Assembly (NCBI GenBank): GCA_027923505.1
Contig: BROI01000035.1
Location: forward strand, 186,001 to 248,439
DNA length: 62,439 nucleotides
DNA from: Mayamaea pseudoterrestris
Lineage: Eukaryota
Direction: 5' to 3'
Part shown: positions 1 through 62,439 of the stretch, in pieces
Layout: the number at the start of each line of letters is the position of its first letter
Numbering within the stretch: position 1 is the stretch's first letter
Translations under genes and position numbers: made by a program
The notes under the pieces: model-generated
What the model saw: only the letters and a program-made list of their open reading frames with translations
What the model was told of the DNA's origin: nothing
Database searches by the model: none

Positions 1-593
1 CCCCACAACTTTTCAATGGGTCCGCCCATCTCCGAGGCCCAGCGCGAAAACTTGCTATACATTGCATCGGTACTCTTGACCAAGTCGGCTTCCTTAGACT
101 GGATGGCAATCAAGTCGTGAAAAATGGTCGTGCGACCAGTCTTGAGTGCCCAGCTGCAGGCACTGTAAGCCAATCGATGATGGCCAAATCCCATGCGAAT
201 CGTAGCCACGACAATGGGAGGCGACGTTGAGGACTTCAATACTTGCGCAATAGACTGCACATTCTTGGCCTTTGCATCACAAGTTCCAGCCTTGCGCGTT
301 ACCAACAAGCCAGGAACGTGAGGAGATTCGAAGCAGTCGAGTGAAATGGGTTCAGACGAAGCCTTGTGATTTCCATTGGCAAGCTTGTGGCCGAGAACAA
401 CCTTGATTGGATTGACAGGATTCTTCTTGGCGTCCACGAACGAGTCAATGTCGCAATGCGTTTTTGGAGAAACAAGGAGCTTTTCGTAAGTCACCTTGGC
501 CCACGCCGTCAAAACGACAAGGAGGAACAGGATGCTGGCTACGATTGCTGCCAAGACAATGAGAAAGACGGCCCATGGTGCAAAGACTGCCAT
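1..593 (-). CDS. Membrane-anchored GT-B-fold glycosyltransferase-like protein (5' part; runs off the window edge)
   Basis: Not in the ORF track. Manual translation from ATG at 593 is open to position 1: MAVFAPWAVFLIVLAAIVASILFLLVVLTAW (TM anchor) ... PIVVATIRMGFGHHRLAYSACSWAL. The beta-strand plus MGxGH motif resembles the N-terminal loop of GT-B enzymes (MGDG synthase/MurG-like). Confidence 0.6.
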   Translation of the reverse strand, partial: MAVFAPWAVFLIVLAAIVASILFLLVVLTAWAKVTYEKLLVSPKTHCDIDSFVDAKKNPVNPIKVVLGHKLANGNHKASSEPISLDCFESPHVPGLLVTRKAGTCDAKAKNVQSIAQVLKSSTSPPIVVATIRMGFGHHRLAYSACSWALKTGRTTIFHDLIAIQSKEADLVKSTDAMYSKFSRWASEMGGPIEKLW

Positions 594-826
594 GTTGCTC
601 TTGTACTTGCTCTTGTTGATGCAAATTAATGTCTTGCTTGCTTTCTCCTGGCTATTCTTCACTGGCAAGAGAGAGGAGAGGAATATATGAACGGAGCTGT
701 CGAGAGAGGAACACGCAGCGAGAGCGAAGAAGCGACTTCTTGCGGTTTCGAAAGATCTTCATGGAACGAGGCGCGCTGTTGGAAGATGCGTCCGTGGCGC
801 TCGTTCAATTCAACTATCGTCGTGAA

Positions 827-929
827 TTGGCACTACTGTTTGCTTCATAGTGCCAAAAACTTTGATTTTCAACGTTCTTGGCAGTACTCTATTTCCTATA
901 GTGCCAAAAATTAAAGTTTTTGGCAGTAC
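827..929. repeat. Array of alternating inverted motifs (TAGTGCCAAAAA / TTTTTGGCAsTA), about 51-bp period
   Basis: ttggcacta at 827, gtgccaaaaa at 850 and 901, ttggcagtac at 878 and 920. It lies between two divergent genes. Confidence 0.75.
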
Positions 930-1097
930 ATTTTGGTTGATAGTGATCACAAACGATATGCCTCAGCGGTACTGGATCATATGGCGTCGCAGAATCGAAG
1001 AATGGCCTCTTGCACCTTGCCCGAGCTGCATGCAACAAAACGAACCAAGCAGCAAGCAGCAAGCTAACAAGCAACCAATCTACCGATAGTATCGCAA

Positions 1098-1499
1098 ATG
1101 TCTAAAAGGTTCCCTGCTGCCGGATCCCGTGCCGAGGACGATGATGTCATCAACCAAGCCATTGACAAGGCCAAACCACTCATGGCAAAACTAACCTTTG
1201 GCTCATTCGTTGGATACTGCAGCGGCATGGCAACGCAGAGAATTGCCAGAGCTACGGCCCTTTTGATTGGAGTGACATTTATCGGAATTCAGATTGCTGC
1301 ATCAGCTGGAATTTTGACCATGGACTGGAACAAGCTTCAATTGCATTGTACCAAATTGATGGACGTTTCCGGCAATGGCAAGTTTGATGGAGAAGACGTC
1401 AAGGTATACTGGAAAAAGGTTCGAACGATATTGACCAAGAATATTCCATCGGCGGGTGGATTCAGTTTTGGGTTCTTGTACGGAGTGCGGTACGGATAG
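1098..1499 (+). CDS. FUN14: FUN14-family mitochondrial outer membrane protein with an EF-hand-like loop
   Basis: 133 aa with GSFVGYCSG, LLIGVTFIGIQIAASAGILTMDWNKL and C-terminal PSAGGFSFGFLYG, all typical of FUN14. DVSGNGKFDGED is EF-hand-like. Confidence 0.85.
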   Translation: MSKRFPAAGSRAEDDDVINQAIDKAKPLMAKLTFGSFVGYCSGMATQRIARATALLIGVTFIGIQIAASAGILTMDWNKLQLHCTKLMDVSGNGKFDGEDVKVYWKKVRTILTKNIPSAGGFSFGFLYGVRYG

Positions 1500-1789
1500 A
1501 TGCGCAAGCGCGGCGTTTCGGATGGAACGACTTGAGAGTGACGTTTCACTTGGCAGTAACAATACTTTACTTCATATGCTCCTTCCATAAATGGCAATCA
1601 ACTCTCTGATTGGCAGCTTCTCGTAAAGATAGACGCCGTAAAGACTTATTTATGTGTAACGCAATATTCCATGTAGCGTCGAGCTTGCATCCACTGGTTT
1701 ATTAATACAAATACAATGGCAGCTGGATCGAGCGATTGACGAACACCGCTATTTACCATCACACTGCAAAATTCATCATTGATGTACAT

Positions 1790-3037
1790 TTATCTATATT
1801 TCTTTACATTCTGGATTACACTATCGCATCGAATGCGATAGATTTGAACGTCGCGGCGTGGCTGAACAAACTTGGTCGGAAAGAGCGGCGGCAACCTTTC
1901 GCATTCTTGACCAGTGAAAAGAATCTCCAAGGACAAACCAACGTCAACTAGCTCTCTTCTAAATAAATTCAATGAAGCCTTGTTCCGTAGCGTCGCCGCA
2001 AATAAGGCAGTCTTGGGTTGCTTTGTATTCCTACCAGTCGGCGACTTGAAAAAAGACTGCATCACACGCACCAAACTGGGAATGACGCAAGCATCGTAAA
2101 TAACATCGGCAGCCAGCAAGACGTTGGCCTCTTTAACAGCTTTTAAGCCAAGACTCATCATGGGCAGCGAATTGCCAGTTTCATGAAATATACTGTTGCT
2201 TGCGACTGGTAACGAGTCTATTTCGCTCCAATCTAGATGCAAGGCTTCAAATACATAGTCGCTTCTGCTATATCTTGTCGCACCAGATGATGAATGCAGT
2301 AGTAGATTGTAGTTGTATCGCATATTTTCCAAGGCACCTGTAGAGTAGTCTGTGCATGTCACATGTGACGCTCTGCAAGTAGCCGTACAAACCAATCCAG
2401 TCAAACCAACGCCAGCGCCAAGCTCGACAACAGTTTGTCCATGAATCAGCGACGAGTGTTGAATCAAGTATTCGGCAAGGACAGCACCAGCCTCCCAAAG
2501 TCGGAGCGAAACGTCGTTGTGGTACGGATAGATGCGAATGCGCAGTAGAAGCAACTCCTTGTCGTCGTCGTCGCTTGGAAGAGGAAAGGAAAGATGACAG
2601 TATTCGTCAGGGTCTGGGACGGAGCGGGCAGCTCCCTGGAGCGTCAGCATCTCCGCCAACAGAGCTAATAGATTTTCTGACTGCTGAAGACGGTCTTCGT
2701 CGTCTCCAATGTAGCGACGAATGAAGGACTTGACAAGCTTAATGAGGTAAGACTTTGATGGACCGTATGGATCCTTCCACGCGATGGACAATGCTTCAAC
2801 GAATGAGTTTTGAGCGTGCATGCTAGTCGATTGTTCATCGTTTATTGCGTCTTTGTTGCTCATAAAAGCTTGAAGAACATTCTCAGTCGGTGCCATGGCA
2901 AAGACAAGCGATGAGACGGAACCAACGCCAAGTGTTCTTGGTGCTGCTGCGGCATCATTCCCTTCCGAGTCCGGCGCCTGCTTTCTTAATAATATCGTAT
3001 CGCTTCCTTTCAATTCAAACGTTTCCAATGCAGGCAT
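1790..3037 (-). CDS. Methyltransferase family 16 protein-lysine methyltransferase (EEF2KMT/FAM86-like)
   Basis: Motifs DVSLRLWEAGAVLAEYL, VVELGAGVGLTGL, TCTDY, LDW and LAADVIYD. The first in-frame ATG is at 3037; the ORF track starts at TTG 3061. Confidence 0.85.
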   Translation of the reverse strand: MPALETFELKGSDTILLRKQAPDSEGNDAAAAPRTLGVGSVSSLVFAMAPTENVLQAFMSNKDAINDEQSTSMHAQNSFVEALSIAWKDPYGPSKSYLIKLVKSFIRRYIGDDEDRLQQSENLLALLAEMLTLQGAARSVPDPDEYCHLSFPLPSDDDDKELLLLRIRIYPYHNDVSLRLWEAGAVLAEYLIQHSSLIHGQTVVELGAGVGLTGLVCTATCRASHVTCTDYSTGALENMRYNYNLLLHSSSGATRYSRSDYVFEALHLDWSEIDSLPVASNSIFHETGNSLPMMSLGLKAVKEANVLLAADVIYDACVIPSLVRVMQSFFKSPTGRNTKQPKTALFAATLRNKASLNLFRRELVDVGLSLEILFTGQECERLPPLFPTKFVQPRRDVQIYRIRCDSVIQNVKKYR

Positions 3038-3280
3038 GCTGAGTATTGAGGGAATGGCCAAACAGATCTGCGGAAGTGGTGGATGGTAGATGGTCGTAGC
3101 ATATAAATGCCATCAAGGAGTGAAACAGCTCATCGACAGCATAATAACAGCTTCCATAGGCAGAATAATATACAGGAGAGCAAGTCGGTCGAGGCTAAGT
3201 CCTATTGCTTGTTTGTTTCATCATATTTTTTGTCGCAGCTTTAACGTTCTTTCACGTGGGACGAAGGATGCAACGATGCT

Positions 3281-3437
3281 AGGCAATAGTACGAAACAAG
3301 TGCCAGTGTCAACTACGTCATAAGGCAATAGTACGAAACGAGTGCCAGTGAAAACTGCGTCATAAAGGCAATAATACGAAACGAGTGCCAGTGAAAGCTG
3401 CGTCACAAGACAATAGTAAAGAACAGGCTCGTGAAAC
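3281..3437. repeat. Minisatellite of 3 x 42-43 bp units plus a degenerate fourth
   Basis: Units aggcaatagtacgaaac(a/g)agtgccagtg...cgtca start at 3281, 3323 and 3366, with a degenerate copy from 3408. Confidence 0.9.
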
Positions 3438-3514
3438 GATCAGCCGACCACAAAAAAATGCTCGCATTTCCGCGCATGTTGTGGTCCCGTTGCTCCTCTA
3501 TTCGCTCGTAGATC

Positions 3515-6319
3515 ATGCAGCAGAGTTGCAATGCTTTCAAGCATTTACAAAATTGTTTGTTAACGCAAAAAAGTCGAAGGACTGGGAGTCACCTTCAATC
3601 TCGTCCTATACAACAATCCACGATAGCTGCGGGTTGTACAAGGAACGACGGCCTTCGTCGGCTCGTCACCTTTGAGCCATCACTTCCTCCACAGACCGCA
3701 ACAGATTTTTCAAGACAAAATTTCGCACTACCGGTAGTCTTTAACCAACGAGCGTCACTATCGACTGGTATGACATCAAGCGACGATGGTGTGATGCTCA
3801 TGAGACGACGACAGGCGAAAGGCGTTACAGACACTGTGCAATCGATTCTTGAACACTTGCGCGGGCGCAACGATAGCAGCCATAGAAATGTCACTTTAAA
3901 ATGGTATAATGAGAAAGAAAAATATAAGCGACAAGAGCAATGGAAGCCGCAGCAATTCGCACACCCAACGATTCAAAGTGCGACGCCTAATTCTACTGCA
4001 GCACTGAGCAGCGACGACGCAAATCATAATAAACATGATCCAAGCAATAATGACTTTCGCTTCCGACATGTTTTAACAGTGAACGCACCACAACAGGATC
4101 ACTTGCTGACCTGCTTGGATGATGGAATGGAGACGATGCATGTAGCAACGACACATAAAACAGATGATGAGTTTCCGCTTGATACTCAATCAATCAGCGA
4201 CGGTACTGCTTACGATGACAATGCAGACGATCAATCGCACGTTCGAGACACGCAAGATGCATTGAAGAATGGCATTTGTTTACTGCGAGCCATGTCAAGT
4301 AATGATTTTGACCTGTACGACAGCATTACTGACGACCATGACATTTTACTTGACCATATGGACCAGCCAACAGAAAATTACACTTTACGGCAGGTTCAGG
4401 ACGATAAAACTATGGAGGTTTTGTCTATTAGTCCATCGGAAAATGTACATAAACGCGTCGCTGAGCACGATACTGCCAATTTCTTGCAGGAGATTAAGTT
4501 CAGTCTGCGTTCACCCTCGAACGATACACATTTTTGCAACATTCTGCTACTAAGGGTCGCTTTGACCATGGCTTTGTCGCATGATCTAGTCCTTGAGGCT
4601 CTTATGAACATTTTTCATCGCATGCAACTTCTTGCTGGCGCAGGTGCGGAACAAATGCAACCAAACGAGGATACGTACGAAATTGTCATTCACGCCCTAC
4701 ACAAACGCCTACGTTCTTTCACAACCGGCACCGACGTGATCCACTCGTCGCTCCGAAACGAAAACTTTGGAGCTATATGGAACCACTATTCCTTGCTGGA
4801 AGCTCTGCAGCTCTGCGACGCATCAAGCCATCTCGATCTGGCGCTCCAACTCGTGGCGCGAATCTCAGATGACAACGACGATCGAGCTACGTCGATTCAC
4901 GTCCCGCCCGCAGTTTTTCAAATTCTTGTTCGTATGTCCAAGCGCCTTAACCGGGTAGAAGATGCTGCGACCGTCGTTAAAATTTGCCTCGAGCGACATC
5001 AAAGGCGCGGCCGATATTCGTTTTCGCAAGAAGAAATCGAAAGCGTGCTTGTGAATGTACTCCGATGGCCGGACCATCATAGGTCAGGGCAGCGGGTCGG
5101 TAGTGCGCCTGCAATTCACAAAGTACTGGCAGTTTTGAAGGAATTTCCCGACTTTCGACCTGGCTATCGTTTCTGGAGAGAGGCGATAGTAGTGTCTGCG
5201 AGAGGTGCAGATCTCGATGTTAAGCGATGGATAATGGTGAGGGATGCCTTCCAAAATTTATCAGTGAATGTGGAAGATTACTGGCCCGACCACAAGTTAT
5301 TGACCATTGGGTTAAAGGCTAGTGAAGCATTGGACGATGCTTCGTTGGCTGCGGACATTGTCCGCCGCATTGCAGTGCAAGGTGCCCGGTCAATGACATT
5401 GAAGTCGTCAACGTCGCAATTTATTGCTGCTGACATGTCTACTGACTCTTTGCCTAGTCAGCGTACTGGTACGATGGACCTTCTTTCGGTTTTTGATCTC
5501 GAAAAAGCCGTCATGATTTGTCGGCATGACGCTGCGGCCTTGCGGTCCTTGCTTGAAAGTATTTTTGATCTTAGTGGTCGAATACCACTCACATTCCAGC
5601 AGTATCTATTCGAGCTAGGTGTTAAGAGCTACGCAGCAAAACATGAGCCGGAGACAGCGGAAGCCTTACTGGTGACGCTTATCGATCGAGGATTTGAATT
5701 GAGCGAGGATACATATGGGGCAGTAATCTACGCGTTTGCAAAGGCGGGGCAACCGGACCAAGCTCTACTGTTCTTCCAAGACATGGAGTCGGGTGAGCTG
5801 CCTTGCAACCCCGGGCCATCCTCTTACAATGGACTTATTGTAAGTCATCTTTTGTCGCACGCCTGGTCCAAAGTCTTTGAAAAGTATGAGGCAATGCAGC
5901 AAAAGGGGATGCTGCCGCTACCTCCGACTCATCATGCTGCCTTGTTAGCGACCTATCGTTGCGGCGGGAAGGAAACGATGTTGGATTTACTTGACAAAAT
6001 TGTTGCATCCGAGGCGCCTCTGTCGGCATCTACGTGCAAATGGGCGGCCAAGATTGTACTGGAACTTGATGGCAAGACGGCGTCCTTGTCGAGCGACGAT
6101 TTGCAAAGTTTAATTGTAAATGCCGTGGATGACGATGTGGCCGAGTCTTTGCGAACTATAATGGGGTCGTGGACAATGGCGGAGCGAAAGGAGGAAAGCG
6201 TTGCCACGGGCAGCATTAGTCGAGTTGAACACGAAAGAAAGAGGCGGCAAGCTTGGGCAGAGTTCTTACTGTCACTCAACCGACACACGCAGCTGCGACT
6301 GCAAGCGAGAGATATATAG
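3515..6319 (+). CDS. Pentatricopeptide repeat (PPR) protein, probably organelle-targeted
   Basis: 934-aa ORF with C-terminal PPR motifs (TYGAVIYAFAKAGQPDQALLFFQDME; PSSYNGLIVSHL...VFEKYEAMQQKGMLP) and an R/S/T-rich N-terminus. Confidence 0.75.
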   Translation: MQQSCNAFKHLQNCLLTQKSRRTGSHLQSRPIQQSTIAAGCTRNDGLRRLVTFEPSLPPQTATDFSRQNFALPVVFNQRASLSTGMTSSDDGVMLMRRRQAKGVTDTVQSILEHLRGRNDSSHRNVTLKWYNEKEKYKRQEQWKPQQFAHPTIQSATPNSTAALSSDDANHNKHDPSNNDFRFRHVLTVNAPQQDHLLTCLDDGMETMHVATTHKTDDEFPLDTQSISDGTAYDDNADDQSHVRDTQDALKNGICLLRAMSSNDFDLYDSITDDHDILLDHMDQPTENYTLRQVQDDKTMEVLSISPSENVHKRVAEHDTANFLQEIKFSLRSPSNDTHFCNILLLRVALTMALSHDLVLEALMNIFHRMQLLAGAGAEQMQPNEDTYEIVIHALHKRLRSFTTGTDVIHSSLRNENFGAIWNHYSLLEALQLCDASSHLDLALQLVARISDDNDDRATSIHVPPAVFQILVRMSKRLNRVEDAATVVKICLERHQRRGRYSFSQEEIESVLVNVLRWPDHHRSGQRVGSAPAIHKVLAVLKEFPDFRPGYRFWREAIVVSARGADLDVKRWIMVRDAFQNLSVNVEDYWPDHKLLTIGLKASEALDDASLAADIVRRIAVQGARSMTLKSSTSQFIAADMSTDSLPSQRTGTMDLLSVFDLEKAVMICRHDAAALRSLLESIFDLSGRIPLTFQQYLFELGVKSYAAKHEPETAEALLVTLIDRGFELSEDTYGAVIYAFAKAGQPDQALLFFQDMESGELPCNPGPSSYNGLIVSHLLSHAWSKVFEKYEAMQQKGMLPLPPTHHAALLATYRCGGKETMLDLLDKIVASEAPLSASTCKWAAKIVLELDGKTASLSSDDLQSLIVNAVDDDVAESLRTIMGSWTMAERKEESVATGSISRVEHERKRRQAWAEFLLSLNRHTQLRLQARDI

Positions 6320-6894
6320 AGAATCGCTAATTTAAATGTAATTACTTTATAACATGTAAAGGACGACTCGTGCGACGTCAGGATCGCAAGGATCTTTCAT
6401 AAGCAAGCACCATTCGTGCCAAGCTATATCGGCTATACAATAGCCATAGGAGTTTGAGCCTTCAATTTCGATTGGTATCAAATCACTGTATATTGCAGCC
6501 AACATATCGGCTTATTCAATGCTCTGTGATAAATAATGATCTTGCAAACGCCGACCAGTGTAGAAGCGGCAGGCATGGCCTTCGAGCGTCAAGCTTGCAT
6601 CGCTTACTCAACTATACATCATTAAAATCAATGCAAGCAATTAGTGCTCATGTTAGCTGCCTACAAAAGTCAGGATAGATCCATTGATTGCGCGTACTCG
6701 TGTAGCGCCATGGTGAGATGTGAGATTCGCCTCACATCTTTGACGTTAGCAGTAGTTGTTTCGAAAGGCCCAAGAAAGGTCATAATGACTCATGATGACC
6801 GACGGAATGTTGGTCGTGGTCAGACGTGTATCGCCAAACTTGTTTCGTCGAGCGATCGTCAAGGCGACGATCACAATATTTTCGAACGAGCGAC

Positions 6895-9800
6895 ATGACG
6901 AGCATGTTACAAGCAACTACAGCAATCGACGCCATGCCTTTTATGGTGTCTACTACTGCGATCATGGCGACGACGGGTACTACTACGAGTGCGAATGGCG
7001 AGGCGCAATCGGAGCAAGGTGAGTTTCTGTCGTGCAATGAGAACGAGCGATGAGCGACGAGTTTTCGAAGGAGTCCCACGGACGACCGTGCACCTGCCAC
7101 CACTACAATTTCGCCCTATACACTTGCCAATGCTTGCTACATACATTACACATACTCACATGATCAATTATCGTTTCATTGTACAGTTTCTACGTCAAGC
7201 GTCATTGTCGGATCGAGTCGTTGGAATGCGACGTTTGGAGTGCCTGGTGCAATGGCAGCCACTCGTCGCGACTTTTCCAGCGAGCTTGATTCGATCTTGG
7301 AGGAGGATTCGGCCAAGGACGAACTAGAGGAGGCGCCGGCGTGCGCGTTTCTCTCGTCCAAGGCCATTGGCAAGGCGCCCTTGAACCAGTCCTGGATCGG
7401 GCGGGTGTTGCCACCGAGTGACGAGGACAGGTCATTCACCAACGGAAACATGAAGGAGGCGGAAGCAACTTGCGGGCTCGCGCTCAACGATCCAGTCAAG
7501 GCGGCGACGTACTGGAACGGGCGCTGGGAGCTCCAGGGTGACGAGGACAAGTCACCCGCCAAGGAAATTGAATGGGACTGGAATCGCGGACGTCAGCCGC
7601 GAATCCAGCCCAGCAAGACGGCAGCGGCGGCTGCATGCGGAGAAAAGCCTACACGAACGGTCCAGCAAGAGATCGATTCGCTCATGGCTCAGATTCGTTT
7701 GCTCAAGGCAAAGGGCAGCACGGGCGACTTGCTCGATTGGGATTGGAGCCGTGGACGATTGGCGCACTTGGAGCGCGATTTGGCGGCGGTGATGATCCAG
7801 CAAGAAATCGACTCACTCAAGAAAGCATGGATCTGGATGAACGGGCGAGCGGAGTATCTTGAGCGCAACAAAGAGGCGTTGATTGCGGCTGCAACGTCCG
7901 AGGCACTTTCCAAACGCCCATCGCAGCAACAGGCTGGATCGTTTGGTGGACCAGCGATCGACGACGAATGCAACGACGACTTGCCGGAATGGAGCTGGAA
8001 CCGCGGGCGAAACGGGTTGCTACAGCGCGAACACGCGGAGTTGGCCGAGATCCGACATGCGTCCATGGTGCCACCAAAGGTTTCTTTGGCGCCGCAGGAG
8101 CAGCAATTGGTGGCCGACGCGAGAGTCAAACCACCACGCAACGACGCACGCGCATGCGCCAACGTTCCGAGTTGCAGGCCATGCGACGGACAAGTTGAGG
8201 TTACTGATTCTTACGTCAAGGAGGCCGGCGAGGCACATGGGAGTCGCAAGTGGTTGATTCTCCTGGCAATGTGCGTCGGCATTTTTCTAAGCGGATTGGC
8301 ATTTCTATTGGCGGGCGAGGGGGCGCCAACGCAGCAATCAACTTCTTTCACTTGGCAATCTACTGATTCCTGGTCAATGACGCGGCAATCTCCTGATTCT
8401 TCTCATCAAGGCACAAAGGATGTGACGCAATTGATCAGCCCCGTTACTTCTCACGACAGCGGCATGTTAGGTCAAGCTCCCTGGGCGTTGCAGTTTGATT
8501 ACTTTGAGGTCGAGCCGACGGGCGAGGTGCACGTAGGCATTATTTGCAGCACCAAGCTTGTTAATTGGACGGCTGCAGAAGGATTGCTCGATAAGGACAC
8601 GCAAGTCATGCTTAAAAGTCGGACGGTTGGGCATGCAGACATCAAGCTTGATCGCGGTTTTGACTGGCACAATGGCAAGCCGCTCCTCTCCGTTGAATTC
8701 GGCGATGGACGCTTTGGTGTCACAGTAGTCTGCGAAGACTTGTCTACCAAGCAGGAACTCTCCTTGTCAATTGGAACTCCATTGATTGACCTACCGACGG
8801 ATGTGTTTGAAATTGCACCGCATGTTTCAGTTCCTCCCTTGCCGCTCCTCAACTGGGAACTGCAAGCTTCACCAGCAGAATCCAGCCTCGAGCACATTCA
8901 TTCGCTATATCCGCTTGAAATCTTTCGAGATGACGCGAAACCACTATCGTTTTGGCAACAGATGGTACATGTCAATGGGCAGCAGCAATGCAGCATGTCA
9001 GTGTTGAAATACGACTTGCTCGTATCGGAGTACACTTGTATGGAGGCTGCGTGGGTTGAACTAATTACTGCTCCCAAAGCCATTAGAGACGAGTCGAAAT
9101 CCGTCTCGATCTGGCAGCCGATGATAGATGTGATGGAGCAGCAAGAACGCAGCATGACAATCGTTCATGACGTCAAATTCGCTCCGACTTGGATCGATGA
9201 TCTATGGCTCAACCTTACAGTTCATAGTCTGCAGTTTTCCGGCGACAACTCAAAAGCTCTTTCTGTTTGGAAGTCGGCGAGTATGGCGAAGCATCAAGAT
9301 GGGAACAAGTTGGCGGGTCTTGACGAGGGTAGCGGCATGGCGCGTGCGACGTTGATGGATGCAAGCCAAGTTTCCAATATTCAGTCGACAGCTCTTACCG
9401 TTCGGCAATCTGTGGGTGTGACTGAGCATCGAGAATGGAGCAAGTTGGCAGGACTTTATTACGACAGTTGCACCACCCGTGCCACGTTGGCGGATGCTTT
9501 GTGGTTCAGACCTGCATCTGGGAGTGGAAATGCCAACAGCCAATTAAAAACCAAATCTTACTGGCAGCCAAAGGAAATCTTTGAGCAGCAACACGAGCTG
9601 AGCACGTTGGCGGTCCACGATAAGAACAAACCCGCTCTCGGTCAGCAAGGCTGGAGTCAGCTGGTGGTTCATGGCGATGGCCATTCGCTCGGGTCAGCCA
9701 ATGTCCACTTTGAGTTCTCGGAGGATGAGACAGCTGGCGTCAAAGTTGAGATTGACTGCAGCTACAACAAGGTGGACGCATCTGGCGGGTTCACAAGCAA

Positions 9801-10611
9801 GACAGTGCACCTCGCCAATGTCACGCTATTTCGCTCCCACGATCCCTTTGCAGGACGAGAGCTTCTTACGGTGGGTTTTGGTGACGGGCGCTATAGCGTC
9901 ACAGTTGTTTGCAGCGACACCGACAAGCCCTCGTCTATTGTCGCGGCTATTCCGCGAGTCGCAGCTTCAACCATGATAATTAAGGCTACCAATGCTTCTT
10001 CAAGTGTTTTGATTGAGGCAGACTTCAGTTCAAATTCTGGGTGGCGATTCTACCATGTCCTTTTGGTAATGGTGGTATTGTACGTCGTTGGAAAGCGTGG
10101 TAAGCGTCGTCGTCAATTAAAGAAGGAGCGTCGCGAACGTCGAGAGCGCCGAGCCCTCCGTCGCCTAGAGAAGGCTGAAAAGAAGCAAGCTGCCATGAAA
10201 GCAGCAGTCAAGATCAAAGGAATCTTAAAAAAGCAAAGCAGCGTGGTTAGCAACGGCCGCCGAGTGCATTTCGCTGACCAAGTGTCCGTCCGCCAATTTG
10301 GTCGGACGGTTGGCACAAGGTCGAGACAGATTCTTGCCTATGGAAGGCCGCGGGGCGAGCCATCGGGCTTTCCGCTGGGATTGGACTGGCATTTTGCGGA
10401 TGAGCAGGCGGATTCTGACGCATTCGGTCATGGCGACACCAGAGGGAGTAAAATGAAGCGCACATCTTCGCGCTCTCGTCGTCAAGTTCTCTTGGATCAC
10501 GGTTTGGAACTCGATGCGATTGGGCGTTTGGATACGGCTGATCGGATGAGCCATCTCGCGGAAATTGAAGCCTTCTTTGCAATGGCAGATGAGGATGTGA
10601 CCGACGTTTAG
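6895..10611 (+). CDS. Large unrecognised two-TM protein with internal repeats and a C-terminal GILK + RVxF motif
   Basis: Exon 1 is 6895-7018. Intron 7019-7186 (cAG|GTGAGT...tacAG) splices in frame into ORF 7240-10611. Two hydrophobic segments (WLILLAMCVGIFLSGLAFLLA; FYHVLLVMVVLYVVG). The tail reads KGILKK...RRVHFADQVSVRQF...GFPLGLDW. Confidence 0.7.
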
Positions 10612-12783
10612 TCGGTCTCGAAAACTATTCATGTTGCACATTGTGGTTGTTAACTGGGAGAGTGTTACATATTGGGTTGTTTGAGATTGCATATTTCGGA
10701 GACACGGGGGAAGAGGCAGGTGAGTGCATTGGGCGAATGCAATTGTCAGCGAGAAATGCAAACATCACACGGACTCACATATTCATATTGCTTCTCTTTT
10801 GCAGACTGTCAATGGCGATTCACTGTCAATTTTTTATTATCTTTCGGTGCGGTGGTTCCTTATTTTTTCGTTCGGCTCGAAGTTGAAGGTGTGCACGGAG
10901 GAACTCGACTTGGGCCCTATTGACGGGTTTCAAGTGACAGGTATTCTGCGGCAGCATTGCGCCGTTAGAAAAGCGTCCTACAGACGTCCGCAGATGCTTG
11001 TCTTTCGGGTTTAAACCACCAGCATGCACCTTCACTGACGGTTGTTCAAACTGACGTCTCGGAGATGTGTCGGGTGGAGGATTTCTATCTTGGGTGTCTC
11101 TGGTTGCAGGTGGCGGGTCCATATTGGTTGCACCATGTGTGGTTATGTGCTGTACGACTTTTAAAGTCTAGCCCCCATTCCATGGCCGATCTGCATGAGA
11201 CCAGAGACGCGAAGCCCTTGAGAGTCGAGCCTTCATGCCCCGATCACTGATCCTTGATTGTCCATTTTACTTTTCGACGGAGGCGGACTTTATTTACTAT
11301 TATATTCATCATGTTACTGTAGGATTTCATATTTGGGTCACTCACATCTTCTCTCCACTTATATTAAACCGTAGTTCACGTTGTAGATCGTTTAATGCGA
11401 AGCCAGGATGGAATGTGCTCACCAAACGATGCACTGTGAATATCATGCGGCATGACGGCAAACTTCATTCACAATGTCCATTCGCGCGACTTCCATTCCA
11501 AAAGCTTTGTGTTTCCTTGACGATGATTTCATGCAGGGCATAGAGTCAAGCTTTGTATACTTCCAACCATGACACGCGGAACTGCATTGACAAGCTCAAT
11601 CATCCACGTCGTCGAATCATGACTACAGACTTGTTCGAAAGCATCAGTCGGAAACGATGTATCTGTCATTGACATGCAAGATAACTCATTGTTTCCTTTG
11701 CCGCTCTTGTTGTGCCAATGCTCTGAGAACATCCGACTATTCATCCAACTTGGTCGACGAGTGAATCATATTTACGCTCTTTTATCGCAAATCGCCATGC
11801 CATTGTAAACGCTTATTCAGCAAGTGCTATTCGGACGGTGTATTATGAATACTGGCTTCCCGACAGAATCGCGCTTTAAGAACGTGATCATGAATCATGA
11901 GACTCAAGAGGACGCTCCACGAAATGTCCTTTCCTGTTGAATCGTTTTTGTAATACATGGCCAAATGTCCAGAGCTGCATCTCGCTGCAACAGTAGTCAT
12001 TGTCAATTCGTTGTGATTAGGTGTCCGAAAAGCCGATGAAATGGGAAGCAGTGAGTTCAGTCCATTTTGTTGCCGAGAGAATATGAACTCGTGCTGATTG
12101 ACTGCGGCTCCTGAAGATGGACTCATATTGCAATAGAGATAATCACTACCAATTGTTTCTGCGATTCTTCTTGACCAGAAGTAGATGGTGAAGTGTATGA
12201 TGAGAATGGGCACGTGGTGATGATGATGTGTATCATGGTCGATGGCCGGTCTGGTGCGTACCTCTTGCGACGAGCGACGGAAAATAATCGGACGTTCGTT
12301 GTGAGTCCCGGTACGATCTTTTCGGATGTGACGTTTGAAACGATAGCCCAAGTCCGTTTCCGAATCAGATAAACGAACTTTGAAGCAGAAAAGAATCGCA
12401 AGACTTAACATGACATCTTGAATTGAAATCCTTTATTAGAGTATGGCCTAATAAAACAGTAATAGCCCTTTTTGATTTCAGATCGACGATCGACGACGTG
12501 TCGTCAAGGAAGGAGGCGCGCCACCCAGACGCTGATTCAGAATTTGACTCAAATAGATGAGGCTCTTTCGATACAGTACTACTATACGAGCGTACTGCAG
12601 TCAGAAGCCGTTCCTGCAGCTGCTGCCTCGTGCGAAACGACTGCATCATCACTAAAAGAATACGATAGCATCAGCAGCAGGAACGCTATTGCGCGGAAAG
12701 GAAGAGCAAGATGATTTTCAGTCGTCTCAAAAGTTGAAGAGTGTCTCTCGTATCTCGTCACTCGCCATCATTGTTACTCTATA

Positions 12784-13976
12784 ATGGATGCTACCAGCCT
12801 CGAACGATTTCTTAATGCCTCGCGACAAGACTGTAATCATGCCATTACTGTCGTCATCACTGGAGCAAACAGGTACGTCGTCGGTCCTCGAATGCTCAAC
12901 ACGTAATATGATCTGAACTCTGCCATAATAACACCACCATTTATCATTACTGCAGCGGCATTGGCTTATCGGCTGCCAAAATGCTGTCCAAGCTAAATCC
13001 CAAAAATCGAATTGTTTTGGCATGCCGAACATTGGAAAAGGCTGAGTTTGCACGCGATCAAATTCTTGAAAGCCTACCTGATAAGGACCGGCTGCTTGCG
13101 TCGTTGCACTTGATTCCACTAGTCTGCGATCATTGCTCACTTGATTCTGTCAAGCAATTTGTTGTCAATCTTCGGCGGAAACTAGACGAGGCAAACGAAG
13201 CTGATCGATACCCGCATACTGGAATTGATGCACTCTGTTTGAATGCTGGCGTAATTTTCGCCGACGGATCGAGTCCAACTTATACAGTCGATGGCTTCGA
13301 AACAACCTTCCAAACCAACCACTTGGCGCCTTTTGTCATTGCGAAACTGACAAGCAACTTTATCAATCCGGGTGGCCGCGTCATCTTTTCAACAAGTGGA
13401 CTGCATTTGCGACACCGGCTGGACTTGAAAGGCATTATTGACCCAGTTAATAAAGTAGTTCAAAAGCACTTTGAAATGATCAATGGCAACGCATTTCATT
13501 ACAAGGACAGTTACTCCTTGTCAAAGCTTTGCAACGTGGCTACATGCGCCGAGCTTCATGAGTATTTGCAGCAGCAAGGACACAACGCCCTTTCCCTTTG
13601 CTTTTCGCCTGGACTCATGCTTGACTCTGGTTTGTTTCGGCACCAGACATCATCCATCCATCCAATTCCAGAGGCACATAGAGAAGCGGTCATGCTAAAG
13701 GCCAAGACGGTGGCTTGGGGTGGTGGAGCGCTTGCTTACATGGTGTGGGCCGATGAACCTGCTCAGAAAGGAGCAGTCTATTGGAGGGACGAGTCCAACC
13801 AAGCTTGCAAAGCTTTGTATGGAAACGAATTTTGTCCAACTCCGATCTCGGAAGAAAATGTGAGCGTCACTGGTCGCAAAGAGCTATGGCGGGTGTCGTG
13901 CGAGTTGGCAAGAATTGTCGACGATAACAATGCTGGTAAATTTAACAGCGAGACGTACAAGTGCACTGTCGCGTGA
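12784..13976 (+). CDS. Short-chain dehydrogenase/reductase (protochlorophyllide reductase/WWOX-like clade)
   Basis: Exon 1 is 12784-12872. Removing intron 12873-12955 restores the Rossmann motif VVITGANSGIG. Also LNAGV, FQTNHLAPF and catalytic YSLSK. Confidence 0.85.
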
Positions 13977-14022
13977 CGTTAAGTTGATATATCATTGTAG
14001 TAGAAAGTTTTAGAGTGATATT

Positions 14023-15876
14023 TTATGCACCATCTAAACGTTTCAAGGCAGCAGCTGCCATGATTTCGCGCTTGTGCTTCTCAACACAAGCAGTGCTGCA
14101 GTAAACGTAGTTGAGCCGCTTGAACATGTCGCTTCTCTTCATTCCCTTTTTGGAGGTTTGACAAAAGTCGCATACATTGGTGGCAGTGCTCACCCTTGGG
14201 TGCAGTCCGTCGCGAATTCGTTTCACTTCCTCCTCGTGTTTCTGTCGTTCGGCTTCCTCGCGTTGCTGCTGCACCCGAGCGTCCTCAATAGCTTTGTCTT
14301 CTGCTTTCTTTTGCTTTTGTCGAGCCTTCTTCTTGCGCCGCTTCTCCGCTTCAATTTCCTGCTTGCGACGAATCTCGTCGTCTGTCAAGGCCGCCGCCAC
14401 TTTCGCGCCACTATCCCAATCACAATAATCTTCCCCAAGTGTTGCGCGCGCTCGTCGAAAGGCTTCTCGAATCTTGTCAGTGGTTGCCAGGAACCATGGG
14501 ACACGATGCCGACCATCAAGTGCGCATGGATCGGCGTGGCCAATCACCAAGAGTGCGTGGACGCAGTCCGCGTGCGCTACTGTCGCAGATTCGTTAGCAC
14601 TGTCACTGTTGCTTGCATCTGCTTGAGCCGCGAAGTGCAGGGGAGTCATGTAAAACTCGCCTGCACACATGCCAATCCAATCAACAACTTGCTCTGACTG
14701 CAACAGAGCCGTCAATCCTTCAAAGTTGCCGTCGCGAGAGGCAATGTGCAGTGGCGACAGTGGAACATCGGGTTCACTAACGTCTGTCTCGTCCGCTACC
14801 ACTTGTTCGCTCGTCAACGCTCTTTCAATGGCTGTCTTGGTATCGTTCAAGCGTTTAACGCCGCATACTTGCTGCTCCGTTTCCAAAGCTTCTCGCAATG
14901 TGACAGTCATCAAGACTGCATGAATGATTCCAACCGCTTCAAAAGTTGGTCGTCCAACGTCTAGTGGCACGCGTCGAATACGCTCATCACTCTTTACTAA
15001 TGCGTCTCCATCCAAGAGATCCTTTAGCATGGTCTTGGGGCACGAGATAAGTATCAATGCTGATCTCTCGATGTAGTGTTTCCATTGTGTCAATGTATTT
15101 TGAATATCTTGCTTTAGCAACTGCTCGCCCGCTCGCCGCAGCTGCGCGCCCATGCTCTTCGGCCGGCGATTTCCATCCTGCGTGGATTGCGCCTTGCCTT
15201 GTCCCTTGCGTACCGTATAACGTTGCGATGATGTATGTACGATACAGGTGTCTCGCTGGTAGACGGCGCCAGCGAATCGGCCGGAACGAACGCAAAGGAT
15301 GAGTATGAGCTTGTCTTGTTCGCGCAACAAATTGGCAAGATTGCTGACTGACTCGGCCAGAACGAGCTGACTGTTTGAGATACGGTGAATTTTGGACAAG
15401 AGACTGGATGGTGCATGCAGAGCAGTTGATTGGTTACATGGCAGTGCAACACAGGAAACATTTTCAACGTGTCGGGTGATTGTTGCGTTCCGCTGCTTGG
15501 CGTCCATGGACGGTTTCTCTTGGCGGTGCTGCCGACGAGGCATCTGCTGATTAGAGGGTGAAATATTTACCTCTTCTGGTGCCAATGCTGCAGCAATCGA
15601 TTCGTTTTGTGTTTGGTTGCTTGACAGTGAATTCACGTGTTCTTCGTCGCTGTCGTCCGATGACGACTCGCTGTCGTCGCGTCCAGTCTGATCTCCCTCT
15701 TCATCCGACAAATCTAGAAAACGAGGCAGTATGACCCTGGTTTGATTGTTGCGAAAAGCCTGGTTGCTTGCTTCCTCCTGCGCGTGAGCGTATTCCAACG
15801 CCTGTTGCACGAACACTTGCGCCTCATCTGAGTAAAGCGTCAATTTCTGCAGGATTCGTTCCTTGCCACTCGACAT
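14023..15876 (-). CDS. ANKZF1: ANKZF1/Vms1 peptidyl-tRNA release factor (ribosome quality control)
   Basis: VLRF1 signature RYTVRKGQGKAQSTQD...KSMGAQLRR, ankyrin repeats (SPLHIASRDG, TPLHFAA), a coiled coil and a C-terminal CDFC...YCSTAC Zn motif. Confidence 0.92.
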   Translation of the reverse strand: MSSGKERILQKLTLYSDEAQVFVQQALEYAHAQEEASNQAFRNNQTRVILPRFLDLSDEEGDQTGRDDSESSSDDSDEEHVNSLSSNQTQNESIAAALAPEEVNISPSNQQMPRRQHRQEKPSMDAKQRNATITRHVENVSCVALPCNQSTALHAPSSLLSKIHRISNSQLVLAESVSNLANLLREQDKLILILCVRSGRFAGAVYQRDTCIVHTSSQRYTVRKGQGKAQSTQDGNRRPKSMGAQLRRAGEQLLKQDIQNTLTQWKHYIERSALILISCPKTMLKDLLDGDALVKSDERIRRVPLDVGRPTFEAVGIIHAVLMTVTLREALETEQQVCGVKRLNDTKTAIERALTSEQVVADETDVSEPDVPLSPLHIASRDGNFEGLTALLQSEQVVDWIGMCAGEFYMTPLHFAAQADASNSDSANESATVAHADCVHALLVIGHADPCALDGRHRVPWFLATTDKIREAFRRARATLGEDYCDWDSGAKVAAALTDDEIRRKQEIEAEKRRKKKARQKQKKAEDKAIEDARVQQQREEAERQKHEEEVKRIRDGLHPRVSTATNVCDFCQTSKKGMKRSDMFKRLNYVYCSTACVEKHKREIMAAAALKRLDGA

Positions 15877-17341
15877 GATTGTCAGTTAGCTGTCTTTCTT
15901 TGCCGCTGACGTTATCACTGCAAAGTATACGCAGCGCTTCCAAGAGTACAAATAGCGGCGCCATGGAAAGGAAAATCCCATGGTCGAGACGCGTCGCGCA
16001 CCTCATTCGTAGTTTCGTCGAGTACCGATAAGACGGCTGGGATAACCGGTAAGACGCCATTTGACTGACTTTCGACGGCGACCATGCGCGCCGCGCTAGG
16101 TGACACAAACTACCGGTAGCCAAGGGATGCGTGATGCGTTCTACTCATATGTCATGTCGAGAAGGAAGACTACTACTATAGTTATACATTCCTGTACGGA
16201 TTTGTGGCGCTCCCAAACTCCAGTATGTCGAAGTGAATCCAAAGGAGCAAGTTGACTCTCGACAAGCCTTTCTCCGTCTTGAATAAATCATGTGGGGCAG
16301 TGACTTGTGCACCGTATGACACGATTACGATTTTGTTCGTAGCGGCAAATCGAGTACGATCGACAGCTTTCTTCGCAGTGAGATTCGAATACGTACTCAA
16401 TCGCGGTGCGTGTCCCTGTTATGTATCAAGCATCAGGCTCCACCATTGACCATTGAACGAGCCTGCCGCCTGCATGGCTTAACGATGACGATACTGTTAC
16501 CATCTCTACCGTACGACTGCAAAGCGGCCGACATTATGCTACTTTTGATGACACAAAAGCTCCCGATGGCTATCACATTGTCACTGTTGATCGCTGGTAC
16601 ATGCAGCAGCTACATTTCTTTCATCACCGAGTCGCTTTCGAAGCTGCTCCTCGGCCACAATGCAACAACGGCACTGAGTCTCTTGCAAAGATACAAGTAC
16701 CTTACCCTAAAGGGATGGCCGCACTTCCCGCTTGATGCGAAAATGTGACGAAAAGTAGTAAAAGTTGACACTGGAACAGGCCATGCTTTTGCTCGAACTG
16801 AGTTTCAAATCATGCGGTGGAAGCGCGAACTTATCTATTGCGGAGCAGCAATCTCGTTGGGCACGTCCATGTTAGCACGGAGGCTATCCATCGTTTTTAA
16901 AAAACGATCATCGACTCCAAAGTATGTGACCATACTGCTCAAAGATTAGAGTAAGAATGAAACAGCTCAGACGCGTTTCTTCTTGACTGTGAGTACACCG
17001 ACGCTATAGACAGCATTGCACTTGACGTGGACACAGGCTTTGGAGCTACAAGTTTTCGCAGAGACTGTGCACTGTTTTTGCAATCCATCGTATGAAAAGT
17101 GTATATCGGTGACAAGAAGCGAAAGCACGTGCGATTTGCATACGGCTACATGTAGTATTTTTACGACTAATTCTAGCGATTAATCATAGTCGGATTCCAA
17201 CCAAATAGTATGTATTTTCATCTTATGGAGGAGCTAAGCTCATACTTGTTGTTTGTTTGTGTGGACGAGCGAAGGAATCAGCAAAGATATACATACTAAT
17301 ACAGTCTTTACTACTCTACGCATACAATGGCCAATTCACAC

Positions 17342-18424
17342 CTAGTGACTCTTGCGATGAGCCTCGACAATGGCATCATCCACCAACAAGCCCCAATGAA
17401 ACAATGTCTGCCGAATCACTGGAGAAATGCTTGCATCCTCTGCCTTGGCATTCGCAGCCATGATTTTGTTGCACAATTGACTCTTAAATCGCCCCTTCGG
17501 CCCAGCAATCTTGAGCCACCGCGACACTTGTCGAAAGTCGTCCGAGCAACGACGGCCCTGATAAAATCGACAGTACCACTGAAACCATCCGTATGGATCA
17601 ATTTCGGAAATCCAGCCGCTTGATTCCCACATTCCGAGCGAGCCTCCGCACTTAACACCGTACTTGTTGATGGAGACATCGTAAGTGTCTGATGTAAGCA
17701 TCTTCTTGATGTCGAGACCCTCGATCCATTCCGATGGTACTGTGTCATAGAGCGCTTGCTCTCCATTGTAGGTTTCATTGGTGACAGCCGACGTGATGGT
17801 TCGAAAGTAGGTTCCTCCAAACGCACCGGCGCGTAATACTTGCTCCGGCGTTTGATTGGGATAGAAGTCCTTCAATATTGGTGCAATCGACTTGCTTTCA
17901 CCTGCCTCAAAAACGAGTCGGCCTTTAGAATCGCGTTTCGGGAGTGGACTCTGCTTGTCATGCACAGCAATCTTTCCAGGCGGCATGACGGGCGGATTCT
18001 TGTATAATTCCTTCTTTTGCTTTTTGAGGCGAGAGGTATATTCGCTTAGGGAGCCAGGCAGTTTCGAGTCGCCATGAGTGTCCGTCGTCTCTTGCTGCTG
18101 TTCGTCGTCAACCAAAGATTCATTTCCTTGTTCTTCGTCAACTGTCTCCGCCGCTTGAATTTCATTGGCCAATGACTTTGCCGTGTCCATCTTTTCGAGC
18201 AGAGACTTCCATCTTTGACCATCTGCCTTGCTAGCATGTCGCTTAAGGGCGCGAATCGATTTTTGAAGGCTTGTCAATGCTGCAAGCATGGCGGCTCGAT
18301 CGGCCTTGATGGTGTGACGTTTGAGTTCGGATTCCACTTTTTCCAGCAAGTCTTCGCACTTCTCAAGTTCAGGCCCTTGCTTAGCTTGCTTTTGAATGTC
18401 CTTGACAAAGGATAGAGAGGTCAT
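17342..18424 (-). CDS. Conserved uncharacterised protein
   Basis: 360 aa with a Trp/Gly-rich domain I recognise as a widespread uncharacterised family: FYPNQTPEQVLRAGAFGGTYFR, YGVKCGGSLGMWESSGWI..DPYGWFQWYCRFYQGRR, RQTLFHW. Confidence 0.75.
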   Translation of the reverse strand: MTSLSFVKDIQKQAKQGPELEKCEDLLEKVESELKRHTIKADRAAMLAALTSLQKSIRALKRHASKADGQRWKSLLEKMDTAKSLANEIQAAETVDEEQGNESLVDDEQQQETTDTHGDSKLPGSLSEYTSRLKKQKKELYKNPPVMPPGKIAVHDKQSPLPKRDSKGRLVFEAGESKSIAPILKDFYPNQTPEQVLRAGAFGGTYFRTITSAVTNETYNGEQALYDTVPSEWIEGLDIKKMLTSDTYDVSINKYGVKCGGSLGMWESSGWISEIDPYGWFQWYCRFYQGRRCSDDFRQVSRWLKIAGPKGRFKSQLCNKIMAANAKAEDASISPVIRQTLFHWGLLVDDAIVEAHRKSH

Positions 18425-18686
18425 TGGACGATAGAATAAGGAGAAGGCTGCCGAGAGCCACGTTCATTTTCGATTGTCGATGGAAAATGGAAATCGGCGG
18501 CGAATGAGTCAGTCATTTAGTACCGATGCGAGGCTGCAGGGACACCGAATTTTACCGCGTACCGCGCTTACTTGGAAAACGTAGCGCGCAAAATGCAGCC
18601 AACGACGAAGCCTAGCTCCGCGACATCGCTTGCTTGCCGTGCATCCTCACTCAGCAGATTTCTTGTTGTATTAGTAACTCTTCAAA

Positions 18687-19225
18687 ATGGTACGCTATTT
18701 GCCAAGGATGCTTGAAATACGAGAGCGAGCCAATAGAATACGAATGAACAACAACTCTCGTTGGCTGAGCAATTTCTTAAGGCTGTTCCCTCGAGCCAAA
18801 GCATTATTTTGAATTACAACCAATCCTTTATCTCACACTGCACTTCTTTCTTGTTTCGACAGGGCGTTCGCACGAAAACTGTCAAAAAGTCTGCTCGGAC
18901 TGTAGTCGAAAAGTACTACACTCGCCTGACGCTTGACTTTCACACTAACAAGCGCATTGTCGATGCCGTCACGATTACTCCGTCCAAGCGCATGCGCAAC
19001 AAGATTGCTGGATACACGACCCACTTGATGCGACGCATTGCCAAGGGACCTGTCAGAGGTATCTCATTAAAGCTACAGGAGGAGGAGCGAGAACGACGAT
19101 TGGATTTTGTTCCAGAGGTTTCAGCCCTTGATCAAGAGACGATTCAAATTGATCCGGATACGCGTGACATGCTCGAGTCGCTCGGATTCGGAAGCTTGAA
19201 TGGAATTGCTGTCAATCAAAACTAG
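18687..19225 (+). CDS. RPS17: 40S ribosomal protein S17 (eS17)
   Basis: ATG-only first exon 18687-18689, intron 18690-18862 (GTACGC...gacAG), then [12 protein letters not shown]...[35 protein letters not shown]. Confidence 0.97.
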
Positions 19226-20545
19226 ATTATAAATTCAACGTAGTGTGCAGCAAAGGTTGTACTTCTTTCTTTTATTTCCCGCGCCATGTTAGGGCAACTG
19301 ATTGCACGAGTGGCAAACATTATTAGCGAGAATGAACATTGAGCTCGCTTCCAACATATATACGCTGGTGCATTCACTTTCACATTATACAAATATACAG
19401 GAGCCAGCTGAAATGCTAACCGACGTTAACGCATCATACGTCTCGCTTTGATGTTCATTATGTTCGTACTCGTACCTCGTACATGGCAAGGTCGTTTGAA
19501 TGTTCGTGATGCACAATGTAGTAATGTAGTATAAAATGGACCGGGAATTTCATATCAAGGCCACTTGCACTTGAACTACAAAATGTGATGTTACCATCCT
19601 ACTAGCTTAAGTTTGTCATTTGGATACGTGACAGACGGAGCTTCCAGTTTGCATGGTTGTTGGTACAACTGTAATGTTTGAATGATCCCTAATCTTAGTC
19701 GACAGTGCAACCGTCAACCATACTTTGCGTGTAGGCTGGTTGGTGTACAGCAGCAAGCGTCACGGGCATGAAATTTCCATCCTTTGTTGTTGTTGTCTTT
19801 GTAGTTCGCCGTCGACGATTTGACGAGTCAATCGTCATTTGCACTCGGTAGCTAACTGCAACGGAATACCGTAAGTAATCATCACGCATAGTCATGCTGC
19901 AATTAACGATACGTTTTAAATGTAGTTGCTTTGGCTGAATGCAATCTTTGACCAAGCATATTATCGGTGGTTGCATGACAGGGCTACAAGGACGGTGTAC
20001 GAGTCATCGCCAAAGAAATTGTGAGCGCGCCTATGATACCAAGAATGTGAACGTAAATCTGGGACTGAAAAGTAGTCAATTCCGAACACATTCACCGCAA
20101 AATGAGTCATTTGGACTTTACTTCAAGCAGCGGCTTTGAAAAAAGAGTACACTTTGCGTCAGAGGAATTGCTGAAACGTCACAATGGTCGTCGTCGGCAA
20201 ACACTAACGGCGGCCATGGGAGGATTTGAGTCGAAGACCCCTTTGTTTGAAAGTTCCTCTTGGCAACAATGAATGGAATTGATTTTTTATAGTTTCAATA
20301 GTTGTGTCACAAAGCCACGCCAAGTTTCAATGCAAAGGCGCTGGTAGATCGCGAGTATTTTGGTCTCAAAGTCCGAGTATCTTCATATTGAGAGGTACCT
20401 TGCGTCTCGCACCTCCTTCCTAAATAACTTGACACCACCATGACGCGACAGGGTGTCGTTTCGTTTTGGCGATCAAGCTCCAGACGCGTGCCAAAACGTC
20501 GTTGGACTCTATCTCATAATCTCTGAGTCGAGGCGTCGATTCACC

Positions 20546-23500
20546 ATGTCGTCTATGACAGTCGCTCCGATGCTGGCGGAGACTTCTACTGTTAGCCGCG
20601 ACATGGCCAGCATGCGCAATCACCAAGACGTCGTCGAGACGGGAAATTCCATTGGAATCATGGAGGAAGGTTTGGACGCCGAAGGTAAGCTTGCCATCGC
20701 AACATTCGAGTCGGATGGAGTTTGCTGTTTGCTGCAATCACTTATTCACTCACCCTCTCCTCGTCTATGACGACAGGCCTCATCAATGGAAGTCCCGTCC
20801 CGAGCAACGTCAACGCTGCTTCTTTTGGCACCATGGAACCTGGATGGAATGGACAAGGTAAACTCAACGATGGGAACGGCTGCTCGGAGGGAGTCTTTTC
20901 TCCTCTTGTACTTGGTACTCATTATGTCGTTTCCTCCGTCACTGCTTGCAGACGCGAATCATGGAGTTCCAAGCGCATCATTTACAATGCTGCAGAATGA
21001 TTTGAGTTTGGAAGGTACGTTCATCCCTACAGCACGAGGCGTCGCGAATGTGGCGTGTGTGTGATTGGGTGCAGTAGCATTACACTTGACACTTACACTT
21101 GCGTCTTTAATTCACACTCTGCAGATTCGAATCGCGGAGCTTCAATCCAGTTGCAGATCGATCGTCAAAACGCCGACGTCGCCGACGAGGCTGAAGCGAT
21201 GCAACAGGAACCTTCGATTCAATTTGCTCCAAGTCAAGCCAACATTGCCATTGCAGGACCCACATCCGACGCTGTCGCTGATGGACCGACTGCCAACGAT
21301 TCCTGCTCTGTGGGTATGGGTGCGCGCGCCACTGCTTCTCCTTGCGCTGACGATCATTCAGCTGCAGACCAGACGTTTGGCGGTCGAAGTCCGGAGGAGA
21401 TTGTCACCTTCATGATGATGCATGCCAATGCCTTTCAAGATGCTCTCACTGCGGTGGCCATTGAGTCTCCTGCAAGTGAAGCCGCCCCGGCGGTTCTGGC
21501 AAATGGCGGTCCAAGTCCCGAGGAGATTGTCACCTTCATGATGATGCATGCCAATGCCTTTCAAGATGCTCTCGCGGCGGTTGCCATTGAGTCTCCTGCA
21601 AGCGAAGTGGCCCCTGCCGTCCTAGCAAATGGCGGTCCAAGTCCCGAGGAGATTGTCACCTTCATGATGATGCATGCCAATGCCTTTCAACCCCATGCCA
21701 CATCCCTTCCCGAGGAGATTGTCACCTTCATGATGATGCATGCCAATGCCTTTCAAGATGCTCTCGCGGCGGTTGCCATTGAGTCTCCTGCAAGCGAAGT
21801 AACCCCTGCGGTCCAGGCAAATGCTGCAAGCGAAGTGGCCCCTGCCGTCCTGGCAAATGGCGGTCCAAGTCCCGAGGAGATTGTCACCTTCATGATGATG
21901 CATGCCAATGCCTTTCAAGATGCTCTCGCGGCGGTTGCCATTGAGTCTCCTGCACGCGAAGTAACCCCTGCGGTCCAGGCAAATGGCGGTCCAAGTCCCG
22001 AGGAGATTGTCACCTTCATGATGATGCATGTCAATGCCTTTCAAGATGCTCTCACTGCGGTGGCCATTGAGTCTCCTGCCGTCGAGGCTCACAGTCTCAT
22101 GACCAATTCTACTCATGGTCCGACCAATGCTGAGCTTGGAGTTGTTATAAACACTTGCACGACGGACAATGAGTTCAACGACGGCGTCCAAGGTCATTCC
22201 AGTGCTATTGTCAATCGCTGCTTGCCGCGTTGTCGCGTTAAGACTCCTCCCGTTGTCGAAACAGTCTTCAGTGACGACGAAGAGGACGACGAACCTACGA
22301 CTCGCTTCACGGGCCCCAAAGTCGTTGCCATTCCGATTGAGTCATTCAGGACTGGTGCTACAGGTCCCTCCATGCTCAGTGGACGCGTCGGCGCCCGCGC
22401 GGAATCCATTCATGCTAGTAATGAGGAATTAGAAGGAGACGAGAATGGTCAACCTGGCATTAACCGTCCATTGCCTGTCTTGCTTCTCCTAGTGGATGCT
22501 TGGGCGCGCCATCGGCCTGCTATTGTTCGAGTGTTTCGACAAGGTCCCGGGGACCCGCTGGTTGCCTTGCGCTACATGTGGAAATTCTTTGTTTTGTTTA
22601 TGGTCTTTTTGAACTGGAAAACAGCAAATCCTCGGATGTATCTTCGCCGCGCCCCAACTACAAAGCCAAACTTTCAATACACGTCGACCGCAGCTCAAAG
22701 TTTCAAAGAGGGCTTGTGCAAGGAAGTCGCCATGTATGCCCCATTAAAGAACGCAGCGTATGACGGCGGCACAAATGCTCTTGATATCCATCTTTCTTGG
22801 CATGCGCGATTTAGCACTGGAGCTGCGATGTCCGGACATACTTCGGAACAAACGAGCGGCAAAGAGCTCGTTGTCTATCGCCCTGAGTTGCAGGGCGGTT
22901 TGAGCGATGATTCGATGACCAAACCTCCTAGCTCCGTGAAAGGCAGCTACCTTGAACATTTCAATCCTCTTGAGTATTTTCACACCTGGCTTCGTCGCTT
23001 GTTTGGCGGAAACAAGGACACAGCTACAAGCTCGGGGCATGGCACCGGCAAGGAGCTTGTCACCTATTGTTCCAAGTCACAGGGCGCAGTGAACAATGAA
23101 TTGACGACCATTCCTCTTCGCATCACGCAAGGCAGCTTTGTTGAACAAACCAACTTGTTTAAGAATGTGCGCTCTTGGATTCGTCGCTTGTTTGGCGGGG
23201 CTAAGAACACAGCTCTAAGCTTGGAGGAAGGCAGTGGCGAGGAGTTTGGCATATATCCTCCCAATGTAAAAAGCGCATTACACGATGAGCTGGCAACCAC
23301 TCGTCCTAATTTGGAGCAAGGCAGTGCCAACCAAGTCGCCATCTACCGTCCTGATTCACTGAGCGATTTGATGCACCAAGATTACCTCGAGGCTGGCCAT
23401 ATCTTGGCTGGACGCACGCTTTTGTCCAGTAGCCGACCTCTTTTGAAAAGTGCTACCTGCAAGGAACTCGTAACCTTTTACCCGTCGCCTTGGCGCGTGG

Positions 23501-24174
23501 TAAAGGATACTCATTTAGCTTCCAATAATGGGGATGACGTAGCAGTCCTCTCAGTTGGTCCAAGCAGTGATGTTGTGCGAAGCTTTGCAGAATTCATCAA
23601 GCCTCTTTCATCACAGTCGTCGCCCGCCAGTAATGAGCCAAGCAAAAGTGAAACTTTCTTGAAAAGTCATGCTAATCAGCAGCTGTTGACCGAAACGCTT
23701 GCTTCGCCTCCCGGTAGCTTGGTCGCACCCACAATTGAAGACACGTCGGCCATTCACACGAGCCCGTTAATGGCGGTCGGCCTGTTGCTTGCCGTCGGCT
23801 GCCTCGTCGCGACCAAGTTTCGCCGCGACCTGAATGGTGCGTTCGCAACCCAGCCAGTCATGTTGCACACTCGCATGGCCCTCTGGCAAACGACCTTGCA
23901 GCGCAATGGACATCGTACGGGCCTTAATCAAGAGGGCTACGAGCGATTAACCGTGACGGATTTGAAGATGATCCTCAAGGATGGATTTCACTGCAACACT
24001 CGCTCGAACATTAGCAAGGCCGCCTTGGTTGCCAAGCTCCTTGAAGAATATGAACGCACACTTTCGGATATGAGCGATGCCTCAATTCGCAAGCTTTTGA
24101 TAATTCGAGGCGTGGATTTCATGGGTACAACCAAGGAGGATCTCATTGCAGAAGCCCTCGCTTCGGGTTTTTAA
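20546..24174 (+). CDS. Large unrecognised membrane protein with 42-aa tandem repeats and C-terminal SAP/HeH-like helices
   Basis: Predicted exons are 20546-20684, 20777-20857, 20952-21014 and 21125-24174. Three canonical phase-1 introns keep frame into ORF 21055-24174. Confidence 0.7.
21379..22080 (+). repeat. Coding tandem repeat with a 126-bp unit, 6 copies of PEEIVTFMMMH(A/V)NAFQ
   Basis: Near-identical units start at 21379, 21505, 21631, about 21709 (partial), 21859 and 21985. Confidence 0.95.
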
Positions 24175-24542
24175 CAAGTCGTGATGAAGTACATTGATTT
24201 GCGTGGAGTCGAGATTTGATTGATTAGAGGGAGCTGCGCGCAAGTAAATTCATTTTGCATATGACGTCTTGAGTGAGAGGTTGACTTACTACAGTCAGTC
24301 TGAAGACTTGCTTTTCGTGCGCTCAAGTCACACAGACCGGTAGCGCGGAAGAGTTATTCTTATAGACCTAGTACCGTACGTTAAATTGTCACTTATTTAC
24401 TTGATTAAATTGATTTGCTTCAAAATCATCGTTAGTAGCAAATCTGAGCGAGTCAGATCCCGCTCAGGCGACACCGCGCAAGTTTAGCTTACATAGTTGA
24501 CACCTTGTGCCTAACAAATTCTTGATTATTGGCGTTAAAAAT

Positions 24543-26303
24543 TTAAAATCGGCTGTATCGCTGAATCAATAGAGCAGCCTTACTGTTGAAGATGCGTCGT
24601 CGGCGTTCCAGAGCACGAGCGGCGAGAATTGAGTAGCTCAGTACCAAGAAGTCAAAGACAAGGACAGAGTGGAATATCGTCATCCCGCGTCGAGAAATAT
24701 TTTCCAAATAACCAATATCAGGATCCGTGCTGTAGTAGACATTGGACCACGCATAAAACGTCATGAGCAAAAGATACCACGGATCATGTCTTTCCCAAAC
24801 ATCAATGCACTTTGAAGAGTAAACAAGCTTGTCCATCGCTGACGATGCACTAATCGTCCAAAAAAGCCAATACGTGAAATCAGTAGCCGGAACATCCATG
24901 CGCACGAACCCCTCGAGGTTTAAATGGCTCTCCCAATCCCTGCTTGCCATGCTGATTCCAATAAAAAAGACTGCAATAGCAATGAGCTGCGTAATGATCA
25001 AAAAATATGTGCGGCTTTCGTTTTTTGGACGCTTCAATGAGTACCAAAGTCTGTCGTGGGCAAAGACATGGGCGTACACCGACAATATAACGACGAAAAG
25101 ATGTGTCGGAGTGACCATCTCGATTTTGCTTTCAATGAGTGGCTTGACACGTTGACCGAGGAAGAACTGGTACTGTTGACTGGCTTCCACAGCCAATTCA
25201 ATGACTGATCGAATCTTGTTAAAGGCTTGTGTAACCTTGGACTCGACCCATTCTTCGGCAATATCCAAGAAGTCTGCCTCTCGCGTTACAGAGTGTGAAA
25301 CTGGTGCGTCAATCTCGCCACCCCGTACTAGCGATTCAAGTTCGATCGCGACAAGAGCGTCATTGTCGTCCCACATTCCAGCATTTGCTGCTTGTTCGTC
25401 GACAGTCTCGCGGGGCTTGCGCGAATCAGGCAAAATGAGCGAGACTGGGGCATCCGTCTCATGCATCAAAGCCGACTCAAACGCAGTCACACGAAACAAA
25501 GAACTCTTTTCATCATTTGCAGCAAGAGCAGTTTCTTCTTTGGCGGCAAGGAAACAAGGCTTGGTAAGTGAGCTTGACGTTGGCGCAAGCGTCACGTTTG
25601 CCTTGCTTGCATCAACAAAAGTATTCTTGGCCGAAATGCCAATGGCTTCGAAAGTCATAATAGACTCGGGCAAGCGCGTCGTAACGGTCCATTCGAATTC
25701 GTACGTATTTGTTGTGTCCACGTCAACAGCATTGTATATACAATCGGTAGTCGTTTCGCATTCAATGGTCATGTTTGGCCGCATTACAGTGGGGACAGTC
25801 GGCGTCATGTGAATCGTGATTGATCCGGGCGCAGGAGCCAACGTGGACGAGACTGTAGCGTCAGTCTCAATCGCAATCGTCGTCTCAACCGCAGCCGAAA
25901 CTTTCGTCTTCAGAGTTTTGAAGGTTTGAAGGACAAATGATCGTGCAATAATGTTGCAGCGATTCATCCTCTTGCTCATGCCGATCAGTGCAGTCGTGAC
26001 TGCGACGTCCGCAGAGTGAAGCGCCATCATGATGGATTCTTGGAGCGAGAGTGAAGTCACTGCAGTTGTCGTGAAAGGTATTTGATTGCTGCCGTCGACC
26101 TGCTGACGAGATAGCTGCTCGTTCATGTAGATTGCTTCCGCTTCTCCGTCCTGTATTTCAGTCGTAACGGCAGCGTATTGCTGGGAGCTCAAGCCAAAGG
26201 CAACGCGCGGTCTTCCAACGACTCCAAATTCGGCTGACGCCGTCGGCATGAGAGTAAATAGCAAGGCAGTGGCAAGGGCCATGGCCGACGTCCATTTCAT
26301 CAT
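24543..26303 (-). CDS. Unknown protein with signal peptide, T/S-rich region and multi-TM C-terminus
   Basis: Likely start is ATG 26303 (MMKWTSAMALATALLFTLMPTASA|EF, a signal peptide). About 5 hydrophobic segments lie in the last 190 aa. Confidence 0.65.
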   Translation of the reverse strand: MMKWTSAMALATALLFTLMPTASAEFGVVGRPRVAFGLSSQQYAAVTTEIQDGEAEAIYMNEQLSRQQVDGSNQIPFTTTAVTSLSLQESIMMALHSADVAVTTALIGMSKRMNRCNIIARSFVLQTFKTLKTKVSAAVETTIAIETDATVSSTLAPAPGSITIHMTPTVPTVMRPNMTIECETTTDCIYNAVDVDTTNTYEFEWTVTTRLPESIMTFEAIGISAKNTFVDASKANVTLAPTSSSLTKPCFLAAKEETALAANDEKSSLFRVTAFESALMHETDAPVSLILPDSRKPRETVDEQAANAGMWDDNDALVAIELESLVRGGEIDAPVSHSVTREADFLDIAEEWVESKVTQAFNKIRSVIELAVEASQQYQFFLGQRVKPLIESKIEMVTPTHLFVVILSVYAHVFAHDRLWYSLKRPKNESRTYFLIITQLIAIAVFFIGISMASRDWESHLNLEGFVRMDVPATDFTYWLFWTISASSAMDKLVYSSKCIDVWERHDPWYLLLMTFYAWSNVYYSTDPDIGYLENISRRGMTIFHSVLVFDFLVLSYSILAARALERRRRIFNSKAALLIQRYSRF

Positions 26304-28414
26304 AGTGATTAGTTTGAGATGACTTGATATAGCTGTAGTATATGCGTATCGATGGAGAGGCCTCGGATGGAAACATTGTGAGCCGTATTCCTGGCGCTGC
26401 GAGGGAGCAGTCGTATTCGCCGACCGGTCTGAAACGTGCAGGCGTTGATTGTCCGTTTCTGATCGTGCCGCACCTTTGCTGTCGACCTTTCTAGCCGCGA
26501 CGGATCGCCAAGCAATCATCCACGACTTGATCATGAAGAGGTGCAGGTGATAATCGTACAAGTATTAAGACCGGTTATGGTTCGCTCCTTTGGCAATCGT
26601 CGCAGCAATCGAATCTTCATGGTCAAGTGACGGTCAGTGACGGTGAAACCCGAAAGGCTCAACGGAAATGTCAATGGCATGAATGGAAGAAACCGCTGTC
26701 ACAATGACTAGAATGACTCGCTTTCAGCCAATCAGCGTGCCCCCTCGATTCTGCCACTCGTGTATGCCTGCAACCATGTTTTCGTCAACGTAGAGCGATT
26801 TTCCACGGCGACGACATGATGTAATTAGTCAACGAGGCGACAACAGGGTTCTGCTGTGCTGAATAGGATCAATTAACCACCACAGTATCTTTTACAGGGT
26901 GACAAAGTATCATCCTTGGCGCACCGCGTGTGTCGACTGTGTCGTCGGTCAACCATGGCCATGGCAGAAGGCAGAGCATAAAGAGTAAAGAAGACTCGTA
27001 TGCATTGAATGCGATTTCGGTACCAGATCCACAATCCAAATATAAAGTACATGATGGTTCAAAATTTGCCGATGTTAAAAAATAAAGGAGCGACAACGGC
27101 TGCCGAAACATTCGATCGCGTTTGGCTTTTCAGATTTCCGCTACCCACCTTCAGTTTGATGTATTCATGGCAATGGACCCGAGTGCAATAAAGGCGAATT
27201 TATAGAGATGCTCGACAGCTATTGTATTCAAAACAAGCCTACGATGGTTCAAAACCCACTAGCAACCTTCGTGAACGCATTCACGCATTCATCGAACACT
27301 CGGCAACATGCTACGAACGCGTCAGTTACAAGATTATTCATTTTTTGATCATCACAGGATCCTTGGACAGCAAGATTAGCTGAGTTCGCCCGGCAATTCG
27401 AGCAATAGCGCATACAATATAAGGAGCGACACCAGCAGAGCACATCTTTGGTCCTTCAACGCTATTTCAGCGAGCTGCAGACTTGTAATACTAAATCAAG
27501 CCCTGTTGACCGCCCGGAGATCGAATTCATTTCGTGATGACCAAGACATGCGGCGCCTTCGTTCCCATCTCATTGCGCCATTAATTAATTTCACCTATTT
27601 CGATAAACCTTTCGACGTCTGTGGGGAGTCAAGTGACGCTCTACTAGGAGCCGACAATTCGCAAGGAGCGGAAGACCAATCGCATTCTTTAGTCGCATGC
27701 TTTTTTTGGCGCAAAAGAAGTATATACAATAAGAGAACGAGAGATGCTATGTATTGTGTTGCTTGGACAAGAGGTATGGACGGATATATACAGTCCACTT
27801 CAACAAACATCAATCCAACGACAAGACAGCCAAATCGAACTGTATTTAACAGTGGAGATGGTTACTCTGAAGAATATGGATAAACGTAGTATTACATCAG
27901 AGGAGGAGACAACAAGATGCAGACGCATTGCGGCGGTAAATAGAAGGCTATAAAAGACACCACAAACGAAACATCTTTTACAATCGAGGACTCAACAAGC
28001 TCCCACACACGAGCTTTACAAACGGCAAAAGCACTTGCTTCGTTATCGCGCAAATCAATCAGGTCTATACAGACGCAAGCCTTCCATTCGTCGAGGACTA
28101 CCCGCAAAGCAAAGGAGTGGCGAGTAAGAATCGACCGACGGCCTCGGCCAGGGACGAGAAAGAAAAACGCCTCCATCTACCACTGAAGGTGCAATCAATC
28201 GCAAAAGCTCAAACGCGAGATGAAGAGCTACAACAAGAATTTGCGCGACGACCAGAATACTTTTGGCATGGTCACAAGTAGGCGATGGATGATAAATTCA
28301 CGAGTGAAGGGTTGGCACGAACACAACGCGACATGCGCAGCTCGCACAAGCATTATGTGGACTAGGATACTGTATATCCTTCAAAAGTTGTTATTTAATG
28401 ATTGCAGAATTAAA

Positions 28415-29068
28415 TCAGTTGATTAGTCGTCTTTCATTGTCCTCGACACACGCCACACCAAAGAATACGTCAACATTGCCAGAGCCAAAGTCAAAAGACT
28501 CCGTCGAAACCAGATCCATTCCTGCTGTATGATACATTAATGTAGCCTTTTCGAGTGTCATTCCATTGGGGTGTTCGTCTTTGGATTGTAGCCAATCTGA
28601 GTGGCAGAAACGACCAGTCGATGGTTTTAACAGCTGCGCCAGTAGTTGAAGTGTTCGTGGTCGATCCGATTCAGGAATGAAATTCAGTACATTGCTGGCA
28701 ACAATCAAATCAATGCGACCAGTATATTGTGCATTAAGCGATTCTATCACAAGGTTTGTAGGACCGCCAAAGACACCTTGGATTGCAAGGACGTTATTCC
28801 AATCTCGCGACTGAATCTTTTCTTGGAGCAACTCGATCATGCTTGGACTCGCGTCAATTGCTAGAATCGTTTGGCACTTGGTTCGCAGAGTTTCCGTCAA
28901 TAATCCTGTCCCGCATCCAAAATCTAGAATAATAGAATTTCCTTCGTCGACTGGTAAAAGGCTCGCTTGTTGAAGTGTCGCATAAAACGATTGCGCGTAT
29001 GGGCGGGCCATGTCGTCCCAATCACCAGCCATGGCATTCCATTCTCGCGTCACTTGGTCTTGGTTCAT
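28415..29068 (-). CDS. Class I SAM-dependent methyltransferase (copy 1)
   Basis: Motifs ILDFGCGTGLLT, AIDASPSMI and DLIVASNVLNFI; intronless, 217 aa. Confidence 0.88.
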   Translation of the reverse strand: MNQDQVTREWNAMAGDWDDMARPYAQSFYATLQQASLLPVDEGNSIILDFGCGTGLLTETLRTKCQTILAIDASPSMIELLQEKIQSRDWNNVLAIQGVFGGPTNLVIESLNAQYTGRIDLIVASNVLNFIPESDRPRTLQLLAQLLKPSTGRFCHSDWLQSKDEHPNGMTLEKATLMYHTAGMDLVSTESFDFGSGNVDVFFGVACVEDNERRLIN

Positions 29069-29248
29069 TGCTATATAAAGATGTATGTAGCTCGAGGCTG
29101 GGTTGTATTGGCCGCTGTTAAAAGATGCACGAATGTCGATTTACTGTTATCCTCCCATTATGGAATGGTCGGGACGCGGTGACAAGTCACGACGAGGTCA
29201 TGGATGACGTACAATTCATCCAATCAGACCAATGCATCGCATTGGACC

Positions 29249-29325
29249 TTTTTTCAAAGTTTCTGGCGTACTCTTCAATCGACTGTGCCAAAAACTCTAT
29301 TTTTCAAAGTTTTTGACACTACTCT
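29249..29325. repeat. Palindromic 50-bp-period element related to 827-929 (also at 35418-35494)
   Basis: 29285-29325 matches 850-890 at 34 of 41 positions without gaps. ttttcaaagt recurs at 29251 and 29301. Confidence 0.75.
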
Positions 29326-29599
29326 CTAATGCACTGTAAAACAGACAATAAAATATCAAAGTCATTTGAGGCACTCTTTTCTTGACAGTGAAAATTCGCA
29401 CGACCGCAACGATCGCCAACAACTCGGCGCGGGGCGAACCAGCGGCGCGATGAGTCATGAAATATGCTACTATAACATTTTGTGTAAATATTCAAGATCG
29501 GATAATGAATACATGACTTGACTTGGGGATAAAGATAAGAGCCGTTACTTCGGCCACGCCGGCGCATGGTTTCCCAACGACACAACGAATCGATCGACC

Positions 29600-30479
29600 A
29601 TGGCGCCTGGTTCCTCCACCAAGCAAAGAGACTACGACCATCTCTTCAAGCTGGTTCTCATTGGAGACAGCGGAGTTGGTAAATCATGCCTGCTTCTTCG
29701 ATTTGCGGTAAGAAATGCTGTAGAGGAAGTTGGACGAGGCAGATCCGCATCGTTGCTGCTACCGATAGTCGATGAATGAAGACTGAATTGGACGTTTGTC
29801 GTCCTCGTTTCAATCAAAGAGGACTAGTATTCTGAAAACTTCTACTTTGCGTTTTGGGACAGGATGACGCCTTTACCGAGTCTTATATTAGCACCATTGG
29901 AGTCGACTTTCGCTTCCGAACCGTCAAGATTGAGAAAAAGACGGTCAAGCTGCAAATTTGGGACACTGCTGGACAGGAGCGCTTTCGAACAATTACTTCG
30001 GCGTACTATCGTGGAGCAGGTATTTATTTGTTTGCTTTGCGAGTGCGACGAGAGCATGACGACCAGCTGCCCTGCTCAATGCTCATTTTATACAATCATA
30101 TCATTCTTCAATTGCTACTTACGCAGACGGAATCATCATGGTATTTGATGTAACATCAACGGAATCGTTTGATCACGTGAATGACTGGCTCAAGGAGGTG
30201 AATCGGTACGCAGCGGAAGGAACGGTCAAGCTTCTGGTGGGCAACAAGTGCGACCGGTCGGCTGACCGAGTAGTTTCGGAGGAGCAAGCCAAGGATTTCG
30301 CGCAAGAATTGGGTATTCCGTATATTGAAACGTCTGCCAAGTCGGCCAAGAATGTCGAGGAAGCATTCTTGACCATGGCTGGTGAGTTGATTCGTCAGCG
30401 AGCGGCGCGAGGCGAGACTGAGACTGCCAAGAAGGGAATCGATTTACAGGAGAAGGCTGCCAAGTCGAATTGCTGTTAG
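29600..30479 (+). CDS. RAB1: Rab1/Ypt1 small GTPase (copy 1)
   Basis: Exons 29600-29707, 29863-30019 and 30127-30479. Motifs [58 protein letters not shown] and C-terminal CC. Confidence 0.95.
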
Positions 30480-30993
30480 TTCATTAATTGATTGAGCGAG
30501 AACGAGCTTGCAATATACTCGTGCTTGGAAATCTTTGTTTGTTGCTTGCATTCTTGCTATATTGGTGGAAGGGGCGAGACGACACGACGACATTGTCAAA
30601 AGAATACCGTAGACCAACATAATAGCAGTGTCTTCTACTGGTTTTCCGTTGCTATTCCGCTTGTAATGTATTGCAATGGATGACAATACGAGTACTTGTA
30701 CCAGTAGGTATACCCACATCTTTGGATCGAACAGCAACATGGCGTTTCTGACAACAGCACATGCGCCGACTCGCGTACGAAGCAAGGAGGTCATGCGTCT
30801 GGAAAACGAGAGGCAGGTCATCCGTTCACTTTTGCGCAAACGGATCCAACTATGCATGACCGACTGCCCTTTCAGGTTCTATAGCGTATATATGTACAAA
30901 GACTGTAACAATCGACTGGAATATAGAGGCGCTTAGAGAGTCTTTCTGTTCATCGTGCTGCATCTACCATTTGGACTCGATCCGACGCCAAGC

Positions 30994-33657
30994 ATGTCGT
31001 CGTCGCATTCGCACCAGACATCCGACGACTACAGCAGCAGCAATATTCCCAAGAACATGTCTACCATGTCTCTGGAAAGGCGACTCCAGCAATTAAAGGA
31101 AGAGTCTCAGAAGTTGGATCAAACATTGACGCAGAAACTTGCATCGAGTCCATCGGGTCAAAACCTTTTGCACATGAGCACCTCGCTGAATACACTGCCG
31201 CCGGATTTGCATTTGCTACTGCAGCAACTTCATCCAATTTACTCGCAAGCTGAGCAAGCCGAAAGTAGTCAATGGGAGATTCTGGACGATCTGACGCAGG
31301 CTGCAAGAGCGATTCAACTGGCGGACCGAAGAGTCATTCACGCCAACGATTGCATTGACTTGTACGAGGATTTGATGGCTGCAGAGGCTTGCGTCATTCG
31401 CCGAAACAAGTACAAAGTAAACGATAAGGAGAATGAAAATCGAAAAATTCAGGAGGAGGAACATGACTGGGATGCCAATGACGATCTACAAGGTATGCGT
31501 CTATGCATGATGCATTCTGCATTCTACTAGCAGCCGTCACTCGTTTCTCGTCTCGTCACACTTGTCACTCACATGTTGCGCCTAATTCTTCGCAAAGACG
31601 ACTTGAACTATGCGTCATCACTAGAGCGAGCCTCACATGTGACACTTTGTCTCATTCACGACTTGCATATTGCTACAGATGCGGTTTCGGCTTTGACAAC
31701 GTCAGGCAAGCGAGGACTTTTGCCGTCGACGAGTAGCAACGACACTATCAATGACTCCATGACAACGACAAACAAACAGGTACCTTCGCTCGCGACGCCA
31801 CTGCCAGATGACTGTGAAAGAGCGCAGTTCGTCATGAAGCTTGCCCCAAGAATTAGACGATTAGAGGCGGAAACTATAAAATGCTTGGCGGAGCAATTTG
31901 AGTTTTTGCTAAAGGAGTTCCATGCGCTGCAAACTCTGGAGCAGCAAAAGAATGCCAACAACGACGTTGAAGAACCAGTGATGGTCAACGATAGTAGCAA
32001 TTTACATGACATGCAGCAGCAATCGCTACTGTTGGTGATGCTTGGACATGTCATGCGCGGACTAGCTCTACTCGGTCGAGGTAAGGAGGTGGAATCCATC
32101 TTTGGACGCGTCGCTATTATGCCACTAGTGCGGCCGCAAATTACAATGGGACGCATGGATGAGGGTGGGAATCGGGGTGAATGTGCCGGTTTGGAGAGGT
32201 TGCTGCAGGATGTTTTGCAGAGTGTTATCGTGACCTATGGACCAGTGGTTCGAATGAGTGAAACCATGTTTGTAAGTTACGATGGACCTACCGGTAACGA
32301 TGAAGAATTGTCGGCTATGCTGGACGTTGACTTGCTCACGGCCGGTGTATGGGTTCCGTTGGCAACGGCACTCATGGCCGACTCAGGTATTCAAATGGCA
32401 ATCTTCTCGCCCGGAATAGCGAGCATACTGCAGGCAAATTACACGACGCTTGATCGGTTCCTCGCGCAATTAGCGGATCGAGTGTTGTTGGAAGAAGAAA
32501 ATGCAAAAATTACTGTTGTTAAAGACGAGAGCAAAAGGCAAACCTTTGACCCCCTACAACAAAATTTGACGGAGGGGTGGTGTCGAAAAGCGCAGGAACG
32601 GATTTACGCGCACCCCAAGACAGCTGAATTTACTAAGCGATGGAACTTGCCAATCTACTATCAGCTTCGATTCGGTGAGTGTTGCACTCGACTTAACAAA
32701 GCAATTGATGCTACGAGACGTAACGGTTGGATAGCACAAGTGTTTAGTGGCAGTGAAGATAAAGAGGCAGTCATTAAGTCGCAATCTGGACTTGAAATTT
32801 CGTTTTTTGTTGAACTATATGACGTTATATTTGGATTGTGGCGGCCCGACGTTATTCTCACTCCATTGGCGAACCGGTTCCTGCGAGGTGCGATTCAAGT
32901 AATAGGCCGAACTGTGACGTTCGTCGAGGAAGGCATGCGATGTCGAGTCAGATTTGGCGACGAGCCGAAACCGCGGGAGGCAAGGAATGGCGCGACCGAA
33001 AATGGCAACGGTCAGGCGCTAGTAGTCGAAGCGACGGATGCTAGCGACGGCGGAGCAGTGTCGCATGCGCCGTACCCATCTCGAGCACCATACTATTGGG
33101 GAGAGAGCGAAGTGGATGTTGCCGGCGTGGCGTGGGAGCTCAACATACTAGAATCCATCTTGAGTCATGAGTATGGCACAGTTGTATGCGAAGCACTCAA
33201 GCTGTCAAACTTCGGTCCGGAGCGTGCTGAGATTCGGGAGATTGTGGACGAAATGCTCAAGGAAGCAAGCAACCTTATACATCCATTAATTGATATGGCA
33301 TGGAACGAGATCATTGTCGAACTGATAACGAAAAAGTGTGCGCAACCACTCGCTGCTGTTAAAGGAGTTGCTGCTACATATCGCATGACGAATCGACCTC
33401 CTCCAACGCAAGCTTCTCCATTTGTCGGCACCGTGTTACGGCCACTGAAAGAATTCATCGACGAGTTTGGCCACCGAATTCCGGATCGAGTAGGATCAAA
33501 ATGGAAGCACCAAATTGTCGCGACTATTGCTGAACAATATGCACTCGCTGTAGAGGAGCTCATCAGTACGGTTCAGAGAACGGAAGTGGCGCTGAATAGT
33601 CGAAGGACACGGATCTTTGGTCCTTCAACGCTATTTCAGCGAGCTGCAGACTTGTAA
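30994..33657 (+). CDS. COG2: COG2, copy 1, C-terminally truncated at the duplication junction
   Basis: Exon 1 30994-31492, intron 31493-31597. After SRRTR the frame reads into the junction (IFGPSTLFQRAADL*) and loses the final about 65 aa present in copy 2. Confidence 0.8.
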
Positions 33658-34583
33658 TACTAAATCAAGCCCTGTTGACCGCCCGGAGATCGAATTCATT
33701 TCGTGATGACCAAGACATGCGGCGCCTTCGTTCCCATCTCATTGCGCCATTAATTAATTTCACCTATTTCGATAAACCTTTCGACGTCTGTGGGGAGTCA
33801 AGTGACGCTCTACTAGGAGCCGACAATTCGCAAGGAGCGGAAGACCAATCGCATTCTTTAGTCGCATGCTTTTTTTGGCGCAAAAGAAGTATATACAATA
33901 AGAGAACGAGAGATGCTATGTATTGTGTTGCTTGGACAAGAGGTATGGACGGATATATACAGTCCACTTCAACAAACATCAATCCAACGACAAGACAGCC
34001 AAATCGAACTGTATTTAACAGTGGAGATGGTTACTCTGAAGAATATGGATAAACGTAGTATTACATCAGAGGAGGAGACAACAAGATGCAGACGCATTGC
34101 GGCGGTAAATAGAAGGCTATAAAAGACACCACAAACGAAACATCTTTTACAATCGAGGACTCAACAAGCTCCCACACACGAGCTTTACAAACGGCAAAAG
34201 CACTTGCTTCGTTATCGCGCAAATCAATCAGGTCTATACAGACGCAAGCCTTCCATTCGTCGAGGACTACCCGCAAAGCAAAGGAGTGGCGAGTAAGAAT
34301 CGACCGACGGCCTCGGCCAGGGACGAGAAAGAAAAACGCCTCCATCTACCACTGAAGGTGCAATCAATCGCAAAAGCTCAAACGCGAGATGAAGAGCTAC
34401 AACAAGAATTTGCGCGACGACCAGAATACTTTTGGCATGGTCACAAGTAGGCGATGGATGATAAATTCACGAGTGAAGGGTTGGCACGAACACAACGCGA
34501 CATGCGCAGCTCGCACAAGCATTATGTGGACTAGGATACTGTATATCCTTCAAAAGTTGTTATTTAATGATTGCAGAATTAAA

Positions 34584-35237
34584 TCAGTTGATTAGTCGTC
34601 TTTCATTGTCCTCGACACACGCCACACCAAAGAATACGTCAACATTGCCAGAGCCAAAGTCAAAAGACTCCGTCGAAACCAGATCCATTCCTGCTGTATG
34701 ATACATTAATGTAGCCTTTTCGAGTGTCATTCCATTGGGGTGTTCGTCTTTGGATTGTAGCCAATCTGAGTGGCAGAAACGACCAGTCGATGGTTTTAAC
34801 AGCTGCGCCAGTAGTTGAAGTGTTCGTGGTCGATCCGATTCAGGAATGAAATTCAGTACATTGCTGGCAACAATCAAATCAATGCGACCAGTATATTGTG
34901 CATTAAGCGATTCTATCACAAGGTTTGTAGGACCGCCAAAGACACCTTGGATTGCAAGGACGTTATTCCAATCTCGCGACTGAATCTTTTCTTGGAGCAA
35001 CTCGATCATGCTTGGACTCGCGTCAATTGCTAGAATCGTTTGGCACTTGGTTCGCAGAGTTTCCGTCAATAATCCTGTCCCGCATCCAAAATCTAGAATA
35101 ATAGAATTTCCTTCGTCGACTGGTAAAAGGCTCGCTTGTTGAAGTGTCGCATAAAACGATTGCGCGTATGGGCGGGCCATGTCGTCCCAATCACCAGCCA
35201 TGGCATTCCATTCTCGCGTCACTTGGTCTTGGTTCAT
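34584..35237 (-). CDS. Class I SAM-dependent methyltransferase (copy 2)
   Basis: Translation identical to 28415-29068. Confidence 0.88.
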   Translation of the reverse strand: MNQDQVTREWNAMAGDWDDMARPYAQSFYATLQQASLLPVDEGNSIILDFGCGTGLLTETLRTKCQTILAIDASPSMIELLQEKIQSRDWNNVLAIQGVFGGPTNLVIESLNAQYTGRIDLIVASNVLNFIPESDRPRTLQLLAQLLKPSTGRFCHSDWLQSKDEHPNGMTLEKATLMYHTAGMDLVSTESFDFGSGNVDVFFGVACVEDNERRLIN

Positions 35238-35768
35238 TGCTATATAAAGATGTATGTAGCTCGAGGCTGGGTTGTATTGGCCGCTGTTAAAAGATGCACG
35301 AATGTCGATTTACTGTTATCCTCCCATTATGGAATGGTCGGGACGCGGTGACAAGTCACGACGAGGTCATGGATGACGTACAATTCATCCAATCAGACCA
35401 ATGCATCGCATTGGACCTTTTTTCAAAGTTTCTGGCGTACTCTTCAATCGACTGTGCCAAAAACTCTATTTTTCAAAGTTTTTGACACTACTCTCTAATG
35501 CACTGTAAAACAGACAATAAAATATCAAAGTCATTTGAGGCACTCTTTTCTTGACAGTGAAAATTCGCACGACCGCAACGATCGCCAACAACTCGGCGCG
35601 GGGCGAACCAGCGGCGCGATGAGTCATGAAATATGCTACTATAACATTTTGTGTAAATATTCAAGATCGGATAATGAATACATGACTTGACTTGGGGATA
35701 AAGATAAGAGCCGTTACTTCGGCCACGCCGGCGCATGGTTTCCCAACGACACAACGAATCGATCGACC

Positions 35769-36648
35769 ATGGCGCCTGGTTCCTCCACCAAGCAAAGAGA
35801 CTACGACCATCTCTTCAAGCTGGTTCTCATTGGAGACAGCGGAGTTGGTAAATCATGCCTGCTTCTTCGATTTGCGGTAAGAAATGCTGTAGAGGAAGTT
35901 GGACGAGGCAGATCCGCATCGTTGCTGCTACCGATAGTCGATGAATGAAGACTGAATTGGACGTTTGTCGTCCTCGTTTCAATCAAAGAGGACTAGTATT
36001 CTGAAAACTTCTACTTTGCGTTTTGGGACAGGATGACGCCTTTACCGAGTCTTATATTAGCACCATTGGAGTCGACTTTCGCTTCCGAACCGTCAAGATT
36101 GAGAAAAAGACGGTCAAGCTGCAAATTTGGGACACTGCTGGACAGGAGCGCTTTCGAACAATTACTTCGGCGTACTATCGTGGAGCAGGTATTTATTTGT
36201 TTGCTTTGCGAGTGCGACGAGAGCATGACGACCAGCTGCCCTGCTCAATGCTCATTTTATACAATCATATCATTCTTCAATTGCTACTTACGCAGACGGA
36301 ATCATCATGGTATTTGATGTAACATCAACGGAATCGTTTGATCACGTGAATGACTGGCTCAAGGAGGTGAATCGGTACGCAGCGGAAGGAACGGTCAAGC
36401 TTCTGGTGGGCAACAAGTGCGACCGGTCGGCTGACCGAGTAGTTTCGGAGGAGCAAGCCAAGGATTTCGCGCAAGAATTGGGTATTCCGTATATTGAAAC
36501 GTCTGCCAAGTCGGCCAAGAATGTCGAGGAAGCATTCTTGACCATGGCTGGTGAGTTGATTCGTCAGCGAGCGGCGCGAGGCGAGACTGAGACTGCCAAG
36601 AAGGGAATCGATTTACAGGAGAAGGCTGCCAAGTCGAATTGCTGTTAG
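35769..36648 (+). CDS. RAB1: Rab1/Ypt1 small GTPase (copy 2)
   Basis: Same three-exon structure as copy 1, shifted by +6169. Confidence 0.95.
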
Positions 36649-37162
36649 TTCATTAATTGATTGAGCGAGAACGAGCTTGCAATATACTCGTGCTTGGAAA
36701 TCTTTGTTTGTTGCTTGCATTCTTGCTATATTGGTGGAAGGGGCGAGACGACACGACGACATTGTCAAAAGAATACCGTAGACCAACATAATAGCAGTGT
36801 CTTCTACTGGTTTTCCGTTGCTATTCCGCTTGTAATGTATTGCAATGGATGACAATACGAGTACTTGTACCAGTAGGTATACCCACATCTTTGGATCGAA
36901 CAGCAACATGGCGTTTCTGACAACAGCACATGCGCCGACTCGCGTACGAAGCAAGGAGGTCATGCGTCTGGAAAACGAGAGGCAGGTCATCCGTTCACTT
37001 TTGCGCAAACGGATCCAACTATGCATGACCGACTGCCCTTTCAGGTTCTATAGCGTATATATGTACAAAGACTGTAACAATCGACTGGAATATAGAGGCG
37101 CTTAGAGAGTCTTTCTGTTCATCGTGCTGCATCTACCATTTGGACTCGATCCGACGCCAAGC

Positions 37163-39979
37163 ATGTCGTCGTCGCATTCGCACCAGACATCCGACGACTA
37201 CAGCAGCAGCAATATTCCCAAGAACATGTCTACCATGTCTCTGGAAAGGCGACTCCAGCAATTAAAGGAAGAGTCTCAGAAGTTGGATCAAACATTGACG
37301 CAGAAACTTGCATCGAGTCCATCGGGTCAAAACCTTTTGCACATGAGCACCTCGCTGAATACACTGCCGCCGGATTTGCATTTGCTACTGCAGCAACTTC
37401 ATCCAATTTACTCGCAAGCTGAGCAAGCCGAAAGTAGTCAATGGGAGATTCTGGACGATCTGACGCAGGCTGCAAGAGCGATTCAACTGGCGGACCGAAG
37501 AGTCATTCACGCCAACGATTGCATTGACTTGTACGAGGATTTGATGGCTGCAGAGGCTTGCGTCATTCGCCGAAACAAGTACAAAGTAAACGATAAGGAG
37601 AATGAAAATCGAAAAATTCAGGAGGAGGAACATGACTGGGATGCCAATGACGATCTACAAGGTATGCGTCTATGCATGATGCATTCTGCATTCTACTAGC
37701 AGCCGTCACTCGTTTCTCGTCTCGTCACACTTGTCACTCACATGTTGCGCCTAATTCTTCGCAAAGACGACTTGAACTATGCGTCATCACTAGAGCGAGC
37801 CTCACATGTGACACTTTGTCTCATTCACGACTTGCATATTGCTACAGATGCGGTTTCGGCTTTGACAACGTCAGGCAAGCGAGGACTTTTGCCGTCGACG
37901 AGTAGCAACGACACTATCAATGACTCCATGACAACGACAAACAAACAGGTACCTTCGCTCGCGACGCCACTGCCAGATGACTGTGAAAGAGCGCAGTTCG
38001 TCATGAAGCTTGCCCCAAGAATTAGACGATTAGAGGCGGAAACTATAAAATGCTTGGCGGAGCAATTTGAGTTTTTGCTAAAGGAGTTCCATGCGCTGCA
38101 AACTCTGGAGCAGCAAAAGAATGCCAACAACGACGTTGAAGAACCAGTGATGGTCAACGATAGTAGCAATTTACATGACATGCAGCAGCAATCGCTACTG
38201 TTGGTGATGCTTGGACATGTCATGCGCGGACTAGCTCTACTCGGTCGAGGTAAGGAGGTGGAATCCATCTTTGGACGCGTCGCTATTATGCCACTAGTGC
38301 GGCCGCAAATTACAATGGGACGCATGGATGAGGGTGGGAATCGGGGTGAATGTGCCGGTTTGGAGAGGTTGCTGCAGGATGTTTTGCAGAGTGTTATCGT
38401 GACCTATGGACCAGTGGTTCGAATGAGTGAAACCATGTTTGTAAGTTACGATGGACCTACCGGTAACGATGAAGAATTGTCGGCTATGCTGGACGTTGAC
38501 TTGCTCACGGCCGGTGTATGGGTTCCGTTGGCAACGGCACTCATGGCCGACTCAGGTATTCAAATGGCAATCTTCTCGCCCGGAATAGCGAGCATACTGC
38601 AGGCAAATTACACGACGCTTGATCGGTTCCTCGCGCAATTAGCGGATCGAGTGTTGTTGGAAGAAGAAAATGCAAAAATTACTGTTGTTAAAGACGAGAG
38701 CAAAAGGCAAACCTTTGACCCCCTACAACAAAATTTGACGGAGGGGTGGTGTCGAAAAGCGCAGGAACGGATTTACGCGCACCCCAAGACAGCTGAATTT
38801 ACTAAGCGATGGAACTTGCCAATCTACTATCAGCTTCGATTCGGTGAGTGTTGCACTCGACTTAACAAAGCAATTGATGCTACGAGACGTAACGGTTGGA
38901 TAGCACAAGTGTTTAGTGGCAGTGAAGATAAAGAGGCAGTCATTAAGTCGCAATCTGGACTTGAAATTTCGTTTTTTGTTGAACTATATGACGTTATATT
39001 TGGATTGTGGCGGCCCGACGTTATTCTCACTCCATTGGCGAACCGGTTCCTGCGAGGTGCGATTCAAGTAATAGGCCGAACTGTGACGTTCGTCGAGGAA
39101 GGCATGCGATGTCGAGTCAGATTTGGCGACGAGCCGAAACCGCGGGAGGCAAGGAATGGCGCGACCGAAAATGGCAACGGTCAGGCGCTAGTAGTCGAAG
39201 CGACGGATGCTAGCGACGGCGGAGCAGTGTCGCATGCGCCGTACCCATCTCGAGCACCATACTATTGGGGAGAGAGCGAAGTGGATGTTGCCGGCGTGGC
39301 GTGGGAGCTCAACATACTAGAATCCATCTTGAGTCATGAGTATGGCACAGTTGTATGCGAAGCACTCAAGCTGTCAAACTTCGGTCCGGAGCGTGCTGAG
39401 ATTCGGGAGATTGTGGACGAAATGCTCAAGGAAGCAAGCAACCTTATACATCCATTAATTGATATGGCATGGAACGAGATCATTGTCGAACTGATAACGA
39501 AAAAGTGTGCGCAACCACTCGCTGCTGTTAAAGGAGTTGCTGCTACATATCGCATGACGAATCGACCTCCTCCAACGCAAGCTTCTCCATTTGTCGGCAC
39601 CGTGTTACGGCCACTGAAAGAATTCATCGACGAGTTTGGCCACCGAATTCCGGATCGAGTAGGATCAAAATGGAAGCACCAAATTGTCGCGACTATTGCT
39701 GAACAATATGCACTCGCTGTAGAGGAGCTCATCAGTACGGTTCAGAGAACGGAAGTGGCGCTGAATAGTCGAAGGACACGGAAATCAGCGACTGGTGGTA
39801 TGCGTGACGGCGAGAAGGTCAAACTCCAAGTATTTCTGGATTATGAACAGTTTACGAAGAGCTTAGAGGATGTCGGTGTCGATCCAGCCACGGTAATTGG
39901 TGTTTCGAAGCTTAAGCAACTGACGGCCGAGGGCGAGGAGTTGCTCAAGCGCAACGAAAATGGTAGTGGCAATATATAG
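37163..39979 (+). CDS. COG2: Conserved oligomeric Golgi complex subunit 2, full length
   Basis: Intron 37662-37766. COG2 motifs IFSPG, WNLPIYYQLRF, ATYRMTNRPPPTQASPFV and C-terminal MRDGEKVKLQVFLD. Confidence 0.88.
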
Positions 39980-40056
39980 CAATGTTTTGAGATAGAATAC
40001 GTAGTTTTAAAAGCCCATAGTACACCCATTGGCTCGACCATTTTCCGATAAGAATT

Positions 40057-41856
40057 TTAAAAGCCCATGGCACACCCATCGGCTCGTCCATCAGAGCCTG
40101 CCCACAGTACACCGTTTCTGCGGTCCCTTTTGATAATCTGTGCTCGTCCAAAGACACTACGATCATGGCCAGTAATTTTCGCCTGAACAAGGTGACCCCG
40201 CACTTGAAGATCACGAATCATCGCTTCCTCGAAGCCCTCTTCCATGAGAGCCACTCCATTATGCGTTCCATCGCTAATGCAGAATCGAGGAGCGTCGATG
40301 GCCGCCTGCGGATCCAACCCACCAGCCAGCATGCCAACAGTCAACTGCAAATGACCTTGCGGCTGCATGTTGCCGCCCATGTTGGACAATGTCGCGTAAA
40401 GTTCGTTTGTGTCGGAATGTGTCAACATGCCTGGAATGATAGTGTGAAAGGGTCGCTTGCCTGGCCCAGGCGCGTTGGGGTGGTTCGCTTGTAGCGTAAA
40501 ACCAAACCCTCTGTTTTGCAACGTAAACCCACAGCCATTCGGAACAATGCCCGTGCCGAATCCCATGTAGTTGCTATTTACAAATGAAACGGCGTTGGCA
40601 TTTGCGTCCACCACTTGGAAGCTGACAGTGCAGCTCGAAGCATCAGGTACTCCGTGTATCTTGGCATGAGCTGGATCAAACAATCGTTCAGCTCGCTCGC
40701 CAATTCGTTCCTCGTGCAATAACCACTTTGAGTCTACTTTCATGGTTTCCATGTCACCAACGTGAGCTGTCGAGTCGGCAAATCCAAGTCGCATCATTTC
40801 CAAGAGTGCGTGAACTGTGTCGGCATTCGAAAAATTGTCTGGAGCAATTGGCGGTATCAACTTCTTTTCTTCCAAGTGCCGCAGTCCCGACAATGCAACC
40901 AGTCCAGCAACTCCTTGGCCGTTTGGAGGCACTTGCCAGAGTTTGCAGCCTCGATATTCGGCGTGTATCGGATCCGGAAAGGTACTCGAATGTAACACCA
41001 AGTCTTCCTGGGTCAGGCAGCCGCCATGCTTCTGCACAACGTCAACAATCGCACGACCGGTCATTCCTCTATAAAAGCCGTCCGCTGCTCCATGCTCACC
41101 AAAGTCTCGCAAGACTCTAGCCATGTCTGGGTTGTGAATGATTTCGCCAGGCTCCGGTCCGCGGCCATCAATGGCCAAAGGAACGGCCTCATTTATTTCC
41201 AGCCACTTTGTAATTTGACTCATGCCACTCTTCCAATGATATGATGTAATGGGCGCTACTGGAAAGCCTTCCTCAGCCAATCGAATGGCCGGTTCGAGTA
41301 ATGCCAGCATGGTGAAATTGCCACTCCCATGCTTGTCAAGTAAGTCTTGCCATCCCATGGCTGCACCTGGCACTGTTACAGAGTCTGGCGAGTCTCTATA
41401 TATAATCTTGTCGACTCCCGGTAGTTCGTCATGCTGGTTGGTTGGATACTTTGTCTGTAGTAGCTCCATGTTTAGCTTACGAGGACTCTTGCCGGATCCG
41501 TTAATTGTGTGAACCGTTCGTGTTTGACTCTGGTAGTACAAGCAGAACATGTCACCACCAAGGCCCGTACTGCAAGGCTCTACGACAGCCAGAGCAGCAG
41601 CGACTCCAATGGCTGCTTCCGCTGCATTAGCGCCTGCCTTTAACAAGTCGTAGCCGATGGCCGATGCGAGAGGTTGACTGGAAGCGACGCACGCATGACG
41701 ACAAAGAAGCGGACTGCGTCGAGAATCGAATGCAAGATGATGTTCATTGTTTTGAAGGCTTGTCGCTTTGCTTTCTTCGCTTTCGCTTGCTAATACCGGT
41801 ATGCCTTCTTGAGCATTTGACAATGGAGGTAGTGAAGATTTGTACCAGTCGGCCAT
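40057..41856 (-). CDS. Gamma-glutamyltranspeptidase family protein
   Basis: Motifs VEPCSTGLGGDMF, VTVPGAAMGW, VPPNGQG, nucleophile region CTVSFQVVD, KRPFHTIIP, MGGNMQPQGH and terminal GSDGRADGCAMGF. Confidence 0.93.
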   Translation of the reverse strand: MADWYKSSLPPLSNAQEGIPVLASESEESKATSLQNNEHHLAFDSRRSPLLCRHACVASSQPLASAIGYDLLKAGANAAEAAIGVAAALAVVEPCSTGLGGDMFCLYYQSQTRTVHTINGSGKSPRKLNMELLQTKYPTNQHDELPGVDKIIYRDSPDSVTVPGAAMGWQDLLDKHGSGNFTMLALLEPAIRLAEEGFPVAPITSYHWKSGMSQITKWLEINEAVPLAIDGRGPEPGEIIHNPDMARVLRDFGEHGAADGFYRGMTGRAIVDVVQKHGGCLTQEDLVLHSSTFPDPIHAEYRGCKLWQVPPNGQGVAGLVALSGLRHLEEKKLIPPIAPDNFSNADTVHALLEMMRLGFADSTAHVGDMETMKVDSKWLLHEERIGERAERLFDPAHAKIHGVPDASSCTVSFQVVDANANAVSFVNSNYMGFGTGIVPNGCGFTLQNRGFGFTLQANHPNAPGPGKRPFHTIIPGMLTHSDTNELYATLSNMGGNMQPQGHLQLTVGMLAGGLDPQAAIDAPRFCISDGTHNGVALMEEGFEEAMIRDLQVRGHLVQAKITGHDRSVFGRAQIIKRDRRNGVLWAGSDGRADGCAMGF

Positions 41857-42208
41857 GCTGACTTCCTGTTGGCCTGTTGGCTGCTGAATGGAAGCAACAA
41901 GGCTACCTACGTTTGCACTCTCGTCAGACGCCGGTCATAAAAAATGATGCACTTGCTTGATGCTTCATTTTACCAGCCCTTTTTGGACAACAATACAAGT
42001 CAGAAGCGTCGCGTCATTTTGGATTTTGATGGGTTGCAATCGTTGAATGTCAGTGCGACATTTTGGATCATTCAGCAACGAAGTTAGCTATGCATGATTT
42101 GCCGGTATAAATAGCCATTGACTTCTACGAGAAATAATTTCCATTTGCACCATGTACAATACAAAGGACGTACAGGAGTACAAGTGGTAAGAAGTGCAAG
42201 GCCATGGC

Positions 42209-45200
42209 ATGATTCCAAGTCTCATTCAAGATACCGGTACGACACACTGGGAATCTTCAACCTTGATGCAGAAGCGAAACGTTTTTGACCCAACGCCGAT
42301 CTATCATCACCATGACAAGAATCGCCAGGCGCGCGACGCATGGCAAAACAGCGTCAAACCTAATATGAATAATCAGATAGTAAATGAACAAGACGATATT
42401 GATTTGGATGACTTTCTAGATGATCTTTTGGATACAGCGGCGGCGACAGCAGCAGACGCCGAGGCGTCACTCCTTCGAGAATGTGACAGCACCAATACCG
42501 CACTTCCGTTGACAAGTATGTATTCTCCAGCGGAGGATAATATAAAAGACAAGAAATTCGAATCAAGATGTATCCAGCAGGATCAGCTACCATCCAGTGC
42601 CTTGCTTTCGTCCAAGCGCGAGTCAAAGATCCCGACGCCGACAAACATTCGCAAGAAAGACGCGATCAACCGTAAACATGAAACGACGTTCGTCTCCGCA
42701 AATTCCGATGAAATTATTCAGCGCCAGCCAGTCTCTGTTGAAAAATCTGATTGCAGCGTAACGGGAGCTTCAATAAACATGAACGGTACTACGCGATTGC
42801 CAGCAGAAAGTCGAATTCCAGCACCCAGAATGAACTTTAGCAAAACCAAACCATCCAAGTCACCAACGATTCCACAAGCACCTCGACTGCATGCGTCGCG
42901 ATTCAATAAACGGGAAATGAGTCAGGAGGATCCTTACGCCATGGCCCAAGCTGATCACGTGCTCAAAAAGAACTTGCGCAGCAGCCCAGAAACAGCATCC
43001 AGTGAAACGAGCAAGCGATCGCCAACCCATACTACCATTTCGCAAGCACCTCGCCTACATCAGTCGCGAGTCAATAGGCAAGAGATTAGTATGGAGGATC
43101 CATATTCCATGGCGCAGGCTGACCATGTACTGAGAATGGCTCTGCGAAATACCGGTAGTCCACAGACTTGTTCAAGAAAAAGCAAACGATCGCCGACTGG
43201 CATTACTGTCCCAAAAGCACCAGCATTTCATCACTCAAATCGAAAGCAGCAAGCAAAACAGCAGCCAATGCAGGCGCAAGTGTTCATGGCACAGAGTCTT
43301 GATTTGCTGAAAAAGAATTTAAGAAGCTCTCCCATCGCATCACCGAATTCTCCTGCATCGCCCTCGAAAACTATTCCGCAAGCGCCAACTTTTCATTCAG
43401 TTCACGAACGAAAACTACCAAAGAGTCGTGATGAAATGGAATTGGAAAGCATACAACAATCTACGACCTTTAAAGCGACTCCCATGCCAGACTTTTCCTC
43501 GTTGGCGACGATACCAGCGATCGATTCGCCGAACCGAACGAAAGCAACACCGACTATTACCGAGCCGTTTCATTTCCAATCCGAGGATCGAGCAGCTCAT
43601 CACAAGAAGCCAGAGGCTAGTGTTGACAAGGAAGCTTTGGATTTGGAAGAATGCAAGAACAAATTCAAGGCTAGGCCCATGCCAGGCGAGTTCAAACAGC
43701 AGCGCCATCGAATAGACGAGGAGGCGAGTGATTCACCGACAAAATCGACTACATCGACTCGGCTAACCATAGACGAACCTGCTTTTACTCCATTTAAAGC
43801 TCGACCTATTCCGCAATCTACATACATGTCGCCCGAAAACTATCACTCCGTCTCGTCCGTGAGTAGTCACAATCTACCGCAAATGATTGACTCGGTCGAC
43901 TTGGAGGCAACCCTTCATGAGCAAAATGGTCAATATAACGACAGTAGCAATAAAGTGGACCATCTCGACGGGTCGTTGTCTACCTCGTCAGCGGAAAAGA
44001 GATTACGGCTCGAGGAATACAGGCGCAAAAAGGACGAGAAGCGAAAGTTTGAGCAGGAAGAGGAGCTACGGCGACGCGAGTTTCATGCTCGTCCACTCCC
44101 AAAGTCGATCCAGCAGCAGCTAAATCATAGGGGTGAACATGAAATGATAAAAAAGAACACTATAGGACATGCCGATGATAGAACAGCATTTACATTCCAT
44201 GCGCGACCGCTGCCAAAGTCCATCGCACTGGAGTTGCAGCAACGCACTAGCAACAATAAGAGGAAGCCACTTATTGGAGAAGAAACAACAACGTTTAAGT
44301 TTCTCGCCCGCCCGTTGCCAAACTCGACTGTTCCAAAAATACTCAAGCGCAACGAAGTGAAATCAGCTGCGCACGATGATACCATGGGTGTGAACATTGC
44401 CGACGGAAAGAAAAGTTGTGTAAATCAGTCGACGACTACTTTGTCGCTTAGCACCAACAAGATATACGCAATAAAGTCGCCGAATGCCAACAAAGATACG
44501 ACGGACCCGCAAATACATGTTCAAAGTCACAAAGGTTCGGCATCAGAAGTGCAGAATGCAAGCGAGTATCAGGCAGGTTCGATGCCTGCATTGACAGAGC
44601 GATTCAATGCAATGGTTAAGATGAACGCAAAAACTGCAAGAGAGTTTCGAGCGGGCGCTCGTTTTGATACGGAGTCGAATGAAGACAGCAAGGCTGCTGC
44701 ATTATCTCCTTTGAATGCGTCGACAGGACGAACAACAGTCTCTTGCGAATCTTCTAAACCTACCTCCTATAGCCAGCATCCACACTCAGTCAAAATGTTC
44801 ATCTTGATATGCATCGTTCGTCTCGTCAATACTCATTTCATCCAGTCCTACTTTGAAGCCGATGAATACTGGCAAACTCTTGAGCCGGCCTACTGCGCTG
44901 CATATTTTCCTGACCATAACGATTGTTCAGGGCTGACCTGGGAATGGAAACGCCGATCAGGTCTCGACGTCGTGTCGATCAGTGATATGTTGATGGCAAG
45001 TATGCTGGGACCTGTGCGGACATACTTGTCCGTGCTGCCAACTTTCTTCCTTTACAAGATTGCTCAATTCTTTGGTTTGGACTCTAGTGGGATGATAGCT
45101 CGCGGCCCGATGATTCTCAACTCTATAATTGTAGCAGCGTCAACAGACTGGTGCGTCTGGTATTCTGCTCGGTGGTTGCAAAGAGACGGCGCAGGCAATT

Positions 45201-46666
45201 ACAATATTTCTATCCCACGATGGTGCCTCTTCGCTAGCTTGGCGTCTTGGTTTAACGCATATTCTTTGGTTCGGACACTTTCCAACTCGCAGGAGACGTG
45301 TTTTCTTGCGATGGGAGTTGCCCTGCTCAGTCCAGAGCTACTTGGAAACAAGAACGGCAAATGGTCGGTTGTAAGAGCCGCGTTTGCGTTCTTCATTGGT
45401 GGTATGAGTACCGCTATCCGCTTCACATCGGTCACGTCGTTTCTAATGGCTGGTGTTTTACTGGCTAATCGACAAACAACGTTGCTGCGCCAGCTTGGCT
45501 ATATCATCTTTCCTTGCGGCTTGTTTGGCGCATTGGGTATTGGCATCGCAATGCTTGTGGATCGGTTGTTTTACGAGTTCTGGACAGTGCCATTTATAGG
45601 AAACATCCACTTTAATGTACTTTTGGGCAACTCGTCTCTGTACGGAACTCATCCTTGGCATTGGTATTTAAAATGCGGTTTGCCAGCAGTAACAGGATTG
45701 CTCTTGCCGTTTCTCCTTGCTGATTTTTGTGGTCGGGGTTCATCAAGCTACGGCCGGCGAAATCTTTGGGTAATAGTGATGAGCTACGTGGCGACGTTGT
45801 CGTTAAGCGCACACAAAGAGTTTCGGTTCCTGCACCCCATTCTTCCATTAGTGTGTCTGTTGGCTGGTCCTCGAGTCTCTTCTGTTATGTCCGATTCAAG
45901 GGGGCTTTCTTCTAGGTTCTGTCGATGCTCCTTTGTTTTCATCTTTGCCGTGGCGAACTTTGCGGCCACTCTATATCTAGGGATGCTGCACCAAACTGCG
46001 CCAATCTCAGTCAATCGCAAGATTATTGACTTGACTCGATCAGGGCCTGGCGTTTCGAACACTATCTACTCAATCTACTTCTGGACTGGCGATTGTCACT
46101 CGACTCCTTTGCATAGTCATCTTCACTCGCCCACATATCAATTTGAAACTTGGTCTTTGGATTGTTCGCCCATTTGCCTTACAGATCCAGCTATCATGTG
46201 CGAATCAGAACGTTTCGCTGCCGACCCATTGTCATTTGTCAATGATGCCTTGTGCACTACTGATGAAACAATGACACGTGTTTGTGACGCTGACGGGCAC
46301 AGTGCGCAAGTTTGTCGAAACATCGCTTCCCCATGCTCGCATACTCGAATGGTTCCTGATTTCGTTGTCACGCGCTCACGTTATGAAAATATTATCCGCC
46401 GTCCACTTGAACAATCGGGTCTGCGAGAAGTGGCAAGATTCATTAACTCTATTCAAGGGCTGCGAGTGATGGACCGAGTCTTTGGCAGCGAAAGTTTTGA
46501 CGACGGTGCTTTCCGGCATCTAGATCCGATGGGCATGCTTGATTTGCTTTTAAGCGGCCGCTTCAGAACACTTACCACTGTCGAGCATCACGACCAGAGT
46601 TTTCAAGCGGTCCACAATGTATTAGAGTTTAGTATCGACGAAATGATCCTATTCTCTAGAGTGTAA
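42209..46666 (+). CDS. PIGB: Single ORF joining an N-terminal TPX2-like repeat region to GPI mannosyltransferase 3 (PIG-B/Gpi10, GT22)
   Basis: The part from about 44795 has SYFEADEYWQTLEPAY, LTWEW, YGTHPWHWY, HKEFRFLHPILP and CHSTPLHSHLH. The first about 860 aa carry repeated TIPQAP, PFHFQSEDRA and F(K/H)ARP(M/I/L)P motifs. Confidence 0.8.
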   Translation: MIPSLIQDTGTTHWESSTLMQKRNVFDPTPIYHHHDKNRQARDAWQNSVKPNMNNQIVNEQDDIDLDDFLDDLLDTAAATAADAEASLLRECDSTNTALPLTSMYSPAEDNIKDKKFESRCIQQDQLPSSALLSSKRESKIPTPTNIRKKDAINRKHETTFVSANSDEIIQRQPVSVEKSDCSVTGASINMNGTTRLPAESRIPAPRMNFSKTKPSKSPTIPQAPRLHASRFNKREMSQEDPYAMAQADHVLKKNLRSSPETASSETSKRSPTHTTISQAPRLHQSRVNRQEISMEDPYSMAQADHVLRMALRNTGSPQTCSRKSKRSPTGITVPKAPAFHHSNRKQQAKQQPMQAQVFMAQSLDLLKKNLRSSPIASPNSPASPSKTIPQAPTFHSVHERKLPKSRDEMELESIQQSTTFKATPMPDFSSLATIPAIDSPNRTKATPTITEPFHFQSEDRAAHHKKPEASVDKEALDLEECKNKFKARPMPGEFKQQRHRIDEEASDSPTKSTTSTRLTIDEPAFTPFKARPIPQSTYMSPENYHSVSSVSSHNLPQMIDSVDLEATLHEQNGQYNDSSNKVDHLDGSLSTSSAEKRLRLEEYRRKKDEKRKFEQEEELRRREFHARPLPKSIQQQLNHRGEHEMIKKNTIGHADDRTAFTFHARPLPKSIALELQQRTSNNKRKPLIGEETTTFKFLARPLPNSTVPKILKRNEVKSAAHDDTMGVNIADGKKSCVNQSTTTLSLSTNKIYAIKSPNANKDTTDPQIHVQSHKGSASEVQNASEYQAGSMPALTERFNAMVKMNAKTAREFRAGARFDTESNEDSKAAALSPLNASTGRTTVSCESSKPTSYSQHPHSVKMFILICIVRLVNTHFIQSYFEADEYWQTLEPAYCAAYFPDHNDCSGLTWEWKRRSGLDVVSISDMLMASMLGPVRTYLSVLPTFFLYKIAQFFGLDSSGMIARGPMILNSIIVAASTDWCVWYSARWLQRDGAGNYNISIPRWCLFASLASWFNAYSLVRTLSNSQETCFLAMGVALLSPELLGNKNGKWSVVRAAFAFFIGGMSTAIRFTSVTSFLMAGVLLANRQTTLLRQLGYIIFPCGLFGALGIGIAMLVDRLFYEFWTVPFIGNIHFNVLLGNSSLYGTHPWHWYLKCGLPAVTGLLLPFLLADFCGRGSSSYGRRNLWVIVMSYVATLSLSAHKEFRFLHPILPLVCLLAGPRVSSVMSDSRGLSSRFCRCSFVFIFAVANFAATLYLGMLHQTAPISVNRKIIDLTRSGPGVSNTIYSIYFWTGDCHSTPLHSHLHSPTYQFETWSLDCSPICLTDPAIMCESERFAADPLSFVNDALCTTDETMTRVCDADGHSAQVCRNIASPCSHTRMVPDFVVTRSRYENIIRRPLEQSGLREVARFINSIQGLRVMDRVFGSESFDDGAFRHLDPMGMLDLLLSGRFRTLTTVEHHDQSFQAVHNVLEFSIDEMILFSRV

Positions 46667-46729
46667 TGTTTGTATACTACATACTTTTTGGACTTTTGAC
46701 TACGCGGTACTCATTATCCGTAAGCAATA

Positions 46730-47485
46730 TCATACGTTGGCGGATGGCGTCGACTCCAATGACTTTAATGGACACTGGAAGGATTGTATAATAGTCAATG
46801 GCTCAAGCAGCTCCACAAGTACCTGCAGCAAATCCTCATTGGAATCTCGCTTCAATTCTAGCTCAACTTCCTTAAAACAAGCAGCGTACGCACACTGCGT
46901 AAATCCCAAACTCCGGAAGAGCTGTAGCGACGCCGAGTTGTTTTCCTTTATTTTGCAAAACACGCGACGTACTTGCAAGTGGCGAGAGACGAGGTAGTGC
47001 ATCGTCAAACAAATCGCCTCTCGACCAAGTCCCTGACGCTGGTAGCTTGGCGCAGCAATCATAATATCAATTTCGGCCTGCGTCGGCTCGAGCGACTCCT
47101 GCGACAAAGTCGCATGCGATACTTGATAGTGTTCATCGTCTGATTTAATTTCTTCTTCGATTTGTGATAGAAACATGTTCACATCCCCTGCCATTGCGGA
47201 AAGCGTTTCTTGTATAAAATCGCTGGATTCGCCTTTTGCTAGTGACTGCAAAACGTTTTCGTCGACGGCTTGTTTCGCCAATACGATATATGTACATTTA
47301 TTGGGATCGTCACGCCAAGTCTCCTGCATCTCATACTCTTCGTCACGCGTCAATGGATCGGATGCAGTCGCCTCCAGCATCAAGGGGTCTTGCATCCACA
47401 CGTGATAAACTGCTACATGCTCTTTTCGATAGGGAACGAGAATGCATTTCCCCCCAACTATCACTTCCTCGTAGTTGAGTAACAT
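46730..47485 (-). CDS. NAT9: N-acetyltransferase 9-like (GNAT)
   Basis: Motifs LVPYRKEHVAVYHVWMQD, ATASDPLTRDEEYEMQETWRDD, MAGDVNMFL and AEIDIMIA...RQGLGREA. Confidence 0.92.
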   Translation of the reverse strand: MLLNYEEVIVGGKCILVPYRKEHVAVYHVWMQDPLMLEATASDPLTRDEEYEMQETWRDDPNKCTYIVLAKQAVDENVLQSLAKGESSDFIQETLSAMAGDVNMFLSQIEEEIKSDDEHYQVSHATLSQESLEPTQAEIDIMIAAPSYQRQGLGREAICLTMHYLVSRHLQVRRVFCKIKENNSASLQLFRSLGFTQCAYAACFKEVELELKRDSNEDLLQVLVELLEPLTIIQSFQCPLKSLESTPSANV

Positions 47486-47853
47486 GGCTTCCGGAATGGT
47501 ACTTGTTTATGTGAAGACTTGGAACAAGCTGCGTTTGACGAGCTGAAAATCATGGTGACGAACGTAGCGAGCCTCAGCGGAAAAGGGAACGATGACACGA
47601 TCATGATTATTATTTGGCACGATTAAATTGTGCCTCCCGGTATGTCATTGATATTTAATTTACTATTGCCTTGACGCTAGGCGCGCACCGCGACCTCACA
47701 GTCAACAAGATAACAATGTCGTATCGGTTGTCGCTTGAAACCGGAACGACATTCTTCGTGTCCTCCAATGATGATGATGAGTCGAATCGCTTGGTTGACC
47801 ATGGCTTCCACATCTTCCTCATCAGATTCGCATACATTTACTAGAAATAGACA

Positions 47854-48450
47854 ATGAAGGAAGACTTGATGGAAATGTCTCGCCGCGAGCGCGTCATGCA
47901 GCTGCATGAGAGTCCCTTGTTCATGTCGAATGAATGGGCTATTCAAACAGTCCTTGCAGGAGTCGCCATCACCATCATTGGTTTGCTCATCCTCTACTCG
48001 ACCTTTTCGGCTCTGGTAGAACGCACGACTGTATCAAGCACTCCAGTATTGACCAAGCGTCGATTGGCTTATCAAGCGACGAATCTACTGGTGAATTGCT
48101 TCCTCGGCTTGTCGGGAATATACTGCGAGTTCTTTGTCAAGCCAAGCGACACGCAGCTCCAAGTCGAGCAAGTCATTACAAACTACAATCACTTTCAATT
48201 CTTTGGAAACTTTCAACTCGGATATCAACTTTGGGCCATTCCAGTCGGAATTTGGTGGGTCTCAGAGTCTACTCCCATGCTCATTCATCATTGTGCTACC
48301 ATTCTAGTGGCCACCATGAGCTCCTTCTGCACCAACTCGTTGTTCTACGGACTCTCTCATTGAGATTACAGCGTTCCACTTTCAGTCATGAACACTTTCA
48401 ACCATCCGAGAAACATCCGCTGGTATACTTGGCTGTGCGATTGGTATTTG
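47854..48450 (+). pseudogene. TLC (TRAM/LAG1/CLN8) domain membrane protein, frameshifted and cut off at the LTR element
   Basis: TM helices, GYQLWAIPVG and MLIHH motif. The frame breaks near 48340-48400, and the continuation HPLVYLAVRLVF ends at TGTTGG (48451). Confidence 0.65.
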
Positions 48451-48636
48451 TGTTGGAGAACTGACCGAACTAAGTAGACAGAACAGAGTCAATAAAACCA
48501 CTTTACTTATTTTCTCCAAGAAGTGATCGTCCTCGATCCACTCCTTCGGTTGCCGCTTACCGCGCTTACTTAAATGTGACCGTCTTCGTGACGTCACCGC
48601 TGCCGCTTCGGTTTGGGTTCTCATCCATGCTCAACA
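48451..48636 (-). repeat. 3' LTR (186 bp)
   Basis: The sense strand begins TGTTGAGC and ends TCTCCAACA. 48479-48636 is identical to 53495-53652. The pol ORF runs into it. Confidence 0.85.
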
Positions 48637-51600
48637 CACTCCTTTGGGCCGAGTAGTACTTACTGCTCGAGGCCAGATTCATAACCAGGTTGCGGAGCTT
48701 GCCAAACTGGGCTCCCTGCAATGGTTTCGTGAAGAAATCCGCGACCATGTCTCCGGTCGGACAATGCTCAATGTTGACTTCACCAGCTGCCACGCGATCT
48801 TTCACAAAGAAGTACCGAACATTCATGTGTCGCGTGCGCTTTGTACTTGAGCTTCTGCCATTCTTTTCCAACAGCATTGAACTCATATTGTCTTGATACA
48901 ATTTCGTGTCTTTGACCCCGAAACCTTGCGCCTTCAGAAAATATCCTGTCCACAGCAACTGCGGTAGCACATCATGAACTCCCACAACTTCGCTCTCCGT
49001 CGAGCTTCTTGTTACCAACTTCTGTTTAGCCGACGTACTGTACACTGATCCTTGGCCAAGTGTCATTGTTCCACCAGTGTGACCCTTCATGTCTGGGTGC
49101 ACCGCGTACGACGCATCCACCCACCACTGGACTATCCCGGACTGGTCCGCCTTCAGCGTCAACACCATGTCCACGCTTCCGCGTAAATATTTAATCACTC
49201 TTGCAGCCTTCTTATAGTCGTCTTCGTCAGGCTGCTGCAGCCTCGTGCTCAAGAAAGAAATCGCTGTGCGAATATCCGGTCGCGCTCGCTGACTCAGATA
49301 CAGACACTGCATCACAATCGTCACAAAAATCTGCTTCTTCGCTTCGCTCAACATGACAGGATTTTCCGATATCTGAAACAAGTGACTGGCTGCCGGAGTA
49401 GCTGCCGTTCCATCCATGTCGTCTGGCGCATGATGCAGGATGTTCTTCACATAGTCAACCATGTTGATTGCTACTTCTCCAGGCTTAGTATAGTCCAATA
49501 CCATGCCGAGGTAGTCGTGCACTTTTCCGCGTGACTTATTCATTGGAGTCTCCTTGCCAAACTCCTCATCCATCTGCGCGATGAACTCATCCACTACGCT
49601 CACGTCGACGTGCGAAATCTTCAAATCGTCCACGTGCCATCCCACGGTGATTTGCTTCCCATTGACAATCTTGTTGCACACACACGGATCGTACGGGTTC
49701 TTCTCGAAGCCCCACTCAAGCAATTTTGCGGACAACTTCTCCCAGAATAGTCGCGCTGCTCGAAGCGTACCATAAAGCGCCATGAGTAATTCAACATACA
49801 TGACTTTCTCGCCATTCTCCATTGTGACGCAAGGCTCGTACATCTCGCGATCAATTTCCAACAGTAGCTCCACCATCTTCCCAGTGAAACGAACGTGCAC
49901 CAACTCATCCATTTCCGCTTGCATGAAAGCACCCGGTACATCAACCACAGCAACCTCGCGCCCTTCCATAGCGTCAATGATAGCTGTCAGAAAGATGGCC
50001 TCTGTCGCTATCGTTGGAGATGCTGCGTCTTCCTTTGCAGTGTATGCTCGTTGCTTGCGTCCATCCGCGCATCCGCGTCCCTTCACAGTCCCGCATCTCT
50101 TGCGCTTGAGAAACATCAAATACGCCAGAGCGTCCTTGCGCTGCTGCGGAGTCAGAGTGCATTGGGGGACTGCCTTCATGACGTGCCTGTCGTGTAGCTG
50201 CTGCATTTCCTTGCGCACTGCCTCCACTCCAGCATCGCCAAAAGCCTTTAAACCTTGTCGCATATTCATCTGTGCCGTGACGAGTGGCTCCGACACTTCC
50301 TCTGCAGCGTCGAGCGTGAACAAATGAGCGAACGAGCGAGGTTTGCGCGCACGCAGGCCATACCGACCAGTGCGTGGGCCGCCAGCGCGCATCGAAATCC
50401 TCTTCGTCTGCAGCAGCTGGCACTCCTTCAATTTCGCCTTCATCGGGCACTCCTTCAATTTCGCCATCATCCACGGCTGGCGCGTCGTCAAGTTCGCCGT
50501 CAATGGCCTCACCATCCTCGTCGTTCGGCACTCCTTCGATTGCGCCGTCAGCACCATCGTCGTCGTCGTCGTCGTCATCGGTCGCATTCACTCCTTCGCT
50601 TCCGCCGGCAGAGTCGTCGTCACCGCGAGAAGCGTCGTCATCATAATCAGAGTCATCATCATCCTCGGCGTCATCTTCGTGCCACATGACTGGCTCAGCA
50701 GCCTCCGCAACACGGTGGCGGTCCATGAACACGATGCCCGGATTGGCCTTCTGTTGACGAGCGAGACGATGCACGCGCTCAATGACATCATCAGGCATGG
50801 GCAAAGGCGTAGCGTGCCCACGATTCAGAACTTTGCCCGAAGACAAACTGAGGAAATAAAACCCACCCTGCACATTACCAGTCGGGCGCAGAGCCAGCGC
50901 ACCGATCGTGCGCGCCTGCATGTCATTGCTGTGCGACTCATGCGTTTGCACATACTGACCAAATTCATACTTGCAATGCCGATTAAAGTCAACTGTCTGA
51001 CCAGTCACAATAGTGCGTGGACTGAGATCCTTCGAAATGCCACGCTCGTTCGGAAACGCATTCAACCAAAACACGGCAGACTTCGTCATTTCGATAACCA
51101 AGCGTGCCGGCACGTGCTTAAATGGCAACGTGTTGTATGTCGCGCGCACCCGTTCTTTCACGACACGGATAAAACGTTCAATTTCGCCAACGTGTTCATC
51201 CTCAGATGTCGCATTGAGCGCCACTCCGAGATCAGCCAACGCGCCAAGCATTGGAGCGAACTCCCCATCCATCAGAGCCGCGACGACACGGAACCCACCG
51301 CGTGCGTAAATCTTCAACACAGACTCGATTGCCTTCAACATAACCGGAAGCGTACGGTTTTGAATCACCTCAACCGTAGCAAAACGAATGCTGCGGGAGA
51401 ACGTCACCAACATAGGGACTTTGTTGATATACATGATGTCAGCACAAAGAGTAACGTCTCGATAGCGACTCATGATAGCCGGTGGAAGCTGCTCAACAAT
51501 CGCAGGCTTCACCAGATGCGACGCGCGACGCGTCGTCTTTCCTTTTAACGAGCCAACATCTGGTCCAAAGATGTGCTCAGCAGCCAGGATGTCGGCCTTC

Positions 51601-53414
51601 GTCACAGGACAGTTCGGCAACTGATTGCTAGTAACGATGCGCAGGTAATCCTTGAGGCTTGGCCGTCCAATTTTGATTTGCAGTTCCCTAGCTCTAACAG
51701 CGCGTAAATAGTCATCATTGGTGTAGTTAGTACGGTTATCGTCTACCGTAGTCAACATCGCCACTCCATCCTTGACATCGCTGCGCTTGCCCTTCGAAAA
51801 GCTCTCGCAAACATACAGCCCAGAGTCAGTCTCGACAAACTCTCGCTGCTTACCATCCGGCTTCTCCACAACGAACATTGGACGATCCACGCCGTGCATG
51901 AGATACTCCACGGTAAACTTCTTGCGGACTTGCGCCAAACTCAAAATGTTCGCCAGTCCCTGCGGATACCACCACACCGGACCATAGCCCTCCAGGTCGC
52001 CCATCATGTTCGTCCTTACTGTACCAGCGTTGCACTTGATCACCATCCACGTTGGCACCGGGCGAATGTTCGTCAGCATCTTGGCGTTGCAGAACAGATC
52101 CACTGTCGACTGATTGTCCAAGAGCACAGCCTTCTTCGAGATGTTCACCTTCGGCGGCTGCGCGAACATGTATCCGACCTCATCGTCGTCATCGCTTTCT
52201 TCCTCGCTACCCAGCGTGAAGTGCTGCGCCCCACTAGCCTCTGCAGCCGGCGCACTCTCCGTAGACTCCGTTCTCGTAGGACAGTCTCGCTGCACATGAC
52301 CAACCTGTTGACAGGTCCAGCATCTGGGAGGGTCACGCGCTGTACCAGTCGTGTGAAACGCCACGCCCTCGTTCGTTGGCAACGTGGCTTCTCCATCCGC
52401 ATGCTCACGACGCTGCATGATGTTGTATGCATCGTGGATCGTCAACGGGAAGTTGTCGTGCCCGTCGAGGTAGCAGTTGCGCAAGTGCTTGCAATACCCA
52501 GCGTATTCGCCCGTTGCGCCACGCACGAAAAGCATCGCAAGCTCGAGCTCTTCGGCGGCCTTGATATCCTCCTTGTTCGCCTTGTTACGATTGTCATCCT
52601 TGGCAATGTTCAACGCCACAATCTCGTTGTGCATCGTGACGCCAACCGCCTTCGCCACGTCTGCCAGCGTGACCATGCTTTCGTAATATTTCTGCAGGCT
52701 TTCGCGCGCTCCTTGAGTACGTCCGAACAACTCAGCTTGAATGTCCACGACTTGATCCACAAGTTTGCAGCGCCCTTCGTACGTATGCGAGATCTCCTTG
52801 ATAATCGCCAGCAACTTAATTCCGTCCGTGTCCTCCTCGGCGTCTCGGAACTTGGCGTGCGACTTGACACGATCCTTCATACGCTCCGTGCATTGTCCAT
52901 GCAACACGGCGTAGAGACCAGCGAGGAAGTCGGAGTATACACGCACGCGCTCGACATGCTCTTTCTTGTCGGCCTTGTATTCCTCGAGCATTATGGACCA
53001 GTCCGAGTCCGTCGTGTCGGCATCCTTCGTTGGACGTGCAGGCTCGTCAGGAATCTCCAGTTCCACGTTGCGCATGCCCTTGAGCAGCTCCTTGGTATAT
53101 TTCTTGTAGGAGCGCCCGACGAAAGTGATGATCTCGTTCGTCGTACGGATGAATCCATCGGGATCGCGCGAACCGTTATAGTCGTAGATGAATCCAGCGA
53201 GCGTCGGCTCGCTTCCTTGGAAATTTCCACTCGGCGCACGACTCGGTCCGTTGAGTCTGTTACCATTGCCTTGATTCCCGGAACGATTCCCAGCACGATT
53301 CCCACGACGATAATGACGGTTGCGTCGGTTTCCTTCGCTTGCTGGCGGAGCGGGAGGTGCACCTCCACCGCTCGACGCCGCTCCTGTCGTCGGAGTATTG
53401 CTCGTCGAAGACAT
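48566..53414 (-). CDS. Gag-Pol polyprotein with one frameshift near 50380
   Basis: Zn knuckle CWTCQQVGHVQRDC (52281-52322), protease LLDNQST, integrase (ADIMYI, MDGEF, EHVGEIERFIRVVKER), RT (VDVPGAF, LYG, WHVDDL) and RNase H (VDASYA, QDN, ADFFTK). The two ORFs join as DAR/x/GPRTGRYGLR if one base is removed. Confidence 0.92.
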
Positions 53415-53441
53415 GTCTTTTCACTCGCTTCTTGGAGAAAA

Positions 53442-53652
53442 TGTTGGATCTAGAATATATCTTGCGCGCCCTTGAAGCGACACTAATGATTAAGCAGAAC
53501 AGAGTCAATAAAACCACTTTACTTATTTTCTCCAAGAAGTGATCGTCCTCGATCCACTCCTTCGGTTGCCGCTTACCGCGCTTACTTAAATGTGACCGTC
53601 TTCGTGACGTCACCGCTGCCGCTTCGGTTTGGGTTCTCATCCATGCTCAACA
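53442..53652 (-). repeat. 5' LTR (about 211 bp if the inner end is the GATCCAACA at 53442)
   Basis: The sense strand begins TGTTGAGC, has the 158-bp shared core, then 53 unique nt ending TCCAACA. Confidence 0.75.
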
Positions 53653-53869
53653 GAGTCATCGATGGGTGCTCGCGGCGGCAACATCCGAATTCTTCGATGC
53701 TTCCACATCAATTCGGTAGTGCCTACAGCACCCATATAAGAATTTACAGCCTGTCATTTACTTCCTGGAGCATTTCACTCGTCAAATCATTTGGAAGATC
53801 ACATTAACGTCCAGCAAGAATGGCATGGTCATGGTGTCATTTCGACATGGTTTAAAACCGCTGCGTTGA

Positions 53870-56706
53870 CGATGTTAAGTGGTGGTACGACGCCACCACG
53901 TCATGTCAGAATTCCATGGAACGCTTTCGCGATCCAGAAAGTGCCACACCATCATCAAGCAACTCCGAAGGTCGTCGAAGAAGAGAGGATCATAACCACC
54001 ATTGAACGCTGGTGAAAGCGAAATTGAAAGTAGAGCGCGGAAGGAGAGACGTGCAGAGCCTTTATACACCGCCACTATAATCAATACAGTGCAGTTAAGC
54101 ATGGCGGCCATTGCAGCAGTCAAAGCAGCATCTATTTCCAATTCTACAGGCTCCATCCTTCAAAGTTCCTACCATTACACCAAATCTATCATTTCTTCCG
54201 TCTGCAACTTTGTCTTGCCCAAATGGACGACGCATTACTACAATGACATGCCAACCCTCGGAGACCTTTGGCATCAGTATATGGAAGGTGAAAACAAGAC
54301 GTCAATTGCTGAAGTCTGGTTGAAGCATTTAGACACCAATGGCGATGGAACCGTCAGTCGGAATGAGCTTATTACCAATATGAATGACATGCTGCAGCAA
54401 TACACGAATTCGAGTCGAGCGAAGGAGTCATGGGCCAAGTGGTTTAGCCGCGAATGGCCGCTGATGGATTGGAAGGTCGGAGTTTTCTTATGGAAGAGTT
54501 TTGGAGGAATTCTCGTTGTCTTGGCTATTTGCTCCGTCACGCCGGGGCGATTGCATGGCATTAGCGCTAAAGTTTTTGCGGTGGCCGCTGCTGGGGCTCG
54601 TTTACTTTTTAATTTGGGTCGAATTGTTGGTGTAACGTCGTTATTCGAATTGGAATCATGTGCGCCGAATATCTCATTGCACGTCCCAAGCATCGCAAAC
54701 TACGCAAACTCATGAAAGCTGCCAGCTATGACGAGTGGCAAATAAACGCCAAGAAGCTCGACGCATCGCAGCATCGTCAAAAGTGGCTGGATCGCGTTGA
54801 CGATGAAACTTCCCACGAGTACAATTGGGGATTTATATTGGAGTTGGTTAAGGATTTGAGGCTGGCGCGAGAGAATAACGATTCCATTCTCGCCTTGGCC
54901 GTTTTGCAGCAATGCACACGCAAAAATGTTGGCGGCATCATGTCGGAAGACTTGTTTAGCTATTCGAATACTGGGGAACCAAAGACGATTGTCAGAAAGT
55001 TTGTCAGCGAAGTAGTGGAGACCCTGCACTGGATCACCGATGGCGCAAGAAGTGTCGAGCAAACCACGAGAGATAATGCAGACATGTCCAGTCGCGAGTT
55101 ACTGGACTATGAGCAGCTTCTCCAAAGCAAAGTGCGCGACGAAAAACCAAGCTTTTTGGTTCGTTGATTGATGCGACGATTCACGACCCGCGTGACATCA
55201 ACGGCGAATACAACGAAAATGGTGACCATTACGATGCGAATGGGCATGGCAGCAGCAGCGGTCATTTAGGGAGGACTTGGCGCCCAATTCAAATGGCGAT
55301 TCTAAACTATGACAGTAATTTCAATAGTAAACCCTTGCCAGTTTTTCATCGAGGACAAGTTCTCATGTTTCTTAAGCGAGCGAGGGGCAGCCTATGGAAG
55401 AACCGCATTTTGCATGTCGGGTGGGGCCATGCTCGTACGTTGTTCAAGAAGAGAATTAAATTGATTGTATTGTATCGATTTCTCAACTGCTCTTTGTCCT
55501 CGTCCGCTTTCGCAGGGTTTATACCACTTCGGAGTCATTTCGGCGCTCCTCGAGGCAGTGTGCTTGCCTCGAATTATCAGCGGCACGTCGGCAGGCAGCG
55601 TCATTGGGGCTATTATATGCACGCGAACCGACGAGGAGCTGAAACGAGACCTGCAGCCAGGCATACTGTCGCAAAAGCTTTGCTGCTTTCGTCGTCCGTG
55701 GAAGGATCGAATCAAGAGCGTATTGCGTAATGGCTGCATGTTTGACGTTGATGAGTGGATGGAACTTATACAATGGTTTTCGCAAGGATCAACAACATTT
55801 TTACGAAGCCATCAGAAGACGGGACGTATTTTTTGCATCACGCTGTCGTCCACGTCCAAAAAGAGTCCACCGGTGCTACTTAATTACCTTACGGCGCCAA
55901 CCGTGACGATTGCCTCGGCAGTGATTGCATCGTCTGCTGTTCCGTGTTTCGTTCCGCCAGTGCGCTTGCAAGTAAACCTTGAAGATGGGTCCGTGCGCGC
56001 AATCAAGGTGGCGAGAAGGAGCAGGCGTTTTGGGATGGTTCGATTCAGCAGGATATTCCGACCCAAGGACTCAGTGGAATGTTAAACTGTCAGTTTTCAT
56101 TGCGTCACAATGTAATCCGCATATCATTCCGTTCTTTTCTAATAGCAAAGGCGGCGTTGGTAGGCCAAGTCGTTGGTCGTCGGGAAAGCAAGAGACGTCT
56201 TACCGGGGAGGTTTTCTTACTGAGCGCACTGGGGATGTATCTGAAGACGGACATGAAGGCGAAAATGTCGTTTCTTAATCAAATGGACGCTGCGGTAGGA
56301 CCGGTGAAAACAATGTTTGTTCAACGCCTAGGCACCTACAATTGTGCCTTCGGTAAAGGCCGATGGATTATACAAAGGTTATTCACGGACCCTAAGGAGG
56401 CCGACTTGGATCACTGCTTTCAAGCTGAGCTGTAGCAGCATATGGGCACATCCCAATGATTAAACTTCACTACATGATTGCGGATGCAATAGAGATGCGT
56501 CGCTCAACTGGAAAATAGGAAGACGGCAAGTCGACGGCCGGAGCCTCGTGCACACCGCTGCGAAAGATCGGATTCTGGTTCCGCGAGCGACTGGGCGGAC
56601 ACTGCTTTCACGGCATTGCAAGCAGTTGCCGATGACGAGGAAGATATTTGATACGCACACGCTGCTTTCTTTCTTAAGCTTCAGTCCTACCTACATCCTA
56701 CAGTAG
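53870..56706 (+). pseudogene. Patatin-like triacylglycerol lipase (SDP1/TGL-type) with an EF-hand; multiply frameshifted, boundaries approximate
   Basis: Fragments include DTNGDGTVSRNEL, AASYDEWQINAKKLD, GLYHFGVISALLE..LPRIISGTSAGS (GxSxG), LLNYLTAPTVTIASAVIASSAVP and FIASQCNPHIIPFF, with a probable intron near 55436-55515. This may be an intact gene with sequence errors. Confidence 0.8.
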
Positions 56707-56766
56707 CGTCATAGTCACTCAATGTAACCTACTTTATTCTGAAATATGCATATATCGTTTGATCGT

Positions 56767-59700
56767 CTACATGTTGTCCCAATCAATTTTCTTGATCTTC
56801 GAATACAGCTTTCCGTCGGCACTCTCCTCGCGAACCACTTGGAAGTACGATTCCGGCATGAAAGCCGGTAAGGGACGCAAGCTCAGTCTTCATCATCACT
56901 CACAAATTCTTCGTCATGCGTAATGAGTATCAACTGGAAATTACGCTGTTGCGATCGCGAAGCAACAATTTGAGCCAACGCAATTGCAAGACCTTTCTTA
57001 TTTTCGTACTGTTGAGATGAAGACGAAAGTGGGAGTGAAAGTGGTCAATCGACATTGCGTGCTGCATCGAGACGTACATCCAAGTTCACCGTTGGCTCGT
57101 CGAGCGCAATGCAGCCGCAATCAATTCCAAAGCTTTCAGCCAGGCCAGGCGGATGACAATGCACTGGTGGTGATGAGAAGCACATATCGTTAGATCAGAA
57201 TTCAACCAATAACACCGCTGACAAGCCAGCGTACAGCAAGAACGCGTTGTCCTGCTGAGCAGCGACCACGCATGTCGGAGTTCTGTAGAGCCTTTCGTCA
57301 TGACGACTCGATAATTATACGACTTCTGGGCGCGTGCACCTGGCTCTTGTCCGCTCTGGATCACGATATTAGTAATGTCTTCGCCCTTGTACGTCATCAG
57401 CCACAGCTCGCGAATGCTTTTGTTGATCTCCGCCAGCTTTTTTTGCGTGAAATTGTAGAAGTGCCGAATCAAGTGCCTGCTGATATTTTTCAGCTCTGCG
57501 GCCGCAATATGCGTCGTCTCATACTTAATAGTTGCCTTGCGGTGTTTCTTGTCAATGTCTCGGTACTCAGGTTGATTGAGCCGTACCGTGAGACTACGAA
57601 TGCGATCGCGAATCTCGAGTATCGACCCTGGGAAAGGTTTCTTCGTCTCGAGAAGTTTAGCTCGTTCGCGTGCTTGAAGGAGTTCATCTCGCGCCGTTGC
57701 ATAATGTTCGATCAGACTTCATTGCTCGTTTCTTGTCTCGCTTGCTCGTAGCGCGGCTAGCTTGTTCTTTTCTTCAATAATTTGAACGTTGTCTGAAGTT
57801 GCCGCTTCCGGCGCTCCTTGTTGTTATAAATATTGCGAAGGTTGTCAAGTATGAGCTGCGACGCGGATACTTTCTCCTTCAAATCTTTAATATGGTCAGC
57901 GTAATTGTCTAGGGTCGAGAGGATGCGTTGGTGCTCCTCGGCCTTGTTAGAGTTTGAGTAAGTTCTCGATCTGATGCGTGATGGTCCCCAAGTGTTGAAG
58001 GCTAGTGTCAAACTCTTGAATGGCGCGATAAGCTTCGACTCTTCTGAGGATCCTTCTTGACGCAAACGCTGCTTCTCGGATTCTCTTTCTTTGACGCGCA
58101 TGCTCAAGGAAGGGATGTCGATCGACCTGAGAAAGGGTGTACTGATAGGTTAGTCGAACGATATTTATAGATGTCGCAATGTCCGACGCAACCATGCTCA
58201 CCTGCTTTTCGCGTTCCGCAAGATTTTTTTGAGTTCAAATCTCATTCTTGCGGTTTCATAGCTCGTTCGGAGTCAGCAAACTTCGTTGCCTTCTCCTTCG
58301 CTCGAGATTCGGCACTCGCCGCCTAGCAAAATAGAGGATTGGAATGTTGGTGTTGTGCACATACAGACACGAAATCCACGCGCTTGAGTACTTGCCTGTT
58401 GTGCCGTTTGCGAAATGAGCTGGTTTAGCTTCGTTGCTTCGTGATTTAAACCAGTCTTTTTGCTACTGAGACGATCGATTTCTTCAGTGACGGCCGTATA
58501 CTCGCGGTCGACCGTGCGTCGATCACGGACACTTGCCGATGACTGATTGAGAATAGCCAGATCCTTGCGCTTGCTATGAATTGTCATCGCTTTTTGACCA
58601 ATACGCAGCGACGTATCCTTCCACCGATCTGAAGCTTTTGCAAGTTCCTCCAAGTCGACAGCTTCTGCCCTTATCCTCCATCTCATCTTTGGCTCGAGCA
58701 AGAATGTGCGAAAGCAAATTGACCTCACCGTCCAACGATTGGTTGTCGCTCTCGCGAGCTTTTAGTTCGGATTGCAAGTCGACATAATTTTGGATAGCAG
58801 AGCTATGTTTATCAATGGTCAATCGCCAGGATTGATACTCCGACTTCGCTGCTACGCGCTCCTCGGCCAAATCGGAAAGCAATGGAGAATTGTCGGACCA
58901 CAAGAGCTTTCCCCGGTCTGAATATGTTCGAAGTTTTTCCGGCGTATCGAGCTTCTGTTCACAGCATGGACAAACTGGATTGTTCGAATTGGCCAACTTG
59001 AAAAGCCTTTTCCTGTAAGGTAATCAAAACTTGACATGAGAGGATGACTGGAACAACAACTGGGCGCATGCGCGTGCGACTTACATCACAGACTTGATAA
59101 CGCTTGTCCGGTTGATGCAAGCAGCTGTCATTTATATCTTCAATCTTCTCATCAATGAGCTTGCGAAGTGCAGTGAGTTCATTTTCCATTTAAAAGTACG
59201 CCAGGGTTGTCCTCTCGCAATTTTTCGACAACAGCTCGAACTTTTACAACTCGCTCCTTCGCTAACATTCTTCTGCTGCTCAAGAACTTGAAGGTTTTGA
59301 CGAATCGTGCGAAGCGCCCAGCTCTTCTCGGCGAACGCGCTCTCTTGTTTGTTGTAGGCACTGGTGGCCATCCCAAGCCGGTCTTGCGCATCGTTAAACT
59401 TGTCACGAATCTCGATTCCCATTTGTTCAACAGCATCGACAACAGCCTGACCGTCACCGCTCATCTTTGGCAGCTTTTCTAAGTCCTGTAAGTTAAAACG
59501 ACAGAGAAGACTTGAGGTAGTCCTTGACTGACTCTTCCTAACGTCTCATATTCGCGGCAAGCTCCTCATCCAGCGTCGCAATGGCCGTGTGCATGCTTCC
59601 GCGGATTCTTGTAGAGCGTCAAGCTCAACCTTGATGTCGTTTGTTTGCGCTAAGCTCTTCCACCTTGTCCTCGATCTGACGGATTTCAATTTCAATATTC

Positions 59701-61799
59701 TGCAATCGAGGGTCGCTGTTCGCTTCATCGCGCTCATTGGCTTAAAACAAGGAGGCACACGCGTGGTGAGGAACTAGAAATATTCATAATGGAACAAACC
59801 CTACAAGAAGCAACGTACCTAAACGCTCCGCGTTTTCTTTGCCTCCTCGATACCGCAAAAACAAGCATTGTCTTTGCCGGGGTCCATTGCACGGCTGAAA
59901 AATGGGGCATGAACTTGCTGCCTCGCCTCGACGCAATCGCGAGCTGCTGCTAATGTCCTTGTTTAATTGATTCATTTCCTCTCTACCTTCTCGTTTCTGT
60001 TTTAAAGCTCTTCTTTGTCTATTGAATGTAAGTTAAAGATTGCTTGAGCGACACTAATCTTCACACTCTCCCAATCATAATTTACCCTTTTCAAGAGCGC
60101 CGAGTTTGCCGCCAAGATCGAAGATCCTTTTGCCGAACATCTTCGTCGCGCTGGACCCGATGCTTGTGCTTCTTCAGGTCAGACTCATTCGTTTAAATCC
60201 TCCCTTGCGAAAAGAAGTTTTGCATATCTTCTTGCGAAATTTCAGCCAGCTGCTCGGTGTCGACCGACTGACTCCCTGCCGTGAGCGACTGACGGAACGA
60301 CGTGTTGATTTGCTGCGACTGCGTGTATTGTAAGCTGGAAATTGTCGGGGGCTTGCCCTCCTTGGACGAGGCGCTGTCGCAGATGCTGCTCGTCGTCTCC
60401 TTTTTCGAACTCAGTTTGCCACGTCGACTTCCGTCGCTTTTGTGGGGCTGTCAATTTGTCTTGAGCTCTTGAATTTCGCTTTCTAAGCTCTTGCTTTGCA
60501 GTTTTCCTTCCAACGCTGTTGTCAGTCTGCCAGCATTATGGAAAGGTCGTCGAGCGTGTGCGTTCCCCGACGTGTCAGTGTCGACCATCTTCTGTTGGCG
60601 ATCCGGTGCAGCCTTATCTGGTCGACCATGCCTTGCGCATCTTTGAAACTCCGTTTGAATTCGTCGATCTTATCGACAATGCCTTCGTGGTAGTCAATAT
60701 CTTTTCCGTCGTTTCAATTTCCTTGCCAACGTTAATTCTGGCGTTGGCCAGTCTTCCTCCGCCTCTTTTCTCGCGAAGTTCCGGCGGTATTACGGCCGTC
60801 TTGGGTACTATCGGGGCCAGCAAGAGTGATTTTAATATGCCCTTTTGCTCCAACCAAGTCCTTTTCCTTTTTGCGAAAGGCGTCGAAAGCCGGTGTACCG
60901 AGTGCTGCGCGTCAGCATCAATGGATGGCATAGGTAAGGAAAGAGATGCGAAATTACCGGTGGCATGAGTAGGCGTTAACCGATCAAAAATGTCGTCGAA
61001 TTTCTTTTTGAGAACAGCACCCTCCTGCAACGGCCAGGACCTTCCTCCTGGTGACAAAACAAAACATTGTCTAGAATGGCCTTTGAAATACCGAGCAGGG
61101 CTGGCAGCGTCGAATCAAGCTCAGAACATTTGTGGGAGACAGATTGCTGCGTGTACCAGTGACTGCATCCGACGTACGGATGACTCCATCCGGCTGCTTG
61201 GATGAGGTGTCGTTTTGTTCGCGTGAGTTTCCATCGAGCGAATGACAACCGTTGGTTTGGCCCGTCCGCGTATGTTGAAACGCAGCTTGACAGTCGCCTT
61301 GGATTGTTTGCTTCCGCTGGCGAGGATCTGTATGGGTATTGTATAAATGTAATGATTGTCGGTACCGCAGGTGAGAGAGTGAGATGGTACAAGCTATAAA
61401 GCAAGGAAATGTCACCACCACTGACTCACTATGAACAAGGGAGCTTGACCAGCCTTGCTGCCAGCGGGCTCAATGTTGTACGCCGCGGCCATTCAATAGT
61501 GGTGGTCTTGCCGCAACCGTTTCTAAAATGAAAGGAAGTGCCGTCATGTTGAGTTGAAACTGAATCGAGGAGAAGGAGACACTCACCACCCATTCACCCT
61601 TCTCGTAGTATGAAAAACTTACTGCCCGACAATATCGTGAAGCGGAGTAAATTCGACAATCTGAAGAGTAGAGCACAGGAAACCTGAGTCTGCCGGTAGT
61701 AGCTTCATGTACCGATATCAATTCTCAGGCGCACCTGCTCTCGTCCTCGGGCGAACGCTCCGGACGCCTCGAATGCTGAGTTTGGCGGAGAGACGACAT
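56767..61799 (-). pseudogene. RAD50: DNA repair protein RAD50, multiply frameshifted in this sequence
   Basis: N-terminus MSSL..KLSIRGVRS, GISKAILDNVLFCHQEE, WPLQEGAVLKKKFDDIF, Zn hook CPCC, EINKSIRELWLMTYKGEDI...SYNYRVVM and [13 protein letters not shown]; stop at 56767-56769. Confidence 0.9.
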
Positions 61800-62439
61800 T
61801 TTGTCTCTTCCTTTTCGTGAGTATTTTATGTAGTGTAGTAGCGGTCAATGGCTTTGCTTGTATATGATTTACGGTAGATTAGTCAAGGGCAAAGGTTTCG
61901 CGACGGATATCATTCGGTGGTTGATTTTGTGTTGCGATGCGATCACGCCGGATCTTCGCGCCAAAACGGATCTTTCCGACTTGCGACTACCGGTACCGTC
62001 TGATTGCGAAGAACGTCTCGGCGAGTCGACTGCTGATTGGGGGGCCACTTTTCTCAAGCTATAGCTGTCGTATGAAAGATATAATTAGCGCAAACGGAGC
62101 GTAATAACATAAACCTTCGATTAGTGGTAGTAGTATCTTGTTTGGTTTTGTAGTTCCCGCGTAAAGTGGCGCTCAGAACTCGTTGCTGCGGCGTTGGCGA
62201 ATGTGCACGCCGGCCCGCCCTGTACAAATCCTACCAGGCCCTTGCCCTGGTAAACTCTACGGGACCCTCCGCCACCGTTTTTGGTCACACACCATTACTA
62301 CGCGAATATTACACGGCCTCATGAGCGCATTGTTTACCTTTAAAAATGTCCTACCGGCTCTGTTACGTTCATCTCAATCAGACGGTATGTACCGGTATAC
62401 AATGCAGCTCCTTGCGCGCCACAGTATATGCCGCTAGTG

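What the first reader, a model, noticed from the sequence alone, without database searches (positions are those of the whole stretch)
48451..53652. LTRs identical for 158 bp but with unrelated U5 ends, both ending in TCCAACA
Seen: 48479-48636 equals 53495-53652 exactly. The sense ends then diverge: the 3' LTR has TCTACTTAGTTCGGTCAGTTCTCCAACA (28 nt) and the 5' LTR has CTTAATCATTAG...TAGATCCAACA (53 nt). The 3' end also carries TTCTCCAA, complementary to the same LTR segment as the putative PBS. Known: canonical reverse transcription yields identical LTRs. Inference offers three options: (a) a recombinant whose strong-stop DNA came from a co-packaged sister element, so the breakpoint marks the R/U5 border; (b) an intrinsic asymmetric-end architecture with non-canonical replication; (c) a genomic or assembly chimera.
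Basis: partly seen in the sequence, partly recalled or inferred. Interest (0 to 1): 0.72.

Follow-up and report, generated by a model that had tools for sequence, protein, structure and literature searches.

The report
Assembly error in self-priming diatom retrotransposon
The mismatched ends of this diatom jumping gene are almost certainly an error in the assembled sequence, but the element and its relatives carry a real and unusual feature: a primer site that pairs with the element's own terminal repeat instead of a host tRNA.

Summary
The letters are as described, but the 28-nt end is very probably a local assembly error (about 0.9). It occurs once in the genome, and 27 of 29 other 3' LTRs carry the normal 53-nt end. 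The same insertion site on contig C31 and in an independent run's contig shows the normal end. Just upstream, the window lacks 28 letters that C31 and three runs have. The copy also lacks a target-site duplication and joins flanks of two loci.

What is real is a young diatom Ty1/copia element with no tRNA-type primer site. The 14 nt after its 5' LTR pair perfectly with an LTR segment starting right after an initiator-like TCA. All 19 testable relatives (of 40 loci) keep a 14-15-nt pairing, with 9 different primer sequences counting the window. This is the geometry of Tf1-type self-priming; the priming itself is inferred. The scan has noted this signature before on other DNA (35 findings). Class and score refer to this signature; the asymmetry alone is not a real feature (about 0.05).

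The parts
48451..53652 (-). Ty1/copia LTR retrotransposon of a diatom; young, multi-copy family
   Evidence: Order gag (CCHC), protease-like DNQST, integrase-like D-D-E, RT, RNase H (motif labels other than the Pfam hits are recalled). LTR searches gave about 90 candidates; the 40 scored were 97-100% identical. An identical RT protein is on record from a diatom.
53442..53652 (-). 5' LTR, 211 nt, TG...CA, with the family's normal 53-nt end (53442-53494)
   Evidence: 100% identical over 211 nt to the 3' LTRs of two C31 copies
48479..48636 (-). Part of the 3' LTR identical to the 5' LTR (158 nt)
48451..48478 (-). 28-nt end of the 3' LTR as assembled; very probably a consensus error in place of the normal 53-nt end
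   Evidence: Unique in the genome; normal end at the same site on C31 and in run X7; uncovered in X1, X5, X7
48336..48420 (+). Garbled stretch of the host gene: cluster of small indels, net 28 letters missing, frameshifting the reading frame
   Evidence: Anchor distance 125 in the window vs 153 on C31, while 47701-48335 is identical; contigs of X1, X5 and X7 each show 28 gap letters; frame open on C31, broken in the window
47854..48450 (+). 5' part of a host gene with a weak TLC-domain match, interrupted by the element; an empty allele exists
   Evidence: PF03798 E 3e-4, below its curated cut-off; 16.6-kb and 14.1-kb contigs of X1 and X5 continue past 48454 without the element
48446..48450 (+). 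Left flank pentamer ATTTG; does not match the right flank, so no TSD
53653..62016 (+). Right flank (starts GAGTC); also on contig C10, there without the element and with a different upstream sequence
53428..53441 (-). Primer-binding position, 14 nt directly after the 5' LTR; no TGG; perfect complement of 53526-53539
53526..53539 (-). Predicted self-primer (predicted first 14 nt of the RNA); its copy in the 3' LTR lies at 48510-48523
   Evidence: the pair forms the main stem in the fold, though the whole fold is not unusual (z -1.23)
53538..53542 (-). TCACT, matching the diatom initiator-like TCAH(+1)W with +1 on the first primer base
   Evidence: motif from PMC4686930 passages. The start site is inferred, not mapped.
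49974..53420 (-). gag-protease-integrase frame (1148 aa stop to stop), ending out of frame with RT
48566..50587 (-). RT-RNase H frame (673 aa stop to stop); relatives commonly have one frame of about 1600-1750 aa
48637..48645 (-). Short purine-rich tract before the 3' LTR (putative PPT)
   Evidence: a similar tract precedes the LTR in 4 of the 6 relatives printed (seen by eye, not counted across all loci)

Best explanation
1) The asymmetry is not biology. The family has ordinary identical 211-nt LTRs. In this copy the assembled consensus is corrupted over about 140 nt across the left junction (48336-48478), deleting host-gene letters and turning the 53-nt LTR end into a 28-nt string. Shown: comparison with C31, other copies and read contigs. 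Inferred: that the cause is a poor consensus or polishing step. 2) The copy also joins the left flank of one insertion site to the right flank of another through the near-identical element. Shown: no TSD, empty site on C10. Undecided: assembler misjoin or ectopic recombination. 3) The element most likely primes its own minus strand (about 0.75). RNA would start at the initiator-like TCA inside the 5' LTR, its first 14 nt would fold onto the 14 nt after the LTR, and a cut after nt 14 (RNase H, by analogy with Tf1) would free a 3' end abutting the LTR edge. Ordinary strand transfers then give identical LTRs. Shown: the complementarity, its register and its conservation with changed letters. Inferred: start site, cleavage and priming. 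The confidence given is for part 1.
For: Asymmetry as error: unique string; 27 of 29 other 3' LTRs normal and 12 of 18 other paired copies with TSD; same site with normal end on C31 and in X7; 28 letters missing just upstream against C31 and three runs; host frame open on C31 only. The assembly is error-prone in this family: open frames of 180-1617 aa among 30 copies at 99-100% identity, and 14 of 89 overlapping locus records have an incomplete or diverged LTR, some only because a locus or contig ends. Against C10 the window's right flank lacks 159 letters and C10 lacks 65, rising towards the contig end. Self-priming: run of 14 nt in 18 and 15 nt in 2 of 20 sequences, anchored exactly at the LTR end; 0 of 300 shuffles reach it in each; 154 other AACA sites reach at most 8; 9 distinct primers sharing only 2-9 of 14 letters; TCA before the primer in 16 of 20, CCA in 3; no TGG in any.
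Against: Only one contig (X7, depth 4.1) shows the filled allele at this site; X1 and X5 show the empty allele and X6 has no cover at 48326-48433. Contigs drop rare variants, and the runs need not be the assembled clone. No long read was seen. Past its first 7 nt the 28-nt end is not significantly like the normal end, so 'degraded copy' is not shown by alignment. The C9 copy leaves the normal LTR at the same base as the window, with different letters. The C31 copy is itself odd: it shares only about 1 kb of flank and its 5' LTR is cut short. For self-priming: no RNA evidence; the fold energy is not unusual (27 of 200 shuffles as good); 10 of the 19 relatives share one primer; 4 of the 19 had no tblastn-confirmed gag next to the site, and two of those (L135, L141) were counted as testable after the pairing was seen; L144 lacks the TCA.
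Confidence: 0.9

Rival explanations
1. The 28-nt end is real in the assembled clone: a one-off scar of error-prone repair (clustered small deletions, template switches) at a rearrangement that also joined the two flanks.
For: No TSD and flanks from two loci; recombinant TSD-less copies are described in another diatom (PMC2806351 passages); the runs laid may not be the assembled clone.
Against: It needs five or more separate small indels within 140 nt on both sides of the junction. The assembly itself holds the undamaged version on C31, and similar garbling recurs at other LTR ends.
Confidence: 0.06
2. Recombinant cDNA: strong-stop DNA from a co-packaged sister element supplied a different U5, so the breakpoint marks the R/U5 border.
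For: A second copy (C9) departs from the LTR at the same base.
Against: No donor in the genome (the assembly may be incomplete). The same insertion has the normal end. By established reverse-transcription logic both U5 copies derive from one strong-stop DNA. The C9 replacement differs and repeats its own flank letters.
Confidence: 0.02
3. Intrinsic asymmetric ends with non-canonical replication (option b).
For: Only the window's own letters.
Against: 27 of 29 other 3' LTRs carry the 53-nt end; all 12 TSD-bearing pairs have matched ends.
Confidence: 0.01
4. For the primer site: the LTR-PBS pairing is a structural or regulatory stem (packaging, translation, presenting the site), and priming uses a tRNA fragment or another RNA.
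For: No RNA or cDNA data here. Half-tRNA priming, which needs no TGG, is known in other copia lineages (PMC6317226 passages). Genome tRNAs were not compared with the site.
Against: The site's letters change freely between families while always matching their own LTR, start exactly at the LTR edge and stop at 14-15 nt, and the partner begins at an initiator-like motif. A tRNA-constrained site should be conserved.
Confidence: 0.2

Closest known systems
Tf1/Tf2 of Schizosaccharomyces pombe and the Tf1/sushi group (Ty3/gypsy)
   Same: [quoted passage not shown] In Tf1 the first 11 RNA bases pair with the PBS and RNase H cuts between bases 11 and 12 (PMC7175516 passages).
   Different: Other superfamily: here integrase precedes RT. 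The pairing is 14-15 nt, not 11. Start site and cleavage are not shown here.
TAR lineage of plant Ty1/copia (Houba, Osr-1)
   Same: Copia elements predicted to self-prime by at least 10 bp of complementarity starting 0-5 bp after the 5' LTR (PMC6317226 passages); this element meets that criterion.
   Different: Plant lineage; relationship to this diatom family not tested (no tree built). That paper presents self-priming there as proposed or predicted.
CoDi (Copia from diatoms) elements
   Same: Diatom host, copia domain order, short TG...CA LTRs, recent insertions, and TSD-less copies read as recombinants (PMC2806351 passages).
   Different: The main text says nothing on priming (0 hits for tRNA, priming, Tf1, primer binding); its supplement could not be read. 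The CoDi subgroup was not determined.
Fungal GalEa copia with a Conserved Hairpin Site
   Same: Copia lacking a tRNA PBS (PMC5445492 passages).
   Different: Their hairpin lies wholly downstream of the LTR and the authors found no LTR complement; here the partner is inside the LTR.

Membership tests
Element with intrinsically asymmetric LTRs (as proposed) | All copies have the 28-nt end at 3' and the 53-nt end at 5' | tested here: not met
   27 of 29 other 3' LTRs have the 53-nt end; the 28-nt end is unique
Element with intrinsically asymmetric LTRs (as proposed) | Independent reads carry the 28-nt end at this site | tested here: not met
   X7 shows the normal end; nothing covers the 28-nt end in X1, X5, X7; short-read contigs only
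Ty1/copia | gag-PR-IN-RT-RH order with RVT_2-type RT | tested here: met
   zf-CCHC and RVT_2; motif positions (protease, integrase and RNase H motif labels recalled, not Pfam hits)
Ty1/copia | Identical TG...CA LTRs and a TSD | tested here: met
   Met by the family (12 of 18 other pairs with 5-bp TSD); not met by this copy as assembled
Ty1/copia | PBS complementary to a tRNA 3' end (starts TGG) | tested here: not met
   No TGG within 8 nt of the LTR end in 20 of 20; usual but not universal in copia
Half-tRNA-primed copia (Osser, Bryco, Bianca) | PBS complementary to an internal tRNA segment | not tested
   Genome tRNAs were not compared; the window has none. Site letters vary between families.
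CoDi | RT groups with CoDi reference elements in a tree | not tested
   No reference CoDi sequence was on hand; named homologs are from diatoms
Tf1-type self-primed elements (mechanism) | At least 10 nt right after the 5' LTR complementary to an LTR segment, in priming register | tested here: met
   14-15 nt in 20 of 20 testable sequences
Tf1-type self-primed elements (mechanism) | The complementary segment is the very 5' end of the RNA | tested here: inconclusive
   TCA before it in 16 of 20, CCA in 3, fitting TCAH(+1)W; no RNA ends were mapped
Tf1-type self-primed elements (mechanism) | RNase H cleavage frees the primer, which is used for minus-strand synthesis | not testable with these tools
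   Needs RNA or cDNA experiments
Tf1/sushi group (membership) | Ty3/gypsy order (integrase after RT-RH) | tested here: not met
   Integrase motifs precede RT

The most novel reading that the evidence does not exclude
A broad diatom Ty1/copia lineage has dropped tRNA priming. Each family starts its RNA at a host-type initiator inside the LTR and uses a fixed-length primer of about 14 nt cut from its own 5' end, whatever the letters. This would be an origin of Tf1-type self-priming outside Ty3/gypsy and outside plants. The C31 copy at 199268-204393, where the primer segment is followed directly by the reverse complement of the LTR end, may be a fossil of the primer-plus-strong-stop intermediate (that last part about 0.2).
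Probability: 0.72. Interest if true: 0.6.

Novelty: new variant of a known kind. Interest (0 to 1): 0.38.

Why it matters
The flagged asymmetry matters only as a warning: in this assembly the junctions of a young, near-identical repeat family are unreliable, so odd LTR ends, frameshifts and missing TSDs should be checked against reads first. The priming signature matters more. In the passages I read, self-priming is described mechanistically for Tf1 (Ty3/gypsy) and only predicted for one plant copia lineage. A diatom copia lineage with a length-fixed, sequence-free self-primer would show repeated escape from tRNA dependence, would predict each family's transcription start to the base, and would explain why tRNA-based annotation finds no PBS in such elements.

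Tried and rejected
Sister-family donor for the 28-nt end: none.
Alignment proof that the 28-nt end is a deleted copy of the 53-nt end: significant only with the shared first 7 nt included (p 0.007 and 0.004), not without (0.16 and 0.33), so not used as support.
Reciprocal junctions: no LTR-plus-ATTTG junction, no exact copy of the host gene's continuation, and the C10 upstream flank occurs once. Misjoin versus real recombination stays open; absence in an incomplete assembly proves little.
Fold energy of the leader: not unusual.
More copies of the C31 inverted 5' end: only that one.
No tRNA genes in the window.
Twelve metagenome loci without a recognisable 5' end gave runs of at most 7 nt; two of them (L124, L149) have long sequence after pol but no detected gag and cannot be judged. 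Nine loci that do not reach an LTR were not scanned.
Literature: searches listed no paper whose title or abstract start describes self-priming in diatom copia. Subscription journals are not covered; the supplement of PMC2806351 could not be read and those of PMC6317226 were not opened.
Earlier scan notes on asymmetric LTR ends or near this place: none.
Full report
Observation. The window holds an LTR retrotransposon on the minus strand at 48451-53652. The stretches 48479-48636 and 53495-53652 are identical over exactly 158 nt. In sense orientation the 5' LTR continues for 53 nt and the 3' LTR for 28 nt, both ending TCCAACA. The coding part has a CCHC knuckle and an RVT_2 reverse transcriptase, with protease-like and integrase-like motifs before RT and RNase H motifs after it (those labels are recalled), so it is Ty1/copia. 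An identical RT-RNase H protein is on record from the diatom Mayamaea pseudoterrestris, and many relatives have one frame of about 1600-1750 aa. The window's copy is split into frames of 1148 and 673 aa.

Other copies. An LTR search of the genome gave 90 candidates; 40 were scored and 30 fetched. Of the 29 fetched 3' LTRs other than the window's, 27 carry the 53-nt end; the other two (C9, C5) have different irregular ends. Of 18 other copies whose two ends I could pair, 12 have a 5-bp TSD, four have a garbled or cut end, and two with intact ends lack a TSD. The window's copy has ATTTG on the left and GAGTC on the right. The 28-nt end has one match in the genome, exact or with up to two mismatches. 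Intrinsic asymmetry is refuted, and no donor for a sister-element recombinant was found.

The same site elsewhere. Contig C31 carries the same left flank (window 47480-48450) followed by the normal end. The two are identical over 47701-48335. The window is then 28 letters shorter over the next 125 nt, through a cluster of small indels, and 25 letters shorter in the LTR end. The host frame, a weak TLC-domain match, stays open up to the insertion on C31 and is frameshifted in the window. I laid contigs of 4 of the 8 listed runs on 47300-48900. X1, X5 and X7 each show 28 gap letters against the window in that host stretch. X1 and X5 carry the empty allele. X7's contig runs from the flank into the normal LTR end, and all four runs show the normal end before 48479. 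The depth of bin 48434-48487 equals what two contigs give that leave the 28-nt end bare (1768.1, 586.5 and 443.7, expected and observed). So the window is demonstrably wrong from about 30 nt upstream of the odd end, and the odd end is contradicted where it can be checked.

General noise. Among 30 copies at 99-100% gag identity the open frame runs from 180 to 1617 aa. Fourteen of 89 overlapping locus records have an incomplete or diverged LTR, some only through an edge. Against C10, the window's right flank lacks 159 letters and C10 lacks 65, increasingly towards the contig end, where the window lies.

Against this reading. Only one low-depth contig shows the filled allele, contigs drop rare variants, and no long read was seen. 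The 28-nt end is not significantly like the normal end beyond 7 nt. The C9 copy leaves the LTR at the same base; with about a dozen irregular ends a coincidence is plausible, but I did not test it. The C31 copy has its own irregularities. I put the error reading at 0.9 and a real repair scar at 0.06.

Flanks. The right flank occurs on C10 without the element and with another upstream sequence. The copy therefore links two insertion sites. No reciprocal junction was found. TSD-less copies are read as recombinants in Phaeodactylum tricornutum (PMC2806351, passages), so both a misjoin and ectopic recombination remain possible.

What is real. The 14 nt after the 5' LTR (53441-53428) do not start with TGG. 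They are the perfect complement of 53539-53526 in the LTR, in the register in which the 3' end of that segment abuts the LTR edge. The segment starts right after TCA, matching the diatom initiator-like TCAH(+1)W with +1 on its first base (PMC4686930, passages). A metagenome scan gave 40 loci. Nineteen held an LTR end with following sequence (RT 37-67% identical); 15 of these had gag confirmed by tblastn. All 19 and the window show a perfect run anchored at the LTR end: 14 nt in 18 and 15 nt in 2, with the partner starting 98-158 nt upstream. None of 300 shuffles per sequence reached this, and 154 other AACA sites reached at most 8. There are 9 distinct primers sharing 2-9 of 14 letters; ten loci share one. 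TCA precedes the partner in 16 of 20, CCA in 3, neither in L144. Twelve loci without a 5' end gave at most 7, and nine were not scanned. L135 and L141 were classed as testable after I had seen their pairing.

Mechanism. Shown: complementarity, register, fixed length and change of letters on both sides. Inferred by analogy with Tf1, where the first 11 RNA bases pair with the PBS and RNase H cuts between 11 and 12 (PMC7175516, passages): transcription starts at the TCA, the first 14 nt fold onto the site, a cut frees the primer, and normal strand transfers give identical LTRs, as the other copies have. About 0.75. The rival is a structural stem with another primer (0.2); the fold energy alone is unremarkable (z -1.23) and half-tRNA priming was not tested. 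One C31 copy with an intact TSD has the primer segment followed directly by about 62 nt of the reverse complement of the LTR end and then gag. It is single and fits either a captured primer-plus-strong-stop or an inversion between the two arms.

Comparison and novelty. It works like Tf1 but is not a Tf1/sushi member. Self-priming has been predicted for plant TAR copia (PMC6317226, passages). Fungal GalEa copia lack a PBS but have no LTR complement (PMC5445492, passages). PMC3601003 (passages) mentions self-priming only for a hypothetical precursor and chromoviruses. The CoDi paper's main text does not discuss priming and its supplement was unavailable. Searches (listings only) showed no report for diatom copia, within a library that lacks most subscription journals. 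I saw the signature before consulting the scan's notes, which hold 35 such findings in at least 4 genomes, this one included; they are unchecked and not independent support.

Verdict. Asymmetric LTR ends: not a real feature, about 0.05 alone. Self-priming signature in a diatom copia lineage: real at the sequence level, a new variant of a known kind, untested at the RNA level. Overall 0.38.

Noticed in passing
G000 C31:204203-204393 (L156; copy 199268-204393): Copy with intact TSD (ATGCT) and a normal 3' LTR whose 5' end reads U3, the 14-nt primer segment, about 62 nt of the reverse complement of the LTR end, then gag. It resembles primer plus minus strong-stop DNA, or an inversion-deletion between the two arms. 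Single in the assembly.
   Followed up: partly
G000 C9:849819 (L002) and its 5' LTR (L048): Copy irregular at both ends; its 3' LTR leaves the normal sequence at the same base as the window's, with other letters that repeat its flank.
   Followed up: partly
G000 C31:214272-222590: A different LTR element with identical 391-nt repeats and a 2445-aa frame lies a short way upstream of the 1-kb host flank that C31 shares with the window.
   Followed up: no
L058 / L064 (G000 C1:1966192-1966628): 5' end with two LTR-plus-primer-site units in tandem, 256 nt apart; no TSD.
   Followed up: no
L013 and L027 (G000 C15:39308 and C1:1972519): Two 3' LTR copies on different contigs share the same left flank over the 37 nt printed: another duplicated junction or misjoin.
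   Followed up: no
window 47854-48450: The insertion into the TLC-like host gene is polymorphic: empty in the contigs of runs X1 and X5, filled in X7. The rest of the gene has no exact match in the assembly.
   Followed up: partly
L120, L122, L123, L125, L126, L128, L130, L131, L148, L150: This group shares one primer; in L120 about 400 nt with a short extra frame lie between the primer site and the gag start, unlike the roughly 15-nt leader of the window's element.
   Followed up: no
window 53653-62016 vs G000 C10:856911-848454: The last 9 kb of the contig duplicate a stretch of C10 at 96.2% with many small gaps: haplotype copy or misjoined end.
   Followed up: partly
window 42191-46666: A 1491-aa stop-to-stop frame that seems to join a repeat-rich N-terminal part to a membrane glycosyltransferase-like part (resemblance recalled, not tested).
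   Followed up: no

Follow-up and report, generated by a model that had tools for sequence, protein, structure and literature searches.

A predicted Tf1-like self-primer in a diatom Copia retrotransposon, with covarying counterparts in metagenomic relatives

How does an LTR retrotransposon prime minus-strand DNA synthesis when no tRNA-type binding site follows its 5′ LTR? The question is raised by an element on the minus strand of the window, by which we mean the whole 62,439-nt stretch of DNA analysed here. In the sense orientation, the sequence TTTTCTCC.. stands directly after the ..CCAACA that closes the 5′ LTR, and no TGG is found there. This place is occupied by one arm of a perfect inverted repeat of 15 nt, whose two reverse-complementary copies, CTTCTTGGAGAAAAT at 53539-53525 inside the LTR and ATTTTCTCCAAGAAG at 53442-53428 across its end, are separated by 82 nt. 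The 5′ arm lies in the context ..GACGATCA|CTTCTTGGAGAAAAT.. and adjoins an initiator-like TCA motif (53540..53542, minus strand), read as ATCA|CTTC with its A at 53540; the 3′ arm lies in the context ..GATCCAAC|ATTTTCTCCAAGAAG|CGAGTGAAAAGACATG, after which the gag ATG follows at 53414. The original prediction had described both the 15-nt complement and the lack of a TGG-type tRNA site inside the 5′ LTR end, and both descriptions hold: every coordinate is right and the pairing is perfect. Between 53720 and 53380 there is no other inverted repeat of at least 9 nt, and one 8-mer accompanies the 15-nt pair, which is the longest of three inverted repeats of at least 12 nt (gap 25-280) in the entire window. 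When the RNA is folded from 53540, the 15-bp stem closes the whole stretch (-31.8 kcal/mol; z-score -2.0).

These positions can be read as the parts of a self-priming element. The predicted primer-binding site, TTTTCTCCAAGAAG, would comprise the 14 nt at 53428..53441 on the minus strand, beginning right after the LTR end and ending 13 nt before the gag ATG. Its partner, the predicted self-primer (53525..53539, minus strand), would pair with it through 53539-53526, and T53525 would pair with the last base of the LTR. From the predicted fold and the limits of the repeat, the intervening 53443..53524 (minus strand) would be the rest of R together with U5, looped out by the stem. The class of self-primed LTR retrotransposons was defined on Tf1 by a site that adjoins the LTR and is perfectly complementary to a segment within it, in the place of a tRNA-type site, and this set of features is present here.

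The element itself is a Ty1/copia-type LTR retrotransposon. Two overlapping frames, 53414-49974 and 50587-48566, lie between the LTR repeats, both on the minus strand. The upstream one, a gag-protease-integrase frame (49974..53414; 1146 codons in the list of open reading frames), carries a zinc knuckle at 52278-52325 (residues 364-379; Pfam zf-CCHC, E 2e-5). The downstream one (48566..50587) encodes reverse transcriptase and RNase H, and its match to Pfam RVT_2 (PF07727) at 49427-50098, with an E-value of 4.5e-17 and above the curated cut-off, identifies a Copia-type enzyme. Searching the upstream frame for the Pfam rve domain gave no match even at E-values up to 1, and a profile search of PDB sequences returned zinc-knuckle and capsid matches only. 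The fold settles the question: an AlphaFold2 model of this frame, built with 24 aligned relatives (mean pLDDT 64.7), is well folded at about residues 70-335, 430-536 and 557-900, and Foldseek ranks retroviral integrases highest against it (PFV, RSV and HIV; E about 2e-6, probability 1.00). Judged by the secondary structure of the model, the integrase-like fold covers roughly residues 645-887, and the modelled structure thus places integrase upstream of reverse transcriptase. Integrase before reverse transcriptase is the Copia order. Two further Ty1/copia features, the CCHC zinc knuckle of Gag and a polypurine tract (AAAGGAGTG, 48637..48645, minus strand) directly before the 3′ LTR, are both present, and the order of Tf1/sushi elements of the Ty3/gypsy group, a gypsy-type reverse transcriptase followed by integrase, is not what we see, the reverse transcriptase being of the RVT_2 type and the modelled integrase lying upstream of it. 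The closest protein (98% identity) carries the source name Mayamaea pseudoterrestris and others carry that of Nitzschia sp., so that the host is a diatom. Two details of the ends may be added. The pol frame enters the 3′ LTR 69-71 nt before its stop codon (48566-48636), with U3 encoding the end of the protein. U3 also holds a perfect palindrome of the CRE/bZIP type, TGACGTCA, at 53606-53613; the predicted RNA start lies about 66-73 nt downstream of it.

Where the LTR ends is central to this reading, and the window copy alone cannot fix it, because its two LTRs share only 158 nt. These (53652-53495 and 48636-48479) are 100% identical and form the sole such repeat of this copy in the window. The 5′ LTR (53442..53652, minus strand; 211 nt, TGTTG..CAACA) has its outer edge at 53652 from the repeat and from reads, contigs of other copies in public runs leaving the window sequence at 53653 and 48637, and its inner edge at 53442 from relatives. 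The 3′ LTR (48479..48636, minus strand) is represented by its first 158 nt only, that is, U3 and the start of R. Beyond the shared part the two sides differ: 53 nt (53494-53443) lead to CCAACA on the 5′ side, and 28 nt (48478-48451) lead to TCCAACA on the 3′ side, past which the DNA is host-like. The stretch 53494-53443 is missing from the 3′ LTR, and the 53 nt that self-primed strong-stop DNA would be expected to supply are accordingly lacking in this copy's own 3′ LTR. The 28-nt tail may be divergent U5 or host DNA. In a local alignment of the two tails, the score was reached by 384 of 2000 shuffles, and in an end-anchored global alignment by 5 of 2000, the latter with a 28-nt limit that was picked after CAACA had been seen. 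The tail (48478-48451) could be the product of recombination between two elements, of a deletion into host DNA, or of divergence within U5. Contigs of four public runs gave no coverage of 48200-48478.

Other marks of decay surround this copy. No 5-bp target-site duplication is found under either reading of the LTR end, the flanks being GACTC on one side and TCTAC or CAAAT on the other. At 50381..50383 (minus strand) the window has three letters, and all four of these runs have two. By frame arithmetic, removal of one letter would fuse the two frames into a single frame of about 1615 codons, and relatives encode single proteins of 1457-1797 residues. The window copy is thus frameshifted, or the assembly is wrong at this place. 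As it stands in the window, the copy is defective, with a frameshift, a truncated or divergent 3′ LTR and no target-site duplication. In run X1, the word depth was 23.3 for element contigs versus 2 for the one flank contig, which suggests several copies of the element, the depth itself being no copy count. In run X4, one contig joins the 5′ flank (53653-53900) to 53 other letters in place of the LTR; it could be an empty-site allele or another locus. An 18-nt piece from its loose end at 53653 was not found in the window even when as many as 2 mismatches were permitted, and it gave no help in locating the missing target duplication.

For the LTR end, the decisive evidence comes from relatives. 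Alignment of the upstream frame with 23 homologues led to 78 loci on metagenome contigs, at 27-57% protein identity. In these loci and the window element, 327,217 nt altogether, a scan for inverted repeats that match perfectly over at least 13 nt (gap 25-280) found 38, versus 0-4 in each of 20 dinucleotide shuffles. One layout is shared by 28 of them, which belong to 25 loci and the window element, with L018 and L030 represented twice each; the remaining ten, in L016, L019, L054 and L060, are long palindromes or repeats of another kind. In this common layout, the 3′ arm begins at or one base past ..AACA in 27 of 28 sites (0.5 expected), and the 5′ arm begins at or one base past TCA in 22 of 28 (about 1.1 expected), the motif being CTCA in most sites. 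The perfect complements are 13-17 nt long, with the partner arm inside the LTR, 36-205 nt upstream. The spacing between the A of (C)TCA and the base opposite the first post-LTR base in the duplex is 15 nt in 20 of 27 sites, 16 nt in six and 14 nt in one. Beyond the ends of the duplex the pairing falls away: at the three positions on either side, Watson-Crick pairs occur at only 18/81 and 13/81, which is chance level. For 25 of 27 sites, the predicted minimum-energy structure contains the duplex.

What is conserved is the pairing, not the sequence. The arms fall into 25 distinct sequences with a median pairwise identity of 0.375 and a GC content of 0-33%, and none of the 28 sites begins with TGG. 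Within a single locus, the tandem copies in L018, whose units are 94% alike, are distinguished by T>A in one arm and, compensating for it, A>T in the other. Two loci may serve as examples of the layout. L021, on a 20-kb contig, is a complete element with 282-nt LTRs that are 100% identical (TGTTGG..TTCAACA) and GGCGC as its 5-bp target duplication; the first 14 nt past its 5′ LTR are fully complementary to LTR positions 188-201. L035 has the same arrangement with 16 nt. Twelve loci include the first 100 Gag residues together with enough DNA upstream of them, and 11 of these carry the signature; the exception, L023, has 700 nt upstream of gag without a recognisable LTR end or complement, which makes it uninformative. 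Complements of only 8-11 nt were found in the right context in L017, L038, L039 and L061. Of 25 related loci that were examined, 11 (L001, L002, L004, L007, L009, L018, L029, L030, L031, L055 and L059) have AGGAG(T/C)G immediately upstream of the TGTTG that opens the LTR, as does the window element in its polypurine tract.

Some further structural observations concern these contigs. L018 (6259-6362 and 12717-12828) and L030 (3290-3427 and 9319-9456) contain tandem element-LTR-element arrays. In five other contigs (L002, L007, L039, L045 and L070), the first 99-189 nt recur at the far end, as would fit circular assembly paths or one-LTR circles. Long perfect palindromes with arms of 31-64 nt, unrelated to the binding-site layout, occur in L019 (3323-3673), L016 (3458-3751) and L054 (2358-2556); one arm of the L019 palindrome begins at GTCTCA, like the self-primer arms.

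The comparison bears on several points that the original prediction had put forward. Its placement of the LTR end at 53442 is proved by the relatives, with 27 of 28 sites having a complement that begins right at ..CAACA, the end of the LTR, and by the complete element in L021. Compensatory covariation in related elements, which it had named as a check, is strongly positive: the arms stay paired though their sequences vary, and the edges of the pairing coincide with the LTR end and the initiator-like motif. Its suggestion that this diatom Copia lineage may self-prime gains support from the same comparative evidence, that is, from 25 covarying arm sequences with edges at the LTR end and at TCA.

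We therefore favour, with a probability of roughly 0.8, the reading that this diatom Copia element primes minus-strand synthesis with the 5′ end of its own RNA in the manner of Tf1. Transcription would start at TCA|C in the 5′ LTR, on A53540 or C53539. The first ~15 nt of the RNA would then fold back onto the 14-nt site at 53441-53428, with which they are complementary and with which the predicted fold pairs them. By analogy with Tf1, the RNase H of the element would cut the RNA about 15 nt from its 5′ end, and the reverse transcriptase would extend the new 3′ end through U5 and R to yield strong-stop DNA. In the standard retroviral model the binding site is regenerated from the primer; plus-strand synthesis would, by that model, copy the primer back into the site in each cycle. 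Such copying would restore the full match between the arms in each family, irrespective of the sequence involved, and would account for families that are all perfectly paired though they differ from one another.

The predicted start can be narrowed to two adjacent bases. An Inr-like consensus, TCAH+1W, has been proposed for diatoms from genes of Phaeodactylum (PMC4686930), and the TCA|C at the arm edge fits it. Read in this way, transcription would start at C53539, the first paired base, and an animal-type initiator would instead place the start at A53540. The exact first nucleotide is uncertain, because the A of TCA is itself unpaired in 18 of 28 sites.

Two other roles for the site, and chance, have to be weighed against self-priming. 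The long-range stem might be an RNA structure with another task, such as packaging, dimerisation, translation control or protection of the 5′ end, with an unrecognised other primer serving reverse transcription. The window element lends this some plausibility, in that its stem closes the whole R-U5 region and stops 13 nt short of the gag ATG, and fungal GalEa Copia elements have, where a binding site would be expected, a conserved hairpin of unknown role (PMC5445492). A stem kept for its structure would not, however, need a fixed length of 15 nt from an initiator motif, nor, in 27 of 28 sites, a 3′ arm whose start falls on the first post-LTR or the last LTR base, the very position at which a minus-strand primer has to end, and there is no other candidate binding site after the LTR. 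It should also tolerate wobble pairs; our screen for perfect pairs was blind to these, and the choice of the 28 sites by at least 13 perfect pairs means that their absence is partly built in. On balance we hold a purely structural stem to be unlikely.

Priming at the site by a host tRNA, a half-tRNA or a tRNA fragment, with the match to the LTR being secondary, has a precedent in that half-tRNA priming is a known exception in Copia, by one half of tRNA-Met and one half of tRNA-Ile in plant lineages (PMC6317226). If one tRNA were shared, the site should be conserved, but the relatives show 25 different site sequences, each matching its own LTR, and tRNA priming is made improbable by the lack of any site that starts with TGG and by the GC content of 0-33%. 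The loci contain a single tRNA gene, for tRNA-Met, which in a by-eye comparison has no evident match to the site, and no tRNA gene was found within the window. We give this explanation very little weight. A chance match is the least credible of all, even though a repeat of at least 15 nt arose somewhere in 2 of 100 locally shuffled windows, since 25 independent loci show a match in this same position at the LTR end.

Self-priming by the RNA 5′ end thus remains the preferred reading, and known systems show what is shared and what is particular in it. To our knowledge, self-priming has been proved experimentally only in the Tf1 group of Ty3/gypsy. The Tf1 self-primer pairs over about 11 nt, compared with 13-17 nt, at a modal distance of 15 nt, in the elements described here. 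A tRNA site is lacking in Tf1 and Tf2 of Schizosaccharomyces pombe, in Tj1 of S. japonicus and in the Tf1/sushi group, and the site next to their 5′ LTR is complementary to the RNA 5′ end inside the LTR; priming in this group follows a cut of that duplex and is established for Tf1 and inferred for its Tf1/sushi relatives (PMC4600332). The window element shares this layout in its sequence, but it is not a member of that Ty3/gypsy group, having a Copia-type reverse transcriptase with integrase before it.

Within Copia, the original prediction went too far in holding self-priming to be undescribed. Neumann et al. 2019 predicted it from sequence for the plant Ty1/copia TAR lineage and cited an earlier proposal for Houba and Osr-1 (PMC6317226). 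These TAR elements, which include Houba and Osr-1, are likened to ours by description: they too are Copia elements predicted to self-prime, but their hosts are plants (PMC6317226). Diatom CoDi-like clades fall into Copia ‘branch 1’ together with Ty and GalEa (PMC5445492). The Conserved Hairpin Site of GalEa resembles the present case in being a conserved pairing at the expected place of a Copia element without a tRNA site, but it is a local palindrome for which no complement was found in U5 or R, whereas the partner here lies 36-205 nt upstream in the LTR (PMC5445492). The CoDi elements of diatoms are described as Copia elements of 5.2-8 kb with LTRs of 153-844 bp and TG/CA ends (Maumus et al. 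2009, PMC2806351). At about 5.2 kb, with an LTR of 211 nt and a diatom host, the window element lies within that description, and it is by description only that the two are likened (PMC2806351). The main text of the CoDi paper makes no mention of a tRNA or a primer-binding site (PMC2806351), and we found no description of self-priming in the literature on diatom LTR elements, the supplementary tables of the CoDi and plant papers lying outside this scope. A search of viral contigs with the reverse transcriptase protein found no relative. Self-priming is therefore not new for Copia as a whole; what appears new is a Tf1-like layout on a diatom Copia element with a predicted 15-nt primer.

Taking the relatives together, we lean towards a broader reading, in which the whole widespread clade of diatom-type Copia elements, present in many aquatic metagenomes, gave up tRNA priming in favour of a 15-nt self-primer taken from the RNA start, with the site rewritten in each cycle. 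A Copia clade with the same layout as Tf1, as the 25 covarying pairs and the fixed 15-nt spacing suggest, would mean that the mechanism is not tied to one superfamily, and the spacing makes a concrete prediction of the position at which RNase H cuts. There are practical consequences as well. Pipelines that keep only LTR candidates with a tRNA-type site, of which the LTRdigest filter used for Cyclotella cryptica is an example (PMC7466962), would discard such elements and undercount diatom Copia, and the two edges of the arms offer a way to read LTR ends and likely RNA starts from sequence. If the reading is true, Copia ‘branch 1’ would hold a second self-priming lineage, either independent of Tf1/sushi or ancestral to it, and the finding would be relevant to an old proposal of hairpin priming in the earliest LTR retrotransposons (PMC3601003).
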